A stretch of DNA of 64,000 bases, taken from IMG/VR virus record IMGVR_UViG_3300011116_000922, positions 83,411 through 147,410 of that record, one strand, 5' to 3'. This stretch comes from a virus. Numbering within the stretch: the stretch's first letter is position 1; the number at the start of each line of letters is the position of its first letter. Below the pieces are notes generated by a model. That model was not told the DNA's origin. It did no database searches and saw only the letters and a list, made by a program, of their open reading frames with translations. Below are positions 1 to 64,000 of this stretch, one piece after another. The position numbers were made by a program, and so were the translations under genes.

Positions 1-1
1 A

Positions 2-187
2 GTAACCAAACTACTGCTTGATCGTATAAGTCAGATGCCTGTGCTGACCCGTGTGGAAGCAGCGTCCATGTCACAGATGTTTTCGTTTTGGAATGAGATT
101 CAAGACACCCTTATTTGTGCTGCTGAAGAAATCAAGCGGCTAAATGCAAAAATAGCAGAACTGGAATCACAGAATGGCGGAAAGTGA
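2..187 (+). CDS. partial hypothetical protein (C-terminal end)
   Basis: Open frame from window edge (VTKLLLDR...AAEEIKRLNAKIAELESQNGGK*), overlapping thyX start. Confidence 0.6.
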   Translation, partial: VTKLLLDRISQMPVLTRVEAASMSQMFSFWNEIQDTLICAAEEIKRLNAKIAELESQNGGK

Positions 188-902
188 AAAGGCATTCGTG
201 CCTGTACTCAATTGCGGTTTTGTTGAATATGTTTCGCACATGGGTGATGATCTCACCGTTGTAAACGCTGCCCGCGTTTCCTTTAACAAGGAAAGCAAGT
301 GGGAAGGCGACTACATGGATTCGGAATTGAAGTTCCACGAAAAGCACATGGATCCACGGGACGAGAAACTGATCGCGTACCTTGCCAAGCACAAGCACTG
401 GACTCCGTTCGCGCATCCACAGATCACCCTGCGGATCAAGGCTCCCATCTTTGTCCGCACCCAACTTTTCAAGCACAAAGTTGGAATGGTCGAAAATGAA
501 GTGTCCCGGCGTTATGTCAAGGACACCCCACAGTTCTACAACCCCGAGTGGAGAGCCGCACCCACAGACGGAGCCAAGCAGGGCAGCAGCGATTTCATTC
601 GTGGCGAGATCACGCACGAACTGGACGAGATGTACATGGGCGTGATAAAGCAAGCAGAGTATGTGTACGATCAACTGATTCTGCGTGGCGTTGCTCCCGA
701 GCAAGCCCGAAGCGTTCTGCCGCAAGGCACATACACCGAGTGGTGGTGGACGGGTTCGCTTTCGGCTTTTGCCCGGATCTACGCACAGCGGATTGATGCC
801 CATGCCCAATGGGAAGTGCAGCAGTACGCAGGAGCAATCTCGGAAATCATTGCTCCGCTGTTTCCGCACTCTTGGAAGGCACTAACTGGTCGTCCTACAT
901 AA
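174..902 (+). CDS. thyX: flavin-dependent thymidylate synthase
   Basis: VNAARVSF, HWTPF, phage-type ThyX motif RTQLFKHKVG...NEVSRRY, APEQARSVLPQ, HAQWE. Confidence 0.95.
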   Translation: MAESEKAFVPVLNCGFVEYVSHMGDDLTVVNAARVSFNKESKWEGDYMDSELKFHEKHMDPRDEKLIAYLAKHKHWTPFAHPQITLRIKAPIFVRTQLFKHKVGMVENEVSRRYVKDTPQFYNPEWRAAPTDGAKQGSSDFIRGEITHELDEMYMGVIKQAEYVYDQLILRGVAPEQARSVLPQGTYTEWWWTGSLSAFARIYAQRIDAHAQWEVQQYAGAISEIIAPLFPHSWKALTGRPT

Positions 903-906
903 AGGG

Positions 907-3132
907 ATGGAACAGTTTAAGCGTTTTTCAACCCCTAAAGCCGTCCCATCGGCTTCTAAGCCCCTACCGTTTTCGGAGGGGCATTATGGGTTTGGATCCC
1001 GTTTTGCGCTGACCCATCGGATCAAAGGCACGGAATACGCGGTTGGGGATGTGTTTACATATATTCCCGAAGGCGAATCGCGCCGCCACGATCCTTATAT
1101 TTTGAAAATTGGCGAAGGCATTGGGGAAACTTGTTTTCTTGACCCCCACGGTAGAGCAGTGATTCTGTCCGCTGATGTCAGCGTGGTCAACACTATTTTT
1201 GAATACCGGGAAACACCACCACAGACGGTGGTGCTGTCAGAGGGTGAGGAGTACACTCCCCCTCCTGCGCCTCCGGTGTTTATTACGGAAGGTGAATTCA
1301 AGCAATTCCGCAAGGGTTTGGCTACAGTTCTTTCCGAAATTGCTGCTATTGCTCCCGACAAGGGAGAGCGCGGTGATCGGGGAGAGCGCGGCGAACGCGG
1401 CGAGAAGGGTGATCCGGGCGAACCCGGAGCGCAGGGGGTTCCCGGTGAAACGGGACAACCGGGCATTCAGGGTGAACAGGGCGAAAAAGGAGAACCCGGA
1501 GAACGGGGAGAAAAAGGAGAACGCGGTGACAAAGGCGAAAACGGCGAAAAAGGCAATCAAGGCGAACCGGGAGAGCATGGAAGACCGGGTGAGAAGGGTG
1601 ATAGAGGAGAAGTGGGCCCTCGCGGTGAACGCGGTGAGAAGGGTGATCGCGGCAATCCGGGGCGTGATGGGCTTCCGGGCAAGCCCGGAGCAGACGGCAA
1701 AGACGGCAAGCCCGGTGCGAAAGGCGAGAAGGGCGACCGGGGCGAAAAAGGCGAACGGGGGCTAAAGGGAGAACCCGGTGCCGCAGGAACAAAAGGCGAC
1801 AAGGGAGATCCGGGGGAGCAGGGCGAACCCGGACTCCTTTCCGCCAAGTTCCCGTTGGTGTACAACGCGGAAGACAAGTCTGTTTCCATTGACGAAGAAC
1901 GCCTTGACAAGATTCTGAAGAAGATCATGGGCGGTGGCAAGGTTTCGCCGCAGGACATGGGCTGGCTTGCTTCCACAGGTGGCGGCGGCAAGGTGGCTGT
2001 GTACCACAATGGGGTGAAAATCACACCCGATGTGCGTGGCATAAACTTCACTGGCTCGGGTGTGGCTTCCGTCACCAAAGAAAACGGGGTGGGCGGCAAA
2101 CTCATCGTGAACATTCAGGGAGGCGGTGGAAGCGGTGTCACTGGTCCCACTGGTCCCACTGGTTCTGCGGGTGCAACGGGTGCAGGCGGTGCGCTTGGAT
2201 ACTGGGGATCGTTTTGGGATACAGGCAAAAAAACCGTAGTAAGCACCACTACTGCTTACGGCATCACATTCAACAACAGTGACCCGCAGAACAATGGTGT
2301 AACGGTGGTTGACGGCAGCAAGATCACCTTCCAAAGCACAGGAGTGTACAACCTACAGTTCTCTGCACAGGTTTTCAATACCGAGAACAACCAAGAACAC
2401 GAAGCCACATTCTGGCTGAAGAAAAACGGAAACAACATTCCCGATACTGCGGGTACCATAACAGTAATAGGAAAGCATTCAGATATCACTGGCGCAGCAC
2501 TGCCGTCTTGGAACTGGATGCTGCCACTGAACGCAAACGATTATGTTGAATTGTATTGGCACACCAATTCAACGAATGTGCTGCTTGGCACACTTCCCGA
2601 AGGCACATCCCCTGTGCATTCGGTGTCTCCTGCGGTCATATTCACTGCACAACAGGTCATGTACACGCAAGTTGGTCCCACAGGACCGACTGGTCCCACA
2701 GGAGCCACCCCCACGGACTATGTGTCTTCCGCTAACGGCTTGACGGGTGCGATTGAGTTTCGGGGTGGTAGAGGAATCACACACACCACTGGCAGCAATG
2801 GTATATCTTTTGGCATTGACTACATTAAGGGTGGCACAACTTTTACAGCCATAGCAAATGTTCCTTCCTCGGGATATCAAGCAGGAACAGACTTGATGCT
2901 GTTCCAAGACAAGAACGGGACAAATCCGCCGTATCTTACAAACATTTCAAACTTCTTGGGTTACTTTCTTCCGTACACGAAAACAATCAGTACTGTTGAT
3001 ATTGCCCCACTAACAACTAATAGTTTTCTTATGTCTTCAAGCGGAGGATCTGAAGGCGGTGTCACATTTTCTGATATGGTGGCACTTATTTCAACAAATC
3101 TGACCATTGTGGACGGTGGAACCTACACCTAA
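907..3132 (+). CDS. collagen-like fibre / virion structural protein
   Basis: Long Gly-X-Y run, GPTGPTG linkers, beta-rich domain (GVYNLQFSAQ...DYVELYW), terminal DGGTY. Confidence 0.8.
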   Translation: MEQFKRFSTPKAVPSASKPLPFSEGHYGFGSRFALTHRIKGTEYAVGDVFTYIPEGESRRHDPYILKIGEGIGETCFLDPHGRAVILSADVSVVNTIFEYRETPPQTVVLSEGEEYTPPPAPPVFITEGEFKQFRKGLATVLSEIAAIAPDKGERGDRGERGERGEKGDPGEPGAQGVPGETGQPGIQGEQGEKGEPGERGEKGERGDKGENGEKGNQGEPGEHGRPGEKGDRGEVGPRGERGEKGDRGNPGRDGLPGKPGADGKDGKPGAKGEKGDRGEKGERGLKGEPGAAGTKGDKGDPGEQGEPGLLSAKFPLVYNAEDKSVSIDEERLDKILKKIMGGGKVSPQDMGWLASTGGGGKVAVYHNGVKITPDVRGINFTGSGVASVTKENGVGGKLIVNIQGGGGSGVTGPTGPTGSAGATGAGGALGYWGSFWDTGKKTVVSTTTAYGITFNNSDPQNNGVTVVDGSKITFQSTGVYNLQFSAQVFNTENNQEHEATFWLKKNGNNIPDTAGTITVIGKHSDITGAALPSWNWMLPLNANDYVELYWHTNSTNVLLGTLPEGTSPVHSVSPAVIFTAQQVMYTQVGPTGPTGPTGATPTDYVSSANGLTGAIEFRGGRGITHTTGSNGISFGIDYIKGGTTFTAIANVPSSGYQAGTDLMLFQDKNGTNPPYLTNISNFLGYFLPYTKTISTVDIAPLTTNSFLMSSSGGSEGGVTFSDMVALISTNLTIVDGGTYT
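1363..1833 (+). repeat. collagen Gly-X-Y coding repeat
   Basis: GERGDRGERGERGEKGDPG...GEQGEPG uninterrupted triplets. Confidence 0.9.
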
Positions 3133-3160
3133 ATACTGTACGCACTATTAGGACACAACT

Positions 3161-5152
3161 ATGGCAACACAGATCACATTCCGCCGAGGCTCGTCCTTCC
3201 CCACCGCAGGATCGGGAATCACCTTGGCAGAACCAGTATTTGAAACCACGCTGCACACCTTCCATATCGGCTTGGGGTACGGTATAACGGCAGAGTGGGT
3301 TGGTGCGCCCATCAGCGGATTGAGCGCAGACATTGCCGCAGGCATTACCTACAAGATTCCCACAGCCGCAGCGGTAAAGAACTATATCAACGGGCTGTGT
3401 TTCGGCAACACTGGTGGTGGAGCAGTTTCTTCTGTTTCAGGATCGGGAAACGGAGTATTGGTTTCTCCCACCACAGGTGCGGTTGTGGTATCCAATACTG
3501 GTGTCCACTCATTCAACGGATTGACGGGCGCAGTACAAGGTGTGTCGGCTGCTGTGGCAGGAACAGGAATATCGGTTAGCGGAGCCACTGGTTCTGTCAC
3601 TATTACAAACATAGGTGTTCAGTCCTTCAACGGGCGCACAGGTGCAGTCACAGGCGCATCACTGGGTGCAAACACTTTCACTGGTTTGCAGACCATGACT
3701 TTGGGCATCAGTGCTGCGGGTGGCATGACTCTTGCAGGTACGCTGAACACTACTGGTGATATCAAGTTCAACGGAACCGCTGCCAAGAGCATTACAACCA
3801 CACAGGCTCCCCTCACCATCAAGGGAGTGACAAGTAGTGGTATTTCTGTGTCTGGTTACAATGCTATTGTGCTTGGTGTTCAAACGACTGATCCATTAAA
3901 ACTATGGTCTGCTAGTGGTGTAGTTGATATTAATTCCGATACGGCAACTGCTTTTAGCACAAGTATTAAACTCAATACAAACGATGGTAATTTCGAGCCA
4001 CTTACAGCATCTGTAACCATTCAGCCTAGCACCTATTTCACCGCAGACAGAACCCTGAACATACAGGACGCTTCAGGCACGATTGCGCTGACAAACCAGT
4101 TGATGGGGACAGTGAACGGCTCCACCGCTGCAACCACTGCTGTTACTTCGTTCAATGGACTCACGGGAGCCGTGGGCGGTGTATGTGCTGCACAAGCCAA
4201 CACCTTTACCGCACTACAGACATTCAACAGCGGAATCTCCGCTGCGGGTGGAATTACATTTGGAGCCACTGCTGCTTTCTCCAACAGCGCAGTGTTTGCA
4301 AACGCAGAGTACATTCGGAATACCACGAACGGTCAACTTGACCTCATGCCTGCTCCTGCGGGATCAACGGCATTCGGAATTTATTTTGACATGACATCGT
4401 GGAGTTACGGTGTCATCATGGGCACTATCCGCACATCCGATGGACTCAAGAACACGGGCGGAAACTTCCGATTCGATGCTCCGCTGACAATCAACAACGA
4501 CACATTCTTCCAGTTGGGTTCTGACGGACAGTACAGATTCCAAAGAACATCCACTGGAAACGATACCGCACAGTTTGGTGCGTACTGCGACGGCGTGAAC
4601 AACAGCGGTGCGTATGCGATTGTTGGATTCGGATCGGAAGGTACTGCAAACCGCAGTCCTGCAACCAAGCACAGTAATCCCAACCTGTACATCTACGCCA
4701 ACGGCAACGCAAGCGCAAACGATTTCGTGCGATTTGAGCATGATCGCACAAACGCGAACATCGTAAGCGGCGGAACAAGCGGAATTTTTGTTCAGCCCGG
4801 AAACGGAATCGTTGGTGTCAGTGGTGGTGTTTCTGCTGACGCTTTCATGTTGGCTGGCGGGGGCATCAGGACACTCACCGGAACCACATACACTTTCCTT
4901 GCAACTGACAACGGAAAAGTGATAACCATGAACAACGCCAGTGGCATAACTGCAACGGTTCCTTCAGGACTTCCTGTGGGGTACAGCGTGACCGTGATTC
5001 AACTTGGTGCTGGTCAGGTCGGCTTTACTGCTGCTTCCGGTGTTACTCTCAACTCGTATACATCGCTGAGAAAGATCGCTGGACAGCACGGTTCTGCGTC
5101 AGTTGTTTCGTACAGCAGCAATGTGTTCAATCTAGCAGGAAATCTGGCATGA
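3161..5152 (+). CDS. tail-fibre-like protein
   Basis: N-terminal ITFRRG...LAEP fibre-attachment-like motif, repeated SFNG(L/R)TGAV, G/T/S/A-rich, C-terminal IQLGAGQV...LAGNLA domain. Confidence 0.75.
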   Translation: MATQITFRRGSSFPTAGSGITLAEPVFETTLHTFHIGLGYGITAEWVGAPISGLSADIAAGITYKIPTAAAVKNYINGLCFGNTGGGAVSSVSGSGNGVLVSPTTGAVVVSNTGVHSFNGLTGAVQGVSAAVAGTGISVSGATGSVTITNIGVQSFNGRTGAVTGASLGANTFTGLQTMTLGISAAGGMTLAGTLNTTGDIKFNGTAAKSITTTQAPLTIKGVTSSGISVSGYNAIVLGVQTTDPLKLWSASGVVDINSDTATAFSTSIKLNTNDGNFEPLTASVTIQPSTYFTADRTLNIQDASGTIALTNQLMGTVNGSTAATTAVTSFNGLTGAVGGVCAAQANTFTALQTFNSGISAAGGITFGATAAFSNSAVFANAEYIRNTTNGQLDLMPAPAGSTAFGIYFDMTSWSYGVIMGTIRTSDGLKNTGGNFRFDAPLTINNDTFFQLGSDGQYRFQRTSTGNDTAQFGAYCDGVNNSGAYAIVGFGSEGTANRSPATKHSNPNLYIYANGNASANDFVRFEHDRTNANIVSGGTSGIFVQPGNGIVGVSGGVSADAFMLAGGGIRTLTGTTYTFLATDNGKVITMNNASGITATVPSGLPVGYSVTVIQLGAGQVGFTAASGVTLNSYTSLRKIAGQHGSASVVSYSSNVFNLAGNLA

Positions 5153-5589
5153 GACATTTAATTGGTCTTCGTGGTCACGCCAACACCATCATCAGTACAA
5201 CCGATGTAACACCAAATGCCGTGAATTGGTCAAACGTTGGATTCTCGGAAATGTTGGGGGCTTTCACCTATAGCGAAAGACAGATCACGGGAATAAACAC
5301 AACAATAACTGTAAAAGTTGACTACAACATGGCTGAAGGTGATCTGTACTACTATGTGAGCAGCACAGCAGGAGCAATTGGCAGCGGAGATTTCGATATC
5401 TTTCTTGGACCGTATGACACGGTTGCACAATACATTTCGTCGGGAACCACATTCACGGTTTCAAACAACCAGTATGTCACATTCGGGGCAGACGGTTTTG
5501 GTAGCACGGTTAATCCGTGGGTAACAGTAACAAATGTAAGCGATTCCAACACCACTCTTGACACCTTCGGATTGTTCTATTCCCTCTAA
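5149..5589 (+). CDS. hypothetical fibre-associated protein
   Basis: ATGA overlap with fibre gene; beta-rich. Confidence 0.6.
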   Translation: MRHLIGLRGHANTIISTTDVTPNAVNWSNVGFSEMLGAFTYSERQITGINTTITVKVDYNMAEGDLYYYVSSTAGAIGSGDFDIFLGPYDTVAQYISSGTTFTVSNNQYVTFGADGFGSTVNPWVTVTNVSDSNTTLDTFGLFYSL

Positions 5590-5597
5590 TACATAAA

Positions 5598-5837
5598 ATG
5601 ACAGAAACACCAGAACAAAGAACCGAACGCCACCTGTCCGTGATGCAATCACATGCTGATTCCATCAACACCATAGTTTCCGCACAACAAAAAGACGAAG
5701 AAAAAATACAATCCGTGCAGTGTTCAATTCGTGTGCTTGGAATCATGTTGAAACGAAATTACATACAGAACTGTGGCACAGACTTGACAGGGTTCCACGC
5801 TGCGGTGACAGCAGGAACAGATTTTTTAACTGCATAA
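5598..5837 (+). CDS. hypothetical protein (possible fibre chaperone)
   Basis: Last gene of fibre operon before terminator. Confidence 0.55.
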   Translation: MTETPEQRTERHLSVMQSHADSINTIVSAQQKDEEKIQSVQCSIRVLGIMLKRNYIQNCGTDLTGFHAAVTAGTDFLTA

Positions 5838-5862
5838 CCCAAATACTGTTTTCAATACTTTA

Positions 5863-5885
5863 GGGGGGCGAAAGCCCCCCTTTAT
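5863..5885 (+). terminator. intrinsic terminator
   Basis: GGGGGGC-GAAA-GCCCCCC followed by TTTAT. Confidence 0.8.
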
Positions 5886-5932
5886 GTTATGATTCGCTCT
5901 ACATACTCTACCTAATAACCAAGGAGTTACAC

Positions 5933-7855
5933 ATGAAGCAACTGCCAACACTCTATCAATCTTTCATCCATCTTTCACGCTACAGTCGTTGGCTTGATTC
6001 TGAAATGCGGCGCGAGACTTGGGAGGAAACGGTTGACCGTTACTTCCGTTTCTTTGACGAGCATTTTGCCGACAAGGGCGTGAAGATAAATAAGGCAGTC
6101 CGTGAAGAACTTCGTGAAGCAGTCCTGAATCTTGAAGTCATGCCGTCCATGCGGTCGCTGATGACCGCAGGGGAAGCCCTCAAGCGTGACAACACCGCTG
6201 GTTACAACTGCTCCTATGTTGCGGTCAACAAGGTTCGCGCATTTGATGAGATCCTGTATGTTCTCATGTGCGGAACAGGTGTAGGCTTTAGCGTGGAGAG
6301 GCAGTATGTTGAAAAACTTCCTACAATTGCTGAAGAGTTTACGCACAGCGATACACTTATTGTGGTCAAGGACTCCAAAGAAGGTTGGGCAAAAGCCTAC
6401 CGAGAACTGGTGTCCCTACTTATTGGAGGTCAAATCCCCCGATGGGACTTGTCTCACATTCGTCCTCTTGGTGCGCGCCTCAAGACTTTCGGTGGACGCG
6501 CAAGTGGACCGCAGCCACTGGAAGACCTCTTCCGATTTACCGTCAGTACTTTTAAGAAGAGTGCTGGTCGCAAACTCACCTCTATTGAATGCCACGACAT
6601 TATCTGTAAGATTGCAGAGATTGTCGTTGTCGGTGGAGTCCGTAGATCGGCTCTTATCTCGCTTTCCAATCTCACGGACGAACGGATGCGTGATGCTAAG
6701 GTGGGACAGTGGTGGTTGGAAAATCCACAACGGGCACTAGCCAACAACTCTGTTGCCTTCAAGGAGAAGCCCGAGATCGGCACATTCATGGAGGAGTGGG
6801 TTTCGCTGTACAAGTCCAAGAGCGGTGAGCGTGGACTGTTCAACCGCGAAGCGTGTCAGAAGACCGTGGAGAAACTGGGCGACCGCCGTGATCCTTCATA
6901 CGAGTTCGGCACAAACCCCTGCTCCGAGATCATTCTGCGCGACAAGGAGTTCTGCAATCTGAGCGAAGTCATTGTTCGCGCAGACGACACGCCTGATACC
7001 CTGAAGCGCAAGACTCGCCTTGCTGCAATTCTTGGTACTTGGCAGGCTTCTCTCACGAACTTCCCGTACCTCAGCAGTGAGTGGCGGAAGAATTGTGAAG
7101 AAGAGTGCTTGCTTGGTGTTTCGCTCACAGGCATTCTTGACAACAAACTGATGCGTACACAGGGCGACAATCTGAATGTGCTGCTTGAAACGCTGAAGGC
7201 GGATGCGGTTGCGGTCAACAAGGAGTGGGCAAAGCGGATTGGCATCAACCCCGCAGCGGCTATTACTTGCGTGAAGCCAAGCGGCACGGTGTCGCAGTTG
7301 ACTGATGCGGCTAGCGGCATCCACGCCCGTCACTCGGAGTACTACATTCGCACTGTTCGTGCAGACCGCAAAGACCCCATGTGTCAGTTTATGATTGACA
7401 AGGGCTTCCCTGCGGAGCCGTGTGTCATGCGCCCCGACCACACAATGGTGTTCTCGTTCCCGCAGAAGGCTGTGGGATCGGTGACGCGCAACGACATGAC
7501 GGCTATTGAACACCTTGAGTTGTGGCTTACCTATCAGCGTCACTGGTGCGAACACAAGCCAAGCATCACCGTGACGGTCAAGGAGCATGAGTGGATGGCG
7601 GTGGGTGCGTGGGTGTACGCGCACTTTGACGAGATCAGCGGCATTTCGTTCCTGCCGCACTCTGACCACACCTATCAGCAGGCTCCGTATCAGGACTGCA
7701 CAGCGGAGCAGTACGAAGCCGCTGCGGCTAAACTGCCACAGTCCATTGATTGGAGCAAGTTGACCCAGTACGAGAAGGAAGACACCACCAAGGGTACGCA
7801 GACCTTTGCGTGCAGTGCGGGTGTCTGCGAGGTCGTGGACTTGACTTCACAGTAA
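5933..7855 (+). CDS. nrdJ: class II adenosylcobalamin-dependent ribonucleotide reductase (monomeric RTPR type)
   Basis: RRETWEETVDRY, GYNC, VGGVRRSA, GTNPCSEI, TCVKPSGT, C-terminal ACSAGVCE; RBS AAGGAG. Confidence 0.93.
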   Translation: MKQLPTLYQSFIHLSRYSRWLDSEMRRETWEETVDRYFRFFDEHFADKGVKINKAVREELREAVLNLEVMPSMRSLMTAGEALKRDNTAGYNCSYVAVNKVRAFDEILYVLMCGTGVGFSVERQYVEKLPTIAEEFTHSDTLIVVKDSKEGWAKAYRELVSLLIGGQIPRWDLSHIRPLGARLKTFGGRASGPQPLEDLFRFTVSTFKKSAGRKLTSIECHDIICKIAEIVVVGGVRRSALISLSNLTDERMRDAKVGQWWLENPQRALANNSVAFKEKPEIGTFMEEWVSLYKSKSGERGLFNREACQKTVEKLGDRRDPSYEFGTNPCSEIILRDKEFCNLSEVIVRADDTPDTLKRKTRLAAILGTWQASLTNFPYLSSEWRKNCEEECLLGVSLTGILDNKLMRTQGDNLNVLLETLKADAVAVNKEWAKRIGINPAAAITCVKPSGTVSQLTDAASGIHARHSEYYIRTVRADRKDPMCQFMIDKGFPAEPCVMRPDHTMVFSFPQKAVGSVTRNDMTAIEHLELWLTYQRHWCEHKPSITVTVKEHEWMAVGAWVYAHFDEISGISFLPHSDHTYQQAPYQDCTAEQYEAAAAKLPQSIDWSKLTQYEKEDTTKGTQTFACSAGVCEVVDLTSQ

Positions 7856-7878
7856 TTCACCGCGCCATCCAGTATGAG

Positions 7879-7908
7879 CAGCCCCCGTAACTGGGGGCTG
7901 TTTCATTT
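7879..7908 (+). terminator. intrinsic terminator
   Basis: CAGCCCCC-gtaact-GGGGGCTG then TTTCATTT. Confidence 0.75.
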
Positions 7909-7953
7909 AAGAAAATGAGAATTTTTATATCGTAAACTGGTCTAGATATTTGT

Positions 7954-8721
7954 ATGAAGAGAGGTGTAGTAAATTCTCTTCTCGCGGCTCTAGCACTCGT
8001 CTTGCTGCAAGCCTGTGTTACAGATATCGCTCCCTCTGCGCCTAAGAGCGCACCCCCGCCGAAGAGCGGGGTGACTGAACCAAAGCGAGAAGCCCCCGTG
8101 GAGACTCAACTCTTCATGCGGGGCTTCTCGCCTTTGGACGATGCCGCAGATCCTGCGGTTGGACACTTGGAGGGTGAAGAAGGAAACACAATTGGCAGCG
8201 CGGTTCTTGTTACCCCAACTGAAATACTCACAGCGGGACACTGCGTGGAAGACGGCTCTGCTGTGTGGTTTGTGACACAGGGCGAGTGCCACCGCATTTC
8301 CAAATATACCCTGCATCCACGCTACAAAATAGGCGAAACGGTGTTCTGTGATCTTGCCGTGGCACACCTAGAAAAGCCCTGCGCTGCCCCCACAATGCCT
8401 TTGGTGGGCAAGGAATACCAATACGAGCGTGGACAGCCTTTAAGCGTAATAGGATACGGTGGAGGCATCCGGCGACACAGCAACCCCGGCGTATTTTTTT
8501 ACTTTGGAACCATAATAGAAGATCCAACCGTATTCAAATTCCTGCCCATTCGTGGCACGATTTGGTTTGGTGATTCCGGTGGAGCGGTGGTAGACGCAGA
8601 CGGAAATCTGATTGGCATTGTGGCATCATTCGCAATAGTAAACGGACAACTATACGAAAACTCTGCCACTCGCCTTGACTTGTTCCGGGATTGGATACTG
8701 GAGGAAATAGGATGCAATTAA
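7954..8721 (+). CDS. trypsin-like serine protease with lipoprotein signal
   Basis: Lipobox LQAC; catalytic motifs LTAGHC, DLA, GDSGG. Confidence 0.88.
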   Translation: MKRGVVNSLLAALALVLLQACVTDIAPSAPKSAPPPKSGVTEPKREAPVETQLFMRGFSPLDDAADPAVGHLEGEEGNTIGSAVLVTPTEILTAGHCVEDGSAVWFVTQGECHRISKYTLHPRYKIGETVFCDLAVAHLEKPCAAPTMPLVGKEYQYERGQPLSVIGYGGGIRRHSNPGVFFYFGTIIEDPTVFKFLPIRGTIWFGDSGGAVVDADGNLIGIVASFAIVNGQLYENSATRLDLFRDWILEEIGCN

Positions 8722-8798
8722 CCAAGACACAACGCGCCCTAATTGGTGCTTGCAGTTTTCTTGTGGGCATCCTGTTGGGAAGACTGCTCCACATATGA
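8712..8798 (+). CDS. small membrane peptide
   Basis: MQLTKTQRALIGACSFLVGILLGRLLHI*, preceded by GGAGG. Confidence 0.45.
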   Translation: MQLTKTQRALIGACSFLVGILLGRLLHI

Positions 8799-8822
8799 AA
8801 AGACCCCCGAAAGGGGGTCTTG
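8797..8822. terminator. bidirectional terminator
   Basis: AAGACCCCC-GAAA-GGGGGTCTT between convergent genes. Confidence 0.75.
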
Positions 8823-8823
8823 C

Positions 8824-9006
8824 TCACGATACCGTGGATGATACGGGTTCTGCTGTCTGTTCTGCCAACTGCTTTTGCAGTTCTGCCTTTTCCTTTAGTG
8901 CAATCTGAAGGCGGGCTTCTGCCAAGATGTTGGCAGTGGTCAGATCGTGAACCTTCTTCTCAAGAAGAGGAATCAGCACGGTTTCGTTGTAGTTTTCTTC
9001 GCTCAT
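8824..9006 (-). CDS. small coiled-coil protein
   Basis: MSEENYNETVLIPLLEKKVHDL...; RBS GGAGG. Confidence 0.65.
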   Translation of the reverse strand: MSEENYNETVLIPLLEKKVHDLTTANILAEARLQIALKEKAELQKQLAEQTAEPVSSTVS

Positions 9007-9054
9007 ATTGAGTCCTCCTGTACCGTATTTATAACCCATGCCATACATACTTGT

Positions 9055-9627
9055 ATGGTTATAGCAGGAATTGATTATTCTCTTTGCGGTCCTGCAATAT
9101 GCTTGTTTCGTGCAAACGCAACAGGAGTTTTTTCGTACAGCGGTTGCTCCTTCTATTTCCTGACAGACAACAAGCGGCAAAGCGAGATCCGCACCCTGAA
9201 TATTTTTGGAGAGCGGTTGAGTGATTGGGACAGCGACCAACACCGCTACGAAACCATTGCTGATTGGGCACTGGACATTGTGATGGGCTGCACCCATGTA
9301 GCCCTTGAAGGGTATGCGTATTCTGCAAGCGGACGGGTGTTCAATATCGCAGAAAACACGGGCATACTCAAATATAAACTGTACCAGTTGGGAATACCTG
9401 TCACTATCATTCCGCCTACCGAAGTAAAAAAGTATGCCACCACCAAGGGCAATGCAGACAAGAATGCCATGTACTCTGCGTGGACACACGAAACAGGAGT
9501 GGATTTAAAAACACTCTTGACACCGAAGCGTCAAGAGTGCGTTAGTCCTGTTGCGGATATTGTGGATTCGTACTATATTTGCAAGAAGATGTACGACACA
9601 CTGCGTCCCGGAATAGAAGACGATTAA
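9055..9627 (+). CDS. RuvC-like (RNase H fold) resolvase/nuclease
   Basis: IAGIDYS, VALEGYAY, EVKKYATTKGNADK, DIVDSY. Confidence 0.8.
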   Translation: MVIAGIDYSLCGPAICLFRANATGVFSYSGCSFYFLTDNKRQSEIRTLNIFGERLSDWDSDQHRYETIADWALDIVMGCTHVALEGYAYSASGRVFNIAENTGILKYKLYQLGIPVTIIPPTEVKKYATTKGNADKNAMYSAWTHETGVDLKTLLTPKRQECVSPVADIVDSYYICKKMYDTLRPGIEDD

Positions 9628-9929
9628 ACTGTTGGAGCAGGGGGCTGAGTGTCTGTAGCCTTGGGCTTCTCTGTTTCGCTGTCTGTCTTGTCGTCAAGGT
9701 GCAGGGGCTTGTTGATGAATTCCTTCCAAACCCACGCAAGAATCATCAACAGGATGGGCACATACCACAGCACCCATCCCCAGTTTTGACCAATCTTGTC
9801 GCCGTTCAGAATGTCGTGCTTGAGTTTCAGCATGACAGGGCTATCTGATGTGGTGTCAGGAACAATAGCGGGTGCGGTGTTGCACGCTGCGAGGCAGAGA
9901 AGAGACAGGGTGTATGCTAGTTTACGCAT
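9624..9929 (-). CDS. lipoprotein with second TM segment (unimolecular spanin-like)
   Basis: Lipobox LAAC plus TM WGWVLWYVPILLMILAWVW; follows holin-like gene. Confidence 0.6.
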   Translation of the reverse strand: MRKLAYTLSLLCLAACNTAPAIVPDTTSDSPVMLKLKHDILNGDKIGQNWGWVLWYVPILLMILAWVWKEFINKPLHLDDKTDSETEKPKATDTQPPAPTV

Positions 9930-9938
9930 GGCTTCTCC

Positions 9939-10376
9939 TTAAGACTTGTTGGAAGCAGCGGCTGAACCAAAGTAGAATCCTACGATGCTCACCAAGATTT
10001 GACGAGTTTCAGACGCAAACAGGAAGCCGTTGATCTCCACGAAATACTTGCGGGTGGACTGCGGGATAAGCCCAAACAGTCCCTCGGGCGTGGTTGCGTC
10101 CACTTCCACGAAAGTGGGCAGACCAAAGAACGGCAGGATGAAGGGAGCCATCAAGGTGGCAAACAGCACAGACAGTACGATGAGTTGGCGAATGCCCTTG
10201 CCTGTGTCCAGTGGGACTCGCAGGGCGGCTTTGTCCTGATTCTCGGTGGTCTGCTTGTTTGCCGCTATGAGGCGTTCAAAGATTTCCTTCTGATCCTGAC
10301 TCTTTTGAGCCATGTATCGAAACAGGAATCCTGTAGCCGCGCCACCAACCAAAGAAATAAGTTCGGAACTAATCAT
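9939..10376 (-). CDS. holin-like multi-TM membrane protein
   Basis: Hydrophobic segments, ends IVGFYFGS as in many phage holins. Confidence 0.65.
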   Translation of the reverse strand: MISSELISLVGGAATGFLFRYMAQKSQDQKEIFERLIAANKQTTENQDKAALRVPLDTGKGIRQLIVLSVLFATLMAPFILPFFGLPTFVEVDATTPEGLFGLIPQSTRKYFVEINGFLFASETRQILVSIVGFYFGSAAASNKS

Positions 10377-10414
10377 TCACGCCACTTCCTTTCTGAAACG
10401 GTGTACACTATTAT

Positions 10415-10597
10415 TTAGGTTTTGGGAAGTCTACGGCGGCGAATATTTGTTTTAGTGAGTTTGTTCTTGGCAGGGACGGGAGGAAAGTCACTTCCAAGCC
10501 CTGCGATTTTCTGATTGCCAACAGTGTTGGTGGGTGCGCTTGTGGGCAAACCACCGTCTTGTTCCATGAACGCAGCGAACCGCTTTAGTTTGCCCAT
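10415..10597 (-). CDS. small T4-like virion protein
   Basis: KRFAAFME N-terminus, APTNTVG..IAGLG motif; RBS AAGGAG. Confidence 0.6.
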   Translation of the reverse strand: MGKLKRFAAFMEQDGGLPTSAPTNTVGNQKIAGLGSDFPPVPAKNKLTKTNIRRRRLPKT

Positions 10598-10606
10598 AAA
10601 CCCTCC

Positions 10607-10990
10607 TTAAAGGCTCCGTAGAGCCTCCGCTAGCCTTCCGTCTAGCGGAATGGCATCCATGTCCTTTTCGTCCAATACCATGCCCTCTCCTATGTAGTTC
10701 AAAAATAGGAGTGTCGTCTTTAAAGCCGGATACAGAGGTTCGTCTAGTTTAAAAAATAACAGACGCGAGGCTACACGGGGCGTAAACACATTACCCAAAA
10801 TGGTAAGGTGATTCAGCAACAAGATGGGTCGGATCTTGCCGCTGCGGTTGTATTTTTTAAGAAGCCGCTTTACATATTTGATGCGGTTCAGGTCTTCCTG
10901 AAACTCACGCATACCCTCACACTGGGGATTGGTGTATTCTCCCATTGCATATAACAAGAAATTGTCGCGGTTGAGTTTCTTAAAGTCCAT
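10607..10990 (-). CDS. conserved T4-like myophage hypothetical protein
   Basis: NFLLYAMGEYTNPQC...EDLNRIKYVKRL...LLNHL pattern recalled from cyanomyophages. Confidence 0.75.
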   Translation of the reverse strand: MDFKKLNRDNFLLYAMGEYTNPQCEGMREFQEDLNRIKYVKRLLKKYNRSGKIRPILLLNHLTILGNVFTPRVASRLLFFKLDEPLYPALKTTLLFLNYIGEGMVLDEKDMDAIPLDGRLAEALRSL

Positions 10991-11008
10991 GACGAAGAGG
11001 GGTTGTTT

Positions 11009-11194
11009 TCAGCGTTCCCGTTGCGCGTTCTTTTTCTTGAATTTGTTTTGCTTTTGCTTGGGAGTCAAATCAGTATCTGTAATTTGCGTTCCGGGAATGG
11101 GATCCTGCAATTGCGATCCTTGACCAATGAAAATGCCTTCCGACACTGATTGGTCGTAATTACTTTTGCGAAAATATTCGCAGAAGCCCTTCAT
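11009..11194 (-). CDS. small putative head protein
   Basis: MKGFCEYF N-terminus, TGATG coupling to upstream gene. Confidence 0.55.
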   Translation of the reverse strand: MKGFCEYFRKSNYDQSVSEGIFIGQGSQLQDPIPGTQITDTDLTPKQKQNKFKKKNAQRER

Positions 11195-13353
11195 CACCAA
11201 CGCATTCCGTGCTTGTCAAGCATACGCTTGATGGACTTTTGCTTTCCGATTTCGGTTCTTGCGCCTGCGTGTGGATCAGCCTTTGGCGCGGGCTTCTTTG
11301 CCTTGGCAGCGGCTTCTTCCTTGACCGCAGCGATGGGACGAGCCGCACCAATCTTCTTGCCCCCCTCCACCTTTTGGGTCAGGATGCTCTTCTTGGGCTT
11401 GCTGCGAACCGCGTCACGGTTTGCCATGAGTTTGTCCAAGCGGGGAGTCCACGCCTTGAACTTCTTGCCTTCCTCCACAGTCTCTTCCTTCACGGTCTTC
11501 TTTTTGGCACGAAGCAGGGCAAAGTCCTGTGCGTCCAGTTTCTTGTTCTTGTTGACATCCAGTTTCTTTTGACCGCCAACAAGTTCTTCCTGTACACCCA
11601 TAGCCCGCTTGATGCCCTTCACGGCATTGGCTTGCTGCTTGCCTGTCAGAAGATTGCGGTATCTATCAAGTCCAGTAGTCATGCGTTGCAGTTGTGAACC
11701 GCGCTTGGCAACATATGCGTCCTTTGTTGCCTTGCTCAACTCGTCAATCTGCTCTGCTTCTTCCTTGACAGACTTCTTGGCTTTGGAAACGCGGTACAGG
11801 GTATCGCCTTCGCCGTGCTGAACGCTTACCTTCTTGCCGCTTGCACGAATGGCATTCAAGTCGGCTTTGGTCTTCTTGAGAGACTTCCACTCTTCCTTCA
11901 CGATCTTGTGGTGAGGAACGGTGATGCTGCTGTACTCGCCAACATCAACCACATAGCCGCCACCGTGCTGCGCTGCCTTGCTGCTGCCACCGTTGTCGTG
12001 GCGCACGATCTTGCCCTTCACCATCTTGCCCTTGTGGGGAACCTTGACGGTATCTCCCACTTTGTGCATTTCCTCAATTGCCTCAATCTCTTCCTTCACT
12101 TCAGCGCGACTGCCACGCTTCACCAGTTTGCCACCGCGACCGTAGGTGCGGGGCGAATCATATTCCTTGCGATCTTGTGCCAACAGAGCATTCACCTTTT
12201 TTTCAGTCTTATCAAGACGCTTTTCTGCTGCTTTTGCCTTCTTGTAAGAAGGGGAATTCATTTTGGTGGTGTAAGCGCGATCAGCACGGTCGTCTTGCTT
12301 GGCAATCTTGCGCTCCATTTCTTTCTGACGGGAAGCGGTCTGTGCCATCTCGTCCAGTTCTGCTTCTTCCTTTACAGGCTTCGTGGCAGGCTTGCCCATG
12401 CCCGGACGAATGGTTGCCAACTGATCCTTGGTCAACTTCTTCTTGGCTTCGTCCAGTTCGGTTTCTTCCTTCTGCATCTTCTTGTTGTGCAGTTTCCAAG
12501 CGGTAGCATACATGACGCTCTTGCCACGCTTGCCGTACTGCTTGGTGAACGAAGCCTTGGTCTTCTTGGAGCCTGTCATCTTCTCCATGTCGGGAGGCGA
12601 CACTTCATCCAACTGCTCGGTTTCTTCGTACATGGAAGGCTTTTCGCTCTTGCTCTTCTTCTTTTCAGCCTTCTTCTCTTCTTCGCTGTCGTGGCTGTAC
12701 ACACCCATCTTCTTGTCTTCGTCCACCTGCTCTACTTCTTCTGCCACAACAGGAGCAGCGGGAGCGAGTTTCGCGCTCACCACATACAGCGAATCGGGAT
12801 TCAGTTCCACATCAATGTGGAGATTGAGTTCGGTGTAGCCACCTGTTGGGTTAGCCTTGCCGTCAAAGCGAATCTGTCCGGTCAGCGCATCGTAACCGTC
12901 AACGCGACCAAACTGCTTGACAGTGATGTCATACGAGCCAACGCCTTGCAGGAGCATTCCCGGTCGCCAATCAAAGTCCAGTTGCACAACATTCAGGCGA
13001 ACCTTCATCTTGAGCAGGGCTTCGTTGGGATCAAGGTAGGTGGCACGGGAAATGGTGGACAGCATGGCATTCACGCCGTTGAGCGCACCCGCAGAGTGAA
13101 TGTGGTGCAGACCTGCGCCGTCCTTGTGAGCGGAGCGGTTGCCGTATCCGGTAAGAACTTCCGAGTACTCGCTCTCGTTGAGGGTGCTGCGGAACGCCTT
13201 GAACGACTTGTTTTCGTGTTGCATATGTTTTGCCTTTGAAATTTCAATTGCAGCGAGTTGCTTGGCTGCTTTTTCCTTGGAAGGATGAGTTCCCAATACT
13301 TTGGTTCCGCTCTTGTCGGTGACTACGAATTTGTTGCCGCGCTTCTGTATCAT
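11194..13353 (-). CDS. large modular internal head protein with repeated EE-x-E-x-x-DE sites
   Basis: Basic modules separated by VKEE/EQ(I/L/V)DE; EF-hand-like LDVNKNKKLDAQDF. Confidence 0.7.
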   Translation of the reverse strand: MIQKRGNKFVVTDKSGTKVLGTHPSKEKAAKQLAAIEISKAKHMQHENKSFKAFRSTLNESEYSEVLTGYGNRSAHKDGAGLHHIHSAGALNGVNAMLSTISRATYLDPNEALLKMKVRLNVVQLDFDWRPGMLLQGVGSYDITVKQFGRVDGYDALTGQIRFDGKANPTGGYTELNLHIDVELNPDSLYVVSAKLAPAAPVVAEEVEQVDEDKKMGVYSHDSEEEKKAEKKKSKSEKPSMYEETEQLDEVSPPDMEKMTGSKKTKASFTKQYGKRGKSVMYATAWKLHNKKMQKEETELDEAKKKLTKDQLATIRPGMGKPATKPVKEEAELDEMAQTASRQKEMERKIAKQDDRADRAYTTKMNSPSYKKAKAAEKRLDKTEKKVNALLAQDRKEYDSPRTYGRGGKLVKRGSRAEVKEEIEAIEEMHKVGDTVKVPHKGKMVKGKIVRHDNGGSSKAAQHGGGYVVDVGEYSSITVPHHKIVKEEWKSLKKTKADLNAIRASGKKVSVQHGEGDTLYRVSKAKKSVKEEAEQIDELSKATKDAYVAKRGSQLQRMTTGLDRYRNLLTGKQQANAVKGIKRAMGVQEELVGGQKKLDVNKNKKLDAQDFALLRAKKKTVKEETVEEGKKFKAWTPRLDKLMANRDAVRSKPKKSILTQKVEGGKKIGAARPIAAVKEEAAAKAKKPAPKADPHAGARTEIGKQKSIKRMLDKHGMRW

Positions 13354-13356
13354 GGT

Positions 13357-14370
13357 TTAGTCCGATGTGGTTTCAGAACGATAGTCTGCATCGGATGCTC
13401 TCTTGCTGCCACTGCCAGACTTCTTGCGCCGATCTGCTGCCCACGACATCTTGCCGCTCTTGGTGTCCTGACGAGCCAGTGGATTGGTGGAGCCACGCGC
13501 AGGAGGAACAGGCTTCTTGATTTCCGCAGCGTGTGCTGCGTAATCGGCTTTGGCTTTCTTTAGTTTGGCTTGAGCCGGGGAACCTTCCCACGCTTCTTCA
13601 ATATCCGAGCGCATTTGGAAGAACGACTTGCCTTCGCTCACACTCTTCCATCCGCCGCCCTTGGAGTTGTACCACTTGACTGCCCATCCGTTGGCATAAG
13701 CCGAAGGGTACACATCAAACTTGCTCTTGGCAGCAGCCTTGGCTTGCGACCACAGGCTTGGATTGGTGGGCTTGTTGGCTTCAAGAATTTCTTGAGCGGT
13801 TTCGTCAAGTCCAACCAGTGCAATGCTTTCAGCGCAGGCATAGTCAAAAGACTCTTCGATGTTTGCGGCATCACCCATCGTGCGCTTGAATGCGTTGAAC
13901 AGGGTAGGGTTGCCTGTGATCTTCTTGACCATTGAATCCAACAGGTCAATCATCATTTCGCGGTACACCTTGCCCACAGCCATCTTTTTCATGTTGCTCT
14001 TGGACGAGAAAGCCTTACGAGCAGCAGTCACCTTTTCCTTGTCAACCAATCCACTGCGGAACAGCACATTGGCTCGGCTGGTTTCAACGCTCTCACCAAT
14101 CTTCTGTGTGCTGCCTGCGTACATATCCGCATCGTCTTTGATGCCCTTTTCGTGGCTCAAGGTGGCACGGACAGCGTTGTACACGGTGCGATTGTTCAGG
14201 ATTGTGTCAACCACATCCACTAGGAGTTCCTGCATCACGGTGCGGTACGCGGGACTCTTGGCGTATCGCTCGGGGTCTTGCATCATGGTGATGACGCGGC
14301 GCATATTGTTTTTCGACACTAGACCCAAGCGGAGCAGTGTCTGTAGTTTGGACTTGATAGCAGTATCCAT
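13357..14370 (-). CDS. putative internal head protein (DUF5872-like module)
   Basis: PTNPSLWSQAKAAAKSKFDVYPSAYANGWAVKWY..KGGGW. Confidence 0.65.
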   Translation of the reverse strand: MDTAIKSKLQTLLRLGLVSKNNMRRVITMMQDPERYAKSPAYRTVMQELLVDVVDTILNNRTVYNAVRATLSHEKGIKDDADMYAGSTQKIGESVETSRANVLFRSGLVDKEKVTAARKAFSSKSNMKKMAVGKVYREMMIDLLDSMVKKITGNPTLFNAFKRTMGDAANIEESFDYACAESIALVGLDETAQEILEANKPTNPSLWSQAKAAAKSKFDVYPSAYANGWAVKWYNSKGGGWKSVSEGKSFFQMRSDIEEAWEGSPAQAKLKKAKADYAAHAAEIKKPVPPARGSTNPLARQDTKSGKMSWAADRRKKSGSGSKRASDADYRSETTSD

Positions 14371-14426
14371 GCGGTTGATTCCTTTAAGAAGGCTCTTTTC
14401 TTTATTTAGACCGTGAAATATTGCCG

Positions 14427-15710
14427 TCAGGTCATGCGAACAGGACCGTAAACTGTCCTGCCGTTGTTGATTCGATAGATTGCGGTCTTGCCGTTTTTCA
14501 GGGTCACATAGATTTCTTCACCGTACCGGATAGCCGATACCGCGTCATTTGCAAATATTTGATACGGTTGGCTGCATCGACCAATATAAAAATACACTCT
14601 TCCGCCCTTGACTGCCACCCATGTGTTTTCGGCATTGTTTTGCGGGGTGCGTGGGCACGATGCGTCTTCACCCAAAGACTTGTGGCTTACCACCACTGGC
14701 TTGTTGCCCTTGCCGCTCTTGGAGGCTTTGGATTCGGCTCTGCGCTTTTGGGACACAGCAGCCTTGCGTTCCTTGGGAGTCATCTCGCCAACGGTTTCGG
14801 GGGTCTTGCCCACCTTGTGCAGCGGACGGCACTTGGGGTACGCGCCGCCTTCGCTTGCGCTTTTGCGACCACACGGCGGATACTCTCCGGTCTTGGGGTC
14901 TTTCTTGCCGCCAATGTTTACCCACTTCTGCTTGAACCAATCGCCCAAGTCTTCGTCAATCTTGCACGGCGGCGTGGGGAACTGGGTGTTGTGCTTGGAG
15001 AATCCTCCCGTTTGACCGGGGGTGGGAGGTCTGCGCTTTTTCTTGTCGCTTTCAAGAATGTTCTTGGCAGCGGCGGTATACAATTCGCTGAAGTCCATTT
15101 CTTCCTTCATGCTGCCGCGCATTCCGCGCTTGATGTCATCAAACAGCCGCTTGGTGTCGTCCTTCTTTACTTCGCGGGGCATTCCACTTGCAAATGCCTT
15201 CATATCGTTTTGAGCAACGGCTTCGCGCATCTTGCTTGCGCTCATGCCTCTCACGCCCGATGCATTGGCATCGCGCTTTCCTGCCATGATGAAATCGTAC
15301 TTTTTGAGTTTGAGCCGTTTCTTTGGATCAGGATGCTTCATCAATTTCTTGATTACGCTGTCATCGTAATCCTCGCTGCGGTCTTCTCCCCCCACAAACA
15401 CAACATGATCGTAGCCCTGATCTGCCAAATAGTAAATCAAGTCAAACGGTGTGCGGATGGTGTCCGCATTCAGGAAATTAACTCCCGGAAAAAGGCGTTT
15501 CAACCAATAGTATTTACGAGATGGCGACAGTGGATTCTTTTTGGGATCCTGACTGCGACTGAAACCAATCGCGTGTTCGGCTCCCATCTTTCTCGCTGTG
15601 TCAACCACCTTGTCGAACAAGAGTTGGTGCCCTGAAGTTGGTGGCTGAAAACGACCGAAAGCAACTACGATAGTTTTGCTTCGTCGTGGATCTTTTAAAG
15701 ATTTAGCCAC
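14427..15710 (-). CDS. cytidyltransferase-like protein with C-terminal modules
   Basis: FGRFQPPTSGH, VGGEDR, GMSASKMR; then EDLGDWF..KWV...PCGR...PKCRP. Confidence 0.85.
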   Translation of the reverse strand: MAKSLKDPRRSKTIVVAFGRFQPPTSGHQLLFDKVVDTARKMGAEHAIGFSRSQDPKKNPLSPSRKYYWLKRLFPGVNFLNADTIRTPFDLIYYLADQGYDHVVFVGGEDRSEDYDDSVIKKLMKHPDPKKRLKLKKYDFIMAGKRDANASGVRGMSASKMREAVAQNDMKAFASGMPREVKKDDTKRLFDDIKRGMRGSMKEEMDFSELYTAAAKNILESDKKKRRPPTPGQTGGFSKHNTQFPTPPCKIDEDLGDWFKQKWVNIGGKKDPKTGEYPPCGRKSASEGGAYPKCRPLHKVGKTPETVGEMTPKERKAAVSQKRRAESKASKSGKGNKPVVVSHKSLGEDASCPRTPQNNAENTWVAVKGGRVYFYIGRCSQPYQIFANDAVSAIRYGEEIYVTLKNGKTAIYRINNGRTVYGPVRMT

Positions 15711-15752
15711 TTTGGATCACCTCCCGCAATGCACTTCAAATGCACCAACTCT

Positions 15753-16970
15753 TTACTGTTTCCACGCCTTGGACAGCGTGAAATTTGCCTTTGAGAATTC
15801 GATGCGATCAACCAATTTGACTGCATCGTTACTCATACGATCTATTGCAACGAATCCTTCGGGAACCGTTGCCACATACTTGTCGCCCTTCTGCACAAAA
15901 GTACCAAACTCCGTGGTCAAGGCAGACAGTTTTGCTAGTACATGCTTCTTCAGCATGGCTACACGATTATGTAGGGCAAACAACCGATTGATTTGGTTGC
16001 GGTTGTTGCGGATGTAATCCAGTGTAGGCGTGGGAGTTTTAGCGGGAACTTTTGATTTGCGCGCTTTGCGCTTTGCGTCAATCTTTGCAGAGATGAACGC
16101 AATAAGTTCGTTGGTGTCTCCCAACTCCCGTCCTGCACGGATGATTCCGTTAAAGTAAGTCTTGATTTCTGCTACCAGTGCGGTGTTCTTGGCAACCGCA
16201 TTCATGGCAGACTTTAGTGCAATTCCGTCTTTGATGATTCCATCAATTTGTGAATTGATGTGGGCAATATCCGTGGCACTAAACAAGCCATTACCCTTGG
16301 AGAAACGGTAGGTGGCATTGTCGAACCACACCTTGCGGCTCTTTGCCAATCCTGAAAGGTCGGGATTGAACTGGACAACTTTCAGGTCAGCAATGCTCTT
16401 GCCACCGTATTCCGTGTGGAACACAATTCCAATATCCGCAGCAGTGATTCGCGCACCCAAATCGGACTTGGGATCAACAGCGTACTTGATGGTGTTGGGT
16501 TGGAAAGTAATGTACCGCTTGCCGTCAATGGTTTCACGCTTGAGCGAATCCTTGTCGAACAGCAGATCGCCTTGCAGCACGGTGCTGATCCGCAAGGACT
16601 TGAAATACTTGAGAGCCAGTTTGAGTTTGGCATTCAAGCCTTCTGCCGGATGGTTGCGGTCAATGTCGGCTTCGGTGTAGTTCACCTTGGGTGTCACATT
16701 GAACACGCTCTTGGTGCCCACGAAGAACTTGCCGTTGTTTGGATCGGTTCCCACGATGATTGCGGGTGCGCCGTCCCACTTCACGGAAATATCATACGGC
16801 ACGGTGTCGTTGCCGTGCAGCGACTGCACCACACCGCGCAGGGAATTCATGGACTTGGAAAAACCCACAAACCCGTGATTGAATATTTCGTCCTCCAAAT
16901 GCTCCAAGTGGACATTTTTGCCACCTGTGCTTTGCAGGGATTCCGCCAAGAAGGGAATAAATGAGTTCAT
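15753..16970 (-). CDS. conserved T4-like protein (DUF6267-like)
   Basis: KNVHLEHLED, SVKWDGAPA, QGDLLF, PEGFV, KLVDRIEFS; start MNSFIPFLAE. Confidence 0.8.
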   Translation of the reverse strand: MNSFIPFLAESLQSTGGKNVHLEHLEDEIFNHGFVGFSKSMNSLRGVVQSLHGNDTVPYDISVKWDGAPAIIVGTDPNNGKFFVGTKSVFNVTPKVNYTEADIDRNHPAEGLNAKLKLALKYFKSLRISTVLQGDLLFDKDSLKRETIDGKRYITFQPNTIKYAVDPKSDLGARITAADIGIVFHTEYGGKSIADLKVVQFNPDLSGLAKSRKVWFDNATYRFSKGNGLFSATDIAHINSQIDGIIKDGIALKSAMNAVAKNTALVAEIKTYFNGIIRAGRELGDTNELIAFISAKIDAKRKARKSKVPAKTPTPTLDYIRNNRNQINRLFALHNRVAMLKKHVLAKLSALTTEFGTFVQKGDKYVATVPEGFVAIDRMSNDAVKLVDRIEFSKANFTLSKAWKQ

Positions 16971-16987
16971 GGGTTTCACCCCATTAT

Positions 16988-17653
16988 TTAGACTACGGAA
17001 ACCTGTTCGGACTTCCAAAGTGCAATGGCATCAGCCAGTGGCTCCACCCAATCCATAGTCTTGGCTTCGAATACTTGACATTCGCCCGTGTTGCTTACAC
17101 CAATAATGATGGTGATATTGTCCACGCGCTGCCCTGTCAGGTCTTGCCACATGAGCGCATACGCTGCTCCCTGAGTAAAATAATCAGAGATAGCGTCTTC
17201 ACTTTTTGGATTTTTTGAAGTCTTGAAGTCCACCACAGATAGTACACCGTTGTACTCCGCAATACAATCTGTGCGCCCCGCCAATCCAACCTTTTTCGAC
17301 CACAGCGCAACTTCAATTGCGCGGATGTTGTCGATGCAGTCGATGTGCGGCTGCATGGTATTGAAAATATCCAATTCTTCCGTGCCCTTGGCTTCTTGCA
17401 GGGTGGTTTCGAATCGGTTTTGCAGGTAGTCTTCAATTATGGAGTGAACCTTCGTGCCGCGAGACAGGACCCTCTTGGATTCTTCGGGATTGTCGCGCCG
17501 CCACTTGGCAAAGAAAGCACGCTTTGCCCATCCGGTCACGGTGGTAACAGAAGGAAAAACACCATGAGGTGTTGCGTAACGCCTTGATCCGTTTTCTTCA
17601 ATTGTATTGATTTCACCCGTGATGTTCACGAACGCATGATGAAAAGTTTTCAT
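16988..17653 (-). CDS. PD-(D/E)XK exonuclease (Cas4-like fold)
   Basis: PSVTTV, RGTKVH, AGRTD, VVDFKTS, QGAAY. Confidence 0.88.
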   Translation of the reverse strand: MKTFHHAFVNITGEINTIEENGSRRYATPHGVFPSVTTVTGWAKRAFFAKWRRDNPEESKRVLSRGTKVHSIIEDYLQNRFETTLQEAKGTEELDIFNTMQPHIDCIDNIRAIEVALWSKKVGLAGRTDCIAEYNGVLSVVDFKTSKNPKSEDAISDYFTQGAAYALMWQDLTGQRVDNITIIIGVSNTGECQVFEAKTMDWVEPLADAIALWKSEQVSVV

Positions 17654-17656
17654 GTA

Positions 17657-17824
17657 TTACTCTTTGTCTGTGGGCTTTTCGTCCACAATCTGTACATCCT
17701 TGGCAGGCGTTGCCTTGGGCGTGATTGCTGTTTGGTTCCGTTCAAGCCACTTCTTTGCAGCGGCGAATTCGGGCTTCTGCTGTTGCTGTTGCATCCACAG
17801 TAGCATGTCTCTCATGTTTGCCAT
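17657..17824 (-). CDS. hypothetical protein
   Basis: MANMRDMLLWMQQQQQ...; RBS AAGGAG and upstream CTACATA. Confidence 0.65.
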   Translation of the reverse strand: MANMRDMLLWMQQQQQKPEFAAAKKWLERNQTAITPKATPAKDVQIVDEKPTDKE

Positions 17825-17879
17825 AGTGTTCTCCTTCTAGTATGTAGGTTGCCGACTTGAAATATTTTACACTAACTGG

Positions 17880-18704
17880 TTACTTTCCTTCATTCAAATG
17901 GTTCAGGCACTCTTCATATGTTTCAAGTAGTGCCTGCGATGTACTAATGTAATCAGCGGCTCCACTGGTGAATGCTTCTGTTATTGCTTTTGTGAATTTG
18001 TTTCCAGTTCCGAAAAGCACAATGGACGGCAGGCATATCCCCACCATTGCCTCATGCAAATATGAAATCTTGTTGTCAAAAGAAACCGAGCCGTTCTTTT
18101 GCTGATCTTCAATCCGGCACAGAACCTGTTCAAAGGCTTCGCGGTGTGATCCGGTCGCGGATAGATTTTCATTTGCCCGATCAATAATGGATCGCGTTGC
18201 CTTGACACACGCACACTGAACACTGTAGTCGCATTCTTCCTTTACGGAAAGGAATTCCAAAGGCTTCATGTGCTTTCGCAGTTGGGCTAGAATGGTGTAG
18301 CGATTGAAGAATTGCAGATCCTCTTCCAGTGATCGAACGAATGAGTACTCGCTCATGGCTTCTGCAAGCGACCACAGGCGACCGAACGGCTTTCCCGCAT
18401 TGAAGGGCAGGGTGTACAGCGATTCTTCTTTTTGTGTGGAGTGCCTGCACACGCTGCCTATCCACGGTGAATATCGGAGTTCTGCATTTCCTGTTCGCAA
18501 CCACACAACAGGCGATTCGTACCGCTCAATCAGGCTGTTTGCCAATGCAAGCAGGAGCCGAGCGTCACTGGGTGACTCCTCAACAATGCGTAGCGTGAGT
18601 GGATGTGATGTGGAATCGGAAACGGTGAATGTCACGACCGCTTCCGCGTTTTTGTCCATTACAGAAATACGACCACCGTTTTCGGTGCGTTCACATTGAA
18701 TCAT
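17880..18704 (-). CDS. hypothetical protein
   Basis: 274-aa ORF with RBS AGGAG. Confidence 0.6.
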   Translation of the reverse strand: MIQCERTENGGRISVMDKNAEAVVTFTVSDSTSHPLTLRIVEESPSDARLLLALANSLIERYESPVVWLRTGNAELRYSPWIGSVCRHSTQKEESLYTLPFNAGKPFGRLWSLAEAMSEYSFVRSLEEDLQFFNRYTILAQLRKHMKPLEFLSVKEECDYSVQCACVKATRSIIDRANENLSATGSHREAFEQVLCRIEDQQKNGSVSFDNKISYLHEAMVGICLPSIVLFGTGNKFTKAITEAFTSGAADYISTSQALLETYEECLNHLNEGK

Positions 18705-18721
18705 TGTGTAGTCTCCTGTTG

Positions 18722-19273
18722 TTATTTATGCTTGCGTGGGCGCAAGCCAAACGACAGCCGTTTACGCATGGAGATTTTACGCCGCCGCTTGGAAACATTC
18801 CGCTTGGAACGAGCCTTCCGAGCAGAACGCTTTGAGCGGAGTTTTAGTTTACGCAACTGCGAACCGGGACGGCGCACACAGATGCGTGCCCCCTTTTTCA
18901 TCATGCCCGGACCACACTTGAAGATGATTCGCTTCTTGCCCTTGCGAACCACGATCTTGCGCCGTGCGGCGGCTTCGTTAATCATCTGTGTTTCCACTTC
19001 CACAGACTCTTCAATCTCTTCGTCTTCATCAATCTCTACATCAATCTCTGCTTCTTCAACAGGATCAAGAATAGAGATTACGCCGTCTTCGCCTTCTTCC
19101 CATTCGATACCTTCTTCTTCAAGATATTCGATGACTTGTTCGCGGCTAAAGTTGGGCATATCCAAAACGATCTTGGTTTCGGTGAGTTCAGCATCAAACT
19201 CTTCAGAAAACAGTCTCTGAAGGGAATTGAAAGCGTGGTCGCGCAAGTCTTTAAAGTCTTTCATTTTAGGCAT
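18722..19273 (-). CDS. prohead core protein, gp68-like
   Basis: Acidic N-half, INE site, very basic C-half (IVVRKGKK...RKARSKR). Confidence 0.6.
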   Translation of the reverse strand: MPKMKDFKDLRDHAFNSLQRLFSEEFDAELTETKIVLDMPNFSREQVIEYLEEEGIEWEEGEDGVISILDPVEEAEIDVEIDEDEEIEESVEVETQMINEAAARRKIVVRKGKKRIIFKCGPGMMKKGARICVRRPGSQLRKLKLRSKRSARKARSKRNVSKRRRKISMRKRLSFGLRPRKHK

Positions 19274-21200
19274 CCCATATGTAATCGTTTCCGCGATCCA
19301 GTACAATCTTACGAGTCTTCTTGTCTAGCACCTGAAGTCCGGTTCCTGCGGGGTTGAGTACAACCACGCGACCGCTAACGGTTTCGTAGAATTCAACACC
19401 CATCTTGCGAACCTTTTTCACCTTGAGGGTGTAGTCTTTTCCGTTCTTCGTGCCGTAGATTTCGAATGTCGTTCCAACAGGATGGCTGTCGATTTCCGAC
19501 ATGAGTTGGGTTGCCAGTTTTACCGCGGTGTTTGCATCCAAGCCGACCATCTTGGATTTCTTCTTGGACTCAGGCTTGGAAATCAAATTACCACGGGCAT
19601 CTGTTTTGCGAGGCTTCAGGGGCTTATTCGAACCCACATAACGGTTGGGATCGTCTTGATCCACTCCGTAATTAATTGTTCCCATTTGAGGATTGCGGTC
19701 GCGCTTGATCTTGATGGCTTCAAGCAGCGATTCTACCAAGCGATTGCGCGAATTTCCAAACATATAGAATCCCTCTGTTTTCGTTTTTTCGTTTTTTGCT
19801 TCAGGCTTCTTCTCGGGGATGGTTTCACCACCGCGAGTCTGACTCAATAGCCCGATATCCTTTTGGAACTTATTAGAGAAGTCGATGATCTCGTCAACAG
19901 GAACAGGCTTGCCGCCCTTGGTGATGGTGCGAGTCTTCATGGTGGTGTTTGCGCCGCCACCGTTGGCAATGTCCACCGCACACTGTGCTGCCCAACGGTG
20001 GTGACCGTCAATCACATAACCGTCACTCACATAGATGGGTTCAAGCAGACGAGCGGCTTGCTTGGCGTAAGTCTCGTCTTCTTGTGCAGCAAGCAGTGTT
20101 CCGTACATTCCCGCAACCTTCTCGCCCTTCAACTGACCCTGAATGGGCTTCAGTGATGTCACAGGAACTTCCTGTTCTTCAATGGTGTAGCCCGCTGCTT
20201 CAAGAGCCTCGCGGTACTGCTTTTCCATGTTGACTTCGCTCTTCAGATCATCAGGAGTGACCTGATCGGGAGAAGTGTAACCCTTTCCTGCCATGAGTGC
20301 CTTGAAAGCAGGAGTGTCCTTGCGGCTTGAATCCACTTGCGAAGAAAACTGCGGCATACGGTCGCGGGGAATGCCCTTGGACACGCCGCTCTTTGTCTTG
20401 GGATCAAAGCAAAACCCAACATCAGCAAAAGCCTGTGAACACAACTCAAAGTCATACGCTTTTTCTCCACGCATAGCCGAAAGCGCAGCGTGGTTCAGTT
20501 CGTCCACGAACATACGCTCTTTCTTTGGATCACCAAAGACCGATTCCTTTGTGTCGCGTGGTCCAGCAAACTTCTTGGCTTTGATAGCCGCTGCCACGAT
20601 ATTTGCTTTACGCATATCGCGCTTGGTCTTGGCTGCGGCTGTAGCCTTGGGGTCTTCTTTGAACTCCGGGTCAAACTCGGTTTGTGGATTTTCTGCGCCA
20701 ACATCAGGATGCTCATCCTTGGCTTGTGGCTCTACCTTGGCTTGCGCTGCACCCGCTTGGCTACCTTGCGGTTGTGCTTGATACTGCGTATTAGCGGGAA
20801 CCGCTTGCGCTTTTTGGGTGGACTGTCCTGCTCCGGGTTGTCCTGCTGTTGCGGGTTTTCCTGCATTCGGTTGTGCGGCTCCCTGTGGTTGAGGATTCTT
20901 TTCGTTTCCGTCCTTGTCCAATTCCACTTCCTGCGATGTGTCCATTTTGCTGTGGTCTACACCGCTTGCAGGTCCTGTTCCTGCTGCCCATGACTTGGCT
21001 TTCTTCTCGTCATCAAAGCCGTAGTCCTTTTCGCCGTCTTTGTTCATGGCACCAAAGCGACCACTGGCAGTTTTCCACACTTCACCGGGCTTGTGACGGC
21101 TAGGCTTGGCAGGAGTCTGTGCAGGAGCCGATGGCTTCGGGGCTGCTGTGGCTTGAACTTCAAAAATAATGCTGCGTAGGCTTTTGTATTCTTCGCTCAT
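19266..21200 (-). CDS. modular protein with ParB/Srx-like domain
   Basis: LKPIQ...PIYVSDGYVIDGHHRWAA; N-terminal HKPGEVWKT module. Confidence 0.7.
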   Translation of the reverse strand: MSEEYKSLRSIIFEVQATAAPKPSAPAQTPAKPSRHKPGEVWKTASGRFGAMNKDGEKDYGFDDEKKAKSWAAGTGPASGVDHSKMDTSQEVELDKDGNEKNPQPQGAAQPNAGKPATAGQPGAGQSTQKAQAVPANTQYQAQPQGSQAGAAQAKVEPQAKDEHPDVGAENPQTEFDPEFKEDPKATAAAKTKRDMRKANIVAAAIKAKKFAGPRDTKESVFGDPKKERMFVDELNHAALSAMRGEKAYDFELCSQAFADVGFCFDPKTKSGVSKGIPRDRMPQFSSQVDSSRKDTPAFKALMAGKGYTSPDQVTPDDLKSEVNMEKQYREALEAAGYTIEEQEVPVTSLKPIQGQLKGEKVAGMYGTLLAAQEDETYAKQAARLLEPIYVSDGYVIDGHHRWAAQCAVDIANGGGANTTMKTRTITKGGKPVPVDEIIDFSNKFQKDIGLLSQTRGGETIPEKKPEAKNEKTKTEGFYMFGNSRNRLVESLLEAIKIKRDRNPQMGTINYGVDQDDPNRYVGSNKPLKPRKTDARGNLISKPESKKKSKMVGLDANTAVKLATQLMSEIDSHPVGTTFEIYGTKNGKDYTLKVKKVRKMGVEFYETVSGRVVVLNPAGTGLQVLDKKTRKIVLDRGNDYIWDA

Positions 21201-21676
21201 ACCCCGAAACTCCGTGTAAGTGTGGTGATCTTGTCGATTTGGGCTTGCAGTTTCTCTGTGCGTTTGGGCCAGTGAATATATTCTTTCTGCGGGTTCTTCA
21301 TCAAATTAGTTAGAAGGGGCAGAATGAGTGCTTCCACCTCTGCCATCTTGACTTTGCACTCGTCACGCATGGCATTGGTTCTGTCCTCAATCTCGTTAAG
21401 AACGGAAGACAGGCTTTCGCCCTGTTGCTGAAGGGATGCATTCAGTTCCCCCAGTTCCATGTTCAGCACCCGATCAATCTTTTCCTCCACCCGAGCAACT
21501 TGAGCGGATGAAGCAGGCTTGATTGCGGCAATCTTTACCTCAAGGTCTGCCAGTTTAGCCGCGATTGCCGAAACTGCATCAGCCGAAACCACTGGTTGCG
21601 GCTGCACCGGAGCAGAGATGTGGAGTTCTTCCTCATCTACTGCGGTGAAGCCGAAATCAAAAGTGGTGTCTGCCAT
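21197..21676 (-). CDS. conserved T4-like hypothetical protein
   Basis: DFGFTAVDEEEL...ILPLLTNLMKNP.KEYIHWP. Confidence 0.75.
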   Translation of the reverse strand: MADTTFDFGFTAVDEEELHISAPVQPQPVVSADAVSAIAAKLADLEVKIAAIKPASSAQVARVEEKIDRVLNMELGELNASLQQQGESLSSVLNEIEDRTNAMRDECKVKMAEVEALILPLLTNLMKNPQKEYIHWPKRTEKLQAQIDKITTLTRSFGV

Positions 21677-21682
21677 ATGATA

Positions 21683-23608
21683 TTATGAGATTGGCGGTGT
21701 GTATCTGAGACATCGTTTAACGAGCAGTTCTCCGAGGTACGAATATCCTCCGGTTATTCCCGCTCCATCCAAGTGAGCCGGGAAGTCTCCAACAGTTCCA
21801 CTGGCTGTTTGATAGAAATTGCGGTTTCCATTGAACGCATTTCCTAAACTCAATCCGCCGTAGGTGGTTCCGAAAGATCCGGTACCCAATTTTGTAATAT
21901 CTACAAATAGCACATTTGAATACGAGGACAAAGCAGAATAATCCGGTAGAGTTTCTGAATAATTTTTACCAACAACCCTCAATGAATCCATGTTTCCGTC
22001 ATCAGGATTTGTGGGGTGAGTTACCGATATAATAAATGCCAAATCATTTTCCGGGTATCCTAGAGTGTCCCAATTTGTTTTATACGAGTCAACGAGAATT
22101 TTTACTTGTATTGGAAAATTAGTAGCCGCTTGGGTTTCCGTGGTTCCCGGAGTACCACCAACATCGTTGATTCCGCTATTCAACCACACAATAACATTAC
22201 CGCTTCCGCCTGCCTCAATCTGGCGTTCTCGTATTTCTTGAAGAATAGTCTTCATTCCGCTATTGTTGTAACCAACAGGGTCTGTTCTTCCAAACTTGAC
22301 CGCTTCTTTTGCAATTCCTTCAGTTGTATAACCACTCAAGCATATCATGGGCTGAATTGCCCAACCTTTTTTGTTGCAGTGAACGGATTCAACAAACACA
22401 CAAACTGGCCCCAGAGTATGATAATTCGGAACAGTAACTTGTCCAAACGCACTTTGATTTTGATTCCACTGATATGAAAGAGACACACCAACACGATTTG
22501 CATCAGCGGGCCATGTTAGTTTACTTACGGTTTTTGCTGTTACGCCATTTAATCCTGCCCAAGCACTGAATGTCCTTCCACGATCCGTTGTACCAGTGCA
22601 TGGTGGATAAACAGTGGCTCCTACTTGATAGGGGTTTCCACCGGGCTGTCCCCAAACATAAGGAGAAATGCCTGATGCTGCACTATATCCAATTCCGGTT
22701 GACAATCCACCCATCCACAACACCAAACAAGAGGTTGATGCACCTGTTCCGGGAAGAAGAGAGTGGACTACGCGATAGGTTAAAGCATTTCTGCTGTCTA
22801 TTCCACTTCCTCGTACATCAGCATCGCTTGGATTAAATTCGTGTATGTTTGCGTATTCGTTGTACATATAAGTTGCACCGGGTTTCGGCAACCATGCACA
22901 CGCAGACAAATAAATATTTGCTCCTGATCCTCGGTCGTATGCAAATCCAACATCCATTCCCGTAAAATCCATGAAAGATCGAACATCAGCAGGAGCATCC
23001 CGCAAATCTGCAAATGTATTTCCAGAACCGTCTACATTCACTCTTGGCATAACATTATCGTTTCTCCACCAAGCCGAAGTAAAAGCAGCACCACCAAGCG
23101 GCAGAGAAATGCCACTGGCATACAGCGGTGTTGCGTACATTCCCGAGCAACAACCACGAATCAAACCACGGGCAAGACCTAATACCCAACCTGCGCCAGC
23201 GGGAGAACTGGTATTAGAATCACCAGTAACAATAAAGTCTACGCTATCGGTTCCTGCCTTTAGTTTTGCCAACATAGCAAGAGCAGCAGGAGAACCATAC
23301 AATCCGGTCGGCAATGCCGATGGAATATATGTTTGTGCAATCAACTGGTCTTGCGTTGCAGCCGTGGTTCCAAGGGCAGTATTAATAACAGTAAAACTCA
23401 AAGCACTGGCATTTTCCCTACCAAGGCTGTCCAAAGCAACCTTTTTGCCCGCGATCCGATTCACTAGCACACTGACAGGAATACCCGCGCTTGCACCCGC
23501 CCCAAGTGTCACACCTGTGAACAAGCCATTTCCGAACTTCTGTGCCATTCGGGTTGCAACGCGAGACAGCCGATCCTGCAATGAACGCTTATCATTTGGT
23601 AAAGCCAT
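21683..23608 (-). CDS. SGNH/GDSL hydrolase-domain protein
   Basis: VTGDSNT, SGYT, NSGIND, C-terminal AHL; AT-richer than flanks. Confidence 0.7.
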   Translation of the reverse strand: MALPNDKRSLQDRLSRVATRMAQKFGNGLFTGVTLGAGASAGIPVSVLVNRIAGKKVALDSLGRENASALSFTVINTALGTTAATQDQLIAQTYIPSALPTGLYGSPAALAMLAKLKAGTDSVDFIVTGDSNTSSPAGAGWVLGLARGLIRGCCSGMYATPLYASGISLPLGGAAFTSAWWRNDNVMPRVNVDGSGNTFADLRDAPADVRSFMDFTGMDVGFAYDRGSGANIYLSACAWLPKPGATYMYNEYANIHEFNPSDADVRGSGIDSRNALTYRVVHSLLPGTGASTSCLVLWMGGLSTGIGYSAASGISPYVWGQPGGNPYQVGATVYPPCTGTTDRGRTFSAWAGLNGVTAKTVSKLTWPADANRVGVSLSYQWNQNQSAFGQVTVPNYHTLGPVCVFVESVHCNKKGWAIQPMICLSGYTTEGIAKEAVKFGRTDPVGYNNSGMKTILQEIRERQIEAGGSGNVIVWLNSGINDVGGTPGTTETQAATNFPIQVKILVDSYKTNWDTLGYPENDLAFIISVTHPTNPDDGNMDSLRVVGKNYSETLPDYSALSSYSNVLFVDITKLGTGSFGTTYGGLSLGNAFNGNRNFYQTASGTVGDFPAHLDGAGITGGYSYLGELLVKRCLRYTPPIS

Positions 23609-23628
23609 ATGATCCCCTGATTGGATTT

Positions 23629-24342
23629 TTAGTTAACCGACCAAGTGTGTCCGCCGCCACTAGTGGAGTTAAAGTAAATGGTTGCGGTGTAGCCCGAAAC
23701 CGTGTAGTTCTCGAAAGTTGCGCCTGCGATGCCACGGGTTCCGCGAGTCACTCCCACAACTTCAATGCTGAACCCGGTTCCCGCAGCCTTTGCGAATGGC
23801 GAAGCGTAACCAAGTGGAACTCCTGTGTTTGTGAGTCGGGCTGCGCCACCACCAGTAACACCCACTGTGAGGTATTCTCCGGGATTGAACACAATTCTGT
23901 CCAAATATGTCAGCGTGATTCCGGCTGCGCCACCGTTCAGGTTGACTTGGAAATCTCCCGCAGAAAGCGCGGTGCCAAGAGTGTATCCACTGTAAGTGAA
24001 CACATCGAAATCCGCTCCGCTGCGGACAAACTTGGGCATATAGATGCCAAGGGTCTGTCCTTCAAATGCTCCAATATTGATTCCGCTGGCAGCAGTTTCA
24101 CCACGGGGATTCTGCAAAGACGATGTGAGCGCAAGTGAAACAGGCGCGGTTCCGAAAGGAGGGAACCCCTTACCAGTGGTTACTCCGGTGATTCCGAAGC
24201 CCAGTTTCTTTGCCTGACGCTCAAATGCCACTGCGCCAGTGCGTCCGGTCGAGTTTACGCCGTGTGAGGCATACAAGTGACCAAGAATGTTTCCAAGTTT
24301 GTTTGCTCTTGCCAGTTCGGCTGATCCTGCGGTAAATGCCAT
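23629..24342 (-). CDS. G/T/A-rich structural protein
   Basis: Composition; RBS AAGGA; upstream ATAAATA. Confidence 0.6.
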   Translation of the reverse strand: MAFTAGSAELARANKLGNILGHLYASHGVNSTGRTGAVAFERQAKKLGFGITGVTTGKGFPPFGTAPVSLALTSSLQNPRGETAASGINIGAFEGQTLGIYMPKFVRSGADFDVFTYSGYTLGTALSAGDFQVNLNGGAAGITLTYLDRIVFNPGEYLTVGVTGGGAARLTNTGVPLGYASPFAKAAGTGFSIEVVGVTRGTRGIAGATFENYTVSGYTATIYFNSTSGGGHTWSVN

Positions 24343-24420
24343 TGGTATATCCTTTCGATGGGGGGATGGCTTGTCTCTTTATTTATTCATTTGCAAAGTG
24401 CCACGCACCAAACTAATATT

Positions 24421-24900
24421 TCATTTCATCAGTTTAGCCGTGGTCACGGTGCGCTGATTTTCCACACTGGAAAAACGGTTTGTTACATTAGTTCCCACAA
24501 TCTTGTAGCCGAACTCCTTGCCGAATCGCTTCATCATGGCACTGTAGACAGCATCGCGCTTGCCTTCGCTTGTCTTTGACACCATGTCCAGTTCCTTCGG
24601 CAGTTCACCCCGTGCTTCCATGTGGTCTTTCAGGAACAGGCGCACTGCCTCCACCACCGTAGCCAGTATGCGATACGGCTTGCCTGCGTGTGTGAGGTCG
24701 TGTGAGCCGTCAAGCGTAAAGTTGATTTCCCATCCACTCACCTTGATCTTGCTGATGTCAATGTTCAGGTACTGACCGTTTTCGGTCTGTGCCTGATAGG
24801 TGACTTCAATAGTGGTGGGACCGTAACCAATCCGCTTCATTTCGCGCACAGGCAACGGACGGTCAAATACTTCAGTAAGGTAGGAGCGGAAGTCTATCAT
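24421..24900 (-). CDS. putative capsid-targeted internal protein
   Basis: MIDFRSYLTE; ILATVVEAV..F motif shared with next gene. Confidence 0.7.
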   Translation of the reverse strand: MIDFRSYLTEVFDRPLPVREMKRIGYGPTTIEVTYQAQTENGQYLNIDISKIKVSGWEINFTLDGSHDLTHAGKPYRILATVVEAVRLFLKDHMEARGELPKELDMVSKTSEGKRDAVYSAMMKRFGKEFGYKIVGTNVTNRFSSVENQRTVTTAKLMK

Positions 24901-25595
24901 TGCATATCCTTGAATGGATCGTGGGATTTGTCAAACCACACAATCGCGGGTGCTGCCATTTCTCCACGCCCAAACGCCAAGTCGTAAACCTTTCCACCTG
25001 CTGCGGTGGCGGCTTTACGAGCCAGTGCCTTGTAGATGCGACCACGCGCAGGATTTGCGTCTTTCTTTGTGCCAATCAAAACGCCTCGGGGTTTCACTTC
25101 ATCAACGAATTTCTTTGTAGCGTCCACTACCGTGCCAAGGATTGCTGCTGCTTCTCCTGCACCAAGCCAGTTCAGGTCTTCGTCTGATCCTATATCAAAC
25201 GAGTGCCAGTAGTATTGGCTGTAATCGTGGATTTTAGAACCAACAGGACGCGGACGGGGCGGCATACGGCGTAGTTCCGTGAGTTGGCGTTCAAAGCCCA
25301 ATTCCCAAATGTTTTTAGTGTCCAACAAATTATAGAACAGCGAAAACTCTTCGTATCCTTCAACCCAACCGCTGCTGATTTCCGTGAAGTCCACAGAATA
25401 GGTGTACACCGTTGGCTCAATCCCGTTTACATAGTTGGCTTCCACCCAATCGTCCAGTTGCTTTCCGAATCTCGGAACAGGATACAAGCGACCGCGCTTC
25501 TCCTGCACAATGAAAGTGTAGGTGTCGCGGGACATCCGTTCCAATTGGAACTTTTTGTCAAACAGTTCGGTCAGATATGAACGGAATGTGTTCAT
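24897..25595 (-). CDS. putative capsid-targeted internal protein
   Basis: MNTFRSYLTE; ILGTVVDAT..F motif. Confidence 0.7.
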   Translation of the reverse strand: MNTFRSYLTELFDKKFQLERMSRDTYTFIVQEKRGRLYPVPRFGKQLDDWVEANYVNGIEPTVYTYSVDFTEISSGWVEGYEEFSLFYNLLDTKNIWELGFERQLTELRRMPPRPRPVGSKIHDYSQYYWHSFDIGSDEDLNWLGAGEAAAILGTVVDATKKFVDEVKPRGVLIGTKKDANPARGRIYKALARKAATAAGGKVYDLAFGRGEMAAPAIVWFDKSHDPFKDMQ

Positions 25596-26332
25596 ACGGC
25601 TTTACGCTTCACCTTTCCGTGCAGTTGACGGGAGAAGGTTTCGGAGCGGTAGTCCACAGCCTTGTCGGAGTATGTGGTGTAGCCGCCCTTTACCCACGAA
25701 TCAGCGTAGGTCATCTGATTTCCGCCTGTCATCTGCGACAACTTCAAACCCGTGACTTCAACGGTGTCGCCCAAGCGAATGGGCGGCAAGCCTTCCTTGC
25801 GATCCGCTGTGCCAATGTAGCCCATGAGCATCCAGCCTTCATCAGTCTGAATGCGAACACGCCACCGCCACACGCTCATCTTTGCGTCATACGCTTTCTG
25901 ACCGGGAGTATCCACACGCGGACTATTACTCTTCCCTTCACGCTCTCCAATGCGGAAGCGCGTCATTCTGTATTTCTTTGTCTTCACGGGAACATCAAAC
26001 ACAGGAACCAACTGCACAATCTTGCCGCTGATGCTGAACGGCATCCGAAAGTACTCGGGCTTGGGCTTGGCTGTGTCGCCGTGTTCTGTGCCTTCGCGCA
26101 CTGCCTTGCCGAATGCGGCACTGGCATTGAACGGTTTGGACAGGTCAAGCACTTGCACACGGAATGAATGCCATCCGTCCTTGGCAGCGAGTGCCTTTAC
26201 GCGCTCCACATCCGCTTCGCTCTTGGCTTGGGTGTACAGAATCTTTTCGTGGATGCGATCACGCTTGCCGCGAGGCAGTCCCCACAGCACCCATTCCTTG
26301 GCTTCAGTGAGATAATTGCTAAACCCTTTCAT
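25592..26332 (-). CDS. putative capsid-targeted internal protein
   Basis: MKGFSNYLTE; ATGA coupling. Confidence 0.7.
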   Translation of the reverse strand: MKGFSNYLTEAKEWVLWGLPRGKRDRIHEKILYTQAKSEADVERVKALAAKDGWHSFRVQVLDLSKPFNASAAFGKAVREGTEHGDTAKPKPEYFRMPFSISGKIVQLVPVFDVPVKTKKYRMTRFRIGEREGKSNSPRVDTPGQKAYDAKMSVWRWRVRIQTDEGWMLMGYIGTADRKEGLPPIRLGDTVEVTGLKLSQMTGGNQMTYADSWVKGGYTTYSDKAVDYRSETFSRQLHGKVKRKAV

Positions 26333-26898
26333 ATCGCGCCCTCCACATCCATGTCTACCACTGTGTAGCCGGGGAACATACGCGCAAGGTTGTTTGCCAC
26401 GCGGTTCTTGCCCCGCTGAAGCGCACGATCACGCAGCAGATTATCGCCTGTAGACGCAGAGATGAGTGAAACGGTTTTGCGGAAACGGTCAACGCGACCT
26501 TGGTAATCAGGCATACCGTTCTTGTTGGCGGATCGTTCAGCCGCAACATTGTATTCAGGAATATCGTTGTGTATCACATTCGCGGTTTCGTGTGGAGGAA
26601 TTTCCCAGACAATGATTTTTCCACTGTCCCACCACCACAGCAGGGGCAAGTACTGGCGCAGAGTCTTTGCATCGCTTGTGGGCGGCAGTCCCCACTTCTC
26701 AAGCCAACGGGCATTGGGATTGTCGTGACCAGTGGAATCATATGCTGCGTACACCTTGCCGTCATAGGTGGTTTCGTCACGCAACCGCTTCAGCGTTTTC
26801 GCTGCGGTGGTTTTGTAGCCCCGTGGCTTTCGTGCGCCTGCCACGGCTTTTGTTGATGCGATCACTGCTTCGTGAAGATGTGCGCGGAATGACTTCAT
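26329..26898 (-). CDS. putative capsid-targeted internal protein
   Basis: MKSFRAHLHE. Confidence 0.65.
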   Translation of the reverse strand: MKSFRAHLHEAVIASTKAVAGARKPRGYKTTAAKTLKRLRDETTYDGKVYAAYDSTGHDNPNARWLEKWGLPPTSDAKTLRQYLPLLWWWDSGKIIVWEIPPHETANVIHNDIPEYNVAAERSANKNGMPDYQGRVDRFRKTVSLISASTGDNLLRDRALQRGKNRVANNLARMFPGYTVVDMDVEGAI

Positions 26899-26899
26899 T

Positions 26900-28069
26900 T
26901 TAGATCCAAGTGTAAGACATTTGAACTGGTTCAATTCCCAAGAACTCCATGAATGCAGAGAATCCTGCGCTCAAGAGTCCTGCAAAGAAATCAACGATTT
27001 TGCGGACAGCGGACACCAAGATGTCCCATCCGCGCCCAATTGCGGTTTTTGCTGCCGCGTACCAATCGCTTAAGCCTTCATTCAAGTGATTGCGGATTTC
27101 AGTGTATCGGGCTTCGTCAAGTGGCTTTCCGCCCGAGAAGTCGATTCGCGCAGCAATGCCGCGTGAGCCACCGCCGCTTGCGCTGCTCTTGCGACCACGA
27201 TCACGCAGCGAAAACTTGAAGTGCGGCAAAGTGTTGCGGATGAATTCATCTGCATTGGCAAACTTCACCGTGCCGTTGTCGAACCACTCAAGGAAATGCG
27301 AGGCAATAAAGTCGGGCTTGTTGAAGCGGCGTTCGCCTGTTGCGAATTCACGCAGCAGTGCAACACGGTTCTCGGGCTTGTTCATAAACTCGCTCATCTC
27401 AAGCGTGAGCCGTTCCTTGATGCCCAATACGCTCAGAAACTTGTTCATTTGCGCTATTTCGGCTTTGGTGGGCGTGACTGCTCCGCTCTTGAATCCGGTC
27501 ACGCGAGACAGCAGTGCATCGAATCCGTCTTCGCCGTACATTTTCTCGTACCGCTTGCGCGTAGCCTTGTACACTGCTTCATTGCCTGTTTCAAGAATGA
27601 TCTGCGAAATTGCCCGTGCAATGGGTGCGCCGCGACCACCATTAAACACTGCGTTAAGCACTGCGTATATTTCGTTGGTCTGTGCAGACGCGATTTGTGC
27701 GTTCACGCCGTACTTCACGGAGCAGCGGTACTTGTCACCCGTGGTGATGAACACCACATCGGTCTTGGGTTCGCCGCTCTTCACGCTCTTTCCTGTGCCG
27801 CCGCTTGTGTACGCAAGTGTGAGTGCTTCGCGTGGAGCCTTTCCTGCCATGCGGAAAGCCAATCGCGGCTTGCCGTCCATGTGTACCAACATACTGTTTA
27901 CACAGCCACGCGCAACGGCTTCTGCGGCTTTGCTTTGGTACTTCAGCGCAGCACCGCGATCCGCACCTTCGGATGAAGCGTCATTGAACGCTTTCACCAA
28001 GTCACCTTCGAATTTTGTGGTGTTGATTTTAGCCGTGGCTTCGGAAAGATATGAAACGAATCGCTTCAC
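26900..28069 (-). CDS. capsid-targeted protein with restriction-endonuclease-like motif
   Basis: GTG start (M)KRFVSYLSE; EPKTDVVF...CSVK. Confidence 0.6.
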   Translation of the reverse strand: MKRFVSYLSEATAKINTTKFEGDLVKAFNDASSEGADRGAALKYQSKAAEAVARGCVNSMLVHMDGKPRLAFRMAGKAPREALTLAYTSGGTGKSVKSGEPKTDVVFITTGDKYRCSVKYGVNAQIASAQTNEIYAVLNAVFNGGRGAPIARAISQIILETGNEAVYKATRKRYEKMYGEDGFDALLSRVTGFKSGAVTPTKAEIAQMNKFLSVLGIKERLTLEMSEFMNKPENRVALLREFATGERRFNKPDFIASHFLEWFDNGTVKFANADEFIRNTLPHFKFSLRDRGRKSSASGGGSRGIAARIDFSGGKPLDEARYTEIRNHLNEGLSDWYAAAKTAIGRGWDILVSAVRKIVDFFAGLLSAGFSAFMEFLGIEPVQMSYTWI

Positions 28070-28830
28070 GATATGGTTCTCCATTCTTTTGGATTGTACC
28101 GATTGAAATGCGATGATAATGGTTTCAGTCCAACGCGCTCCACCACGACCACCTCAAAGTTGCCACCGCTTTCGCTGATCTCGCGCAAGGCTGCACGAAT
28201 GGACTCTGCGTTGGTGCCTTCCAGTGACGGTGAGTTCTGTGGAGTTCCCGAGTACACTTTGAGCCACCCGCGCTGATACGCAAGCATCTGCACACTGTGC
28301 GACAAGTCAATGTCTTCCTTCAGGATTGCCTTCTTGATTTCTTCTGCCGTCCACGGATGCTCCGCACCGTCATTTCCGTAGCGCGGCAAGTTGTGTGTAT
28401 TGCGGCGATCCGCTTCTGCTTGCAGACCCTGTTCCAGTTCGGTATTTGAAATGCCGAACTTGGCAGGAGACTTCACGATTTGCGTGACATGGTAACCGTC
28501 TTTGGCATGGAGGAAGGTGAACCACTGCTTGGTGGGATGCCACCACCCCGCTCGTTGGGTATATCCCGTGCCGCCCCACGGAAACGGATCGCGCTGTGGT
28601 GCGGATTTTTGTGCGCTCTTTTTCCGTTGTGAGTTTGCAAATGCCTTTGCTGCCACCCGTGCCATCATTGCGCCGTACTTCTTTTGCTGCCTGCGGTCAA
28701 ACATGATGTCTGCACGGCTACGGGCACTGGCAACTTCCGGTGGCGTGTACGCATTGGGATTGTCTAAAATCTCAAGTCGCTCACCAATGGCAAGCCGTGC
28801 CTCTTTTAGAAATGCAAAAATGTCTTTCAT
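28066..28830 (-). CDS. putative capsid-targeted internal protein
   Basis: MKDIFAFLKE; upstream CTAAATA. Confidence 0.65.
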   Translation of the reverse strand: MKDIFAFLKEARLAIGERLEILDNPNAYTPPEVASARSRADIMFDRRQQKKYGAMMARVAAKAFANSQRKKSAQKSAPQRDPFPWGGTGYTQRAGWWHPTKQWFTFLHAKDGYHVTQIVKSPAKFGISNTELEQGLQAEADRRNTHNLPRYGNDGAEHPWTAEEIKKAILKEDIDLSHSVQMLAYQRGWLKVYSGTPQNSPSLEGTNAESIRAALREISESGGNFEVVVVERVGLKPLSSHFNRYNPKEWRTIS

Positions 28831-28867
28831 GTCCGCAGACCCCCTGTATCAAAGTATTTAGCCCCAT

Positions 28868-29788
28868 TCAACTCCACGGGTCACCGGAGAACTTGATGGT
28901 GGATGCCAGTTTTTCGGATTCAAACTTGGCACGCATTTTCAGGATCTTCTTGCCACCCGCGCTCACGCCAATGCTTTCATTGCCCACCTTCTCAAGAGTG
29001 ATGGGCTTGGACATGATGGCACTCAATTTTTCGTTTTGCAGGGGATCGTCCACCTTGGCAGTAATCTTTCCGGGCTTGTCGCCCATGCCTGTCACCTTGA
29101 CATACGGCGGATACAGGTCATTGGAAGCGTCCAACCAGTTGCTCAAGATGTAGTCCCGCAGTGCGGCTTGGCTCATGCTGTTCAGTTTTTGGTACATGGT
29201 GTCGCGCACCTTGTGCAGCACAACCGATCCCATTTCCTGTGTCTGTGCCTGAACCTTGGGGGACTTGCGGATGGCATCCTTGCGTGCTTTGGAGTTCTCG
29301 GGCAAGTGGAACTTGCGGACAGCGGTGTTTACTGCTTCGGTCAGTACCGTGCCCAAGTCAATCTTGAGTGCGGCTTCCACCGTGCCCACGCCCGGATTCT
29401 TGAAGCCAATGTCACCCGACCCCGATGTGGATTTGGCAGACAGCCCAAGGAATCCGTCTGTTGGGCCCGAAGTAAACTGGATCAGAATGTCCGTGGGGTT
29501 CTTGCGCGAATCCACTTCCCGTCCCACTGCCCGTGCCAGTACCCCCGGTCGCGCAGTCCACCACACCTTTTTCACCGTGCCTGAATACTTGTGCTTTTTT
29601 GCCCACTGGAGGAATTCCTCCACCATGCGTTCGGCGCGTTCCACCTGAATAGCCGTCCGCACCGCACCAATCACTTTGGACTTGCGGTTGAACTGGGCTT
29701 TGGCTTCGGGATCCCACCACTTCTCTCCCGCAAGCAAATATCCCACATAAATTTCGTTTACATGTGCAAGGTCTGTGTTTGCAAGCAT
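28868..29788 (-). CDS. restriction-endonuclease-like PD-(D/E)XK protein
   Basis: NE helix, NPTDILIQF...FLGLSAK, FKNPG; own CTAAATA promoter and GGAGG RBS. Confidence 0.6.
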   Translation of the reverse strand: MLANTDLAHVNEIYVGYLLAGEKWWDPEAKAQFNRKSKVIGAVRTAIQVERAERMVEEFLQWAKKHKYSGTVKKVWWTARPGVLARAVGREVDSRKNPTDILIQFTSGPTDGFLGLSAKSTSGSGDIGFKNPGVGTVEAALKIDLGTVLTEAVNTAVRKFHLPENSKARKDAIRKSPKVQAQTQEMGSVVLHKVRDTMYQKLNSMSQAALRDYILSNWLDASNDLYPPYVKVTGMGDKPGKITAKVDDPLQNEKLSAIMSKPITLEKVGNESIGVSAGGKKILKMRAKFESEKLASTIKFSGDPWS

Positions 29789-29878
29789 AAAGCCTCCCTC
29801 CCGGTATTTAGCACCAAAAGAAAAGCCCCCAGTGCGGGGGCTGATCGTTTGCCAAGGTGGACGGATGCATTAATCGTT

Positions 29879-30889
29879 TCAATACACGCCCCAACCGCGT
29901 AGTCGCTCTGCGTGGTAAGCGTCCCGCAACTTGGTTTCCGTGTTGCCCTTGGGTTTTCGCAGATTGCCTGCCGCTCCAACGGTCTTGCCCTTGTACCGTT
30001 TGGGGTCAATCTCCTTGCCGCCCTTGCCGTACAGTTTCTTGCTGCTCTTTTCACGCGCATTCTGATTGTCTAACTTTAGGTAATCACTGTCTATTTTTCG
30101 TATCCGCTTGGAGCCTTCGCCGTGCCCTGCTGCAAACGCCTTCTCCAAGGCACGGTCTTTCTTGATGTACGCCGCGTCCACCTTCTTGTTCATCTGTTTG
30201 GAACGCTCCGCGGTCTGTGCCATCTCATGCACCGTGCCTTCAGCCACTGGCGATTTGCCGTTTACAATTTGAGCAATTACATCGCCAATGTCAGTGCGGT
30301 TCTCGGGGGTACGAAAGGGAAATGGATCTGTGAATGGTTTCATGTGCGGTTCTCCTCTTGTCCAATTATATAGGCATTCACGGGATTCTCGGCTTGCGAC
30401 CACCGCTCCGCTCATGCACTGGTCACACGCTTCCGCAAAGGTTTTGCCCTTGCCGCTTAACCCGTTCTTGGCGGCTTGCAGCAGGTCTTCACCCCCCACG
30501 ATGCGCTCGTCCAATACCCCTTCGTCCACCGTGCTTCCCGCGCCCTTGGCACGGAGCAGACCACGAACAGTCGCCAGTTCTTCCGATGCCTTGCGGTCAC
30601 CCTTTAGCACTGCGGCTGCGTACTTTTTTTGCAGTTCACGCAACTGGGTAATGGACAACTTTTCCAATGCGGCACGGGAGTGGGATTCCTCCACCTTCTC
30701 CACCTTTTCGTACCGCTTGCCACTGGGCAGGGTAGACTTTTTTGTGGGAATGGGAGCAGAAGCCTTTTCTACTTTGGCGTAGCCCTTGTGTTTGGGCTGC
30801 TCACCACGGCTTGTGATCTCCGCAATGACTTCCCCAATGCTGCTGCGGGTTTCGGGATTACGGAAGGATGGATCTGTGAATGGTTTCAT
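29879..30889 (-). CDS. protein with duplicated MKPFTDP N-terminus and internal in-frame start at 30343
   Basis: Two MKPFTDP segments, each preceded by AGGAG. Confidence 0.7.
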   Translation of the reverse strand: MKPFTDPSFRNPETRSSIGEVIAEITSRGEQPKHKGYAKVEKASAPIPTKKSTLPSGKRYEKVEKVEESHSRAALEKLSITQLRELQKKYAAAVLKGDRKASEELATVRGLLRAKGAGSTVDEGVLDERIVGGEDLLQAAKNGLSGKGKTFAEACDQCMSGAVVASRESRECLYNWTRGEPHMKPFTDPFPFRTPENRTDIGDVIAQIVNGKSPVAEGTVHEMAQTAERSKQMNKKVDAAYIKKDRALEKAFAAGHGEGSKRIRKIDSDYLKLDNQNAREKSSKKLYGKGGKEIDPKRYKGKTVGAAGNLRKPKGNTETKLRDAYHAERLRGWGVY

Positions 30890-30915
30890 TGTTGGGTGTT
30901 CTCCTGTGGGAATAT

Positions 30916-31260
30916 TTAGCGTTCCGCGTTCCGCAGTGGGCGCATCCACTCCGCATAGCCTCGGGCTTCCAGTACTGCGTACAGCCTACACGCAAGTTCC
31001 GCCCCTACTGGATACGGATCCCCCCACTCGTTCTGTAGAGCGTAGTACTCTTCGGGAATGCTGTGGGTGCGGCGTTCGTCCCCACCAATACGAATATGAC
31101 CCCCTGTACCGCTTTCGTCCGAGTCCACCGTGTTTACAATAATGCAGTAGTGTAGAGTAGAGGACAGGGAATAGAAAGAGAACCTGTACCAATCACCACC
31201 ACGGTGTAGTAGGTGGGAGGAGGTGTGTGTGGAGGTGTGTGGGCGAAAATGCTGTGTCAT
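30916..31260 (-). CDS. hypothetical protein
   Basis: ORF fills gap; start uncertain. Confidence 0.4.
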   Translation of the reverse strand: MTQHFRPHTSTHTSSHLLHRGGDWYRFSFYSLSSTLHYCIIVNTVDSDESGTGGHIRIGGDERRTHSIPEEYYALQNEWGDPYPVGAELACRLYAVLEARGYAEWMRPLRNAER

Positions 31261-31401
31261 GGGCGTGGGTGGGAGAAAACCGCGTTATGAGCGTGTGGGC
31301 GGGGGGTGTGATTAATATTTGAGAATATTGGCACACTTTGCCCCACTTCCACCCACTTTGGGAAATGGTTGAATTAATATAGTTTGCCGTGCTACACCGT
31401 T

Positions 31402-31689
31402 TTATTGTGCGCCGTATTTTCTACCACGCAGGGACGCTGCTTGGTCTAGTTTTTCGTGGGTGGACTTGGGCTGACCGCGCTTAATTTTGTTCATCAATTT
31501 TTTGAAGTCACTGCCCGGTCCCTTCGTGGCATCCACGCCCATGACCGGAGGCGTGGTAAAAGCGCGGCGCACTTTGCGCTTGCCACACCCGCCACATTTT
31601 TCTTTCAGGGGAGCCTCGCGCTCGCTCACAGGGAGAATGCGCTCAAAGGGGTGTTGACACGCTTCACAACGGTACTCGTATACTGGCAT
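31402..31689 (-). CDS. FmdB-family zinc-ribbon protein
   Basis: MPVYEYRCEACQHPFE...CGGCG. Confidence 0.85.
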   Translation of the reverse strand: MPVYEYRCEACQHPFERILPVSEREAPLKEKCGGCGKRKVRRAFTTPPVMGVDATKGPGSDFKKLMNKIKRGQPKSTHEKLDQAASLRGRKYGAQ

Positions 31690-31720
31690 AATAAAAATCC
31701 TCCGCTGTATGTAGGGAGGA

Positions 31721-32143
31721 TTACACCGTATCAGACTTGAGTTTCCGCAGATACACCCGCCGCTGCTCCTGTAGCAGTCTGCGTGGAATAGGAAGTTTAA
31801 ATTCGCGGCAGATGTCCAGTGCTTCGGCTTCCGTCTGCACCTCTAGGGTGTAGTAGTCCCGTTCACGCCAAATGGGATCGTCACGCATCCACTGGAGAAA
31901 GTGGGCGTACTCATGGGCTAGGGTGTACAGCCAATCCGAAGCCTTGCGACCACCAATGGCTACACGCAGTTCACCGGGGTGACCCTTGGAGTGCCACGGT
32001 TCAATGAAATAGCCTTGGCAGCGTTCGCCTCCTGCATTTACTTTATGGCTGTGTGCCAGTACAAAGCGCACATTGGTTTTGTGGCACTGGGAGCGGACGG
32101 TTTTAAGGAAGTGCTGTACGCGGGGATTCGTCAGGTATGCCAT
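31721..32143 (-). CDS. HExxH metallopeptidase-like protein
   Basis: LAHEYAHFLQW...EVQTE. Confidence 0.65.
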   Translation of the reverse strand: MAYLTNPRVQHFLKTVRSQCHKTNVRFVLAHSHKVNAGGERCQGYFIEPWHSKGHPGELRVAIGGRKASDWLYTLAHEYAHFLQWMRDDPIWRERDYYTLEVQTEAEALDICREFKLPIPRRLLQEQRRVYLRKLKSDTV

Positions 32144-32198
32144 GCGGGGATCCTCCTATGGTATATTGGTAGGATACCATGTAGATTTTGTAAGAAAA

Positions 32199-32300
32199 GC
32201 GTAACCCCTTTATTTTAAAGGACTTATGTGCAGTATTATTGGACATTAAATATTTAAATGCGGGAAAGGGCTTGCAAAGCCTGTAAATATAGGGTATTAT
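32199..32300 (+). promoter_or_regulatory. sigma70-type promoter with conserved upstream element
   Basis: TTGCAA-17-TATTAT; upstream palindrome plus TTATTGGAC. Confidence 0.65.
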
Positions 32301-32308
32301 TTGGGTAT

Positions 32309-34618
32309 ATGAAGACTCTTTCCCCGACTGCCCCCATCGCACCTGTGACGGCCGTGAAGTCCGTGCTTGCGCGTCTGCTTGCCACCGAGAATATTTCGGT
32401 TGAGCATCAAGATGTGCCCACGGCTGCGTTTGACCTCAAGACCCGTACCCTTATTCTGCCCCGTTGGAAGGACATGAGCAACGCGCTGTACGATATGCTC
32501 GTCGGCCACGAGGTGAGCCATGCCCTCCACACGCCGCAGGACGGGTGGAAGACGGATGCCGATGCCCTTGCCGCCAAGCACGGCGTGGACGGTGGCGTGG
32601 CGCGTCAGTACCTGAATATTGCAGAAGACGCGCGTATTGAGCGCATGATCAAGGACAAGTTCCCCGGTCTGCGTTCGGACTTCTTCAAGGGCTACGGCGA
32701 ACTCCACGCCAAGAATTTCTTTGGTGTCACCGAAGCGCAGATGCCCTCGCTGGCCCTTGGCGACCGCGTGAACCTCCACTCCAAGTTGGGTCTGCATGTG
32801 GACGCGATTGTGCCGTTCACTGCGGACGAGGCCCTCATCCGCGATTTCGTGATGGGCGCACAGACTTGGGCAGACACCGTGGACGGTGCTGACCGTATGC
32901 TTGCGGTTGACGCTGCCAAGTGGAAGCAGAAGCAGGAGCCGCAGGAACGCGCACCCGAAGGGCAGTCTGCTCCGCAGGGCGACGAAACGGAAGACGGCGA
33001 AGACGCGCCCGGTGCTGACGGCGAAGACTCGCAGGGCAGCGAAGGCGAAGACAAGTCCGAGAGCGGTTCGGGCACCGAGGGTGGCGAAGACAATTCGCAG
33101 GGTCGCGCCAACGACAACCCCACCGAAACGCAGACGGGTGAAGACGATCACGGCGGTTCGGGTGGCGAGAAGTCCACCAAGAGCGACATGCCCGGCCCGA
33201 TCACGAACTCCTCCCTTGAGAACGCGCTCAAGAGTCTGAACGAAACCGCTAGCCGTGCCCCCAATGTGGTGCGCCTGAAGATGACCGCGCCCACGCTTGA
33301 TGTGGTTGTGCCCTTTGCTGATGTGCTGAAGGATCTCAACGAGATGGCTACCCGTGGCAAGTGGAACCCCGCGCCTGTGCGCGAGGCTGACTACAAGCGG
33401 GCTAGCAGCGCAATGGCTACCGCGTTCGACCGCCGCAAGTCTGCGGATATTTGGAAGCGCACCACTGTTGCCAAGACGGGTGCCATTGATCCGCTCCGCA
33501 TGACCCAGTACAAGTGGAATGAAGACATTTTCCGCCGTGGCACCCGCATTGCCGAAGGCAAGAACCACGGCATCGTGATTCTGCTTGACTGGAGCGGTTC
33601 GATGGGCAGCATCATGCAGCAGACCATTGGGCAGTTGATGATCCTCACGGACTTCTGCCGCATGGCAGGTGTGCCGTTCGAAGTGTACGCTTTCTGCGAC
33701 CGCCCGTACACCACGCTGCCGGAAGGCATGGATCAGTACAGCGACGAAGCGTACCGTCTGCGCGACAAGGAGTACAAGCGTTTCAACAGCAATGAACACA
33801 ACACCGCTTCTCCCACCTACATGCGTCTGCTGAACTTCCTGTCCAACCGCATGACTGCCGCGCAGTACGAGCGCATGAAGTCCCTGCTGTTCAACCACTG
33901 GAGCAGCATCGGCTACGATTCGCGCTACGGCATGGGCAGCACCCCCACTGCTGCTGCTCTGCACCACGCTTCTGCGGTGGTTGCGGAGTTCACGAAGCGC
34001 AATCGCATTCAGATCGCGCACACCATCGTGCTGACGGACGGCGATGCCACGGACGAGTACCGTGTGAACCGTGGCGGTGACGCGGTGCGCTCCACTTGGA
34101 CGCGGGACACGCACTGGGTGATTGAAGACCCTGCCACTGGCGCGTCCTATGACCTGTGGAACACGCAGTACCGTGACGCTGACGGCAAGACGCAGACCAT
34201 GCGCCGTGGCACCGTGAACTGGGAAGCCGCTGCTAACCGTTCGGTGTGCATTGCAATCGACGCTCTGCGCCGCCGCACTGGTTCCAAGGTTCACTGGATT
34301 GGTCTGTCTGCCAGTACGCGCAAGACTGCGCCGAGCGGCATGGGCGGTTTCGTGCCGTTCGAAGACTCCAACTGGGGGCGTGACGGGTTTGCCCGTGGCA
34401 GTGCGGAAGGTTGGGACACCGCGGTGATGGCAGCGTCCTGCCGTTTCGGTGGCGCGGGTAACAACTGGATCGAAAAGCAGTTGGAAGCAATGGACGACAA
34501 GATTGAAGGAGCCAAGACTAGCCGCACTCTCGTTAATGCAGTGGTGGACAAGCAGGCCATGACCAACTCGCTCCGGTCGCTTGCCACCATCATCGGTGAA
34601 TTCATCGCGGTGGCATAA
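32309..34618 (+). CDS. CobT-like protein (HExxH peptidase-like, acidic linker, VWA domain)
   Basis: GHEVSHALH; LLDWSGSM MIDAS; LTDG. Confidence 0.88.
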   Translation: MKTLSPTAPIAPVTAVKSVLARLLATENISVEHQDVPTAAFDLKTRTLILPRWKDMSNALYDMLVGHEVSHALHTPQDGWKTDADALAAKHGVDGGVARQYLNIAEDARIERMIKDKFPGLRSDFFKGYGELHAKNFFGVTEAQMPSLALGDRVNLHSKLGLHVDAIVPFTADEALIRDFVMGAQTWADTVDGADRMLAVDAAKWKQKQEPQERAPEGQSAPQGDETEDGEDAPGADGEDSQGSEGEDKSESGSGTEGGEDNSQGRANDNPTETQTGEDDHGGSGGEKSTKSDMPGPITNSSLENALKSLNETASRAPNVVRLKMTAPTLDVVVPFADVLKDLNEMATRGKWNPAPVREADYKRASSAMATAFDRRKSADIWKRTTVAKTGAIDPLRMTQYKWNEDIFRRGTRIAEGKNHGIVILLDWSGSMGSIMQQTIGQLMILTDFCRMAGVPFEVYAFCDRPYTTLPEGMDQYSDEAYRLRDKEYKRFNSNEHNTASPTYMRLLNFLSNRMTAAQYERMKSLLFNHWSSIGYDSRYGMGSTPTAAALHHASAVVAEFTKRNRIQIAHTIVLTDGDATDEYRVNRGGDAVRSTWTRDTHWVIEDPATGASYDLWNTQYRDADGKTQTMRRGTVNWEAAANRSVCIAIDALRRRTGSKVHWIGLSASTRKTAPSGMGGFVPFEDSNWGRDGFARGSAEGWDTAVMAASCRFGGAGNNWIEKQLEAMDDKIEGAKTSRTLVNAVVDKQAMTNSLRSLATIIGEFIAVA

Positions 34619-34666
34619 GAAAATACTCGCTGCCCCGGCAGGAAAACCCCAAAAATTACGCAAAAG

Positions 34667-34759
34667 GCGTAAATCCTGCCGGGGCAAGGGGTTAAGTCAG
34701 TAATTATCGGACACTTTTTCACGCAAAGCCTTGAAATACAGGCAAAAATACAGTAGAAT
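34667..34759 (+). promoter_or_regulatory. sigma70-type promoter with conserved upstream element
   Basis: TTGAAA-17-TAGAAT; upstream TTATCGGAC. Confidence 0.7.
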
Positions 34760-34766
34760 AAACACC

Positions 34767-36110
34767 ATGAAGACCGCTTTCTCGCTTTCGTCCTCCCAGT
34801 TCGCCTTTATCGCTGCCGTCCGTCCGCACCTCGCGGCCTTCGGCATCACCGCGAAGACCACTTCCAACGGTCAGAGTGTTGGATTCTCGCCCCTGTTCCG
34901 TGCCGCGCACAAGGCGGGCTATTCGGCTGTTCCCGCGTGGTGCATGAGCGCGGATCGCAAGTGCGGTCGCGGCGTGTATGTGCTGCCGGAACTGTTTGCC
35001 GCTGACGGGGACATCACCGTGACCGAAGTGAAGCGTGGTCGCAAGCCCGGTTCCACTGCCGCGAAGGCAGAGAAGACCGCGAAGACCACTAGCGCGGTTC
35101 CGGCAGCACTCGCTGCTGCCGTTGTTGCTGCCGCGCCCACCACGCTGACGGCTTCCACCGTGTCCGGTGGCATTGCCGTGGGCACTGCCGCGTCCATGAT
35201 CCTGTCGCTCACGGACGGTGAGCGCGACACCTTCACGCCTGACCGCGATGCCAACTATGTGGCATGGGGTTTCCACAGCGAAATCGAAACCATTATCAAG
35301 TCCAAGGCATTCTGCCCCGTGTTCATCACTGGTATGTCGGGCAACGGCAAGACCACGATGGTGGAGCAGGTGTGTGCCAAGTTGAAGCGCGAGTGTGTGC
35401 GCGTCAACTTCACCGTGCAGACGGACGAAGACGAACTGCTTGGCGGCTTCCGCCTCATGGGCGGCGAAACCAAGTTCGTGCCCGGTCCCGTCCTTGTTGC
35501 AATGGAGCGCGGCGCGGTGCTGCTGCTTGACGAGGTGGATCTCGGTAGCCATGCCATCATGTGCTTGCAGTCCGTGCTTGAAGGCAAGGGCAAGTTCATT
35601 CCCAAGATCGGCAAGTATGTGCGTCCTGCTCCGGGCTTCACCATCGTGGCTACTGCCAACACGAAGGGCAAGGGCAGTGCGGACGGTCGATTCGCGGGTA
35701 CGAACCAGTTGAATGAGGCGTTCCTTGACCGCTTCCACTTCTGCTACGAGCAGGACTACGCTAGCGTGGCTGTTGAGAAGAAGATTCTCAAGAAGTACGC
35801 GGAGAGCGTGAGCGTGAACGATGACCAGTTCATCGAAAACCTTGTGAACTGGGCTGATCTCATCCGCAAGTCCTTCAAGCAGCAGATCGTGAACGAGATC
35901 ATCACCACGCGCCGTCTGCGTGACATCGTGTTCGCGTACTCCGTGTTCGGTGACAAGATGCAGAGCATCGACCGCTGCGTGGCGCGTTTCGATGAGGACA
36001 CGAAGTCCGCGTTCATGGAGTTCTACACGAAGGTGGATGCCACGGTGACCGCTGCCGCTGCTCCGGTTGATGCTCCGAAGAGCAACGATCCCAACGCTTG
36101 CCCGTTCTGA
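34767..36110 (+). CDS. cobS: CobS-like MoxR/AAA+ ATPase
   Basis: Walker A GMSGNGKT, Walker B LLLDE, ATANTKG, LNEAFLDRF, TTRRL. Confidence 0.9.
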   Translation: MKTAFSLSSSQFAFIAAVRPHLAAFGITAKTTSNGQSVGFSPLFRAAHKAGYSAVPAWCMSADRKCGRGVYVLPELFAADGDITVTEVKRGRKPGSTAAKAEKTAKTTSAVPAALAAAVVAAAPTTLTASTVSGGIAVGTAASMILSLTDGERDTFTPDRDANYVAWGFHSEIETIIKSKAFCPVFITGMSGNGKTTMVEQVCAKLKRECVRVNFTVQTDEDELLGGFRLMGGETKFVPGPVLVAMERGAVLLLDEVDLGSHAIMCLQSVLEGKGKFIPKIGKYVRPAPGFTIVATANTKGKGSADGRFAGTNQLNEAFLDRFHFCYEQDYASVAVEKKILKKYAESVSVNDDQFIENLVNWADLIRKSFKQQIVNEIITTRRLRDIVFAYSVFGDKMQSIDRCVARFDEDTKSAFMEFYTKVDATVTAAAAPVDAPKSNDPNACPF

Positions 36111-36140
36111 TCCACACGCAACCCTACAGGAGAAACCCCA

Positions 36141-36479
36141 ATGATTAAGGGCATTACTGTCAAGTCTGACGAACACGAAAACTTCTTTAAGCGTTCCATT
36201 CTGCTGTTCCTGTCCAACGGCTACAAGGTTAGTGCCATCTACGGCACTGGCGCGTACTCGCAAACCATTAACAAGGATCGTCACGGCAAGACCGGACTGC
36301 TGCCCACGGAGCAGTACATGACCACCCCCGAAGCGTCCACCGTGGAAGTAGCCATCATCGACCCCAAGGGGGATTTCGTGCCGTTCAAGGAACACAATGA
36401 AGATGTTCGCGGCAACACGGATTTCGAAACGCTTCTGAAGATTGCAGCGTGGGCAGACGGTCTGCCGTACACTGCCTGA
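36141..36479 (+). CDS. hypothetical protein
   Basis: RBS AGGAG, same codon bias as cobS. Confidence 0.75.
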   Translation: MIKGITVKSDEHENFFKRSILLFLSNGYKVSAIYGTGAYSQTINKDRHGKTGLLPTEQYMTTPEASTVEVAIIDPKGDFVPFKEHNEDVRGNTDFETLLKIAAWADGLPYTA

Positions 36480-36516
36480 TCCACTCACACACTCACACAC
36501 AAAGGAAACACTTTCA

Positions 36517-36888
36517 ATGACTACTGCCAACACCAACACCGTCCTCCTCGCCTCGTACACCCCCGGTCAGATCGCGTTCATCACTTGGCTTCAGAGCAAC
36601 CGCACGAAGATCACCGTGTTTGATGACTGCACCGTGAGCCGCAAGGAACTCCTCGCGCTGCTTCAGAGCGATTCGTCGTATGTGGCAGTCCCTGCGTGGA
36701 TTGCTGCGCCCAAGGCTCGGCGTTCGGGTCGCGGCAACTACCTGATCCCGGAGATCAACGCGGACATCACCACGCTCACGGTGAACACCAACAACCGTGG
36801 TCGCAAGGCAGGATCCCGCAACAAGAAGGGTCGCGTGGGCGCGGCTCCTGCGGCTCCTGCTCCGGCGGCTCCTGTCACCACTGCCTAA
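36517..36888 (+). CDS. stand-alone paralog of the CobS N-terminal domain
   Basis: QIAFI...AVPAWI...GRGNYLIPE...RGRK versus CobS QFAFI...AVPAWC...GRGVYVLPE...RGRK. Confidence 0.8.
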   Translation: MTTANTNTVLLASYTPGQIAFITWLQSNRTKITVFDDCTVSRKELLALLQSDSSYVAVPAWIAAPKARRSGRGNYLIPEINADITTLTVNTNNRGRKAGSRNKKGRVGAAPAAPAPAAPVTTA

Positions 36889-36916
36889 TCACACTCCACC
36901 ACAAGGACTCCACACA

Positions 36917-37132
36917 ATGCTTGGAATGACCACCATCAAAATTCTCCGTGCCCGTGTAAACTGCCTTATGCACGAAAACGGCGTACTCCTCCGCGAGAAT
37001 GCCCGTCTGCGTCAGGCACTGGAAGTGTCGGGCAACACCGCACCGACCCGCACCGACCGCGACTACTCACTGGGTGGGCACGAATGGATTGACCCCGTGA
37101 GCGGCATCGACACTTGGAGCGGCGCAGACTAA
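36917..37132 (+). CDS. small coiled-coil protein
   Basis: RBS AAGGA; LLRENARLRQAL. Confidence 0.6.
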   Translation: MLGMTTIKILRARVNCLMHENGVLLRENARLRQALEVSGNTAPTRTDRDYSLGGHEWIDPVSGIDTWSGAD

Positions 37133-37141
37133 ACGCATTCT

Positions 37142-37215
37142 GTCCCTGTAACTCAGCCGGATAGAGTAGCGACCTTCTAAGTCGCAAGTCAGTGGTTCGA
37201 ATCCACTCAGGGACG
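37142..37215 (+). tRNA. tRNA-Arg(UCU)
   Basis: Cloverleaf; GCGAC-CTTCTAA-GTCGC; GGTTCGAATCC. Confidence 0.93.
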
Positions 37216-37237
37216 CTAGAACAAAGGAATAAATTAA

Positions 37238-37402
37238 ATGCCACGAATTGCAGTGCTTGAATCCGACCTCCGTGACGACACCATTGACTGGAGCGAATTT
37301 GAGAATTCCATCCGTTCCGATGCCGACCCCCGCGAGATCCGCCGACCCGCCGAAGAGGACGAATGGGAAGACGAAGACGACAGTGACGACGACCGCCGCT
37401 AA
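37238..37402 (+). CDS. small highly acidic protein
   Basis: MPRIAVLESDLRDDTIDWSEFE...EEDEWEDEDDSDDDRR; RBS AAGGA. Confidence 0.65.
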   Translation: MPRIAVLESDLRDDTIDWSEFENSIRSDADPREIRRPAEEDEWEDEDDSDDDRR

Positions 37403-37412
37403 ATAAACCCCC

Positions 37413-37485
37413 GGCACTGTAGCCCAATGGCAGAGGCATTCGACTCAAAATCGAAACAGTGTGGGTTCGACTCCCACCAGTGCTA
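37413..37485 (+). tRNA. tRNA-Leu(CAA), short variable loop
   Basis: TTCGA-CTCAAAA-TCGAA; GGTTCGACTCC. Confidence 0.88.
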
Positions 37486-37493
37486 CTAAAAAA

Positions 37494-37808
37494 ATGCCCA
37501 CTATGCAAAACGCCCAATTCCGCAATACCGTTTCGCAACACCGCTGCTCCCGCTATGCCATCCTCATGCAGCCCGGTAGTCACGGGCGCACCACCGTGAC
37601 TTTTTTCTATGATCCCCAACGCGCTTCCGTATTCGTGTGGTTGACTGCCAACACAGAGGACGGCTCACCGCTGTCCGTGGACGGTGGGCAGTACAGGCTA
37701 GAGCGCGATTGGCATATCTCACTGTTCACTGACAACGCTCGGCGCATATGGGCGGAACTGCTAGCGGGGGGATGGCGCGAGATTGCTGTGGGTAGCCTCG
37801 GCACATGA
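37494..37808 (+). CDS. early protein with ARRIWAELLAGGW motif
   Basis: C-terminal motif shared with six other ORFs. Confidence 0.7.
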   Translation: MPTMQNAQFRNTVSQHRCSRYAILMQPGSHGRTTVTFFYDPQRASVFVWLTANTEDGSPLSVDGGQYRLERDWHISLFTDNARRIWAELLAGGWREIAVGSLGT

Positions 37809-37977
37809 TGCAGACTAAATAAAATTGTAGCCGTGTGGGATTCGTCCCGTACATCGCTACCACGCCCCTGACCGCTACACGCTGTCAGGGGTTTTTTTGT
37901 TTTTACAGGCAATTTGCGCGCCTCTACAGGGTGTGCGTACAGGCGTGGCGTACAGGTGTTCGGGGACCAGTGATTTT

Positions 37978-38291
37978 GGGGCCGGGGGTGGGTACGGTAG
38001 GGCCGCTAGCACAGCCCGGTCAATTTCGCGCAACGGAATTCAAAAATTTGGGACTCCGGTAAATGGCTCAAATAGATTTCAAATATTGGGACTCCAGCAA
38101 CCCCGTGCAGAGATTTCAAATATTGCCGGGGCATCCTAGCCACACCACAGCCCCCACACAACCCTGCCGCCGCACAGCCCCTCCCTAGCCTCTCTAGCCC
38201 CTCCCTAGCCCCATCCCCCAATACGCTTACAGGAATCCCTAAACGCTTACGCCGCCGTGCCCCCACACCAAAACAGTTTTCAAATATGGGG
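37978..38291. repeat. non-coding locus: four TTCAAA(T/A)AT repeats interleaved with opposite-strand G4 motifs
   Basis: Repeats at 38039, 38074, 38111, 38277; G-runs 37978-38002; C-runs 38198-38219. Confidence 0.7.
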
Positions 38292-38430
38292 AGCAGCACA
38301 GGGGTTCAAAGCCTCCGGTGGACGCGGGCAGGACTGCATCTATTACCGCAGCCACCAGTAAAGTGGTTTAATAGGATTACTGTAGAGCGCATGAAACAGG
38401 GATTAAATATTGGAACGGGGGGTGGGGGTC

Positions 38431-38458
38431 TTGCGCGGAGGCAGGGGTGTGCTATACT
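38431..38458 (+). promoter_or_regulatory. sigma70-type promoter
   Basis: TTGCGC-16-TATACT with extended TG. Confidence 0.6.
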
Positions 38459-38464
38459 AGGGGC

Positions 38465-38584
38465 ATGACACACTTTCTATTCCACTGGCTGATTCCTGTG
38501 CTTACTGCGGGAATCGGAATCCTCCTCGCTACCATTATTGCGTCTGTGGCATGGGACACCCTGTACGGACACGGCAAGAACTAA
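38465..38584 (+). CDS. small membrane protein
   Basis: MTHFLFHWLIPVLTAGIGILLATIIASVAW. Confidence 0.55.
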   Translation: MTHFLFHWLIPVLTAGIGILLATIIASVAWDTLYGHGKN

Positions 38585-38588
38585 AGCA

Positions 38589-38816
38589 ATGCCCAACCAC
38601 ACCACTACAACAGACTCCTCGCTGCGGGTTGAACTGCGATTGCGTGAAATGGCAGACAAGTGGCATGACGCAAATCGTGCAGTATACGAAATGTGCCGTG
38701 ACGCTGCGGAAGAGATTCGGGTGTTGCGTGTGGAGCGCAGGGCAGCGGAAGCCGCTGCTGCTCTTACACACTCGTATCCCTACGGCACGGGATGGGGCAA
38801 GGGCAAGGACGAATGA
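38589..38816 (+). CDS. hypothetical protein
   Basis: DAAEEIRVLR motif; ATGA coupling. Confidence 0.6.
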   Translation: MPNHTTTTDSSLRVELRLREMADKWHDANRAVYEMCRDAAEEIRVLRVERRAAEAAAALTHSYPYGTGWGKGKDE

Positions 38817-39226
38817 ACAGCACCGGAGACAAGCACTACACGGAATACCTGCTGATAGACAAGCACGCCTGTCAGTGGATTTTCCGCGTGTTTGAAACCG
38901 ATTGGGCAGATGTGCTTGTGCAGGTGTTACCGCAGGATGGGAGCAGCACTCCCCTTGTGTGGGCGCATCAGGTGCGGTACGCTCCGAATTTTCTAGCCCA
39001 GTTGCCGCCGGACACACGGCAAGCGGAAATGGCAAAGGCACACCTGTTTGAAAAGAAATATCGTGAGGTAACGGAGTTTGGGTACGACGACCCCTCAACA
39101 GGCTGGGCCGTGGCAGGAATTCGCATCCGGTTCAACCGGGACAACACCATGCGGTTGGGCAAGGGTGACGCACGGCGGCTGTGGGAGCGGATACGGCAAG
39201 ACTCCCCCCACACATCTAAAATATAA
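38813..39226 (+). CDS. early protein with ARRLWERI motif
   Basis: Truncated version of shared C-terminal motif. Confidence 0.6.
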   Translation: MNSTGDKHYTEYLLIDKHACQWIFRVFETDWADVLVQVLPQDGSSTPLVWAHQVRYAPNFLAQLPPDTRQAEMAKAHLFEKKYREVTEFGYDDPSTGWAVAGIRIRFNRDNTMRLGKGDARRLWERIRQDSPHTSKI

Positions 39227-39254
39227 AAATCACGAACGGTAGCCGTATAAATAA

Positions 39255-39376
39255 GTGTGGTCCGGGCAGCGTAGACAGGAGCGAACACTGATTACGCTAT
39301 TCGTGCAAAGGAACTTCGCTACCTTTCGACCGTCATAGAGGGGGAGTCCCACGGGTAGGGACTCCCCCGCTTTTTT
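39255..39376 (+). ncRNA. candidate structured ncRNA (3-way junction with loop-loop pairing)
   Basis: TATAAATA at 39246, paired stems, 11-bp terminator; no ORF. Confidence 0.55.
39340..39376 (+). terminator. intrinsic terminator
   Basis: GGGGGAGTCCC/GGGACTCCCCC then T-run. Confidence 0.85.
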
Positions 39377-39383
39377 ATTTGCA

Positions 39384-39728
39384 TCAGGTTTCATCGAAAA
39401 GGCCACCCGCGACCATAATTTCTGCAATTAGTGTGGCATCCAGTACGAGATCAAGATTTCCGTACTTGATGGGAAAGCCTGTGGGGCGATCACGCGAGGG
39501 CCACAGCGGCGGCACGGGTTCGGCTTTCACCGTGCCTGTGGCAATATCCACCTCAATGGGTGACACGCCTTCAATTCTCCAGTTGGGCACAGACTCCACC
39601 ACTGCGGATTGGATTTTTGCAGTGGTGCCCAAATCCGTGTCCGTGGTGGGTGCTGCTGCGGGGGTGTCGTTTAATTCGTTTGTACGGGCAGTGCGTTGTG
39701 CCTGAATAGCGTTCCAAGATAATGCCAT
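39384..39728 (-). CDS. hypothetical late protein
   Basis: MALSWNAIQ...; GGAGG RBS and CTACATA. Confidence 0.65.
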   Translation of the reverse strand: MALSWNAIQAQRTARTNELNDTPAAAPTTDTDLGTTAKIQSAVVESVPNWRIEGVSPIEVDIATGTVKAEPVPPLWPSRDRPTGFPIKYGNLDLVLDATLIAEIMVAGGLFDET

Positions 39729-39792
39729 AGGGTTCCTCCCCCATATGTAGGAGCATGGAATAAAAAAACTAAATAGTGCTGGAGGACACCCC

Positions 39793-40332
39793 ATGCGATT
39801 TGAATCACAGAAATACCGCGCACTGAATGAAAGCATTTCCCGTATTGAAGAGGCTCCGGGCAGCGGAGTGGAAGGCGACTACGAAGGCGAGATGGCACGG
39901 GGTGAACTCAAGTCTGCCATTGCCAACGCACAGGAACTGCTTGAACTGCTTGGCGAAGACGACGAGATTGAAGCGTGGGTGCAGTCCAAGATCACCAAAG
40001 CCGCGGACTACATTTCCGCTGTTCGCAACTACATGGTGGGCAACACCATTGAGGAAGCCACCGCTGCATGGCAGCGCAGTGCAGGAAAGAACCCCGAGGG
40101 CGGCTTGAACCGCAAGGGCGTGGAATCGTACCGCCGTGAACACCCCGGCTCCAAATTGCAGACAGCGGTCACAACCAAACCAAGCAAACTCAAGCCCGGT
40201 TCCAAAAGCGCAAACCGCCGCAAGTCGTTCTGCTCACGCATGAAGGGCATGAAGGCTAAACTCACATCGGCTGAAACAGCGCGGGATCCTGATTCGCGCA
40301 TCAACAAGTCTCTGCGAAAGTGGAACTGCTGA
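39793..40332 (+). CDS. DUF6321-like conserved myophage protein
   Basis: AWQRSAGKNPEGGLN...RRKSFCSRMKGM...SRINKSLRKWNC. Confidence 0.8.
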   Translation: MRFESQKYRALNESISRIEEAPGSGVEGDYEGEMARGELKSAIANAQELLELLGEDDEIEAWVQSKITKAADYISAVRNYMVGNTIEEATAAWQRSAGKNPEGGLNRKGVESYRREHPGSKLQTAVTTKPSKLKPGSKSANRRKSFCSRMKGMKAKLTSAETARDPDSRINKSLRKWNC

Positions 40333-40333
40333 A

Positions 40334-40597
40334 ATGGCTTCATCAACACCGCGTCCCGGACTCGCTGACCCAACAGGTCATGCCACACAGATAAACGCTG
40401 TTGCGGTAACCACCACCGACATCACCGCGATCAAGGAAGAATTGATTGTTGAAATTGGTGAACTGCCACTGCCTATTCAGGGCAGTGTGGTGACTTCATA
40501 CAACGGACTCACAGGTGCAGTGCAAGGCGTTTCCCAATTCAACGGTGCCACGGGCGCGGTGAGTTTCTTGGTGGACGGCGGCGAGTTTACCGCGTAA
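40334..40597 (+). CDS. mini fibre-repeat protein
   Basis: SYNGLTGAVQGVSQFNGATGAV...DGGEF. Confidence 0.65.
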   Translation: MASSTPRPGLADPTGHATQINAVAVTTTDITAIKEELIVEIGELPLPIQGSVVTSYNGLTGAVQGVSQFNGATGAVSFLVDGGEFTA

Positions 40598-40749
40598 ACT
40601 CCAAATTTTATATTCCGTAAAACCCTGTTCCTGCGGCGTGAGCGGGGGTACAGCAATAAAGTATGGGATTGATTGCCCCAACCATCGGGGCTTTCCTCTA
40701 GATAAAGCACCCTTCGCGTGAAGGGCTTTTTCTTAAAGGAGAAGAACTG

Positions 40750-41499
40750 ATGAAGACTTTTATTGCAACGGCACTACTTGGAGCAGCGACTAGCGTAGCC
40801 TCTGCCCAAACCGTCCCTGCCACCACGGCACCCGCGACCGCTCCTGCTGTCATCAACAGCATCAGCGTAAACGAGAGCCTGACATTTTGGGGCAAGACCA
40901 ATGCTGACACGGTAGTGGAACTGGACTCCACCATCAAGGGCAAGATTTACGATCTGCTTGGTTGGCATATCACTGCTCCCGTGTACACGCAGGACTACAC
41001 TGGATACGGCGCACTTGATCTTGGCGCGGACTACGGCTTGGTTAAGGATGCCAAGTTCATTGGCTCCGTCACCAACTTCAACCTTGAAGGCGGCGCGTGG
41101 ATGCCCACGGGTTCCGCAGGTTACGGCACCGACAATGTGAATCCCCATGTTGGCTTTGACTACAACATGACTTGGGGTTCGATTGTGTACACCCAAACCT
41201 TTGACTTCCGTTGGGTTGGCTCGGTTGCGTATAGCCCCGTGTTCGGCAACTTCAACAACTACGGCGCGAATGCCGATTCGTTTGTTGCGTACAAGTGGGA
41301 CAACCTCTCGGTTGGTGTGGAACTCAACCAGTGGTACACCGATGGCGAGAATGTTGGTTACCTCGGCCCCAAGGCTGAATGGTCGGTTGCCAACAATGTA
41401 AACCTGAGTGCAGGAATCGGCATTCCTGTTTGGCAGGAAGTTAATTCCGCAAATGAGAATTCGTGGAATTTCACTGCTGGCGTTGGTATCAAGTTCTAA
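40750..41499 (+). CDS. outer-membrane beta-barrel protein
   Basis: Sec signal ending ASA, amphipathic beta strands, terminal GVGIKF. Confidence 0.8.
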   Translation: MKTFIATALLGAATSVASAQTVPATTAPATAPAVINSISVNESLTFWGKTNADTVVELDSTIKGKIYDLLGWHITAPVYTQDYTGYGALDLGADYGLVKDAKFIGSVTNFNLEGGAWMPTGSAGYGTDNVNPHVGFDYNMTWGSIVYTQTFDFRWVGSVAYSPVFGNFNNYGANADSFVAYKWDNLSVGVELNQWYTDGENVGYLGPKAEWSVANNVNLSAGIGIPVWQEVNSANENSWNFTAGVGIKF

Positions 41500-41520
41500 T
41501 TCATTTTAAAGAAGAAACAC

Positions 41521-41676
41521 ATGAGTACAAAGAATCATTGCCCCGTTACCGGATGCTTTTGTTGGAAGAACCCCCTGCACCTCGCAGGCTTCCTTGCCTT
41601 GCTCCCGTTTGCGGTCAAGGGCTTCGTTTGGGTTTGGGCTGCGGCTACGGCAGCAGTAAACAACCTCGTCAAGTAA
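41521..41676 (+). CDS. small Cys-containing membrane protein
   Basis: MSTKNHCPVTGCFCWKNPLHLAGFLALLPFAV. Confidence 0.6.
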   Translation: MSTKNHCPVTGCFCWKNPLHLAGFLALLPFAVKGFVWVWAAATAAVNNLVK

Positions 41677-41700
41677 TTGACGAAACCACTTTCGGAAGGG

Positions 41701-41729
41701 GAGGGCAGAAATGCCCTCCCTTTTCATTT
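41701..41729 (+). terminator. intrinsic terminator
   Basis: GAGGGCA-GAAA-TGCCCTC then CCTTTT. Confidence 0.75.
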
Positions 41730-41971
41730 GGAAAGAAACAACCCCCTTGCGGGGGTTGTCGGGCTAGAGATGCTATCTCTAGCGGGGCGGGGTGATCGCT
41801 ACCTTTTAAACTAATCAGGTAAGGATTATGTATACAGGAAATACTTTTAGTTTTCCTGACTGGCTGGTTGTCTGGAAACACTTGTGGAATTAAGGGCTTC
41901 CACTTAATCCCTTTAGTTCAAGTCCCGTCATATTTGTTTTGTTTATCCCGCAGAAAGTTTTGTGTCCCGGC

Positions 41972-41999
41972 TTGACACCGTGGCAGGGCATGGTATATT
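41972..41999 (+). promoter_or_regulatory. sigma70-type promoter
   Basis: TTGACA-16-TATATT, extended TG. Confidence 0.75.
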
Positions 42000-42005
42000 T
42001 TGTGT

Positions 42006-42632
42006 ATGGAACTTCTCAACGCTTGGATGTTGTACCGACCTGCAACCGACACCCGGTTGCCTGATTGCGTGTTCTTTGAACATGGCGCAGACGAGCGGTG
42101 GATGTGTGTGCAGTACCGTTCCGATGCGGACTACAAAACCGCTACTCGCGGTGCCGTGGGTCTGCCTGTGTGTCTTCTTCGCCGCAGCGTGGAATCCATG
42201 CGTGAGATTTGGACGCGATTCATTGATGACGGTTGGGTTCGTGTGGACGCTTGTACTCCGCAGGGCTGTTCGTTTGCTACTGCGGCAAAACACGCATTTG
42301 TTCACCGCAACAAGATTGCCACCGATCAGCACAGCGGTGTGGACGGTATGTTTGGAACACTGACCCGAGACAGCGACCTGTTCAGCGAGTTGTATTTCGC
42401 AAAGAAACTTCCCACCCCTGATGGATTCCACGCGGTCAAGGGAATGCCCTTGTATTCGTTCCTGCGTTCCCATCGTGGCATGTTCACCACTCCCCCGACT
42501 CCGCGCCCGGTTGCACTCCCCGATCCGGCACAGCAAATTGCAGAAATCTTCCGCCAAGCAATGGAAGAGGAGCGGGAGAAGTACGAGTCTGATTATTGGG
42601 GAAACAACACCAACTACGCCTTGGAGGCATAA
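42006..42632 (+). CDS. early protein with MREIWTRFIDDGW motif
   Basis: Shared motif; promoter-proximal. Confidence 0.7.
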   Translation: MELLNAWMLYRPATDTRLPDCVFFEHGADERWMCVQYRSDADYKTATRGAVGLPVCLLRRSVESMREIWTRFIDDGWVRVDACTPQGCSFATAAKHAFVHRNKIATDQHSGVDGMFGTLTRDSDLFSELYFAKKLPTPDGFHAVKGMPLYSFLRSHRGMFTTPPTPRPVALPDPAQQIAEIFRQAMEEEREKYESDYWGNNTNYALEA

Positions 42633-43075
42633 TGTCAAAAACTCGCCGTGTACTTTTTGTGGATGATCTTCTGTATCGTTGGGACATTTTCAAGGGTCTG
42701 TATCAAGACCCCGAAACGGCTCATGTGGAATTCGTGTGGGCCAAGGATTACGACGAAGCCATTGCCCAACTGCAAAACGGAAAATGGGATGTGGTGTTCC
42801 TTGACCATGATCTAGAGGATCCAATGGAATACGATCTCAAGATGGGTTGGCGTGACGGCAGTGCCATTGTGGATTGGATTCGTGAACACACTCCACAAAT
42901 TGATTTTGCGGTTTGCCATTCCATGAATCCCGTGGGTCGGCAGCGCATGATGTCAGGTTTGGAGCGCAGTGGATACCCTGCACGATCCATTCCGTTTTAC
43001 GCTTTTGACCAATCTCTGCATCCATTGGTTTCAGGTGGGGACGGCTCCAACATTTCAAATAACGAAACCGATTGA
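42632..43075 (+). CDS. cyclic-phosphate-processing receiver-like domain protein
   Basis: LFVDD, FLDHDL, HSMNPVG. Confidence 0.75.
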   Translation: MSKTRRVLFVDDLLYRWDIFKGLYQDPETAHVEFVWAKDYDEAIAQLQNGKWDVVFLDHDLEDPMEYDLKMGWRDGSAIVDWIREHTPQIDFAVCHSMNPVGRQRMMSGLERSGYPARSIPFYAFDQSLHPLVSGGDGSNISNNETD

Positions 43076-43135
43076 AATAAACAAAACCTGTTCTGCCCTA
43101 TTGACACACCCACAAAGTCTGCTACAATTACCCAC

Positions 43136-43405
43136 ATGACAAATCTACTCTTCGAAACCGCAAAGCAGTATCTTGGAACTGGCGCAATCGTTCGCTTGGT
43201 GTTCACCAAGAAGGATGGAACGGAACGAGTGCTAATCGGCACACGGAGTCTTGATCGGATTCCTGCTGAACTGCATCCAAAGGGGAGTGATGCGGAAAAG
43301 AAGAGTGATGCGTTCCCGGTTTACGATGTTGAGGCAGGGGGTTGGCGTTCCTTCAAGCCCGACACTCTAAAGGCAGTGGAACTGCTGCCTGAAGCCTCCG
43401 CGTAA
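43136..43405 (+). CDS. WYL_2 / SH3-like barrel protein
   Basis: FTKKDGTERVLIGT...VYDVEAGGWRSF; promoter TTGACA-16-TACAAT at 43101. Confidence 0.8.
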   Translation: MTNLLFETAKQYLGTGAIVRLVFTKKDGTERVLIGTRSLDRIPAELHPKGSDAEKKSDAFPVYDVEAGGWRSFKPDTLKAVELLPEASA

Positions 43406-43460
43406 TCGGGACGCGCAACAATTCGGAAATGTGCCTGAAATATTCATATTTTTGGCACCC

Positions 43461-43554
43461 GCGAAAACCCCTGCTAAAACAGGGGTTTTTCGTAAATAAT
43501 TATCGGACTTTATTTGCGTAGCCTCTTGACGGAAACCCCTGTTTCCAGTACAAT
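43461..43554 (+). promoter_or_regulatory. sigma70-type promoter with conserved upstream element
   Basis: AAAACCCCTG/CAGGGGTTTT palindrome, TTATCGGAC, TTGACG-17-TACAAT. Confidence 0.75.
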
Positions 43555-43562
43555 GGTGGTCT

Positions 43563-44369
43563 ATGGCAACTGCCTCAACTACCGCACCCATGCGCCGCTC
43601 CACCCGTTCGCCCATGTCCTACACGCCGTTCGTGCTGAACCCGTCCGCTCTCCCCTACGGTCTGTGGATCGACATCCCGTTCCGCAAGCGCGGCAGCACG
43701 GCTATCCGCTCCGAAGCCAAGGGTCGCGGTGCGCGTTTCTGCCCTGCTGCCAAGGGCAACATCAAGTGGTGGATGCCGCAGAACCGCCTGACAGCGGACA
43801 CCGTGGATTGGCTCAACAAGAACGAAATGATTCGCGGTGAGCGCAAGGCTCCGGTGTTCAACCCCAACGCCATGACGGTCGCGGACATCAACCTCGCGTA
43901 CCCGTTCCGTGTGTACCTTGCCGTGCCGTTCGTGGACAAGGATCACGCCAAGGGCATGAGCGCGAAGTTCTGCGGTGACGCGAAGCGGTGGTATTTCGAT
44001 GCCACCAGCATCACGCAGCAGCGGTTTGACGAGATGCTGCGTAGGCAGTGGGTGTTCTCGTTCCACGGTGTGCTGAAGAGCGACACCACGCACACCGCTA
44101 CGGGCGTGTACTTCTTTGCGGAAGACCTTGGTGGTGCGGTCGCAGTGAAGTCCGTCCCCGCGCCGTTCGTGCCGCAAGCGTGGACTTTCGTGAAGAACGG
44201 GATGTTCATCACGATGCACACCACCACAGACGGTTGCATCGTGCTGACCTCCGATAGCGAGAACTATGTGGACGGCATCTACACGAAGGACGAGGCGCGT
44301 GTCACTTGGAACGCGCTGGTCGCTGACGGGTGGGTGCTGTCGCAGACGCACGGAGGCAACAATGCCTGA
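43563..44369 (+). CDS. DUF5710-like repeat protein with C-terminal ARVTWNALVADGW
   Basis: Two IPF/VPF..AK..GA(R/K)F...WW/WY units. Confidence 0.7.
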   Translation: MATASTTAPMRRSTRSPMSYTPFVLNPSALPYGLWIDIPFRKRGSTAIRSEAKGRGARFCPAAKGNIKWWMPQNRLTADTVDWLNKNEMIRGERKAPVFNPNAMTVADINLAYPFRVYLAVPFVDKDHAKGMSAKFCGDAKRWYFDATSITQQRFDEMLRRQWVFSFHGVLKSDTTHTATGVYFFAEDLGGAVAVKSVPAPFVPQAWTFVKNGMFITMHTTTDGCIVLTSDSENYVDGIYTKDEARVTWNALVADGWVLSQTHGGNNA

Positions 44370-44580
44370 AGTGTTCACGCCACTGGAGTGGGTACTGGTG
44401 AACAAGGACATCCCGTCCGTGTTTGTCTCCATGATAAACACCGCAGACGACAAGATCATTATTCAGAGCAACGACACGCAGGAGTTGCCTGACATCCCGC
44501 CAAGCGGCATCTACTCCAAGGACGCGGCACGGCGGGCATGGGACAACCTGATGGGGTGGGGTTGGAAACGGGTCAAGTAA
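44362..44580 (+). CDS. small protein with GIYSKDAARRAWDNLMGWGW
   Basis: Paralog of preceding gene C-terminus; GGAGG RBS. Confidence 0.75.
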   Translation: MPEVFTPLEWVLVNKDIPSVFVSMINTADDKIIIQSNDTQELPDIPPSGIYSKDAARRAWDNLMGWGWKRVK

Positions 44581-44590
44581 ACAGAGGAGA

Positions 44591-44872
44591 ATGACAGAAA
44601 TGTGCAAATACGAACACTGTGACAGTTGCGGTTGCCGCGTTCACGCGAAGGCGCGTTGCGTGGTGAGATCCCTGCCGTGCGATGTGGCTTCCGCCAATGT
44701 GGGCGAGAGCGCGACCCTGTGCCGTCGTTGCTACGGCATCGTGTCGGGCAAGGACGCGCCTGTTTCGGATGACAACATGAACCCGTGCCGCTGCTGCGGC
44801 GAACCCGTTTACGACACCGACTACGACACCTGTGACGGCTGTGAGCCGACCGAGGAGAACACCAATGGGTAA
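44591..44872 (+). CDS. Cys-rich zinc-finger-like protein
   Basis: Four CxxC pairs. Confidence 0.65.
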   Translation: MTEMCKYEHCDSCGCRVHAKARCVVRSLPCDVASANVGESATLCRRCYGIVSGKDAPVSDDNMNPCRCCGEPVYDTDYDTCDGCEPTEENTNG

Positions 44873-45209
44873 GACCAAGACGAAGAAGAAGACCCCCGCC
44901 AAGCGCATGACGAAGATGGAGCGACGGTCGATTGAGGCACACAACACCAAGCCCGATTCCGTTGTCACCACCAACGGGTGGGGCGGTGAGGTGGGCGTGG
45001 AGGCAGGATTCAACCGTGTGGGCAAGCACGGTGAGCGAACCGCAACCATTGACGCTTACGACAATGGTTACGACCCCGATGACCCGATCCGTTTCGTGAG
45101 CCTGTCGTTCAACGATCCGTATTCGCTGCGTGAACTCGCAGACGCGCTGAATGCCGTTGCGGATTGGATGGACGAGGACAGACCCCAGTTTCCGAAGGAG
45201 CAGCGATGA
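44865..45209 (+). CDS. hypothetical protein
   Basis: RBS GAGGAG; coupled operon. Confidence 0.65.
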   Translation: MGKTKTKKKTPAKRMTKMERRSIEAHNTKPDSVVTTNGWGGEVGVEAGFNRVGKHGERTATIDAYDNGYDPDDPIRFVSLSFNDPYSLRELADALNAVADWMDEDRPQFPKEQR

Positions 45210-45391
45210 AGACCGCAAAAGAAATGGTTGCAGACGCACTCACCAACGCACTCCTCACTATGTGGCGGGAGAACCACCCATACGATGACCCCGAGGTTTA
45301 CACCGCTGACTTTCAGCGGATGTGCGAACGCCAGTTGTACTTCATCGTGAAAACGGGACTCAAGAAGAACAAGGAGAACATCAATGACTGA
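45206..45391 (+). CDS. hypothetical protein
   Basis: RBS AAGGAG; ATGA overlap. Confidence 0.6.
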   Translation: MKTAKEMVADALTNALLTMWRENHPYDDPEVYTADFQRMCERQLYFIVKTGLKKNKENIND

Positions 45392-45710
45392 CAACGAATT
45401 CATTCCCGCGTCCCTCCGTATTGGCGCGACTCCTGCTCCCCGTCCCGAAGTGCCCCTTGATGTGCTGCTGCGGGGCATCAACAGCAATTACGAGGAGTGG
45501 ATGACCAACAGTCCCCATTGGGATCGCAACGACACCCGTAATCTCATCATCAGCATGAAGGTTGCTCTTGAGCGACTACAGCAGGAGCGCGACGAGGCGC
45601 GGCGGCTTTACTGTAGGGCTGTTGAAGAAATTGAACATGGTATGACCAACGAGACTGAACGCATGGTTGCCGATTTTCTTGAATGGGACTGCTTCAAGGA
45701 AAATTCCTGA
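45384..45710 (+). CDS. protein with ERDEARR...WDCFKEN module
   Basis: Module repeated in 46023..46283. Confidence 0.7.
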   Translation: MTDNEFIPASLRIGATPAPRPEVPLDVLLRGINSNYEEWMTNSPHWDRNDTRNLIISMKVALERLQQERDEARRLYCRAVEEIEHGMTNETERMVADFLEWDCFKENS

Positions 45711-45808
45711 CGGATTTCCTGTCACGAACTACCGTCACAGACGGTGTATACAATGCAACCACATGGTGTGGGGGCAACAACAAGAAAGAGAAATTGAAAG
45801 GACTAATT

Positions 45809-46030
45809 ATGGCTACCAAGACCAAGAAAACTTCTACCCCAAACAATGTCAAATTGCTCAATCGTCTGTCAAGCATGACTGAAAAAATGGATATGCTTGC
45901 AAATGATGTAATGGACGGTCAGGTTTCGGCAGACGAAATCTACGACAGGCTTGACGGCATCAGAATCAACATTGAGTTGATCCATGACGCTCTCCATAAC
46001 AACATCAACAAGGAGAACACCAATGGATGA
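45809..46030 (+). CDS. hypothetical protein
   Basis: RBS AAGGA. Confidence 0.6.
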   Translation: MATKTKKTSTPNNVKLLNRLSSMTEKMDMLANDVMDGQVSADEIYDRLDGIRINIELIHDALHNNINKENTNG

Positions 46031-46283
46031 CGCAACGAAGGAAGACCTGTTGGCGATCCTGAATGAAAAACAGGAAGAGATTGAATGGCTCAAAGCGGAA
46101 CTTGATGAAGCAAACCACTGTCGGGAACTTTCCGATGCTGAATGTGTGACGCTCCGCAACGAGCGTGACGAGGCACGGCAGCGTTACTGCTTTGCGATGG
46201 CAGAGCATGGCGAGGAAGCCGAAGCACGGCAGAACGCAAAGGACGAGGGATGGGACTGCTTCAAGGAGAACACCGATGCCTGA
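46023..46283 (+). CDS. protein with ERDEARQ...WDCFKEN module
   Basis: RBS AAGGAG. Confidence 0.7.
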   Translation: MDDATKEDLLAILNEKQEEIEWLKAELDEANHCRELSDAECVTLRNERDEARQRYCFAMAEHGEEAEARQNAKDEGWDCFKENTDA

Positions 46284-46425
46284 CTCCCACGACATTTGCA
46301 CGATACTCACAGTCTCATTCATCGGGATTGCCCTTTTGTTCTCTGTCTTGGCTTGCATGAAAAACAGAGAAACGGAACGATTGCTCAAGTCGATTAAAGA
46401 AAAGCAGAATCACAATGCCCGCTGA
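46276..46425 (+). CDS. small membrane protein
   Basis: One TM segment; RBS AAGGAG. Confidence 0.55.
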   Translation: MPDSHDICTILTVSFIGIALLFSVLACMKNRETERLLKSIKEKQNHNAR

Positions 46426-46747
46426 ATACGACACCAACCGAATGACCCCACGACAGCGCAAGTCTCTCAACCGCAGTAAACTGCTGCACGATCTTGTGAT
46501 CCCGTTTCTGATCGTGGGAATGGCAGCGTCCTTGTTTGCTGCCTACGGATGCAGACGGCACAACCCCAACAGTCCCGTGCCTAATGCCCATGTGACCAGT
46601 GGCAAATACCACCAATACATGGACTGCCGTGTTCTCAAGGCAGGCAACGGCAGCATTGAACTCATTACGCAGGACGGACAACACATCACCATTCAGGGAG
46701 AAGCCCAAGTGTATTGGTTCCCCGAAGAGCCAAAGGAGCCGCAGTGA
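46415..46747 (+). CDS. membrane-anchored protein
   Basis: TM segment then small beta domain. Confidence 0.6.
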   Translation: MPAEYDTNRMTPRQRKSLNRSKLLHDLVIPFLIVGMAASLFAAYGCRRHNPNSPVPNAHVTSGKYHQYMDCRVLKAGNGSIELITQDGQHITIQGEAQVYWFPEEPKEPQ

Positions 46748-47046
46748 ACACCGCACACGCACTCTACCATCCCGCCGTGGACCACACCCTTGTTTTCCAC
46801 ATTGACCCCGTTCGCTACGAAGGCACGATTCGCTACTACTCTGGTCCGCTTGCGGTTCCCCACAAAGAAGTGCATCACACCTTTTCACTTTCAGAAATCA
46901 ACGGCACGGAACACAAGGGTGTGCGGTCAGGGCAGAACACCTTTTCGGTTCCCGTGCTGCGCGACATATGGAAGGCACTCGTAGTCTACCGTGAAGGTGG
47001 ATGGGTTGCCCACCCACTAAAGAACTACCCCACGCCCGTGAAGTAA
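46744..47046 (+). CDS. early protein with LRDIWKALV..EGGW motif
   Basis: GTGA overlap, AAGGAG RBS, shared motif. Confidence 0.65.
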   Translation: MNTAHALYHPAVDHTLVFHIDPVRYEGTIRYYSGPLAVPHKEVHHTFSLSEINGTEHKGVRSGQNTFSVPVLRDIWKALVVYREGGWVAHPLKNYPTPVK

Positions 47047-47057
47047 AGGAAACACCG

Positions 47058-47390
47058 ATGCCCCAAATGCACAGACACCGAACGCTCCGTGAACACTTCA
47101 AACATCCACAGGACTTCAGGAGAATCCTCCGCAATCCGCAGATTGGAGTGGTCACCTTTGCGTGGGACGAGACTCCCGAGACTCCCAACAATCCCGATGT
47201 CGTGGTGTGCTTTCATCCGTATGGGGCAGAGCGAGACTTGCGTTTGCGTGTTGGAACCCTTGAGATCAGGCTTGCAGAAGACGATCCGCTCAGCATGGGC
47301 ATTGTGTTGGGACGGCGAGTGTGGGACACCATCGCAAACACGGATGGATGGAAACTTTGGACACCGCAAACAGAAACGGAAACGCCATGA
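47058..47390 (+). CDS. early protein with GRRVWDTIANTDGW motif
   Basis: Shared motif. Confidence 0.65.
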   Translation: MPQMHRHRTLREHFKHPQDFRRILRNPQIGVVTFAWDETPETPNNPDVVVCFHPYGAERDLRLRVGTLEIRLAEDDPLSMGIVLGRRVWDTIANTDGWKLWTPQTETETP

Positions 47391-47527
47391 ACATCAGAGC
47401 AGGAAAGTTCGTCCACGATGCGCTGCGCGAAGGGCAGCGTCTGCGCCCCAAGACATGGGGCAAGAAGGATCGCTGTCCCCGCAAGGCACGGCGTGATGCC
47501 AAGCGCGAGGTGCGCGAAGCCGTTTGA
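47387..47527 (+). CDS. small basic protein
   Basis: ATGA overlap; followed by terminator-like hairpin at 47549-47575. Confidence 0.55.
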   Translation: MNIRAGKFVHDALREGQRLRPKTWGKKDRCPRKARRDAKREVREAV

Positions 47528-47596
47528 AAAACTCAGTCACCCACCACAGCCGTCCCGCAGGGGGCGGCTTTTTTCATAGATACTTTGGAGGTTGTG

Positions 47597-47920
47597 ATGC
47601 CTGATGAAGAAAAGGTCATCGGAATTGATTTCCTGAACACCGATGAAGGCGGCGGGATGTATGTCCTCTGCGAGTCACGGGACGGTGGAGAAAACTGGTC
47701 TGTGGTTGAGAATGGGCGGCGAATTGACGGGCTGTTGGAGCAAGCCAAAAGAATTTACCCCGAATCAATTCCAATGATTCTGCCGTTTCAAATACGCGAA
47801 ATGCTGCGGTACGAAATACTTGAAGAACGAGAACGACTACAGATCGAACGGCTAAAAAAGAAAGAAGTGCAGCCAATTCCTTCATGGTGGGAACGAATCC
47901 GCAAACGCTTTTGGAGGTAA
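47597..47920 (+). CDS. hypothetical protein
   Basis: TAGATA promoter, GGAGG RBS. Confidence 0.6.
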   Translation: MPDEEKVIGIDFLNTDEGGGMYVLCESRDGGENWSVVENGRRIDGLLEQAKRIYPESIPMILPFQIREMLRYEILEERERLQIERLKKKEVQPIPSWWERIRKRFWR

Positions 47921-47925
47921 GCACC

Positions 47926-48105
47926 ATGTCCAAGTACGAACCCGACAAGACACCAACTGAAGAACTGCTTGACGCATCTAAACGAGCAGTAGAAGACTAC
48001 GAAGCGTATTTGCTTGACAAGGTTGGTTGGCGTGAACTGGCACAGACCATGACCGCGCTGCGTAAGCAAATCGCTGCGTGGGAATCAAAAATGAAATCTC
48101 GTTGA
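47926..48105 (+). CDS. hypothetical protein
   Basis: GGAGG RBS. Confidence 0.6.
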   Translation: MSKYEPDKTPTEELLDASKRAVEDYEAYLLDKVGWRELAQTMTALRKQIAAWESKMKSR

Positions 48106-48211
48106 AATATAGACTTTAATATTGGGGTCTAATATTTGACAGTATAAGTACTGTGTCCGGTATGAAGAATGATAGTATTCATACTCTAACACACATTAAA
48201 CACCAATACAG

Positions 48212-48541
48212 ATGGATAAGAAAGACCCCTTTATCCCTCGTTCTTTCACCGTCCCATCCCCCACCGGACGGCAACGGATCTACACCACGCTGTCCCCCTG
48301 TCGCCTCCTGCTGACCGCTGACGCGGCAGTGCCGAGCCTGAACCGGGACAAGGGCATACTGATGAGCATTCAACTAGACGACTCTCCCCGCATCGCGGTA
48401 GGCTCTCATTTATTGCATTTAGGAATCCCTTTATTTGGAATGGTAACAGGTTTATTTCCCGTGCCATCGGTGGACGGCGTGTTCCGGGTAATCATAAATT
48501 ACCACCCACTGCCACAACCAAATATTCGGAAACCGCAATAA
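48212..48541 (+). CDS. hypothetical protein
   Basis: ORF fills gap. Confidence 0.45.
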   Translation: MDKKDPFIPRSFTVPSPTGRQRIYTTLSPCRLLLTADAAVPSLNRDKGILMSIQLDDSPRIAVGSHLLHLGIPLFGMVTGLFPVPSVDGVFRVIINYHPLPQPNIRKPQ

Positions 48542-48579
48542 GGTCTTGACTGCACCGGAGGGCATGGTAATATATGGGC

Positions 48580-48942
48580 ATGAAGACTCCTCCCATTTCA
48601 CACACTGTTGAATCCTCCCGATACGGGCAGCACCGTTGCGTGACTCGCGTTGCGCCCAATGCCATTGTGGTGGAAGGCCCAACAACATACACTCGCGGTG
48701 CAGTGGACGATGACGGCGTGGCTGAAATGGCAGACTTTGAAGGCGGCCCGTTCATCTCCCGTGGCATGAGTCTGCGGCTTGCCGTGGGCGATGCGCCGTG
48801 CTTTCCCCCTGACGGAATCGTGCGGAGCGCAAAGTGGATTGGTGCAGAGGAGTTTGGTACACTGATGGGCTTGAGCGAATCGTACTGGACAAAGGCACTG
48901 GACAAGCCCAACTACGGGTATTGTCTTGTGGAGTTTGTTTAA
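48580..48942 (+). CDS. hypothetical protein
   Basis: Promoter TTGACT-16-TAATAT at 48546; DFEGGPFI motif. Confidence 0.65.
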   Translation: MKTPPISHTVESSRYGQHRCVTRVAPNAIVVEGPTTYTRGAVDDDGVAEMADFEGGPFISRGMSLRLAVGDAPCFPPDGIVRSAKWIGAEEFGTLMGLSESYWTKALDKPNYGYCLVEFV

Positions 48943-48960
48943 ACCCCGGAGAAACCACCA

Positions 48961-49539
48961 ATGCCCAACACTTTTTTTATTGGCTGCACCCATTTTGGAC
49001 ACGAAGGCATCTATAAGTTTGTCCGTGCCAACGGCGAGAAAGTGCGCCCGTTCATCAACGCAGAAGAAGGCGATGCGTGTATTGAGCGCAACTGGAACTC
49101 CGTGGTGAGCAAGGGCGACAAGGTGTATGTGCTTGGCGATGTGGCAATCACCAACAAGGGGCTGAAGATTCTTGACCGCCTAAAGGGCAAAAAGATTCTT
49201 ATCAAGGGCAACCACGACAATCTGAAGCCCGGTGAGTATCTAAAGTACTTCAAGGACATTCGTGCGTACCACAAACTGGAAAACGAAGTACTGTCGCATA
49301 TTCCCATCCACCCCGGTTCGCTGTTCCGCCACAAGACCGGACGGTGGTGGCTGAACATCCACGCACACCTACACGCTGAAACGGTGCGCGTGATTGAGGG
49401 TATGTGGAGCGAAGACCCTGATAGTATTGACGGTCTGCGCCCGGAGGATGATCGGTATTTCTCTGTGTGCGTGGAGCGAATCGGATACTGTCCCATTTCA
49501 CTTGACCAAATCAGAAAGAAGGTTCGTGATGGAAAGTAA
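48961..49539 (+). CDS. calcineurin-like metallophosphoesterase
   Basis: GCTHFGH, LGD, GNHD, SHIP, HAHLH. Confidence 0.88.
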   Translation: MPNTFFIGCTHFGHEGIYKFVRANGEKVRPFINAEEGDACIERNWNSVVSKGDKVYVLGDVAITNKGLKILDRLKGKKILIKGNHDNLKPGEYLKYFKDIRAYHKLENEVLSHIPIHPGSLFRHKTGRWWLNIHAHLHAETVRVIEGMWSEDPDSIDGLRPEDDRYFSVCVERIGYCPISLDQIRKKVRDGK

Positions 49540-49563
49540 CGGAATCGTAAAGGAGAACTCATA

Positions 49564-50010
49564 ATGGCAATTATTCCCACTACAGTTTTTTACGGCAGCG
49601 GCAATTACGAAGTTTCAACACAAGCCCAAGGCGGCGTGTATCAGAACATTGGGTACACTGCACCGCTGTCGTGGCACGGTGCGTTGAGCGCACCCACCCC
49701 CACGGGTGAAGCGGTTGCGCCACCCACCGTGGCATTGGCACTGCCACACAACTTGTTCACGGGCGAGAGCAGCGGCTTTTGGATTCACCGCGTGTTCTTG
49801 GACGGACACCTTGTGGGCACATTCACTTTCACGGATCAGCAGTTCTCCATTCCCATGCAGTGGGACACCGTGCAAAGCGTAGCCATGCCGTTTACGGGAA
49901 CTCCTGAACTTGAATGCGGTCGCGGAGGCTGTGACACGCCGTCACCGGGTGGTGCGGCTGTGCTGCTGCTGTCTGCGGTGTTTGCCCGTTCTCGCAACCG
50001 AAAGGCGTAA
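49564..50010 (+). CDS. protein with PEP-CTERM/VPAPG-like sorting tail
   Basis: TPSPG + hydrophobic helix + RSRNRKA. Confidence 0.7.
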   Translation: MAIIPTTVFYGSGNYEVSTQAQGGVYQNIGYTAPLSWHGALSAPTPTGEAVAPPTVALALPHNLFTGESSGFWIHRVFLDGHLVGTFTFTDQQFSIPMQWDTVQSVAMPFTGTPELECGRGGCDTPSPGGAAVLLLSAVFARSRNRKA

Positions 50011-50012
50011 TC

Positions 50013-50249
50013 GTGTTTCGACTCCACATCGACATTCCCCTGAATACGGATGAAGCCACAGCGGCAAAGATTTCCGAAACCGTGGTTGCCCATTTGAGGG
50101 ACACCCTTTCGGTGTGGATGCGCGAACAGGGAATAGGTGAAGTGAATTATCGTTTGGGTCACGATGAAGACAGGCAGAAGAGTAACTACCTGATCAAGAC
50201 CCCATCGGGTCATGTCGTGAACAAAAAGTCTCGGATTGAATTGGTTTAA
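50013..50249 (+). CDS. hypothetical protein
   Basis: GTG start in operon context. Confidence 0.55.
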   Translation: MFRLHIDIPLNTDEATAAKISETVVAHLRDTLSVWMREQGIGEVNYRLGHDEDRQKSNYLIKTPSGHVVNKKSRIELV

Positions 50250-50264
50250 CAGAAAGGTATTGCT

Positions 50265-50480
50265 ATGGATCATTTGTTCTTTTTCGTGATGGGTATCGGA
50301 TTCACGCTTGCGCTTACTTCGCTTTTTATTGCGTTGAGCGAGGACTACTACAAGTGGTGCAGGAATCGTACACAGTCGGTGCTGCCCCCGTGTGTGGAAT
50401 TTCAAATTAGCAAGACCACAAAGCGCACTGCCAAGAAGGCAGTCAAGAAGGCACCCCGTAAGCCCATCAAGCGCAAGTAA
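50265..50480 (+). CDS. membrane protein with basic tail
   Basis: N-terminal TM segment, Lys-rich C-terminus. Confidence 0.6.
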   Translation: MDHLFFFVMGIGFTLALTSLFIALSEDYYKWCRNRTQSVLPPCVEFQISKTTKRTAKKAVKKAPRKPIKRK

Positions 50481-50596
50481 TTGCTTAAGTTAAATGGTTT
50501 AATTCGCGTTTCCAAGAATCCGTATCAAAAATTCAAAAACGCGAGGTTTGCTCTAGTATCCGTGCCTATATGGGATATACTAGAGCAAGCCAACTT

Positions 50597-50667
50597 GGGC
50601 GGTGGGCGGACGGCTTCGCAGATCGGCTTATACCCGATTCATTCAGGATCGACACCTGAACCGCCTA
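50597..50667 (+). tRNA. atypical tRNA-Ile(UAU)
   Basis: Acceptor GGGCGGT/ACCGCCT, ATCGG-CTTATAC-CCGAT, T-arm TCAGG-ATCGACA-CCTGA. Confidence 0.7.
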
Positions 50668-50681
50668 TTTGAAAGGACACT

Positions 50682-50948
50682 ATGGAAAACAGCAACAACA
50701 ACTTCAGCGACCAACACGCAGTGATCGACTATCTTGACAACGGGTTTTGGGGGCTGTGCATCACCTCCCGCGAAACTGCCCGTGCCGGAAGCGTGGACGA
50801 AATCATCGACACGGACGAAGACCTAAATAACCTTATCATCCGTTCCGTTCGTACTTGGGGCGTGGATCCCACGGAACTTTGGGTGAGTGAGTGTGCCCGT
50901 GAACTAGTTCATTACAACCTGAGCGGTTGTGCAGAAGTGGAGGATTGA
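50682..50948 (+). CDS. hypothetical protein
   Basis: AAGGA RBS. Confidence 0.6.
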   Translation: MENSNNNFSDQHAVIDYLDNGFWGLCITSRETARAGSVDEIIDTDEDLNNLIIRSVRTWGVDPTELWVSECARELVHYNLSGCAEVED

Positions 50949-50949
50949 A

Positions 50950-51156
50950 ATGGCTACGCCAAAGAAGACAACGGCAATTACGCTTGAGATGGCAGTGGGT
51001 GACGCAACCTTTCTGAAGATTGCGAAGATGGCTCACAACAACAACCTGACCTTTAACGAGCAGATCAACAAGATTGTGCAGGACGCAATCACTGCAATGG
51101 ACAAGCCCGCTCAACCGGGTGTGCCATTCGGTTTCTCTGCTCGTCCGCAAGTGTGA
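50950..51156 (+). CDS. small ribbon-helix-helix-like protein
   Basis: FLKIAKMAHNNNLTFNEQINKIV pattern. Confidence 0.55.
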   Translation: MATPKKTTAITLEMAVGDATFLKIAKMAHNNNLTFNEQINKIVQDAITAMDKPAQPGVPFGFSARPQV

Positions 51157-51263
51157 TTACCCGGAGTAGTACATGGGTGGTAAACATGATGCAGGAAAAG
51201 GTGACCAGTATCGTCCAGTGGATTGGAAAGTTTGGGACAAGAATTGGGAGGATATTTTCGGCA

Positions 51264-51611
51264 ATGGCAAACACAAAAAGCAAAATCAAAAAGCCAAGCG
51301 AAAGCGAAATCGCAAAGCACACCCTCCTGCGGGTGATGCGTGATTGGAGCGAAGACGCTTACTCCGCAGGTTGGATGACGGGATTGGAAATTACCATTTG
51401 GGGTCTTGTGCAGAAGTGGAAGAAGGGCGACCCCAAGGTTGGTGAACTGGATGCGGCTATGTTCGACTACCTCCACGAAAAGGCAAAGGGATGGTGGGTG
51501 TGGGACGAAGAAGCAGAGCATCCGGTGTTCATTCCCAAGAAGACTTGGATCACCATGTACAAGGAATTGGAAAAGGCTCTAAAGGAGCAAGCCAATGACG
51601 CTTCCGCATGA
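51264..51611 (+). CDS. hypothetical protein
   Basis: MRDWSEDAYSAGWMTGLE...GWWVW; start chosen by GGAGG. Confidence 0.6.
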   Translation: MANTKSKIKKPSESEIAKHTLLRVMRDWSEDAYSAGWMTGLEITIWGLVQKWKKGDPKVGELDAAMFDYLHEKAKGWWVWDEEAEHPVFIPKKTWITMYKELEKALKEQANDASA

Positions 51612-51843
51612 AGAACTACACGCACTGATTGCCACTCGGAATTTCCTGTACGATCTGCTTGATCCGCGGAAGACTCCGCGAGTGCCACGCAGCATCCGGC
51701 TCCGTGCGCGGCAAGTGTGCAAGCACTACCCGTTTGATGACAACATCAGACAGCGGTGGGAAGACAGCATCCGTGAGAGTGGTTGGGGCAGTGAATTGAA
51801 TAGATACACTGATACTGTTGACGGTGGATCGAAACGCGAATAG
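51595..51843 (+). CDS. conserved small phage protein (MTLPHEE...TPRVPR..R..AR...KHYP)
   Basis: Motif recalled from T4-like phages; 3' end overlaps tmRNA acceptor piece. Confidence 0.65.
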   Translation: MTLPHEELHALIATRNFLYDLLDPRKTPRVPRSIRLRARQVCKHYPFDDNIRQRWEDSIRESGWGSELNRYTDTVDGGSKRE

Positions 51844-52153
51844 CACGGGGGTTCGAATCCCCCCGACTCCATTAGCCTAACCTGATTTCCACTGCGAGTT
51901 TTCAGGGACGGCGAATCAAGTCCTCTGTGCAGCGGGGCAATCCCCGGAGTGCTAGCCTCCGGGAAACGGGGTCGAACCGGAATCGACTAGCGCGGATTAG
52001 TGAAGCAAGAGGTATCCGGGGCGGGTTACAGAGCCTCGTTAAAAACCCTGTTGCAACCATAATTGCCAACAGAATGGCAATGGCGGCTTGAAGCCGTGGG
52101 GAAAGCCCTCCCGCATCTGAACGGGCAGGACGGGACGGCAGAAATGCCGTCCC
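51808..52153 (+). ncRNA. ssrA: circularly permuted (two-piece) tmRNA
   Basis: T-arm and acceptor 3' strand CGACTCCA (51847-51871) lie upstream of 5' GGGGTCG..GGAATCGAC (51968); G3-U70; tag ANRMAMAA* at 52065-52091; terminator 52132-52160. Confidence 0.9.
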
Positions 52154-52189
52154 TTCTTTTATACATACTTTGTAACCGGAGGAATCGGT

Positions 52190-52534
52190 ATGGCTCTTAC
52201 TAATACATTTTTTCAAATTGGGATGACTGAGCCGTATCAGTACGCGCAGTTGCGTGGGGTCACAACTAATTTCAATACTGCTCCTCCTCCCCATAAAGGG
52301 TTTGCAATCAATACGGGATCTACCACTAGTAATCAGCAGCAAACCGTGACTTTTGATTTGCTGTACCGAAACTCAAATGGTACTACCTTTACCAATCGCT
52401 TGACGATGCCCATCGGATCAACGACTTTTTTCCCCGTACAGATAAGCGGTATCAGCGCAAATCCTATTGATTTTTTAGATCCAACAACCGATCCCGCAGG
52501 ATTGAACGCACACCTTGTATACTACTATTCCTAA
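52190..52534 (+). CDS. MDIY-array paralog 1
   Basis: KGFAI...FFPVQISGIS; TACATA promoter, GGAGG RBS. Confidence 0.7.
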   Translation: MALTNTFFQIGMTEPYQYAQLRGVTTNFNTAPPPHKGFAINTGSTTSNQQQTVTFDLLYRNSNGTTFTNRLTMPIGSTTFFPVQISGISANPIDFLDPTTDPAGLNAHLVYYYS

Positions 52535-52794
52535 TGGACATCTACCATAAATTTACTCCGTATACATCGGCGGGTGCTAACACTCCCGGTATCACCTTTC
52601 CTCCTAATATGCGAAGCCTTGTTGTCTCTAATAATGTAGGAACAGTAAATGTTGATCTGTTTACATATGGTCCCACTGGCGGAACTCAAAGCAATAGGAT
52701 ATGTTTATCCACTGGCACTTATGTTCTTCCGTTTCAACTTTGGGGAATATCGTCTGGATTTAATGGATCGCTCAATTATCTCATAGGGTATTAA
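52534..52794 (+). CDS. MDIY-array paralog 2
   Basis: MDIY...RSLVVSN...VLPFQLWGIS. Confidence 0.75.
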   Translation: MDIYHKFTPYTSAGANTPGITFPPNMRSLVVSNNVGTVNVDLFTYGPTGGTQSNRICLSTGTYVLPFQLWGISSGFNGSLNYLIGY

Positions 52795-52798
52795 CCAC

Positions 52799-53095
52799 AT
52801 GGATATTTACCGCGCACAACGACAGTTTCGATCCACTGCAAGCGATATTGCAGGAACCGCTGCGCCAACCGATAATTGGGCACACCCAACAAAGGGTGCT
52901 ATGATTTACGGTTTGAGCAACAGTAGTGGTGGTGGAACTGGTGTTTCTCTGCACTTAAAAGGCGCAACAACTGGACTAACATTTTCTTTTCTTGCCATAG
53001 TACCACCCGGAACAATGTTGATTCTTCCGTTTAATGTATTTGGTTCAAGTAGTTCCCAAACTGTGTCTAACCGAGGAATAGTGGGGCTGTATTAA
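52799..53095 (+). CDS. MDIY-array paralog 3
   Basis: MDIY...PTKGAMI...ILPFNVFG...IVGLY. Confidence 0.75.
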   Translation: MDIYRAQRQFRSTASDIAGTAAPTDNWAHPTKGAMIYGLSNSSGGGTGVSLHLKGATTGLTFSFLAIVPPGTMLILPFNVFGSSSSQTVSNRGIVGLY

Positions 53096-53340
53096 TGGAT
53101 ATCTACAGACGATTTGAAAAGGCTACAACCAATGTGCCGCTGAATACAAAAAATCGCGGAGTTGTTGTATCAAATATGTCAGGCAGCAATGTAATTTATC
53201 AGTTGTTTACTTATGGAGCAACCGGAGCAACATATTCTACTACTATGGTTGCAACCAGTACTAGCACCTATTTCTTCCCTATAAGAACATGGGGAGTGTC
53301 TTTTGATTCTGCTAATATTTCTGCGTTTGGAGCATTCTAA
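53095..53340 (+). CDS. MDIY-array paralog 4
   Basis: MDIY...RGVVVSN...FFPIRTWGVS. Confidence 0.75.
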   Translation: MDIYRRFEKATTNVPLNTKNRGVVVSNMSGSNVIYQLFTYGATGATYSTTMVATSTSTYFFPIRTWGVSFDSANISAFGAF

Positions 53341-53615
53341 TGGATTTATATCGAACAGCATCTCCGGTTGTTTCAGCAGGTACTCCGGTTTATTTTAAAC
53401 CGCAAACAAATGGTGGTGTGCTTGGGGCATTATCGGCAGGAAATGGAAATGCGTGGTTTGATGTGGTTCATGTAACAAATTCAAGCGGCGCAACCGCGTG
53501 GTTTCGGTATAGGGCTAGAACGGGATTTGAACCATTGTGTCCTCATTTAATTGTTCCTGTTGTATCCGCAGGAATAAGTTCCGGTGGTGCTTTTAATTTT
53601 TTGTTGTTGAATTAA
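53340..53615 (+). CDS. MDIY-array paralog 5
   Basis: MDLY...IVPVVSAGIS. Confidence 0.7.
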   Translation: MDLYRTASPVVSAGTPVYFKPQTNGGVLGALSAGNGNAWFDVVHVTNSSGATAWFRYRARTGFEPLCPHLIVPVVSAGISSGGAFNFLLLN

Positions 53616-53662
53616 ATATGCTATGGGCTTGACACTCTTGGCACACACGCTATACTGTGTGC

Positions 53663-53863
53663 ATGGCAAAGCGAGTTTTAGACCCCATCGACATTGAAGC
53701 CGAGCGGCAGGGCGCAGCAGTAGCCCGTGGACGGCAGCAGCAGTGCAAGCCGTTTGGCTTCAATAAGCGTACTCACAAGGAACGAAAGGCACGGCTAGAC
53801 GGTGAATTCCGTCAGCAGTGTCGTGTTGTGAAGAGCAGCCTTTTCATCATGGAGACAAGATAA
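53663..53863 (+). CDS. small basic protein
   Basis: Promoter TTGACA-16-TATACT at 53629. Confidence 0.55.
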   Translation: MAKRVLDPIDIEAERQGAAVARGRQQQCKPFGFNKRTHKERKARLDGEFRQQCRVVKSSLFIMETR

Positions 53864-54078
53864 TGCCTCGTACTTGCGACTGTTGTGATACGGTCATTCC
53901 GTCTGCGCGTCTTGAAGCACTTCCTGACACCACGACCTGTGTGCGTTGCTCACAGGCAACCACCTTTGTTGGATTCATGGATTGGTCGCACAAGACTGCA
54001 CCGGAACTGGTCATGGTTGACAGTGCCGATTCAGAGAATCTGCGCCGTGCGCGGCGCATCAGTGAACGAGCGCGTTAA
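53863..54078 (+). CDS. DksA/TraR C4-type zinc-finger protein
   Basis: CDCCDTVIPSARLEALPDTTTCVRC. Confidence 0.85.
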   Translation: MPRTCDCCDTVIPSARLEALPDTTTCVRCSQATTFVGFMDWSHKTAPELVMVDSADSENLRRARRISERAR

Positions 54079-54593
54079 ATTAGATTGTCCAATTCCCAAT
54101 GGCAATTTGGACACAGATAAACTATGTTATCTCTATTATTGATGATGGAGACTTTAGTGTTGTCTGTGAATGACTGTATTGATTTTTTGTGACAAAGTTC
54201 GGTGTGTTTGGAGTAGCCACATTTTTCACAAGACGATGACTTCCATCCATAAAAATCAGACAGTCTTTTTCCGTATTGACGAATCTTCTCGTACCGATGC
54301 TTTGAGGCATACGATGTGGATTCAGCAACCAACTCACCTTTGGTCTTATTTCCAAATGCAGCGATCATGCTTTCTTGCCAGCATTTTTTACAACGAGATA
54401 TTCCTTTCTCTTTTATTGAAGGAGAAGGGAAGCAATATTTGCCGCAAGACGCGCAGACATTTTGGGGTTCGACAGATCGTTTTGGAAACTCAATATTGTT
54501 GTATGATGCTGCACAGGATCGGTCGCAAAATTTGGGATTGTCTGTTTTCTTCCCGCAAAATAAACACTTCTTGTTGCAATGTTTGCGCGGCAT
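54075..54593 (-). CDS. HNH homing endonuclease
   Basis: KFCDRSC zinc module, CEKCG...ELCH...N...NIVYLCPNCH; AT-rich, opposite strand. Confidence 0.85.
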   Translation of the reverse strand: MPRKHCNKKCLFCGKKTDNPKFCDRSCAASYNNIEFPKRSVEPQNVCASCGKYCFPSPSIKEKGISRCKKCWQESMIAAFGNKTKGELVAESTSYASKHRYEKIRQYGKRLSDFYGWKSSSCEKCGYSKHTELCHKKSIQSFTDNTKVSIINNRDNIVYLCPNCHWELDNLI

Positions 54594-54613
54594 GGTATGA
54601 TTGCTCCGTGCTT

Positions 54614-54684
54614 GTGGGTATGATGTAACGGTAACATTCCACTCTTCCAAAGTGGCTTTGCGGGTTCGAATCCCGCTACTCACA
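54614..54684 (+). tRNA. tRNA-Gly(UCC)
   Basis: CCACT-CTTCCAA-AGTGG; GGTTCGAATCC. Confidence 0.9.
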
Positions 54685-54698
54685 CTTATTTAGTATTT

Positions 54699-54726
54699 GA
54701 CGGGAGTTCGATTCTCCCAACCCGCA
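54699..54726 (+). pseudogene. 3' remnant of a tRNA (Gly-like)
   Basis: GGGAG-TTCGATT-CTCCC-AACCCGCA with no 5' half. Confidence 0.65.
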
Positions 54727-54744
54727 TTGTGAAAGGAGATTGAT

Positions 54745-55014
54745 GTGAATACAAACGAACCGTGTCCCTGCGACAAGGATTGCCGCGAACAGCACACTGC
54801 ACACCAACAGAAACTATTGGATCAACTTTTCATTCTTGGAAAGGAGTGCCATGCGTGGCGCGAGGTCAGTGACCGATTTCCTCCCGCACATATGCTGAAA
54901 TATATGCGCGAAACCGATGCGTGTGGTTGGGGAGACAGTATGCGTAAGGGCGTATTGGGATTCCCGACCGGAATGACTTTTTGGCAACGCCTCAAGTATT
55001 TGTTCCGGGGATAA
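54745..55014 (+). CDS. hypothetical protein
   Basis: AAGGAG RBS. Confidence 0.6.
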   Translation: MNTNEPCPCDKDCREQHTAHQQKLLDQLFILGKECHAWREVSDRFPPAHMLKYMRETDACGWGDSMRKGVLGFPTGMTFWQRLKYLFRG

Positions 55015-55015
55015 T

Positions 55016-55294
55016 ATGAAAAAGCCTGTACGCAAAAAGACAAACCCCAAGCCCCTTTGGATCTACGAACACCACGGAGTGAAATATCCCGTCAGTGCAG
55101 AAAAAACAAAACAGATGTTTGACATGTTGCACGATGAGGTATTGATTTGCGGCAACCAAAGTGTTACTATGTTCCTGTTCGACATGATGGAATCATTCAG
55201 GGACGACAAAGACCTGAATGCCATGTGGAAGAAGCGTCATCCGTGGATGTACCGCAAGACCCCCAGTAAAAAGGCTCGTAATGGAAAGCACTAA
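55016..55294 (+). CDS. hypothetical protein
   Basis: Operon context. Confidence 0.6.
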   Translation: MKKPVRKKTNPKPLWIYEHHGVKYPVSAEKTKQMFDMLHDEVLICGNQSVTMFLFDMMESFRDDKDLNAMWKKRHPWMYRKTPSKKARNGKH

Positions 55295-55499
55295 AACCAA
55301 CATCAAGACACAGATCGTAAACAACCCCCACCGTGGCGGATCACCGTGTGTAGCCATCTTTGGTGTGGACACACGCGAAGCAGTTGATTCGTATACTGCT
55401 GATGAAATGAACGAACTCATTGACATGATGGAGAAGGCAATTGCCGATCTCCGCGCCGCGCAAATTCTAGACGGGAATCTGCCCACTCTGTTTGACTGA
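55281..55499 (+). CDS. hypothetical protein
   Basis: Operon context. Confidence 0.55.
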   Translation: MESTKTNIKTQIVNNPHRGGSPCVAIFGVDTREAVDSYTADEMNELIDMMEKAIADLRAAQILDGNLPTLFD

Positions 55500-55509
55500 A
55501 TAAATACTT

Positions 55510-55582
55510 GCCTTCGTAGCGCAATTGGCAGCGCAGTTGACTTTTAATCAATTGGTTGTGGGTTCGACTCCCACCGGGGGCA
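55510..55582 (+). tRNA. tRNA-Lys(UUU)
   Basis: GTTGA-CTTTTAA-TCAAT; GGTTCGACTCC. Confidence 0.92.
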
Positions 55583-55600
55583 CTAATAAAGGAATCTAAA

Positions 55601-56038
55601 ATGGCAAAGAAGAACACAAAGAAGCCTGTCAGCAAACGCAACAAGACCACTGCTGCTCCCAAGACCCGTAAGCCTCGCGCACAGAAGCCCGAGGTTGTGG
55701 TCACCACCGAACCTGCTATCACCACGGTTTACCCGGAAGTGAATGCTGTTGAGATCCCGAGCGATCCGCAGGTGGTTTTGGAGGTTGCGTCAACCGTGCC
55801 TCCCGCTCCCATTGAGGTCGAATATACTAAAGTAAATACGAATGTTTTTGATTCTGCTTGGGAATGGATTACTTTCAAGTTGGACGATGCCAAGGTCTTT
55901 TGGAAGAAGACCGACCGAATTGCAGCAATTCGTGATTTTGCGTTCACCCATCCGCTAATTTTTGGAATTGGGTTTGCCGCTGTGGTGGGTGCAGTTGCTT
56001 TGGGCGCGGCTGTGGCTTTCCGATATTTGAGATGGTGA
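55601..56038 (+). CDS. C-terminally anchored membrane protein
   Basis: Basic N-terminus, terminal TM segment. Confidence 0.65.
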   Translation: MAKKNTKKPVSKRNKTTAAPKTRKPRAQKPEVVVTTEPAITTVYPEVNAVEIPSDPQVVLEVASTVPPAPIEVEYTKVNTNVFDSAWEWITFKLDDAKVFWKKTDRIAAIRDFAFTHPLIFGIGFAAVVGAVALGAAVAFRYLRW

Positions 56039-56180
56039 TCCAAAACAAATAATAGAAAATCGACCGTAGGGGTTGACATACACCGTAGACCTGCTACAAT
56101 TAGGACATCGAAACGCGGAATGATGGTTGAGCCGCCATCCGAAGCGTAAACCTATGAGGCTCACATTTGGAGACTTTGCT

Positions 56181-56438
56181 ATGAAGAATCGTAAGAACTA
56201 CACCGTTACCGTGACTGTCGCCCTTTACGAGAACAGCACGGACGGCAAGTTTGATGCGTTTGCCCGCCGCATCAGCGGCACCAACATCATGCTGAAGAAT
56301 GCCCGTGACGAGGGTGATGACACCCGTTCGTACACCTTCGGCTGCACCGAGCAGGGCGTTGCCATCCTGCTCTCGCGTTGGAGCAAGCGTCTTGGCAGCG
56401 GCATGGCTGATGCGTCTGTCAGCGTCAACAACGCCTAA
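56181..56438 (+). CDS. hypothetical early protein
   Basis: Promoter TTGACA-16-TACAAT at 56073; GGAG RBS. Confidence 0.7.
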   Translation: MKNRKNYTVTVTVALYENSTDGKFDAFARRISGTNIMLKNARDEGDDTRSYTFGCTEQGVAILLSRWSKRLGSGMADASVSVNNA

Positions 56439-56526
56439 TCCGCGTAGTTGATCGTGGTCTAGGGGGTGGGAGCATCGCGCTCCCGCCCCTTGGGTGTTTC
56501 TGTAACTTCCATACAAGGAGAATTGC

Positions 56527-56883
56527 ATGATCTATTTGAATACGCGCAACAAGGCTTCTGTTTTCAGTGCATACGCTCTTTTGAGCGTGATCGGTTTTGG
56601 TGGACTGTGGTTTGGTGCAAAGGGCGGGGAAAGCCTGTCTGCCACCGAGTCGTTCCTTGCTTTCTACGGGTTCCTGTCCACCACCGTAGTTTTCTATATG
56701 CTTGCAGGGCAGAAGGCATCGCTTGAGCATCTGACGGATGTCGTTACCGATGAGGCAAGCGACCGCAGTCGGGAGATCGAAGCGGTGTATCGTCATATTT
56801 CTGCTGAAGTTGATGCGGTTCGTGATATTGTCGATGACTGCGACAAGTCTACGAAGGATTGCTGCAACAAGGCTGCTTTCTAA
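56527..56883 (+). CDS. two-TM membrane protein
   Basis: AAGGAG RBS; two TM segments plus coiled coil. Confidence 0.65.
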   Translation: MIYLNTRNKASVFSAYALLSVIGFGGLWFGAKGGESLSATESFLAFYGFLSTTVVFYMLAGQKASLEHLTDVVTDEASDRSREIEAVYRHISAEVDAVRDIVDDCDKSTKDCCNKAAF

Positions 56884-56946
56884 AGCAGCACCCCGAGGTA
56901 GCAATGGTTACAGGGGGGTTCGATTCCCCCCGCTACTTTTTTCACT

Positions 56947-57390
56947 ATGAACGCGAAGCGCATTCAAAGATTGTTGGAAACGGCTTATCCGCTGTGCTTG
57001 AACATCAAGCGGCAGAAAAAGCACATTTCCTTCATTCTCCGTAAGGGCAGAATCGTTGCCGTTGGGCAGAATCGGTTCAAGACCCATCCGAAGGCAAAGG
57101 AAAAGGGATACATGTTCGAAGAAATGCACTCCGAATTGGATGCATTTTTGAAATTGGACGCTCCTGAACGCGATTTGGTGCTGTTCAATGTGCGATTTAA
57201 CAGTTTGGGCAAGATGCGGATGGCGCGACCGTGTGAACGGTGTATGCCGTGGTGCTATGGGGCCTTTTCGGAGATTTGGTACACCACCGATCAGGGTGTC
57301 ATGCTGCACGGCAACACTCTTTTTCCGCTAAATATAGTGAAACCCCGACAGGAGATCACTACCGATGAAGAAATTTTCTCAATATCTTGA
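56947..57390 (+). CDS. cytidine/adenosine deaminase-fold protein
   Basis: HSE and ARPCERC zinc motifs. Confidence 0.8.
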   Translation: MNAKRIQRLLETAYPLCLNIKRQKKHISFILRKGRIVAVGQNRFKTHPKAKEKGYMFEEMHSELDAFLKLDAPERDLVLFNVRFNSLGKMRMARPCERCMPWCYGAFSEIWYTTDQGVMLHGNTLFPLNIVKPRQEITTDEEIFSIS

Positions 57391-58219
57391 CCAAAAGGGT
57401 CTAAATGAATGGGTTGCACGGAAAGATGTGCAGGAAGTACCCCTCATTGAGTCCAAACTGTCCCGCGTGTTCCAGTATGTGGAAGACGATGAGAAGGACT
57501 TTGGCATTGTGTCTGCATTTCGTGGCGAAAATTCGCGTGAGCAGAACAAGAAACTCCACGAAGAACTAAAAAAGCGCATTCGTGACATGGGTTACGGCTA
57601 TATTGAACTCAAGGGTGGCTACCAAGAAGAAAGTGGTGTCGTTGAAGAGTTGAGTGTACTCATTCCCAACATCAAGAAGTCTGAAATTGTGCAGTTGGGA
57701 CGGCATTACGGTCAGCATTCCGTGATGTACAAGAACAACGAGGATTTCTACTATATCGGAACCAATGAATCTGCCGGAATAGGCAAGGTTCTCATGCGTT
57801 TCAAGAAGGGCGAAGGACAAAACAATCTTGAACTTGCCAAGCACAAGGTCGTACAGTTCTTTTCGCAGTTGCGTAAGGGCGCACACAAGGGCAAGAAGTT
57901 TGTATTCAATGTAAAGGACGAGCCGGAATCCACTGGTGGAGAAGAAAAGTCCGGCGAATCTGCTGCTGCGGCACACAAGCACAAGCCCGGTGATGTATGG
58001 AAGACCTCTAGTGGTCTGTTTGGCGGCATGGACAGCGAAGGCAACTACGAGTATTTCGAAGATCAGGAAGCCGCGCAGCGTTATGCCAAGAAGCATCGCA
58101 AGGGGTACAAGATCCAAGAACGGGAAGAGTGGAATTTTGCCAAGGCAGCGTACCTACGCCGTGGCGAAGACCCCAAGTGGATAACAATTTTTGAGGATTC
58201 TTCAGACGAACTCTCCTAA
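57365..58219 (+). CDS. putative capsid-targeted protein with inserted HKPGDVWKT module
   Basis: MKKFSQYL; VSAFRG...N...YGQHSV; CTAAATA upstream. Confidence 0.7.
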   Translation: MKKFSQYLDQKGLNEWVARKDVQEVPLIESKLSRVFQYVEDDEKDFGIVSAFRGENSREQNKKLHEELKKRIRDMGYGYIELKGGYQEESGVVEELSVLIPNIKKSEIVQLGRHYGQHSVMYKNNEDFYYIGTNESAGIGKVLMRFKKGEGQNNLELAKHKVVQFFSQLRKGAHKGKKFVFNVKDEPESTGGEEKSGESAAAAHKHKPGDVWKTSSGLFGGMDSEGNYEYFEDQEAAQRYAKKHRKGYKIQEREEWNFAKAAYLRRGEDPKWITIFEDSSDELS

Positions 58220-58414
58220 ATAGTCAAGGAGCAAATGTCAAAAAATCCACAAACTCATAGGGAAAAACTAAAGTCTTTCCTTCTGAAGAATGCTGTTTCT
58301 AAAATTAGAAGCGGTAAACGGAACGGTGGGTCGAAATCAAATAATCGAAAATCTCGTTGACCTCTTGACACTCCCCTAGATTCTGCTATCATTATCTGTG
58401 AAAGGACTTGATCC

Positions 58415-58825
58415 ATGACTCTGAAGACTCTCTCACTCTCTACCGTTCTTACTGCCACAGCACTCCTCACCGCACCCGCTGCTGCCCAATACGGCGGCAG
58501 TTCTATCGGCGTGAACTTTGGTGGTGCGTACAGCAAGACCACGGTCACTGGCCCTAACGGCAAGTCGGCTAGCATCAGCAACACTTCTATCGGCGGCAGT
58601 ATTGGAATGAATGCTGCAAGCGGATACGGTTACGGTGGTGGCTACGGCTACGGTGGCGGATACGGTTACGGCGTTTACGGCGGTTGTGAGCCGTGTGTGC
58701 CTGTGTACTCCCCGTTCACCCGCTGCTACGGCGCACCGTACTATCCCGCTGTTGTGATGCCGTACTACGGTGGATGCGCGGTGCCTGTGTACCCCGTGTG
58801 TGGTGGTCAGTTCATTGTTCGCTAA
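58415..58825 (+). CDS. secreted Gly/Tyr-rich protein
   Basis: Signal peptide ending AAA; GYGYGG repeats; promoter TTGACA-16-TATCAT. Confidence 0.75.
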   Translation: MTLKTLSLSTVLTATALLTAPAAAQYGGSSIGVNFGGAYSKTTVTGPNGKSASISNTSIGGSIGMNAASGYGYGGGYGYGGGYGYGVYGGCEPCVPVYSPFTRCYGAPYYPAVVMPYYGGCAVPVYPVCGGQFIVR

Positions 58826-58846
58826 TTGAAACCCGGAGAAACACCA

Positions 58847-59146
58847 ATGCGTTTCGCTGCACTCGTTGTCACTGCTGTCTCGCTTTCCACTTTCGGTTGT
58901 GCCACTGAAACCAATATCACGCGCACCGTGCATCACGCCAATGGTTCCACGGAAGTGTACGAGAACAAGAGCAAGGGCTACAACTACAATCCCAACTTCA
59001 CCGGAACGGCTGAACAGTCCGTTCACATCCGCGACTACGGTTACGGATACGGTGGCTACGGAATGTACGGTGGCATGGGATACGGTGGTATCCCTGTTGC
59101 TCCAGTTGTTCCCAACTACGGTCAGTACGGATACCCGTTCCGTTAA
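58847..59146 (+). CDS. Gly/Tyr-rich lipoprotein
   Basis: Lipobox-like TFGC; YGYGYGGYG. Confidence 0.7.
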   Translation: MRFAALVVTAVSLSTFGCATETNITRTVHHANGSTEVYENKSKGYNYNPNFTGTAEQSVHIRDYGYGYGGYGMYGGMGYGGIPVAPVVPNYGQYGYPFR

Positions 59147-59153
59147 TTGCACT

Positions 59154-59226
59154 GGGCCTATCGTCTAGTGGTCAAGGATAGGGGCCTTTCAAGCCCTTGA
59201 CCGGGGTTCGAATCCCCGTAGGCTCA
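59154..59226 (+). tRNA. tRNA-Glu(UUC)
   Basis: GGGGC-CTTTCAA-GCCCT; GGTTCGAATCC. Confidence 0.92.
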
Positions 59227-59485
59227 CTAAAGGATGCTTCGATGATTAATTAAACTCACTTATATTGTTAATTGCCCATCCCTTTCTGCACCTATGTACA
59301 AGGTCGGCTGATCCCCACTAGACGCAGAATAAAACCAACGGTACTCGTATCCTGTTAAGGTACGAGATATGCGCGGAACGCAAGAGAAGATTGGGCTTCT
59401 TGCGGCGGTGACTTCAGAGTACCGTGGCACATTGCACTCATCTGAAATGGTTGGGCGGCTCCATTCAAAAGCCGCCGCTTTTTTT

Positions 59486-59573
59486 GCGTAGTCAGCGTCA
59501 GGCTGCTAGGGTCACCTACTTGCAAGGGGTGATCTGATACAGAGCAATAGAGGTGCAAGTCCTTCGCTACGCT
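59486..59573 (+). ncRNA. non-canonical tRNA-like element
   Basis: GCGTAGT/GCTACGC closing stem, D-like hairpin, extended anticodon-like arm, GG-TGCAAGT-CC T-loop. Confidence 0.55.
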
Positions 59574-59577
59574 TTTT

Positions 59578-59666
59578 GGACAGGTGGCAGAGTGGTCGAA
59601 TGCGGCGGTTTGCTAAATCGCTGAAGGCATAAATGTCTTCCGAAGGTTCGAATCCTTCCTTGTCCG
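59578..59666 (+). tRNA. tRNA-Ser(GCU)
   Basis: Long variable arm; loop TTGCTAA. Confidence 0.93.
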
Positions 59667-59671
59667 CTTTT

Positions 59672-59743
59672 TGACTCGTAGCACAACGGTAGTGCAATCC
59701 GCTGTTAACGGATCGGTTGAAGGTTCGAATCCTTCCGAGTCAG
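59672..59743 (+). tRNA. tRNA-Asn(GUU)
   Basis: ATCCG-CTGTTAA-CGGAT. Confidence 0.93.
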
Positions 59744-59744
59744 T

Positions 59745-59815
59745 TCGCCCGTGGTGTAACGGTAGCACCGGAGATTTTGGTCCTCCTTGTCTTGGTTCGA
59801 ATCCAAGCGGGTGAA
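59745..59815 (+). tRNA. tRNA-Gln(UUG)
   Basis: Loop TTTTGGT; GGTTCGAATCC. Confidence 0.9.
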
Positions 59816-59869
59816 ATATTCTATATCAGACTACTACTCTGTCTAAATAGAGATACGGAGGAACATAGT

Positions 59870-60262
59870 ATGTCTATTTTTTCGAATACAAAAAACCCAA
59901 AACATCAAGGAATGATTGGTGAATCTAGAGCAATCTATGAATACACCAAAATGGGAATGGTAGTTTCTAAACCCATCATGGAATGTGACTATGATCTATT
60001 AGTAGATGATGGATCATCTATAAGAAAAGTTCAAGTTAAAACAACGACACAATCATCAAGAAAAACATCTTGCCCAATTTGCAATTTGCGCGTCATGGGA
60101 GGAAACCAATCTTTCACTACAGAAAAGAAAAGAAGTATGGAAGATTGGGATATTCTTTTTGTCATGTCTGATGATGGAAACTGTTGGTCGATTCCATCTT
60201 CCGAGTTTGACGCAACAACTGCTTTGACATTAACCGAGAAGTTTGATAGGTTTAAACTGTAA
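59870..60262 (+). CDS. free-standing PD-(D/E)XK endonuclease (PDDEXK_5-like)
   Basis: GMIGE, YDLLVD, KVQVKT; AT-rich; inside tRNA cluster. Confidence 0.85.
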   Translation: MSIFSNTKNPKHQGMIGESRAIYEYTKMGMVVSKPIMECDYDLLVDDGSSIRKVQVKTTTQSSRKTSCPICNLRVMGGNQSFTTEKKRSMEDWDILFVMSDDGNCWSIPSSEFDATTALTLTEKFDRFKL

Positions 60263-60292
60263 AGAACCTGTTCAAGCCTCCGCTCCCATTTT

Positions 60293-60363
60293 GCCCCCAT
60301 AGTATAGTGGTAATACCCTTGACTTGTAATCAAGAGACATCAGTTCGATTCTGATTGGGGGCT
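60293..60363 (+). tRNA. tRNA-Thr(UGU)
   Basis: CTTGA-CTTGTAA-TCAAG. Confidence 0.9.
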
Positions 60364-60406
60364 TTGTTAACAAATAGTTCAAGCATTTCGCGGATGAACA
60401 TAGGGT

Positions 60407-60604
60407 ATGGAAACACTAGCACTTACTCTCTACGGAATCGGGGCAGTAGCCTCTCTCACAGCGGCTGCGCTAAAAATTCACGCACACGGATACGCCAAGG
60501 GTTACGAAGCCGGAAAGAAGTACGGCTTTGCTGACGGATTGAATCGGGCACGGATAAACCATTCAAAGCAAGCCCCCCGCAAGCGGGAGGCAGTGGGAGT
60601 ATAA
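60407..60604 (+). CDS. small membrane protein
   Basis: TM segment plus GY.KGY..G motif. Confidence 0.55.
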   Translation: METLALTLYGIGAVASLTAAALKIHAHGYAKGYEAGKKYGFADGLNRARINHSKQAPRKREAVGV

Positions 60605-60625
60605 ATATACTCTACGGAGGCTCAT

Positions 60626-61000
60626 ATGGTTATTCCTGAACTGCTTGGTCTACAAAATCAAATCCGCGTCCTGCACTGGCAAACCTCGTCCTATGCCGAA
60701 CACAAGGCATTGGGCAAGTGCTATGAAGCCCTTGATCCGCTTGTAGACCAGTTTGTGGAAACCTATTTCGGAATCCACGGACGACACACTGCTGTTGCGG
60801 CAGAAGAGTCCACCCGTGCCCCTCTTGAAATTCAAGACTACGGAGACATCAGTCCTGCTGAAGTGATTGATGACGGCATCGCGTACCTGACCAAAGAAAT
60901 CGAACAGTATTTGGAAGACACCGATACCGATCTGCTCAACATTCGGGACGAGATGCTGTCGGTGCTGAAACAGACGCGCTACCTGCTCTCCCTCAAATAA
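60626..61000 (+). CDS. ferritin/Dps-like protein (DUF5856-like)
   Basis: LHWQTSSYAEHKALG..YE.LD..VD.FVE; LNIRDEM; TATAAATA promoter. Confidence 0.85.
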   Translation: MVIPELLGLQNQIRVLHWQTSSYAEHKALGKCYEALDPLVDQFVETYFGIHGRHTAVAAEESTRAPLEIQDYGDISPAEVIDDGIAYLTKEIEQYLEDTDTDLLNIRDEMLSVLKQTRYLLSLK

Positions 61001-61277
61001 AGTCCGATAACCGTAGTCCGATAACTACCCCCGTTTGCAGCGTCCTGTGGGGGGTTTTCGACCCTGCGGAGCCGCCTAGAATGCCCTACGGCGCGTCCGG
61101 TGGCCCAAGTGGGGTCATGGCACGGTTTAGGCCCGGAATGCCCTAAAACCTGCCTAAACCCCGCCAAAGGCAAATCTCAATTTTTCAGCCTTGACACGCA
61201 GTTTTTGCCGTGTATCCTACCTGTTCGATGCGTGAATGCCACGCACCTACATACAACACATGAGCGAGAGGCTACAC

Positions 61278-61493
61278 ATGGAAGTAAACAACGCACGATT
61301 TCCTAAAGAAGTAGAAGACCACGCAAAACGCTACAGCGTTTCATATATTGATTCTGTGATTGCGGTTTGCGAACGGTACGGAATCGAACCCCAAGTTGCA
61401 GCCAAATTTTTGAACAAGCCAATTATTGAAAAGATTCGGGCTGAAGGACAAGACCTGAATCTGCTGCCAAAAAAGGCAAAACTTCCCGTTTGA
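61278..61493 (+). CDS. gp33: late-transcription coactivator
   Basis: SYIDSVIAVCE...IEKIRAEGQDLNLL...KLP; adjacent to gp32. Confidence 0.85.
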   Translation: MEVNNARFPKEVEDHAKRYSVSYIDSVIAVCERYGIEPQVAAKFLNKPIIEKIRAEGQDLNLLPKKAKLPV

Positions 61494-61599
61494 ATCTTGA
61501 CATAACACAGGGGTTGGCTATACTAGCCTACATAACTGTGTCTGATCTTTTCGTCACACACATCAACACACACGGTACATCAAGTACAAGGAGATACGC

Positions 61600-62553
61600 A
61601 TGAGTTTCAAGGACATGAAGAATCGTTCCAATTCGCCCACTTCGTATCAGTCGCTTTCGGCTGAAATGGAGAAACTGAACAAGCGTTCAGAGTCCTACAA
61701 GGACGACCGATTTTGGAAGCCCACTCTAGACAAGACTTCGAACGGCTACGCGGTGATTCGCTTTCTTCCGTCTGTTGATGGAGAGGATCTGCCGTGGGCA
61801 CGGGTTTGGAATCACGGTTTCCGTGGTCCGGGTGGTTGGTACATCGAAAACTCGCTCACCACCATTGGTCTAAAGGATCCGGTTTCAGAACTAAATTCCC
61901 AGTTGTGGGCTAGCGGATCGGATGACGACAAGAAGATTGCGCGTGATCGTAAGCGCAGACTCTCGTATGTCAGCAACATTCTTGTTGTCAGCGACCCCAA
62001 GAACCCGGCAAACGAGGGCAAGGTGTTCCTGTTCCGATACGGCAAGAAGATTTTTGAGAAGATTCAGGAAGCAATGAATCCTCAATATCAGGACGAGAAG
62101 CCCATGAACCCCTTTGACTTTTGGGGTGGGGCTGAGTTCAAGTTAAAGATTCGTCAGGTGGACGGCTATGTAAACTACGACCGTAGTGAGTTTGCAGAAT
62201 CGGCTGCTCTTCTTGGTGGCGATGACAAGGCTCTAGAGGAACTGTGGAAGAAGCAGTATGCCCTCAAGGAGTTCACCGACCCCAAGAACTTCAAGTCATA
62301 TGATGAGTTGAAGACGCGGTTGCACGAAGTTCTCGGTGGAGACATTCGCGCTTCCGTAAACGAGTCTGCTGTGAAGGGTGGTGCTGAAACCGCTTCTTTT
62401 GATGATGATGACTCTGCTCCCGCCCGCCCTGTGCGGAAGTCAGCGGTGGCTGACGCTCCCGCTCCCAAGCGTGAGGTCAAGCGGGCTGTGGAGTCCGATG
62501 ACGAAACAGAGGACGCTCTGTCGTACTTTGAGAAGTTGGCTGGCGACGAGTAA
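61600..62553 (+). CDS. gp32: single-stranded DNA-binding protein
   Basis: DDRFWKP, GYAVIRFLP, WYIENSLTT, NEGKVFL..YGKKIF, acidic tail. Confidence 0.96.
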   Translation: MSFKDMKNRSNSPTSYQSLSAEMEKLNKRSESYKDDRFWKPTLDKTSNGYAVIRFLPSVDGEDLPWARVWNHGFRGPGGWYIENSLTTIGLKDPVSELNSQLWASGSDDDKKIARDRKRRLSYVSNILVVSDPKNPANEGKVFLFRYGKKIFEKIQEAMNPQYQDEKPMNPFDFWGGAEFKLKIRQVDGYVNYDRSEFAESAALLGGDDKALEELWKKQYALKEFTDPKNFKSYDELKTRLHEVLGGDIRASVNESAVKGGAETASFDDDDSAPARPVRKSAVADAPAPKREVKRAVESDDETEDALSYFEKLAGDE

Positions 62554-62574
62554 GCCAACCCCCATCACAGCAAG

Positions 62575-62606
62575 AGAGAGGCACACTTCGGTGTGCCTTT
62601 TTCTTT
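62575..62606. terminator. bidirectional terminator
   Basis: AGGCACAC-TTCG-GTGTGCCT then T-run. Confidence 0.85.
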
Positions 62607-64000
62607 AGGGCATTGTTGCCCGTTCAGCGGCTTTCAGTGTAGGATCGTTGTTGCGAACCCCGCTGTTGCCGCTGTTGTTGTTGACAGTGGTGTTGTTATT
62701 GGTTGTGTTTGGAGCAATAATCATCCCGTTTCCGGGAGTCTTTGCAGTATTTTCCCATCCAACCATTTCGCTCCACTTCAAATCATCTTTTGCTTGATTT
62801 AGATTGTTGACCATATTGGCGGACTGATTGTTTACCGATGGAACTATGGTAGCAGTTGGAGCATTTGGAGCAACAATTCCTTTGGTTGCGCCCGGATCTA
62901 GTTCAATGATTTTTTTGCGGATAGCGATTGTGTCAGCCCCTACTCCATTTTTCGCTTCGTATTCATTCAGGGCACGAATTGCGTCTTTACCAGTAAAACC
63001 GTTTCCGGGAGTTGCAACAAGCAAGGGAAGCATTCTTGGATCTTTTGCTGCCGCATTCTTGTAAGTAGACGAATTCTGTTGTGCTTTTATTCTTTGGTCT
63101 GCTTCTTTTCCTTGGCGTTCAATATAATTTTGTTTTGCTTCGTCAAATCCAATTAGCGTTCCGAAACCGCGATCACCTTCCAAATAGTCGGTGTAATCGG
63201 TTCCGAATACAGCATCTACTCCTCGCAAAATCAAATCCGCAGCACCCAATCCCAAAAGGCTTCCCGCTGTTATTGCTGAAGTAAAAGATGTTGTCACGGC
63301 AATCATCAGTTCTCCGACTAGAATTCCTAGTATTCTTGCCACCATAGGCAACCATCTCAATTCGATGAACGGAATAAGCACCGCTGCCCACAACCATTTA
63401 AATCCTTTGCTCAATGACCCGATGATGCCACCTGCTCCTGCCCCTGCTGCTCCAGCGACCGCACCGCTTTCTGCATCACCTAATAGTTTGCTAAAACCCA
63501 ATGCTTCCATTAGGCTTTTAGACTCGGGTTTTCCTTTCCCGCTTCCTCCACCCATCAATGCCTTGAGTTTAGCGAAGAGTCCGTTCTTGGAATTTTCGGC
63601 TTCTCTGCGTGCTTCTTCGTTTCTCAGTTCTTCTTCTGCGGGATCGTACCGATCTATCATCACTTTCTTGATGTCGATCACATTTGCAAGCATCTTTTTG
63701 CTGTTTTCTTTTTGTTCTCGGGCTTCTGCCGGATCGAAACGATTCATCAGGAATTGCTTCATGTCAACCACATTTGCAAGAATTTCACCAAGGGTGATGA
63801 CTACTTGTCCTGACATTTGCACTACCGTAGATCCACCGGGAATCGGTGGCTCTGCTGTGACTGTTATTGTTGTCACGGTAGATCCACCGGGAATCGGTGG
63901 CTGTGTTGCCCCTATGGATTCACCGGGAATCGGTGGCTGTGTTGCCACGGTAGATCCACCGGGAATCGGTGGCTGTGTTGCCCCTATGGATTCACCGGGA
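62605..64000 (-). CDS. partial tape-measure/baseplate-hub-like (gp29-type) protein; starts beyond the window
   Basis: Frame open to window edge; helical, hydrophobic mid-region, IIAPNTTNNNTT tail. Confidence 0.55.
   Translation of the reverse strand, partial: PGESIGATQPPIPGGSTVATQPPIPGESIGATQPPIPGGSTVTTITVTAEPPIPGGSTVVQMSGQVVITLGEILANVVDMKQFLMNRFDPAEAREQKENSKKMLANVIDIKKVMIDRYDPAEEELRNEEARREAENSKNGLFAKLKALMGGGSGKGKPESKSLMEALGFSKLLGDAESGAVAGAAGAGAGGIIGSLSKGFKWLWAAVLIPFIELRWLPMVARILGILVGELMIAVTTSFTSAITAGSLLGLGAADLILRGVDAVFGTDYTDYLEGDRGFGTLIGFDEAKQNYIERQGKEADQRIKAQQNSSTYKNAAAKDPRMLPLLVATPGNGFTGKDAIRALNEYEAKNGVGADTIAIRKKIIELDPGATKGIVAPNAPTATIVPSVNNQSANMVNNLNQAKDDLKWSEMVGWENTAKTPGNGMIIAPNTTNNNTTVNNNSGNSGVRNNDPTLKAAERATMP
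63825..64000 (-). repeat. 33-nt tandem coding repeat (ATQPPIPG(G/E)S)
   Basis: CACCGGGAATCGGTGGCT recurring; alternating GST/ESI units. Confidence 0.9.

Follow-up and report, generated by a model that had tools for sequence, protein, structure and literature searches.

Six translationally coupled genes on the minus strand of this uncultured phage (24421-28830; Table 1) begin with a leader of the type that loads the internal proteins (IPs) of phage T4 into the head, and the locus is very probably a late operon that encodes internal head proteins of the T4 type. Because all six genes begin with such a head-loading tag, their products are most likely packed with the DNA and injected. The window analyzed here is a 64,000-nucleotide stretch of a complete T4-like genome (147,410 bp, with terminal repeats). 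The loading mechanism is already known from textbooks and the new part is the cargo, so the value of the locus lies in that cargo and in a link to virion proteomics, not in a new principle. At the same time, the findings extend T4-type loading by a capsid-targeting sequence (CTS) and gp21 far from the T-even phages, to cluster-C cyanomyovirus relatives from lakes and rivers.

According to the mechanism that we propose, each of the six products would be made with a ten-residue CTS, whose aromatic or hydrophobic residues 4 and 7 would dock it onto the scaffolding core during prohead building. A gp21-type serine protease would cut after Glu10 of L-x-E, and the mature proteins would remain in the head beside the DNA and exit with it at infection. 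Packaging, cleavage and ejection are proposed here by analogy, from T4 genetics and the virion proteomics of one cultured relative.

Table 1. Leader-bearing genes, neighboring genes and promoter-like box in the window
Feature	Coordinates	Strand	Description
g1	24421..24900	-	leader MIDFRSYLTE and 149-aa basic body; ends the operon
g2	24897..25595	-	leader MNTFRSYLTE and 222-aa body; paralog of g1
g3	25592..26332	-	leader MKGFSNYLTE, ~65-aa domain and C-terminal OB fold (residues 88-246)
g4	26329..26898	-	leader MKSFRAHLHE and 179-aa basic orphan body
g5	26900..28069	-	leader (GTG)KRFVSYLSE, MspI/HinP1I-like PD-(D/E)xK fold (residues ~14-311) and C-terminal helical extension
g6	28066..28830	-	leader MKDIFAFLKE and 244-aa basic orphan body, pI 9.7
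CTAAATA late-promoter-like box	28855..28861	-	31 nt upstream of g6
g7	28868..29788	-	conserved 306-aa gene without leader, between g6 and g8; own CTAAATA box 29805-29811
g8	29879..30889	-	336-aa basic protein, 24-residue ipI-like leader MKPFTDP...EVIAE; CTAAATA box 30913-30919
gX	15753..16970	-	DUF6267 protein, strict leader MNSFIPFLAE; CTAAATA box 16985-16991; followed by a cytidylyltransferase-like gene
S-AdoMet-lyase-family gene	57365..58219	+	near-leader MKKFSQYLDQKGLNE; CTAAATA box 57328-57334

A conserved leader on unrelated proteins

The N-termini of the six genes, which are joined by three ATGA overlaps and gaps of 0 and 1 nt, conform to M-x-x-F-x-x-[Y/H/F]-L-x-E (with Ile at position 4 in g6), and all of them lie on the minus strand where the first-pass annotation had placed them. 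Searching ORFs of at least 60 aa in six frames of the whole 147-kb genome with the pattern ^M..[FYWILVM]..[FYWH][LIVM].E returned 7 of 4,701 candidate starts, compared to about 1.7 expected, and none of 500 column shuffles reached seven. The seven matches are g1-g6 and gX, all genuine gene starts on one strand, six of them consecutive. Among the more distant sites for which similar leaders had been claimed, gX is a strict match, while the gene at 57365 carries a near-leader only, with Q at position 10 and LNE at 13-15; the start at 11194 (MKGFCEYFRKSNYDQSVSE, 61 aa) is like the 19-residue leader of T4 ipI, and that at 10597 is weak. One further site, absent from the earlier list, is the start of g8 at 30889 (MKPFTDPSFRNPETRSSIGEVIAE).

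Across 39 distinct leader variants collected (first 12 residues; 36 distinct decapeptides), F4 and E10 were invariant, position 7 was Y, H or F, and position 8 was L or I. The leader contains no hydrophobic span. In the T4 record, ipII and ipIII start with MKTYQEFIAE and ipI with MKTFKEFTSTTTPVSTITE. Residues 4 and 7 of the T4 CTS govern targeting and residues 8 and 10 govern processing (PMC9026906); the positions conserved here (4, 7, 8 and 10) are these same determinants, and all six genes fit them, including L or I at position 8 and Glu at position 10. The codons of the leaders vary at synonymous sites while the residues are kept, indicating that selection acts on the peptide rather than the DNA. 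That the shared N-terminus is unrelated to the capsid, serving to initiate translation, as an mRNA element, to link cassettes in recombination, or as another signal (membrane association, regulated degradation), is therefore very improbable, given also that its conserved positions are those of T4 targeting and cleavage, that a matching protease is present, that a hydrophobic span is lacking, and that leader-bearing proteins occur in virions of cyanophage S-CREM2. In favor of such a role, translational coupling puts the 5' ends of genes in a constrained context, conserved leader sequences in T-even IP loci have reportedly been regarded as possible cassette-exchange sites, and fusions in relatives (P0084, P0088 and P0094) demonstrate that exchange does happen.

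The bodies behind the leaders had been described as mostly unrelated, and BLASTP among the six agreed, detecting only a weak match between g1 and g2 (29% over 77 aa, E 5e-4). It is extremely improbable that the six genes are one duplicated family whose bodies diverged beyond recognition, so that the common start reflects ancestry instead of a signal. The detectable paralogy of g1 and g2, and three tandem genes starting with MKDYWQLRE in relatives L003-L005, speak in favor of such a history. However, the endonuclease fold of g5 and the small domain plus OB fold of g3 are unrelated architectures, and the same leader is found elsewhere on DUF6267, cytidylyltransferase, kinase and SAM hydrolase genes.

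Head genes and promoter-like boxes

The genome encodes both a gp21-type prohead protease (Peptidase_S77, PF03420, 139.9 bits against a cut-off of 27) and a gp23 capsid protein (PF07068, 448 bits), and the head genes are ordered as in T4: portal, core, protease, scaffold, capsid. The propeptide boundary of the gp23 protein, ...MLVE|APGAANIIGGG, compares with ...FLTE|AEIGG in T4, L-V-E|A being like L-T-E|A. The nearest isolates share only ~59% identity in the capsid protein.

The window contains 15 copies of a CTAAATA box, compared to 2.7 expected. The box lies upstream of g6, g7, g8 and gX, and also of the gp22 scaffold gene and the gene for a 110-aa core protein. The T4 late promoter is TATAAATA, and by its likeness to this sequence we infer that the CTAAATA box may act as a late promoter; the copy at 28855-28861 is the probable promoter of the g6-g1 operon. 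The suggestion in the first-pass annotation that the six proteins are targeted to the capsid and cleaved is supported by the gp21 and gp23 proteins, the T4-matching positions, the leaders of homologs, the box shared with the scaffold gene, and the virion proteomics of S-CREM2.

Comparison with cyanophage S-CREM2, T4 and other phages

In the cultured T4-like cyanophage S-CREM2, the strict pattern occurs at five annotated gene starts. The S-CREM2 virion proteome, in which 52 of ~220 ORFs were detected by mass spectrometry (PMC10665884), includes four of these five products: a SAM hydrolase (MKDFDSFLEE), a kinase ((GTG)KRFDAFLTE), a cytidylyltransferase (MKNFSSFLTE) and gp13 (MKDLHSFLTE). The authors of that study noted possible co-purification of abundant proteins with the virions (PMC10665884). 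S-CREM2 has a different cargo set, and its leader genes do not form a single array; it lacks all six cargo bodies and has only the leader in common with the operon. The S-CREM2 cytidylyltransferase is homologous (33% identity) to the window gene adjoining gX. The leader would offer a simple, testable reason why SAM hydrolases, kinases and cytidylyltransferases recur in purified cyanophage virions, and it is an inexpensive marker by which the proteins that uncultured T4-like phages inject can be listed from sequence. The proteomics paper makes no mention of a targeting sequence and does not link the leader to these enzymes (PMC10665884), and the 21 papers using the term 'capsid targeting sequence' in the literature searched included none on a cyanophage.

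Like the T4 IP genes, those at this locus have a ten-residue leader that is aromatic at positions 4 and 7, carries L/I at 8 and ends in E10. Both systems also have a gp21-type protease, unrelated bodies, variable gene content and basic products, the T4 internal proteins having been characterized as basic too (PMC9026906). The longer leader variant of T4 ipI is paralleled in g8 and in some g5 homologs. In contrast to T4, where the genes are scattered, six genes here form one coupled operon, and the mature products are larger (17-42 kDa, compared to 8-20 kDa); their pI is 9.4-10 in five of the six, the exception being g2 (pI 6.4). No body is homologous to IPI, IPII or IPIII, although such homology is not a strict requirement because the IP bodies are unrelated to one another (PMC3012670). 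The locus had also been called expanded, which is correct relative to the three IPs of T4, but not within its own lineage, where relatives (L003-L005) have nine leader genes in a row with partly different bodies.

A precedent for an enzyme, as opposed to an inhibitor, as head cargo is found in T4 Alt. This ADP-ribosyltransferase is packaged, trimmed by gp21 and injected; the enzyme-like cargo here differs in having an endonuclease fold, and the six proteins showed no ADP-ribosyltransferase signature. In phiKZ and SPN3US, the cleavage motif is S/A/G-x-E, and these phages are not known to have a short T4-type CTS. PMC9026906 and PMC5694885 describe many unrelated head-internal proteins for phiKZ and SPN3US, with propeptides removed after Glu by a related prohead protease.

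Cargo of g1-g4 and g6

None of the six bodies matched a named Pfam or PHROG family. The g1 protein falls in an unnamed PHROG only and shares a C-terminal block with g2, whose leader is conserved: all 45 full-length g2 homologs checked start with M..FRSYL[TA]ELFD. The start of g4 is the ATG at 26898 rather than the upstream TTG at 26934, and its homolog P0084 begins alike. For g6, no match was found in Pfam, PHROG, PDB or Atlas; its homologs in L003-L005 have 36-39% identity and start with MKTLSELLTE.

The ~65-aa domain of g3 is widespread and of the EYVLWGLPKGETD...DGWHxFRV type, and a homolog search with g3 gave 230 matches, in which each of its two domains was matched separately. The AF2 model of g3 (pLDDT 86) resembled OB-fold nucleic-acid binders (Z 7.6-6) and uS12 (E 3e-3). 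In relatives, P0084 consists of an entire g4 (89% identity) fused to the g3 C-domain, while P0088 and P0094 join g1-like modules to the OB domain of g3, an HNH domain being an optional addition. Nucleic-acid binding is the probable function of this OB module, which relatives thus reuse downstream of modules like g1 and g4.

A restriction-endonuclease fold in g5

The g5 gene starts with GTG, with GGAG 9 nt upstream, and its homologs begin with MKxF. Within the family, the leader is strict at residue 1 in 14 of 33 members and the core motif lies within the first 30 residues in 19 of 33; among other homologs there are longer leaders that end in YLTE, as well as a few truncated or divergent sequences. 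The AF2 model (pLDDT 81) matched MspI in Foldseek (E 4e-4, probability 1.00), and with VIA it showed the two-sheet fold of monomeric type II restriction enzymes, aligning to MspI (1sa3; Z 11.1, 201 residues aligned, rmsd 4.6), HinP1I (1ynm; Z 10.7, 192 aligned, rmsd 3.5) and HhaI (6uke; Z 6.8), the next unrelated fold class scoring Z 5.5. At the sequence level there was no match to MspI, HinP1I or HhaI: a profile search of PDB sequences gave nothing relevant, g5 belongs to an unnamed PHROG only, and neither g5 nor any of 30 family members matched Pfam up to E 1 in that analysis. Sub-threshold matches to Pfam phiKZ_IP occurred in 9 of 30 homologs (best E 0.017), and g5 homologs adjoin DUF6267 genes in four relatives (L006, L008, L009 and L012).

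Five residues (E21, D104, S117, K119 and E133) do not vary among 30 g5 homologs, down to 34% identity. In the model, D104 lies ahead of strand 105-109 and S117-V-K119 lies inside strand 113-120. This arrangement, with D104 at a strand start and S117-x-K119 within the next strand, is like the SD-X11-EAK motif of HhaI (PMC7026639). Differences from MspI, HinP1I and HhaI are the Ser at the usual site of the middle acidic residue, the extra C-terminal helical region, the capsid-targeting leader, the phage location and the lack of an adjacent methyltransferase gene, no methyltransferase domain having been detected in g1-g8 or the flanking genes scanned. The g5 protein probably has Mg-dependent endonuclease activity, as a monomeric enzyme of the MspI/HinP1I type. 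An active endonuclease beside the packaged genome would need explaining, through a lack of free Mg, a lack of target sites, or inactivity.

It is conceivable, but distinctly unlikely, that g5 is a capsid-preloaded restriction-type endonuclease that is injected and immediately cuts host or competitor DNA, with self-immunity conferred by site loss and not by methylation. The phage genome has no AGCT (408 expected) and six ACGT (475 expected). If true, this would be a restriction enzyme used as an injected weapon, with self-protection through site avoidance.

The first-pass annotation had put the cargo forward as hypothetical anti-defense or takeover proteins. The two proteins with an assigned fold, g5 and g3, both resemble proteins that act on DNA rather than IPI*-like inhibitors, and the cargo looks DNA-directed; the restriction-endonuclease fold and the shuffled OB module point to DNA-directed early functions. 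The same proteins could instead be targeted to the capsid and cleaved but serve the virion itself, as core or scaffold accessories, in DNA condensation and charge neutralization, or in DNA exit, like IPIII, gp67 and gp68, with no action on the host. In favor of this, the products are basic, the operon has the promoter-like box of the scaffold genes, the OB and nuclease folds could each be mere DNA binders, and mutants of T4 IPIII show head-assembly defects (PMC9026906). We nevertheless consider a purely structural role unlikely, since structural components do not usually show such gene turnover and shuffling of modules between relatives, the catalytic-type residues of g5 do not vary even among distant homologs, and the leader-tagged virion proteins of S-CREM2 are enzymes.

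Neighboring genes

Beyond the operon, the S-AdoMet-lyase-family gene at 57365 is a candidate for further cargo. The adjacent g7 has 1,028 homologs, in which E12, D100, S117 and K119 are invariant; similarity between g7 and the g5 family was not significant, and g7 is possibly a second nuclease-like protein. The g8 leader recurs internally at residue 183 as ...DVIAQ, and a terminator-like hairpin is located near this gene (~29816-29842).

Six leaders on consecutive genes

The window forms the final 64 kb of a virus record that is complete, with terminal repeats, and 147,410 bp long. The first-pass annotation described in it an operon of six genes whose products share a ten-residue leader resembling the T4 capsid-targeting sequence, and this operon proved to be present, with starts MIDFRSYLTE (g1), MNTFRSYLTE (g2), MKGFSNYLTE (g3), MKSFRAHLHE (g4), (GTG)KRFVSYLSE (g5) and MKDIFAFLKE (g6), where g6 is the first gene and g1 the last (see table). 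Adjacent genes either overlap by ATGA (three junctions) or are separated by 0 or 1 nt (the other two). A GGAG lies nine bases upstream of the g5 start, and homologues of g4 and g5 from other samples begin at the same residues.

We tested the leader pattern M-x2-[hydrophobic]-x2-[aromatic/H]-[LIVM]-x-E at every ATG, GTG or TTG with 60 or more codons without a stop behind it, in six frames across the whole genome. The pattern matched 7 of 4,701 candidate starts, against ~1.7 expected from column composition; seven matches were not reached in any of 500 column shuffles. All seven are plausible real gene starts on one strand, six of them consecutive; the seventh is the start of a DUF6267 gene at 16970, where a similar leader had also been noted at first reading. 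The six leaders encode the same residues with differing codons, and conservation therefore acts on the peptide and not on the DNA. The protein bodies had been described as mostly unrelated, and after leader trimming similarity was detectable only between g1 and g2, which have a C-terminal block in common in an alignment with 24 further relatives. It is barely credible that the six genes are a diverged paralogue family.

Coordinates of the leader-bearing operon and of neighboring features in the window
Feature	Position (strand)	Observation
g1–g6	24421-28830 (-)	Six coupled leader-bearing genes
g3	25592-26332 (-)	Domain at residues 11-80: EYVLWGLPKGETD...VE.VK..A..DGWH.FRV
g4 true start	26898 (-)	ATG
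g5 true start	28069 (-)	GTG
g7	28868-29788 (-)	306 aa, without leader, between leader-bearing g6 and g8
g8	29879-30889 (-)	One module present twice in tandem within a single reading frame, both copies starting MKPFTDP...IG.VIA; the first ends in E (predicted cleavable), the second (residue 183) in Q
61-aa ORF	11009-11194 (-)	Just downstream of the 719-aa gene; start MKGFCEYFRKSNYDQSVSE
719-aa gene	11194-13353 (-)	Lys/Glu-rich protein; leader-like KSFKAFRSTLNE after a ~43-residue N-terminal segment
Three-gene block	13357-16970 (-)	Leader-bearing DUF6267 gene, cytidylyltransferase-like gene, DUF5872 gene
DUF6267 gene	15753-16970 (-)	
57365 gene	57365-58219 (+)	S-AdoMet lyase family (PF23780, DUF3293); start MKKFSQYLDQKGLNE; CTAAATA box 37 nt upstream

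Correspondence with the T4 capsid-targeting signal

Among the products of the genome, a Peptidase_S77 (gp21-type) prohead protease and a gp23 capsid protein were identified far over Pfam cut-offs, and the head genes follow the T4 order of portal, small core protein, protease, acidic scaffold and capsid. The capsid protein has at most ~59% identity to that of any isolate, the best matches being cyanomyoviruses. In the sequence record of T4, MKTYQEFIAE is the start of both ipII and ipIII, and MKTFKEFTSTTTPVSTITE that of ipI; the first ten residues of IPIII suffice for packaging, with targeting mainly through residues 4 and 7 and processing through residues 8 and 10 (PMC9026906). These same four positions are the conserved ones in the leaders described here. 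Among 39 distinct variants, counted over the first 12 residues and including 36 distinct decapeptides, F4 and E10 were invariant, position 7 was Y, H or F, and position 8 was L or I. Variable loci of internal proteins marked by the targeting sequence are known from T-even phages (PMC3012670; PMC9026906), and the targeting mechanism of the T4 internal proteins is already established. Capsid targeting is the best explanation of the leaders, and we consider it likely.

T4 gp24 starts MAKINELLRE, and T4 gp23 reads ...FLTE/AEIGG at residue 65, which is the length that PMC9026906 gives for the propeptide. The gp23 of the phage under study starts MAINNDLLTE and reads ...MLVE/APGAANIIGGG at the equivalent place; because this L-V-E boundary is like that of T4, its prohead protease probably has the same L/I-x-E specificity, judging from sequence.

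Fifteen copies of the heptamer CTAAATA are present in the window, compared to 2.7 expected. It precedes g6, g7, g8, the DUF6267 gene and the 57365 gene by 12–40 nt, and elsewhere in the genome it is also found upstream of the genes for the gp22 scaffold and a 110-aa core protein. The box resembles the T4 late promoter, TATAAATA, and a hairpin followed by a T run is found downstream of g8. From this arrangement we infer that g6–g1 would be transcribed as a single late unit, along with the prohead core.

Leader-bearing proteins in S-CREM2 virions

When ~167 of the 175 kb of the cultured cyanophage S-CREM2 (OR473000) were scanned with the same strict pattern, five annotated gene starts were marked: gp6, a SAM hydrolase (MKDFDSFLEE), gp13 (MKDLHSFLTE), gp14, a kinase (GTG, KRFDAFLTE), gp154, a cytidylyltransferase (MKNFSSFLTE), and gp175, of 55 aa. 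Mass spectrometry of S-CREM2 virions detected 52 of ~220 ORFs (Table 3, PMC10665884), and gp6, gp13, gp14 and gp154, four of the five leader genes, are all in that table; at the S-CREM2 detection rate the probability of this outcome is ~0.013 (simple binomial). The packaged nuclease gp12 carries ...LRFASFMAE at residues 17–25, and in cyanophage ACG-2014b the cytidyltransferase gene likewise starts MKKFSAFLNE. A function of the leader outside the capsid is very unlikely. The authors of the proteome regarded the virion enzymes as a puzzle and allowed for contamination, and a targeting sequence goes unmentioned in their paper (PMC10665884); T4-type leaders would explain the presence of the four 'non-structural' proteins (L016 3837-12846 and L017 4609-5469). 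These results support the link between leader and virion for the wider lineage. They carry no direct information on the six cargo proteins, none of which has a homologue in S-CREM2.

Cargo proteins

Pfam and PHROG scans assigned no named family to any of the six bodies, and PDB-sequence profile searches with the g5, g2, g6 and g7 families returned chance-level rows only. The mature products have pI values of 9.4–10 in five of six cases, and of 6.4 for g2.

The best matches to a model of g5 built from a 30-sequence alignment (pLDDT 81) were restriction endonucleases of the monomeric type, namely MspI (Foldseek E 4e-4, VIA Z 11.1), HinP1I (Z 10.7) and HhaI (Z 6.8), followed by Holliday-junction resolvases (Z <=5.5). 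D104 is located just ahead of one strand and S117-V-K119 inside the following strand, and E21, D104, S117, K119 and E133 are invariant in 30 of 30 sequences. The middle acidic residue is replaced in MspI (N) and HinP1I (Q), and in Cfr10I, which has an S-x-K motif, the distance to a downstream glutamate is 14 residues, equal to that between K119 and E133 in g5. The arrangement of D104 and S117-V-K119 is that of the HhaI SD-X11-EAK motif (PMC7026639). Matches to phiKZ_IP in the g5 family were all sub-threshold and were given no weight. Two features lend the operon added interest: a cargo protein with a restriction-endonuclease fold, and the connection to enzymes that cyanophage proteomics has found in virions without an explanation.

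The g3 product is modular, with the leader followed by a ~65-residue domain and a C-terminal domain. The ~65-residue domain is without a Pfam family and occurs in well over 100 sequence clusters, as stand-alone proteins of 64–100 aa and within proteins of up to 1,615 aa. The C-terminal domain model (pLDDT 86) matched OB-fold nucleic-acid binders throughout the list (Z 7.6–6), and we call the fold on the uniformity of that list, Z itself being modest. In relatives, the g3-type OB domain follows other leader-bearing modules: P0084 is the whole of g4 (89% identity) fused to it, and in P0088 and P0094 it is joined to a g1-like module, with an HNH domain between the two in P0094. No fold was assigned to g4 or g6 from Pfam and PHROG scans or, for g6, from PDB-sequence profiles and the ESM Atlas, which offered no usable lead (Atlas model pLDDT 0.45). 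For g2 the Atlas gave unnamed viral clusters only, and a DUF6934 lead was weak and below threshold (E 0.012). An anti-defence role had been proposed for the cargo at first reading and would be one candidate function; what can be recognised of the cargo appears directed at DNA. It is unlikely that the packaged proteins are purely structural.

Conservation in relatives

No match was found in 50,697 phage records, either by megablast with the locus or by tblastn with g5 and the 57365 protein. A search for related loci with g5 alone found none, but the g5 family alignment as query did find loci. The 33 g5 homologues are metagenomic; 14 begin with a strict leader at residue 1, and 19 have the core motif somewhere in residues 1–30. 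In others the leader is longer and ends in YLTE, as in MNRFTSFIHTAYLTE, and a few sequences are divergent or incomplete. Each of the 45 full-length g2 homologues that were checked starts M..FRSYL[TA]ELFD. Three IMG/VR contigs (L003-L005) encode a g5 homologue 55% identical to g5 and contain nine consecutive co-directional genes with leaders of the same type, including g2 and g6 homologues and several genes missing from the window. The array itself therefore persists across the lineage, with a gene content that changes. Alt-like ADP-ribosyltransferases were considered as members of these arrays, and Pfam scans of the genes were empty.

Palindrome avoidance

Expected site numbers were derived from a maximal-order Markov model of the whole genome (the window and the 83 kb before it). 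Observed over expected counts were 0/408 for AGCT, 6/475 for ACGT and 44/413 for GGCC, and many 6-bp palindromes are absent from the genome, including CTGCAG (0/56), CCATGG (0/52), TCATGA (0/43), TCGCGA (0/36) and AGATCT (0/34). Close relatives also avoid many palindromes at once, and AGCT is absent from L003-L007; no such avoidance is seen in T4 or in distant loci with g5 homologues. The pattern is suggestive of DNA that is not modified and of hosts with many type II restriction systems, and escape from host restriction is its ordinary explanation. A tie between g5 and the missing AGCT/ACGT sites is unsupported, since the distant loci L008-L012 have g5 homologues and do not avoid AGCT. A role of g5 as an injected weapon that cuts at one of the absent sites is quite improbable.

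Neighboring genes and further leader candidates

The g7 protein is strongly conserved, with 1,028 homologues (53–96% identical among the best 120), of which only one is from an isolate, Synechococcus phage S-B68, grouped with S-CREM2 in 'cluster C' of T4-like cyanophages (PMC10665884). Its E12, D100, S117 and K119 are invariant, with numbering near that of g5 D104, S117 and K119, and on these residues g7 may be a second nuclease-like protein. It has a PTD...SxK motif in common with g5, but as a test of paralogy the hhalign probability was 1.5%, which is not significant.

In S-CREM2 the SAM hydrolase bears a perfect leader and occurs in the virion, so the product of the 57365 gene may be a packaged anti-restriction enzyme. 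The start of the 61-aa ORF matches the 19-residue leader of T4 ipI in length and layout. The three-gene block is widespread in cyanomyoviruses and is also found in Pelagibacter phage HTVC008M, and PHROG 455 contains DUF6267 and cytidylyltransferase-like parts within one profile. The leader shifts within this block, being on the DUF6267 gene here and on the cytidyltransferase gene in ACG-2014b and S-CREM2.

Follow-up and report, generated by a model that had tools for sequence, protein, structure and literature searches.

What do seven genes scattered over one 10 kb stretch of a phage genome share, if each seems to carry the same short helix? The window, a 64,000-nucleotide stretch of DNA, belongs to the complete 147,410 bp genome of a large uncultured T4-like phage. 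The original prediction described seven genes, here named P1–P7, as a dispersed family with a common R-x-x-W-x-x-L-x-x-x-GW helix. All seven peptides quoted for it are present, on the plus strand. The full motif is found in six of the genes, but P2 terminates just after DARRLWERI and lacks the GW. The positions first assigned to the peptides are gene starts; those of the motifs differ and are given below.

37503–37808, plus strand: P1, about 101 aa, core member; domain from about residue 30; motif helix at 37740–37775
38813–39226, plus strand: P2, 137 aa; truncated motif DARRLWERI at the extreme C-terminus, 39173–39193
42006–42632, plus strand: P3, 208 aa; mid-protein motif at 42201–42236
43563–44369, plus strand: P4, 268 aa; DUF5710 at aa 116–149 and C-terminal family domain; motif at 44298–44333
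44362–44580, plus strand: P5, 72 aa, minimal free-standing domain; motif at 44530–44559
46744–47046, plus strand: P6, 100 aa, GTG start; motif with a longer spacer (RDIWKALVVYREGGW) at 46960–47004
47058–47390, plus strand: P7, 110 aa; motif at 47313–47351

For P1, position 37494 is the first ATG after tRNA-Leu, and the N-termini of its orthologues favour 37503. The starts at 38813, 42006, 44362, 46744 (GTG) and 47058 match gene-caller starts of database homologues or orthologue N-termini, and the P4 start at 43563 fits as well.

Distribution of the motif and of the genes

The complete genome (147,410 bp) was translated in six frames and searched for the strict pattern R..W..[ILMFVA].{2,7}GW, which was drawn up only after the data had been seen. 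Six matches were obtained, every one in a plus-strand gene and within 37.7–47.3 kb, whereas 100 Markov-1 random genomes averaged 0.6 matches and never had more than 3. All six lie in frame in ORFs that have homologues elsewhere, and these homologues retain the motif. That the recurrence is a by-product of chance or composition is highly improbable: the pattern is post hoc and loose sub-patterns such as [RK]..W..[ILMFV] are frequent (9–16 per frame), but this excess of strict matches falls on the coding strand of a single 10 kb stretch and domain-level homology is established for three of the genes, so that a chance origin is refuted for the six full motifs and possible only for the short form in P2.

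The region had no match by megablast among 50,697 phage records, nor did P5 by tblastn against the same records. PHROGs returned nothing useful for any of P1–P7, and scans of viral contigs with P1, P6 and P7 confirmed no relative. P3 and P6 are missing from five related phage contigs. The phage lacks psbA. The tmRNA, used as a host marker with the single permuted-tmRNA model of Rfam 15, did not tell host groups apart.

A core of three paralogous domains

The sequences of P1, P5 and the P4 C-terminus show that these three are paralogues of one domain of about 65–70 aa. P1 has five orthologues in related phages and four database homologues; P4 has orthologues of 61–79% identity on five phage contigs, and its family domain covers residues ~195–268 (DNA 44145–44366). 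The P4 C-terminus and P5 align with an HHalign probability of 97.5% over 59 columns, and P5 shares 31–39% identity over 64–72 aa with the C-termini of P4 orthologues (E down to 3e-9, tblastn in a small database). The P1 group matches the P4 C-terminus/P5 group at 93.6% over 47 columns, and with the upstream parts alone the two still score z=3.1 against shuffled controls.

Of 1.84 billion representatives, an exhaustive HMM search matched only 18, of which three proved to be repeat artefacts and the others are of the P1, P4 or P5 types. A word-index search with P5 found only copies at 82–99% identity, and a scan of cellular genomes with P5 found no relatives. The three artefacts, the giant proteins P0012, P0018 and P0023, were considered as fusions of the domain and rejected: they are Ig-like or SWM-repeat adhesins that sum weak partial matches.

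Predicted fold of P5 and probable role of the motif

The AlphaFold2 model of P5 (pLDDT 88.8) has four strands (residues 9–14, 17–26, 32–36 and 49–51), the motif helix (53–65) and a final strand (bridge 69–70). The helix carries the conserved A, R, W and L, and the GW leads into the last strand. A Foldseek comparison of the model with the PDB gave no match at E<=0.001. The model of P7 is of low confidence (pLDDT 56.8), with five strands, a helix at 86–94 and a strand at 99–101. The beta-rich segments that had been proposed to precede each motif are seen with confidence in P5, and in P7 in a low-confidence model only.

In the P5 model, the family motif A-R-x2-W-x2-L-x3-G-W is the helix plus the turn into the last strand, and it therefore most likely forms the hydrophobic core of the fold and not a catalytic or docking site. 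More generally, when small phage proteins have a short conserved motif in common, this can be the buried core of an ancient fold instead of a functional site.

How P2, P3, P6 and P7 relate to the core

In P3, which has two close homologues, the motif closes an N-terminal segment of ~80 aa and is followed by an extension of ~125 aa. P3 aligns with the core at 52–65% over 20 columns (HHalign), and at 80–83% when a divergent syntenic P3-like protein encoded in L007 is added, in both cases over the helix region only; P3 probably belongs to the family too. The other three proteins have the helix alone in common with the core and are candidate members. The GW is missing in all 11 homologues of P2, which aligns with the other groups over 12–25 columns (17–19% with the enriched groups; 34% over 23 columns with P1 in an earlier, thinner comparison). 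P7, with four homologues of 50–93% identity, is collinear with P1 over 90 columns at only 22.5%. P6, with two homologues of 99% and 74% identity, reaches at most 30% with any other group, over the helix only, and appears to be the weakest candidate member. The original prediction of a paralogue panel on one scaffold is thus borne out for P1, P4 and P5, but P2, P3, P6 and P7 align to the core over the helix only. One scaffold for all seven is unproven because the P7 model is of low confidence.

All seven genes may nevertheless be diverged paralogues of a single domain whose core helix is still recognizable, the upstream strands having changed too far for sequence methods to detect. The full motif is much too rare for three more small genes of this 10 kb stretch to have it by chance. 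A predicted or plausible strand-rich segment of 60–85 residues precedes the motif in P2, P3, P6 and P7, and a GW-plus-hydrophobic segment follows it in P3, P6 and P7. The same order of elements appears in the P7 model, the P7–P1 alignment is collinear, P2 matches a P7 orthologue at 43% over 28 aa across strand, loop and helix (E 5e-5, BLASTP in a small database), and the L007 protein aligns with the core over 54 columns at 63.5%. However, upstream-only profiles score P3 and P6 at the level of shuffled controls and P2 and P7 at only z=1.5–2.9, the HHalign probabilities of 5–53% come from the helix only, and P2 lacks both the GW and the last strand. A language-model search with P7 did not place it near DUF1651, its best score (0.77) being to unnamed clusters. 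We regard common descent of all seven as a serious possibility, but lean slightly against it.

We consider it unlikely that P2, P3, P6 and P7 are unrelated proteins apart from the helix, a short peptide module that each would have gained through recombination or convergence for docking onto a single host or phage partner, so that they would share a ligand and not a fold. The similarity of these four proteins does end at the helix borders; the invariant Arg, which a hydrophobic core would not require, could make a contact, and small modules are shuffled in phage early regions. But the confident model of P5 shows the motif as an integral, buried helix with an edge strand and not as an exposed tail, and genuine DUF1651 proteins (see below) have the same spacing of buried positions. 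Moreover, no DNA-level repeat or junction marks a mobile module, and in all of the proteins the strand-rich segment starts at a similar distance before the motif.

Probable relationship with cyanobacterial DUF1651 proteins

The C-terminus had also been likened to cyanobacterial DUF1651. No member reaches the Pfam gathering cut-off for this family (PF07864, 22 bits): P1 scores 15.9 and P4 15.1 bits, and the other five have no match. A six-frame scan of the genome gave 14.5 and 13.3 bits, and the best score among homologues is 18.0 bits (P0021). One minor exception aside, the sub-threshold Pfam matches of P1, P4 and five further homologues are all to DUF1651.

A reference profile was built from 20 genuine picocyanobacterial DUF1651 genes. 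By HHalign it matches the phage core at 93.9%, P1 at 91.7% (61 columns) and the P4 C-terminus/P5 at 91.1% (26 columns), compared with 51–66% for P3, 21% for P2, 3.6% for P7 and 0.6% for P6; similarity to genuine DUF1651 is therefore found for the three core members only. DUF1651 and the phage proteins space the helix residues identically, as A(-4), W(0), L(+3), G(+7), W(+8). P1, P3, P4, P5 and P7 have this A-x3-W-x2-L-x3-G-W arrangement; the spacer is longer in P6, and P2 is without the GW. Of 30 language-model neighbours, 28 are DUF1651 clusters (187–193 shared features), and the exhaustive HMM search retrieved no genuine DUF1651 proteins.

The likeness to DUF1651 is thus supported for the core, by profile and spacing, with every Pfam score below the cut-off and nearly all of the signal confined to ~26 columns. 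Without the helix, the phage groups score z -0.7 to 2.6 against DUF1651, inside or near the column-shuffle null and none convincingly above it, the one nominal excess being a 7-column match. We infer that the phage core is a divergent phage branch of the picocyanobacterial DUF1651 superfamily, the homology being carried by the helix. PDB searches returned no solved DUF1651 structure, and five classical cyanomyophage (Kyanoviridae) genomes contain neither DUF1651 nor the phage family. Five host genomes have 4–6 DUF1651 copies each. The neighbourhoods of the host DUF1651 genes are varied.

Host DUF1651 members are induced on cyanophage infection, disruption of a DUF3387–DUF1651 operon affected infection, and the authors of that study suggested that DUF1651 proteins raise phage yield (PMC5490813). 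In Synechococcus and Prochlorococcus, a response to cyanophage infection has been observed repeatedly for few host gene families, of which DUF1651 is one. A phage lineage with three to seven diverged copies of a related domain would offer a second, independent entry point to its function; the value of the finding is limited because the DUF1651 link rests mainly on one helix.

The P4–P5 cassette and a candidate function

The last nucleotides of P4 overlap the start codon of P5 (ATGCCTGA), which has a GGAGG 6 nt before it. P5 is a free copy of the C-terminal domain of P4 and is translationally coupled to P4. The order WYL_2 gene, DUF5710 protein gene, P5-type gene, with overlapping stop and start, is kept on divergent metagenomic contigs. 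The DUF5710 of P4 (PF18974, residues 116–149) scores 40.3 bits against a cut-off of 26.5, and the P4-type homologue P0016 scores 45.1 bits; DUF5710 is found fused to Rep_3 plasmid initiators (PMC11233732). Further elements of the locus are as follows.

41972–41999, plus strand: sigma-70-type promoter with 11/12 matches, ending 7 nt before the P3 ATG
43101–43128: similar promoter site before the WYL_2 gene
43136–43405, plus strand: WYL_2 (Sm-like SH3 barrel) gene, Pfam PF10902, 60.7 bits; upstream neighbour of P4–P5
43526–43554: similar promoter site before P4

The domain, which occurs free (P1, P5) or fused to the replication-protein-associated DUF5710 (P4), has no catalytic signature. Its ~65–70 residues are predicted to fold into four beta-strands followed by an amphipathic helix and a short final strand, and it would most likely be a non-enzymatic binding module for protein or nucleic acid, presumably made early in infection from host-type promoters. 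Taken as a whole, we find it fairly probable that the genes represent a lineage-specific family of small proteins with a DUF1651-related core of three, P3 as a probable further member and a candidate binding role. P5, which is small (72 residues) and predicted to fold well, is a practical target for structure determination and binding screens.

A bolder proposal, which we rate as rather improbable, is that the phage carries its own expanded DUF1651-type set because the host pathway matters for infection; the copies would supply, mimic or out-compete host proteins, and P4 and P5 would be tethered and free forms of one binding domain. If this were true, it would be the first demonstration that a phage carries and diversifies a 'host-response' family, and it would give a handle on the function of DUF1651.

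Comparison with known protein families

The original prediction had also compared the C-terminus with WGR domains. It is quite unlikely that the domain is a true WGR, binding nucleic-acid ends as in PARP1–3 and bacterial WGR proteins, and that the family consists of DNA- or RNA-end sensors. The element order (strands, helix, strand) is the same, matches in a viral structure library include a phage NAD+ ADP-ribosyltransferase as well as a 'WGR domain containing protein', the other two language-model neighbours (of 30) are clusters from cyanobacteria that carry the name WGR, and P4 bears a replication-protein-associated domain. Against this, no member matches Pfam WGR (PF05406) at E<=1, and 22 genuine cyanobacterial WGR domains score at most 0.8% with the phage groups and 2.8% with DUF1651 (HHalign). 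The Trp-Gly-Arg signature is absent: genuine domains have (W/Y)-G-R-(I/V)-G where the phage proteins have T-x-D-G at a comparable turn. CYTH/TTM proteins and YkuJ score equally or higher in structure. The structural scores for WGR (PARP1–3, bacterial MolR/YehH-type and stand-alone phage WGR proteins) are not above those for unrelated folds. WGR membership thus fails at the sequence level, and a weak resemblance in fold remains.

The best structural matches to the P5 model are small proteins of T4-like cyanomyophages: G8EY46 of S-CAM8 (66 aa), A0A218MKC2 of an uncultured virus and Q5GQT5 of S-PM2 ('T4-LIKE GC 764'). They are of the same size as P5 and superpose over the full length (TM 0.68–0.75, Foldseek probability 1.00), whereas sequence identity is 8–18%.

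DUF1651 proteins (e.g. SYNW1658, SYNW2106 and PMM0684) have an N-terminal G-W-L and a terminal P-x-W that are absent from the phage proteins. No convincing similarity between the two was detected outside the last ~26 residues, and one phage member is fused to DUF5710. The phage family is located in a phage, and DUF1651 in marine and freshwater picocyanobacteria. Both consist of small proteins of about 70–110 aa, are present as several diverged copies per genome, and have a C-terminal helix of identical spacing followed by a short strand.

Genomic setting of the gene family

The source record in IMG/VR is a complete genome of 147,410 bp with direct terminal repeats, and the window covers its bases 83,411–147,410. 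The window codes for tail fibres, a ribonucleotide reductase, a CobS-like AAA+ ATPase, ten tRNAs and a permuted tmRNA. The nearest relatives of the CobS-like protein belong to T4-like Synechococcus myoviruses (approx. 60% identity); since the phage carries no psbA despite this likeness, a picocyanobacterial host is no more than plausible. The seven small genes with the helix motif, P1–P7, lie on the plus strand, 3′ of an extended run of minus-strand genes, and are mixed with other small genes coding for DUF6321, a beta-barrel-like protein, a cREC_REC receiver and WYL_2 (PF10902).

Accessory features of the window
42596–43075: stand-alone cREC_REC (cyclic-phosphate processing receiver) protein, between P3 and the WYL_2 gene; Pfam PF20274, 59 bits
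51811–52091: phage-encoded permuted (two-piece) tmRNA; Rfam RF04321, 66.8 bits against a gathering score of 47 bits

The tag of this tmRNA is ANRMAMAA according to ARAGORN. A terminator-like hairpin (37578–37611; 8 bp stem followed by TTTTTC) is situated inside P1, in its conserved 5′ portion, some 90 nt past a tRNA-Leu (37413–37486); it could mark the end of the tRNA transcript or serve in attenuation of P1.

The helix motif and its carriers

All seven peptides quoted in the original prediction are present in the sequence, and the coordinates quoted with them are gene starts. The starts at 38813, 42006, 44362, 46744 and 47058 agree with the gene calls of homologues or with the N-termini of orthologues, and that of P4 (43563) likewise fits the homologue evidence; for P1, position 37503 suits the orthologues better than 37494. 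A strict motif pattern (R..W..[ILMFVA].{2,7}GW), applied to all six reading frames of the complete genome, gave six matches, all on the coding strand of the P1–P7 region; 100 random genomes had 0.6 matches on average and never more than 3. The motif is complete in six genes and truncated in P2, which stops after D-A-R-R-L-W-E-R-I, as do its 11 homologues. When all 3,895 open frames of the genome, as well as the related loci, were scanned with HMMs, no further strong family members were detected.

Homologues of every member were drawn from five related phage contigs and two database searches. P5, a free copy of 72 amino acids, matches the whole C-terminal 64–72 residues of the P4 orthologues with 31–39% identity (E-values as low as 3e-9, the database being small), and HHalign aligns it with P4C, the C-terminal family domain of P4, at 97.5% probability over 59 columns. 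Between the enriched P1 group and the P4C/P5 group the match reaches 93.6% over 47 columns and, when the helix is removed, the upstream parts still score above column-shuffled controls (z = 3.1, 1/50). Judged from these profile matches, including the helix-free score, P1, P4C and P5 are carriers of one common domain; its invariants are the motif residues R, W, L, G and W together with the Asp of a T-x-D-G turn.

The idea of a paralogue panel built on one scaffold holds by domain homology for these three, whereas P2, P3, P6 and P7 align over the helix only: against the core and one another they match over 12–30 columns at 5–53% probability, and their upstream parts score at or close to the shuffled null. 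Partial hints are a collinear alignment of P7 with P1 (22.5% over 90 columns) and a match of P2 to a P7 orthologue (43% over 28 residues). A divergent syntenic protein was found in L007:

L007 8431–8877: protein of 149 amino acids, between the P2 and P4 orthologues, with EEARRHWAERIGWGF in mid-protein

It ends in ...NTLYALEA, as P3 does (...YALEA), and matches the core at 63.5% over 54 columns. Combined with the P3 group it raises the match to the core up to 80–83%, still in the helix region only. This protein is probably a highly divergent counterpart of P3, nearer to the core domain.

The predicted fold

P5 was modelled by AlphaFold2 with 17 family sequences. The model (pLDDT 88.8) has four strands followed by the motif helix: strands 9–14, 17–26, 32–36 and 49–51, helix 53–65 and a bridge at 69–70. 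The motif coincides exactly with the helix; the spacing of A, W and L is that of a single buried face, the helix stops at G and the last strand begins with W, so that we read the motif as the core of the modelled fold. Foldseek gave no significant match of the model in the PDB. The best full-length matches in a viral library are small uncharacterised cyanophage proteins, G8EY46 of S-CAM8 and A0A218MKC2 (TM 0.68–0.75), and Q5GQT5 of S-PM2; next come a phage ADP-ribosyltransferase and a 'WGR domain containing protein'. The P7 model, based on its own five sequences only, has a compatible order of elements at a pLDDT of 56.8, too low to count as evidence.

The P4–P5 cassette and its predicted expression

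P4 combines DUF5710 (PF18974; 40.3 bits) with the family domain; elsewhere, DUF5710 occurs in fusions with plasmid replication initiators of the Rep_3 type (PMC11233732). By eye, residues approximately 33–72 of P4 (window 43563–43800) resemble a second, degenerate DUF5710 repeat (L-W-I-D-I-P-F-R-K ... K-W-W-M-P), upstream of the one detected by Pfam (residues 116–149). P5 starts within the last codons of P4 (ATGCCTGA), with GGAGG 6 nt upstream.

WYL_2 – DUF5710 protein with C-terminal family domain – free domain copy
Window 43136–44580
L163 1989–3720 (divergent metagenomic contig)
L164 471–1926 (divergent metagenomic contig)
L165 691–1735 (divergent metagenomic contig)

On the three contigs, WYL_2 is followed by a DUF5710 protein of about 275 amino acids and a P5-type gene product of about 71 amino acids, with overlapping stop and start; the arrangement is a conserved cassette. 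Gene content near it varies among the five related phages: P5 and P7 are each present in one, P3 and P6 in none.

Strong sigma-70-type promoters
41972–42008: before P3
43101–43138: before WYL_2
43526–43565: before P4

These promoters (TTGACA/TTGACG, 16–17 nt spacer, TAxAAT-like; 10–11 of 12 matches) fit transcription of the three genes by the host polymerase. Since they end 7–9 nt before the ATGs, the transcripts are possibly leaderless or nearly so. The T4-late-type TATAAATA occurs once in the P1–P7 region, just past P2 (39246–39253), and elsewhere in the window at 9026 (minus) and 60600 (plus), three in total against 0.42 expected.

Relationship to DUF1651 and WGR

The original prediction likened the family to a DUF1651/WGR-like C-terminus. 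Pfam reports DUF1651 (PF07864) on the helix of P1, P4 and five further homologues at 13–18 bits, below the 22-bit cut-off; comparably weak matches also turn up in unrelated control genomes. DUF1651 is the sole sub-threshold match of the family, except for the homologue P0021, which weakly touches two unrelated families too. Among the 30 top language-model neighbours of P5, 28 are DUF1651 clusters (score 0.92, 187–193 shared features).

Picocyanobacterial genomes were reached through a cyanobacterial 16S primer site. The five sampled contain 4–6 genuine DUF1651 genes each, including freshwater Vulcanococcus and Synechococcus CS-1330; DUF1651 is therefore multi-copy in every genome sampled, and not marine-only. 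With a profile of 20 genuine genes the core gives a match of 93.9%; for P1 the figure is 91.7% over 61 columns, and for P4C/P5 it is 91.1% over 26. The motif spacing is identical on both sides: A(−4), W(0), L(+3), G(+7), W(+8). Without the helix, no alignment of DUF1651 with the phage groups rises convincingly above shuffled controls, and an exhaustive search by HMM through 1.84 billion representatives retrieved no genuine DUF1651 proteins. Because the profile match is strong but borne by the helix, and given the outcome of that search, the core is probably a distant branch of the DUF1651 superfamily, outside the Pfam family itself.

The WGR (PF05406) half of the comparison fails by profile: a profile built from 22 genuine WGR domains of cyanobacteria gives 2.8% with DUF1651 and 0.8% or less with the phage groups, which have no W-G-R signature. 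What is left is a weak resemblance of the modelled fold.

Distribution and putative function

Only about 15 representative clusters of the family occur in a large library, and neither it nor DUF1651 is present in five classical Kyanoviridae genomes; the family is narrow, fast-evolving and lineage-specific. Three giant proteins from the exhaustive search (P0012, P0018 and P0023) were rejected as candidate fusions of the domain, being repeat artefacts. We found no catalytic motif, known family or informative fusion beyond DUF5710, and the best-supported reading is a putative small binding domain, non-enzymatic and produced early in infection.

The expansion in this phage is tied to an enigmatic host-response family by evidence dominated by the helix. 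Host DUF1651 genes are induced upon cyanophage infection, disruption of the DUF3387–DUF1651 operon of Synechococcus WH8102 alters the infection phenotype, and DUF1651 proteins were suggested by the authors to raise phage yield (PMC5490813). A phage with DUF1651-type copies of its own would be consistent with this picture of the host response.

Follow-up and report, generated by a model that had tools for sequence, protein, structure and literature searches.

The stretch of DNA analysed here (64,000 nt, positions 83,411 to 147,410 of IMG/VR record IMGVR_UViG_3300011116_000922), referred to below as the window, comprises the final 64 kb of a virus record that is complete, measures 147,410 bp and carries terminal repeats. 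At positions 39246-39376, a preliminary description made from the sequence alone placed a late non-coding RNA with a three-way junction and two complementary loops, for which it offered a decoy, an antitoxin mimic, a ribozyme or an oligomerizing RNA as possible functions. The locus thus raises the question of whether this element is a real RNA gene and, if so, with what its RNA might interact.

The RNA gene and its fold

A genuine non-coding RNA gene, about 120 nt long, lies at this position. The features named in the preliminary description (the box TATAAATA, helices P1, P2 and P3, the complementary loops and the 11-bp terminator) are all present and were placed correctly to within one base. 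They are listed here together with the segments identified in the present analysis.

39246-39253, + strand: putative late promoter box TATAAATA of the T4 type, read from the sequence
39257-39376, + strand: predicted small RNA of ~120 nt, comprising a three-way-junction domain and a terminator hairpin, from its fold and family conservation
39257-39262, + strand: 5' strand of P1, paired with 39328-39333 (six pairs, two of them G.U)
39328-39333, + strand: 3' strand of P1, also complementary to the 3' strand of 23S rRNA helix 69
39263-39303, + strand: P2, a long irregular hairpin in the computed folds, with loop 2 in its apical loop
39268-39273 with 39293-39298, + strand: core helix of P2, perfectly paired
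39280-39285, + strand: loop 2, with an invariant GCGAA core and the same letters as 23S rRNA 1933-1938
39307-39326, + strand: P3 hairpin, with a perfect stem (39307-39311 with 39322-39326)
39312-39321, + strand: loop 3, 10 nt, invariant; the part facing loop 2 is 39315-39320
39291-39307, + strand: antisense segment 1, complementary to E. coli 23S rRNA 1963-1979 at 16 of 17 positions
39308-39338, + strand: antisense segment 2, complementary to E. coli 23S rRNA 1914-1944 at 27 of 31 positions
39340-39376, + strand: intrinsic terminator (11-bp stem, 7-nt loop, T6)

RNAfold yielded a minimum free energy of -48.9 kcal/mol (z = -2.75), a stability equalled by one of 200 shuffled sequences. P1, P2 and P3 were all recovered in this fold, P2 gaining a 4-bp base and a 3-bp top, and the strands of the junction measure 0-3 nt in the window copy. 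Loop 2 (39280-39285) is perfectly complementary to the loop 3 stretch 39315-39320. The terminator begins 6 nt after P1; its stem (39340-39350 with 39358-39368) has 11 pairs, nine of which are G-C, and T6 follows at 39371-39376. On the RNA strand, the window copy thus shows the GC-rich stem and trailing T-run that mark an intrinsic terminator. A search of the whole genome with covariance model R1 found a single copy.

No conserved open reading frame was found: the window's 27-codon frame is disrupted in relatives and, given these carry indels that are not multiples of three, a peptide conserved across the family is ruled out. The earlier reading of a self-contained, structured, non-coding unit holds, with a late-type box and an intrinsic terminator of its own and with no open reading frame kept in relatives.

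Related loci, transcribed strand and genome setting

About 60 copies of the element, representing about 30 distinct variants in four subtypes, were found in contigs of T4-like phages and in metagenomes. The first two relatives were obtained by BLAST against loci fetched via the neighbouring DUF6321 gene, and pattern searches returned 16 loci in IMG/VR and 46 metagenome loci, along with three chance matches. These patterns held parts of the core constant, and the sample is therefore biased towards conserved copies. Leaving loop 3 free in the pattern returned the identical 16 loci, with zero loop variants, and an exact 23-mer search of IMG/VR gave no match. One further copy lies on a contig binned with a betaproteobacterial MAG (RFVZ01000078.1, 10.3 kb, labelled 'Betaproteobacteria'), where positions 6514-6603 constitute the top-scoring copy at 104.8 bits; this is probably a phage contig, and possibly a pointer to the host. 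Two long carrier contigs also encode a T4-type gp23.

The gene context varies. Depending on the locus, the RNA precedes the DUF6321 gene, follows it or is separated from it by one gene, and its position relative to an OMP-like gene varies too. The gene following the window copy is conserved and convergent, the extended subtype is found in an unrelated gene context, and an exonuclease is the only nameable gene among the neighbours of the D subtype. The extended subtype takes its name from a 5' extension of roughly 20-30 nt. In loci L083, L093, L102 and L143 this extension (the initial ~25-30 nt of the RNA) contains a GGGAUUGAAU-like stretch, which pairs with the segment between P2 and P3 (six pairs, with one G.U variant) and which we take to resemble the 3' end of some CRISPR repeats.

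Every subtype folds as P1, a long irregular P2 with a GCGA(A) loop and P3 with a 10-nt loop. In an alignment of 23 sequences, standard pairs fill 91.1% of the helix cells, as against 33-47% when the partners are slid, and four pairs overall are changed on both sides. P3 is paired in 100% of its cells and shows an A-U to C-G swap (seven versus 16 sequences), while P2 is paired in 88% of its cells; many of its changes affect one side and give G.U pairs, and two of its pairs differ on both sides. P1 retains at least four pairs in all subtypes through a register shift, its inner pair being A-U, U-A or G-C according to subtype. Covariation among homologs had been named as a check on the preliminary description, and all three helices indeed persist in the relatives with compensatory changes. 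An alternative long P1 engulfing the 3' strand of P3 is possible in two subtypes, so that the junction assigned to those two is tentative. Automatic alignment of the mixed subtypes (MAFFT and RNAalifold) recovered P3 alone, the 5' strands not being column-aligned, and covariance model R1 is sequence-driven and did not realign P1 in two subtypes. Neither loop 2 nor loop 3 varies in any of the copies found, so that conservation rather than covariation supports their predicted mutual pairing; covariation is equally uninformative on the pairing with rRNA proposed below.

The same alignment bears on the transcribed strand. Read on the opposite strand, the helix cells are paired in 75.2% of cases, against the 91.1% of the + strand, where 96 cells are G.U. 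A TAAATA-type box lies upstream in 59 of the 61 family loci with enough flank, at a box-to-loop 2 spacing of 27-33 nt (49 nt in the extended subtype). According to a crude script whose test does not include the hairpin, all 61 also have a T-run after the core; in the extracted relatives, a GC hairpin is seen between core and T-run. Given the pairing bias, the G.U cells, the upstream box and the downstream T-run agree, the + strand is identified as the RNA strand. In the window, TATAAATA occurs three times against 0.42 expected, a count reached in none of 100 shuffles. Elsewhere in the genome, several ORF starts are preceded at 7-54 nt by TAAATA-type boxes, which is consistent with a late-promoter role. 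Between 38700 and 40000, a search of both strands found no sigma-70-type promoter. Taken as sequence signals, these features suggest that the + strand would be transcribed from a T4-type late promoter and that transcription would end at the RNA's own terminator.

Two further boxes of the form CTAAATA were observed on the + strand of the window. The one at 39769-39775 precedes the DUF6321 start codon (ATG, 39793) by 18 nt, and the one at 37399-37405 lies 8 nt before a tRNA-Leu gene (37413), which suggests that a relaxed late box drives a tRNA gene too.

The genome encodes a T4-like major capsid protein gp23 (E 1e-135). The nearest GenBank matches of the DUF6321 gene belong to Synechococcus T4-like phages; identification as a cyanophage was dropped despite these matches, since psbA is absent from the complete genome. 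The virus is best described as a T4-like phage of a Gram-negative host that is probably not a typical cyanophage, a cyanobacterial host being improbable. As for the immediate neighbours, a 150-aa ORF at 39384-39836 on the - strand is convergent with the RNA gene; it is conserved across seven related loci, fits no known family and gave no match in IMG/VR. A terminator-like hairpin for the - strand (39414-39401) lies within the last codons of this ORF, before the RNA element. The capsid-like match of an upstream 144-aa ORF was rejected as spurious, and no informative relatives of the DUF6321 neighbour were found.

Complementarity to 23S rRNA

The first trace of a possible partner was a weak 31-nt database match to 23S rRNA. 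The 3' half of the element (39291-39338) is antisense to bacterial 23S rRNA, with 43 of 48 positions identical to the reverse complement. The match covers E. coli positions 1914-1944 and 1963-1979, i.e., the loop and 3' strand of helix 69 and the region of helix/loop 70; this numbering was derived from modified positions whose places we take as known. The two segments abut in the phage and are 18 nt apart in the rRNA, a gap that corresponds exactly to the hairpin of helix 71. The gapped local alignment scores 60.75, against 21.7 +/- 2.5 (maximum 36.8) for 1000 dinucleotide shuffles and 17.5 for the rRNA sense strand. No likeness to rRNA is seen in the 5' half, and no other 23S-like stretch was found in the 147-kb genome. 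The LSU rRNA model gave no match at E <= 10 on the genome, the fragment being too short for this model, and a search for targets within the phage genome returned 11-12-mers at chance level only.

The complementarity extends to the family. Each of the 16 distinct 3' halves is still complementary at 35-43 of the 48 positions; the window copy stands at 43, and most subtypes stand at 35-38, with drift outside the core. Nearly all invariant positions of the family are complementary to rRNA, with one fixed exception, a C opposite A1938 in all members, which leaves the complement of the loop at 9/10. In one subtype P3 is altered on both strands, so that the hairpin is retained and the flanking complementarity is reduced. 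Given the hairpin is kept while the flanking complementarity is lost, the loop appears to be the part that is presented. Of 41 Pseudomonadota genomes sampled, 27 gave a match to the target, and in these it shares 96-100% identity with the Salmonella sequence. Since the target is near-identical across bacteria, E. coli ribosomes are usable as a test system.

Computed folds show how the two molecules could meet. On its own, the rRNA fragment folds helix/loop 70 into a hairpin whose stem has 4 bp and whose loop has 10 nt. This hairpin is complementary to P3, so that the P3 loop would face the loop of a target hairpin, as expected of a kissing-loop antisense RNA. When the element was cofolded with a 91-nt rRNA fragment, the ddG was -39.9 kcal/mol, whereas shuffled targets gave -7.2 +/- 3.1, and both helix 71 and the phage terminator remain folded in the complex. 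Loop 3 alone forms a duplex of -25.9 kcal/mol with the rRNA. The single-stranded tail that follows P1 complements the loop of helix 69, and the 3' strand of P2 complements rRNA 1973-1979. Loop 2, in turn, shares the sequence of rRNA 1933-1938, so the "kissing loops" of the preliminary description amount to loop 3 and an internal copy of its probable target. That description had allowed for loop pairing between molecules, which comes close; the partner it named, another copy of the same RNA, was wrong, the probable one being 23S rRNA.

A second phage element was found against the same rRNA region. Seven GenBank records of five cultured, large Vibrio phages (PWH3a-P1, NC_020863.1 80487-81309; qdvp001; vB_VpaM_R16F; vB_VibM_10AMN; and P018-4), carry a complement of the helix 69 region of 23S rRNA with 21 of 23 positions matching. 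It is unannotated and intergenic, lies on the strand of the flanking genes, and complements the loop and 3' strand of helix 69 and the beginning of helix/loop 70. About 70 nt downstream lies another short complement, here to rRNA 1929-1936. In comparison with the family described here, the order of the segments is swapped and both fold and flanks differ; the Vibrio element folds no better than its shuffles.

In locus L086 and its relatives, which form one subtype, a 12-nt segment at the 5' end of the RNA, reaching across P1 into the base of P2, is a perfect complement of another 23S stretch (1021-1032 of the Salmonella record, E 0.018 against a single rRNA). This second match may be due to chance.

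Proposed action on 50S subunits and alternative readings

The gene-like unit, its family, its fold, its strand and the complementarity statistics are all observed. From them we infer transcription, pairing in the cell and purpose, in the form of a late RNA that would act in trans by pairing with 23S rRNA in free or nascent 50S subunits, a proposal that we regard as evenly balanced between being right and being wrong. The loop of P3, antisense to helix/loop 70, would start a loop-loop (kissing) contact with the 23S rRNA. Pairing could spread from there in both directions: the 3' strand of P1 and the single-stranded tail would extend it to the 3' strand and loop of helix 69, and the 3' strand of P2 would extend it to rRNA 1963-1979, with helix 71 extruded as the third arm of a junction. 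Loop 2, which repeats the target, could keep loop 3 covered by intramolecular pairing until the rRNA is encountered.

The site appears suited to such a contact. Helix/loop 70 (UUCCU) is single-stranded, is required for subunit association and for contacts with tRNA and RRF, and is cut by the toxins MazF-mt6 and MazF-mt3 in free 50S subunits, not in 70S ribosomes (PMC5408214). This pattern of cutting suggests that the site can be reached in free or nascent subunits. The element's predicted pairing covers more than this loop. In the mature ribosome the stem of helix 69 is paired and held in the subunit, so pairing along the full length would require unfolded or nascent rRNA.

The target stretch forms inter-subunit bridges. 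Pairing would probably leave the inter-subunit face of the 50S subunit occupied by the RNA, which could serve to control subunit joining or recycling, or to shield or splint the loop against ribotoxins; alternatively, the purpose might be to tether the RNA to 50S subunits. In its general form, the proposal is that large phages, T4-like ones included, use Watson-Crick pairing to dock a dedicated RNA on the inter-subunit face of the host's 50S subunit, at helix/loop 70 and helix 69, thereby gating joining or recycling or protecting the loop from rRNA-cutting defence toxins by shielding or splinting. We put this forward tentatively, as plausible but somewhat more apt to fail than to hold. It counts against the proposal that the reason why a phage should block 50S subunits late in infection is not obvious.

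The alternative that fares best is a relic: rDNA captured in inverted orientation and since put to another job, in which a three-way junction held by loop 2 and loop 3 serves, for example, as a protein decoy or sponge, with no contact to rRNA. Several observations fit it. Compensatory changes keep the helices even at the cost of rRNA complementarity, neither loop 2 nor loop 3 varies and each complements the other, the mismatch opposite A1938 is fixed in all copies, the 5' half is unlike rRNA, and the drift of most subtypes to 35-38 of 48 positions is what captured rDNA now used otherwise could show. However, the invariant positions coincide almost exactly with the rRNA-complementary ones, the gap between the segments is precisely one rRNA hairpin, and the cultured Vibrio phages hold a differently arranged element against the same two rRNA stretches, which is hard to reconcile with one neutral capture. 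We thus consider a relic unlikely, with perhaps a minor share of the probability.

A cis-acting element, serving the upstream gene as a structured 3' UTR and terminator or the DUF6321 or OMP-like gene downstream as a leader or attenuator, would account for the fact that the RNA is always near those genes and on their strand, and for those loci in which it starts directly at the stop codon of the upstream gene. Yet the flanking genes differ by locus, the window's next gene is convergent and one subtype sits in an unrelated context; moreover, the element has a promoter-type box of its own and the next gene has a second box past the terminator, and the terminators vary by subtype around a constant core, leaving no conserved antiterminator evident. 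Regulation in cis is accordingly very unlikely.

It is likewise highly improbable, to a slightly greater degree, that the - strand is the functional one and yields a sense mimic of 23S helices 69-70, in other words a decoy for some factor recognizing this region, for instance a ribotoxin, a modification enzyme or a recycling factor. That strand does read as a 43/48 copy of an rRNA stretch that is a known target of MazF-type toxins (PMC5408214), but its helices pair in 75.2% of cells against 91.1% on the + strand, and it is the + strand that carries the box (59/61) and the T-run (61/61). In addition, the adjoining - strand gene has its own terminator-like site before the element, and neither strand has a sigma-70-type promoter between 38700 and 40000. 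Finally, an action as DNA, as an rDNA-like target of a homing endonuclease or a recombination site, is barely credible: although the element resembles an rDNA stretch targeted by LAGLIDADG enzymes and the antisense-matched stretch overlaps what we take to be the I-CeuI site region of 23S genes, its helices are strand-specific, depend on G.U pairs and carry compensatory changes, its promoter box and terminator indicate RNA, and several positions differ inside the endonuclease-site region.

The proposed pairing with 23S rRNA can be set beside known antisense RNAs. CopA/CopT of plasmid R1 and RNA I/RNA II of ColE1 are plasmid systems in which an antisense RNA presents a loop. The phage RNA is like them in being small, in ending at an intrinsic terminator and in having a loop antisense to a target loop, where kissing followed by spreading would be expected. 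However, those RNAs are encoded opposite their targets and act on an mRNA or a primer, whereas the phage RNA is viral and would act in trans on host 23S rRNA; the internal copy of the target (loop 2) also sets the phage RNA apart. With sRNAs that act in trans by base-pairing, bacterial and phage ones alike, it shares a predicted promoter of its own, a structured body, single-stranded seeds and a Rho-independent terminator (PMC12197685), but known phage sRNAs pair with mRNAs, and a complement to rRNA at 43 of 48 bases goes far beyond the usual seed.

Box C/D and H/ACA guides of archaea and eukaryotes likewise function by pairing with conserved rRNA. To our knowledge, bacteria and phages lack the partner proteins of these guides. 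Their fold is different, and the phage RNA is without conserved C, D or ACA boxes: no C box (RUGAUGA) was found, and CUGA occurs in the window copy only, being lost in the other subtypes, so the box C/D class was rejected. Additional pairing with pre-rRNA has been described for rRNA-guide RNAs (PMC3116282).

The SRP Alu domain and the purine riboswitch aptamer resemble the element in that a P1 closes two hairpins with pairable loops, but the phage RNA has 5-6 Watson-Crick loop-loop pairs and no downstream gene that it controls. The former was rejected given no SRP family matched at E <= 10, the UGUAAU turn is absent from 39257-39338 and there is no S domain; the latter, given there is no Rfam match and the downstream gene varies among loci and is convergent in the window. 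Self-cleaving ribozymes, the hammerhead included, gave no Rfam match either, and the catalytic core (CUGANGA, GAAA) is absent, so that the ribozyme proposed earlier can be set aside. Nothing points to the antitoxin mimic that was proposed alongside it.

To our reading of the field, phages alter host ribosomes via proteins and regulate mRNAs via small RNAs. The full-text literature searched described no phage RNA pairing with rRNA, and a 2025 review of phage small RNAs makes no mention of rRNA (PMC12197685). If the proposal is true, it would represent direct manipulation of the bacterial ribosome by a virus at the level of RNA, and an RNA occupying helices 69-70 would be a new route to control or protect translation. 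Natural selection would then have picked this rRNA loop as accessible to antisense, which is relevant to antisense antibacterials. Given the Vibrio carriers are cultured, the idea is testable in them as well.

An Rfam hit was the result that the preliminary description had named as removing the element's novelty, and no family matches it: for 39150-39450 the best match has an E of 0.24 and concerns the terminator only, and five other members of the family gave nothing at E <= 1. Around the element, ARAGORN gives just two known tRNAs, and a tRNA-like reading was rejected. Over the whole window, the only matches to Rfam release 15 that passed the gathering score were tRNAs and a permuted tmRNA. 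Nine tRNA genes are present, and the permuted (two-piece) tmRNA gene lies at 51811-52091 on the + strand, matching RF04321 with 66.8 bits against a gathering score of 47.
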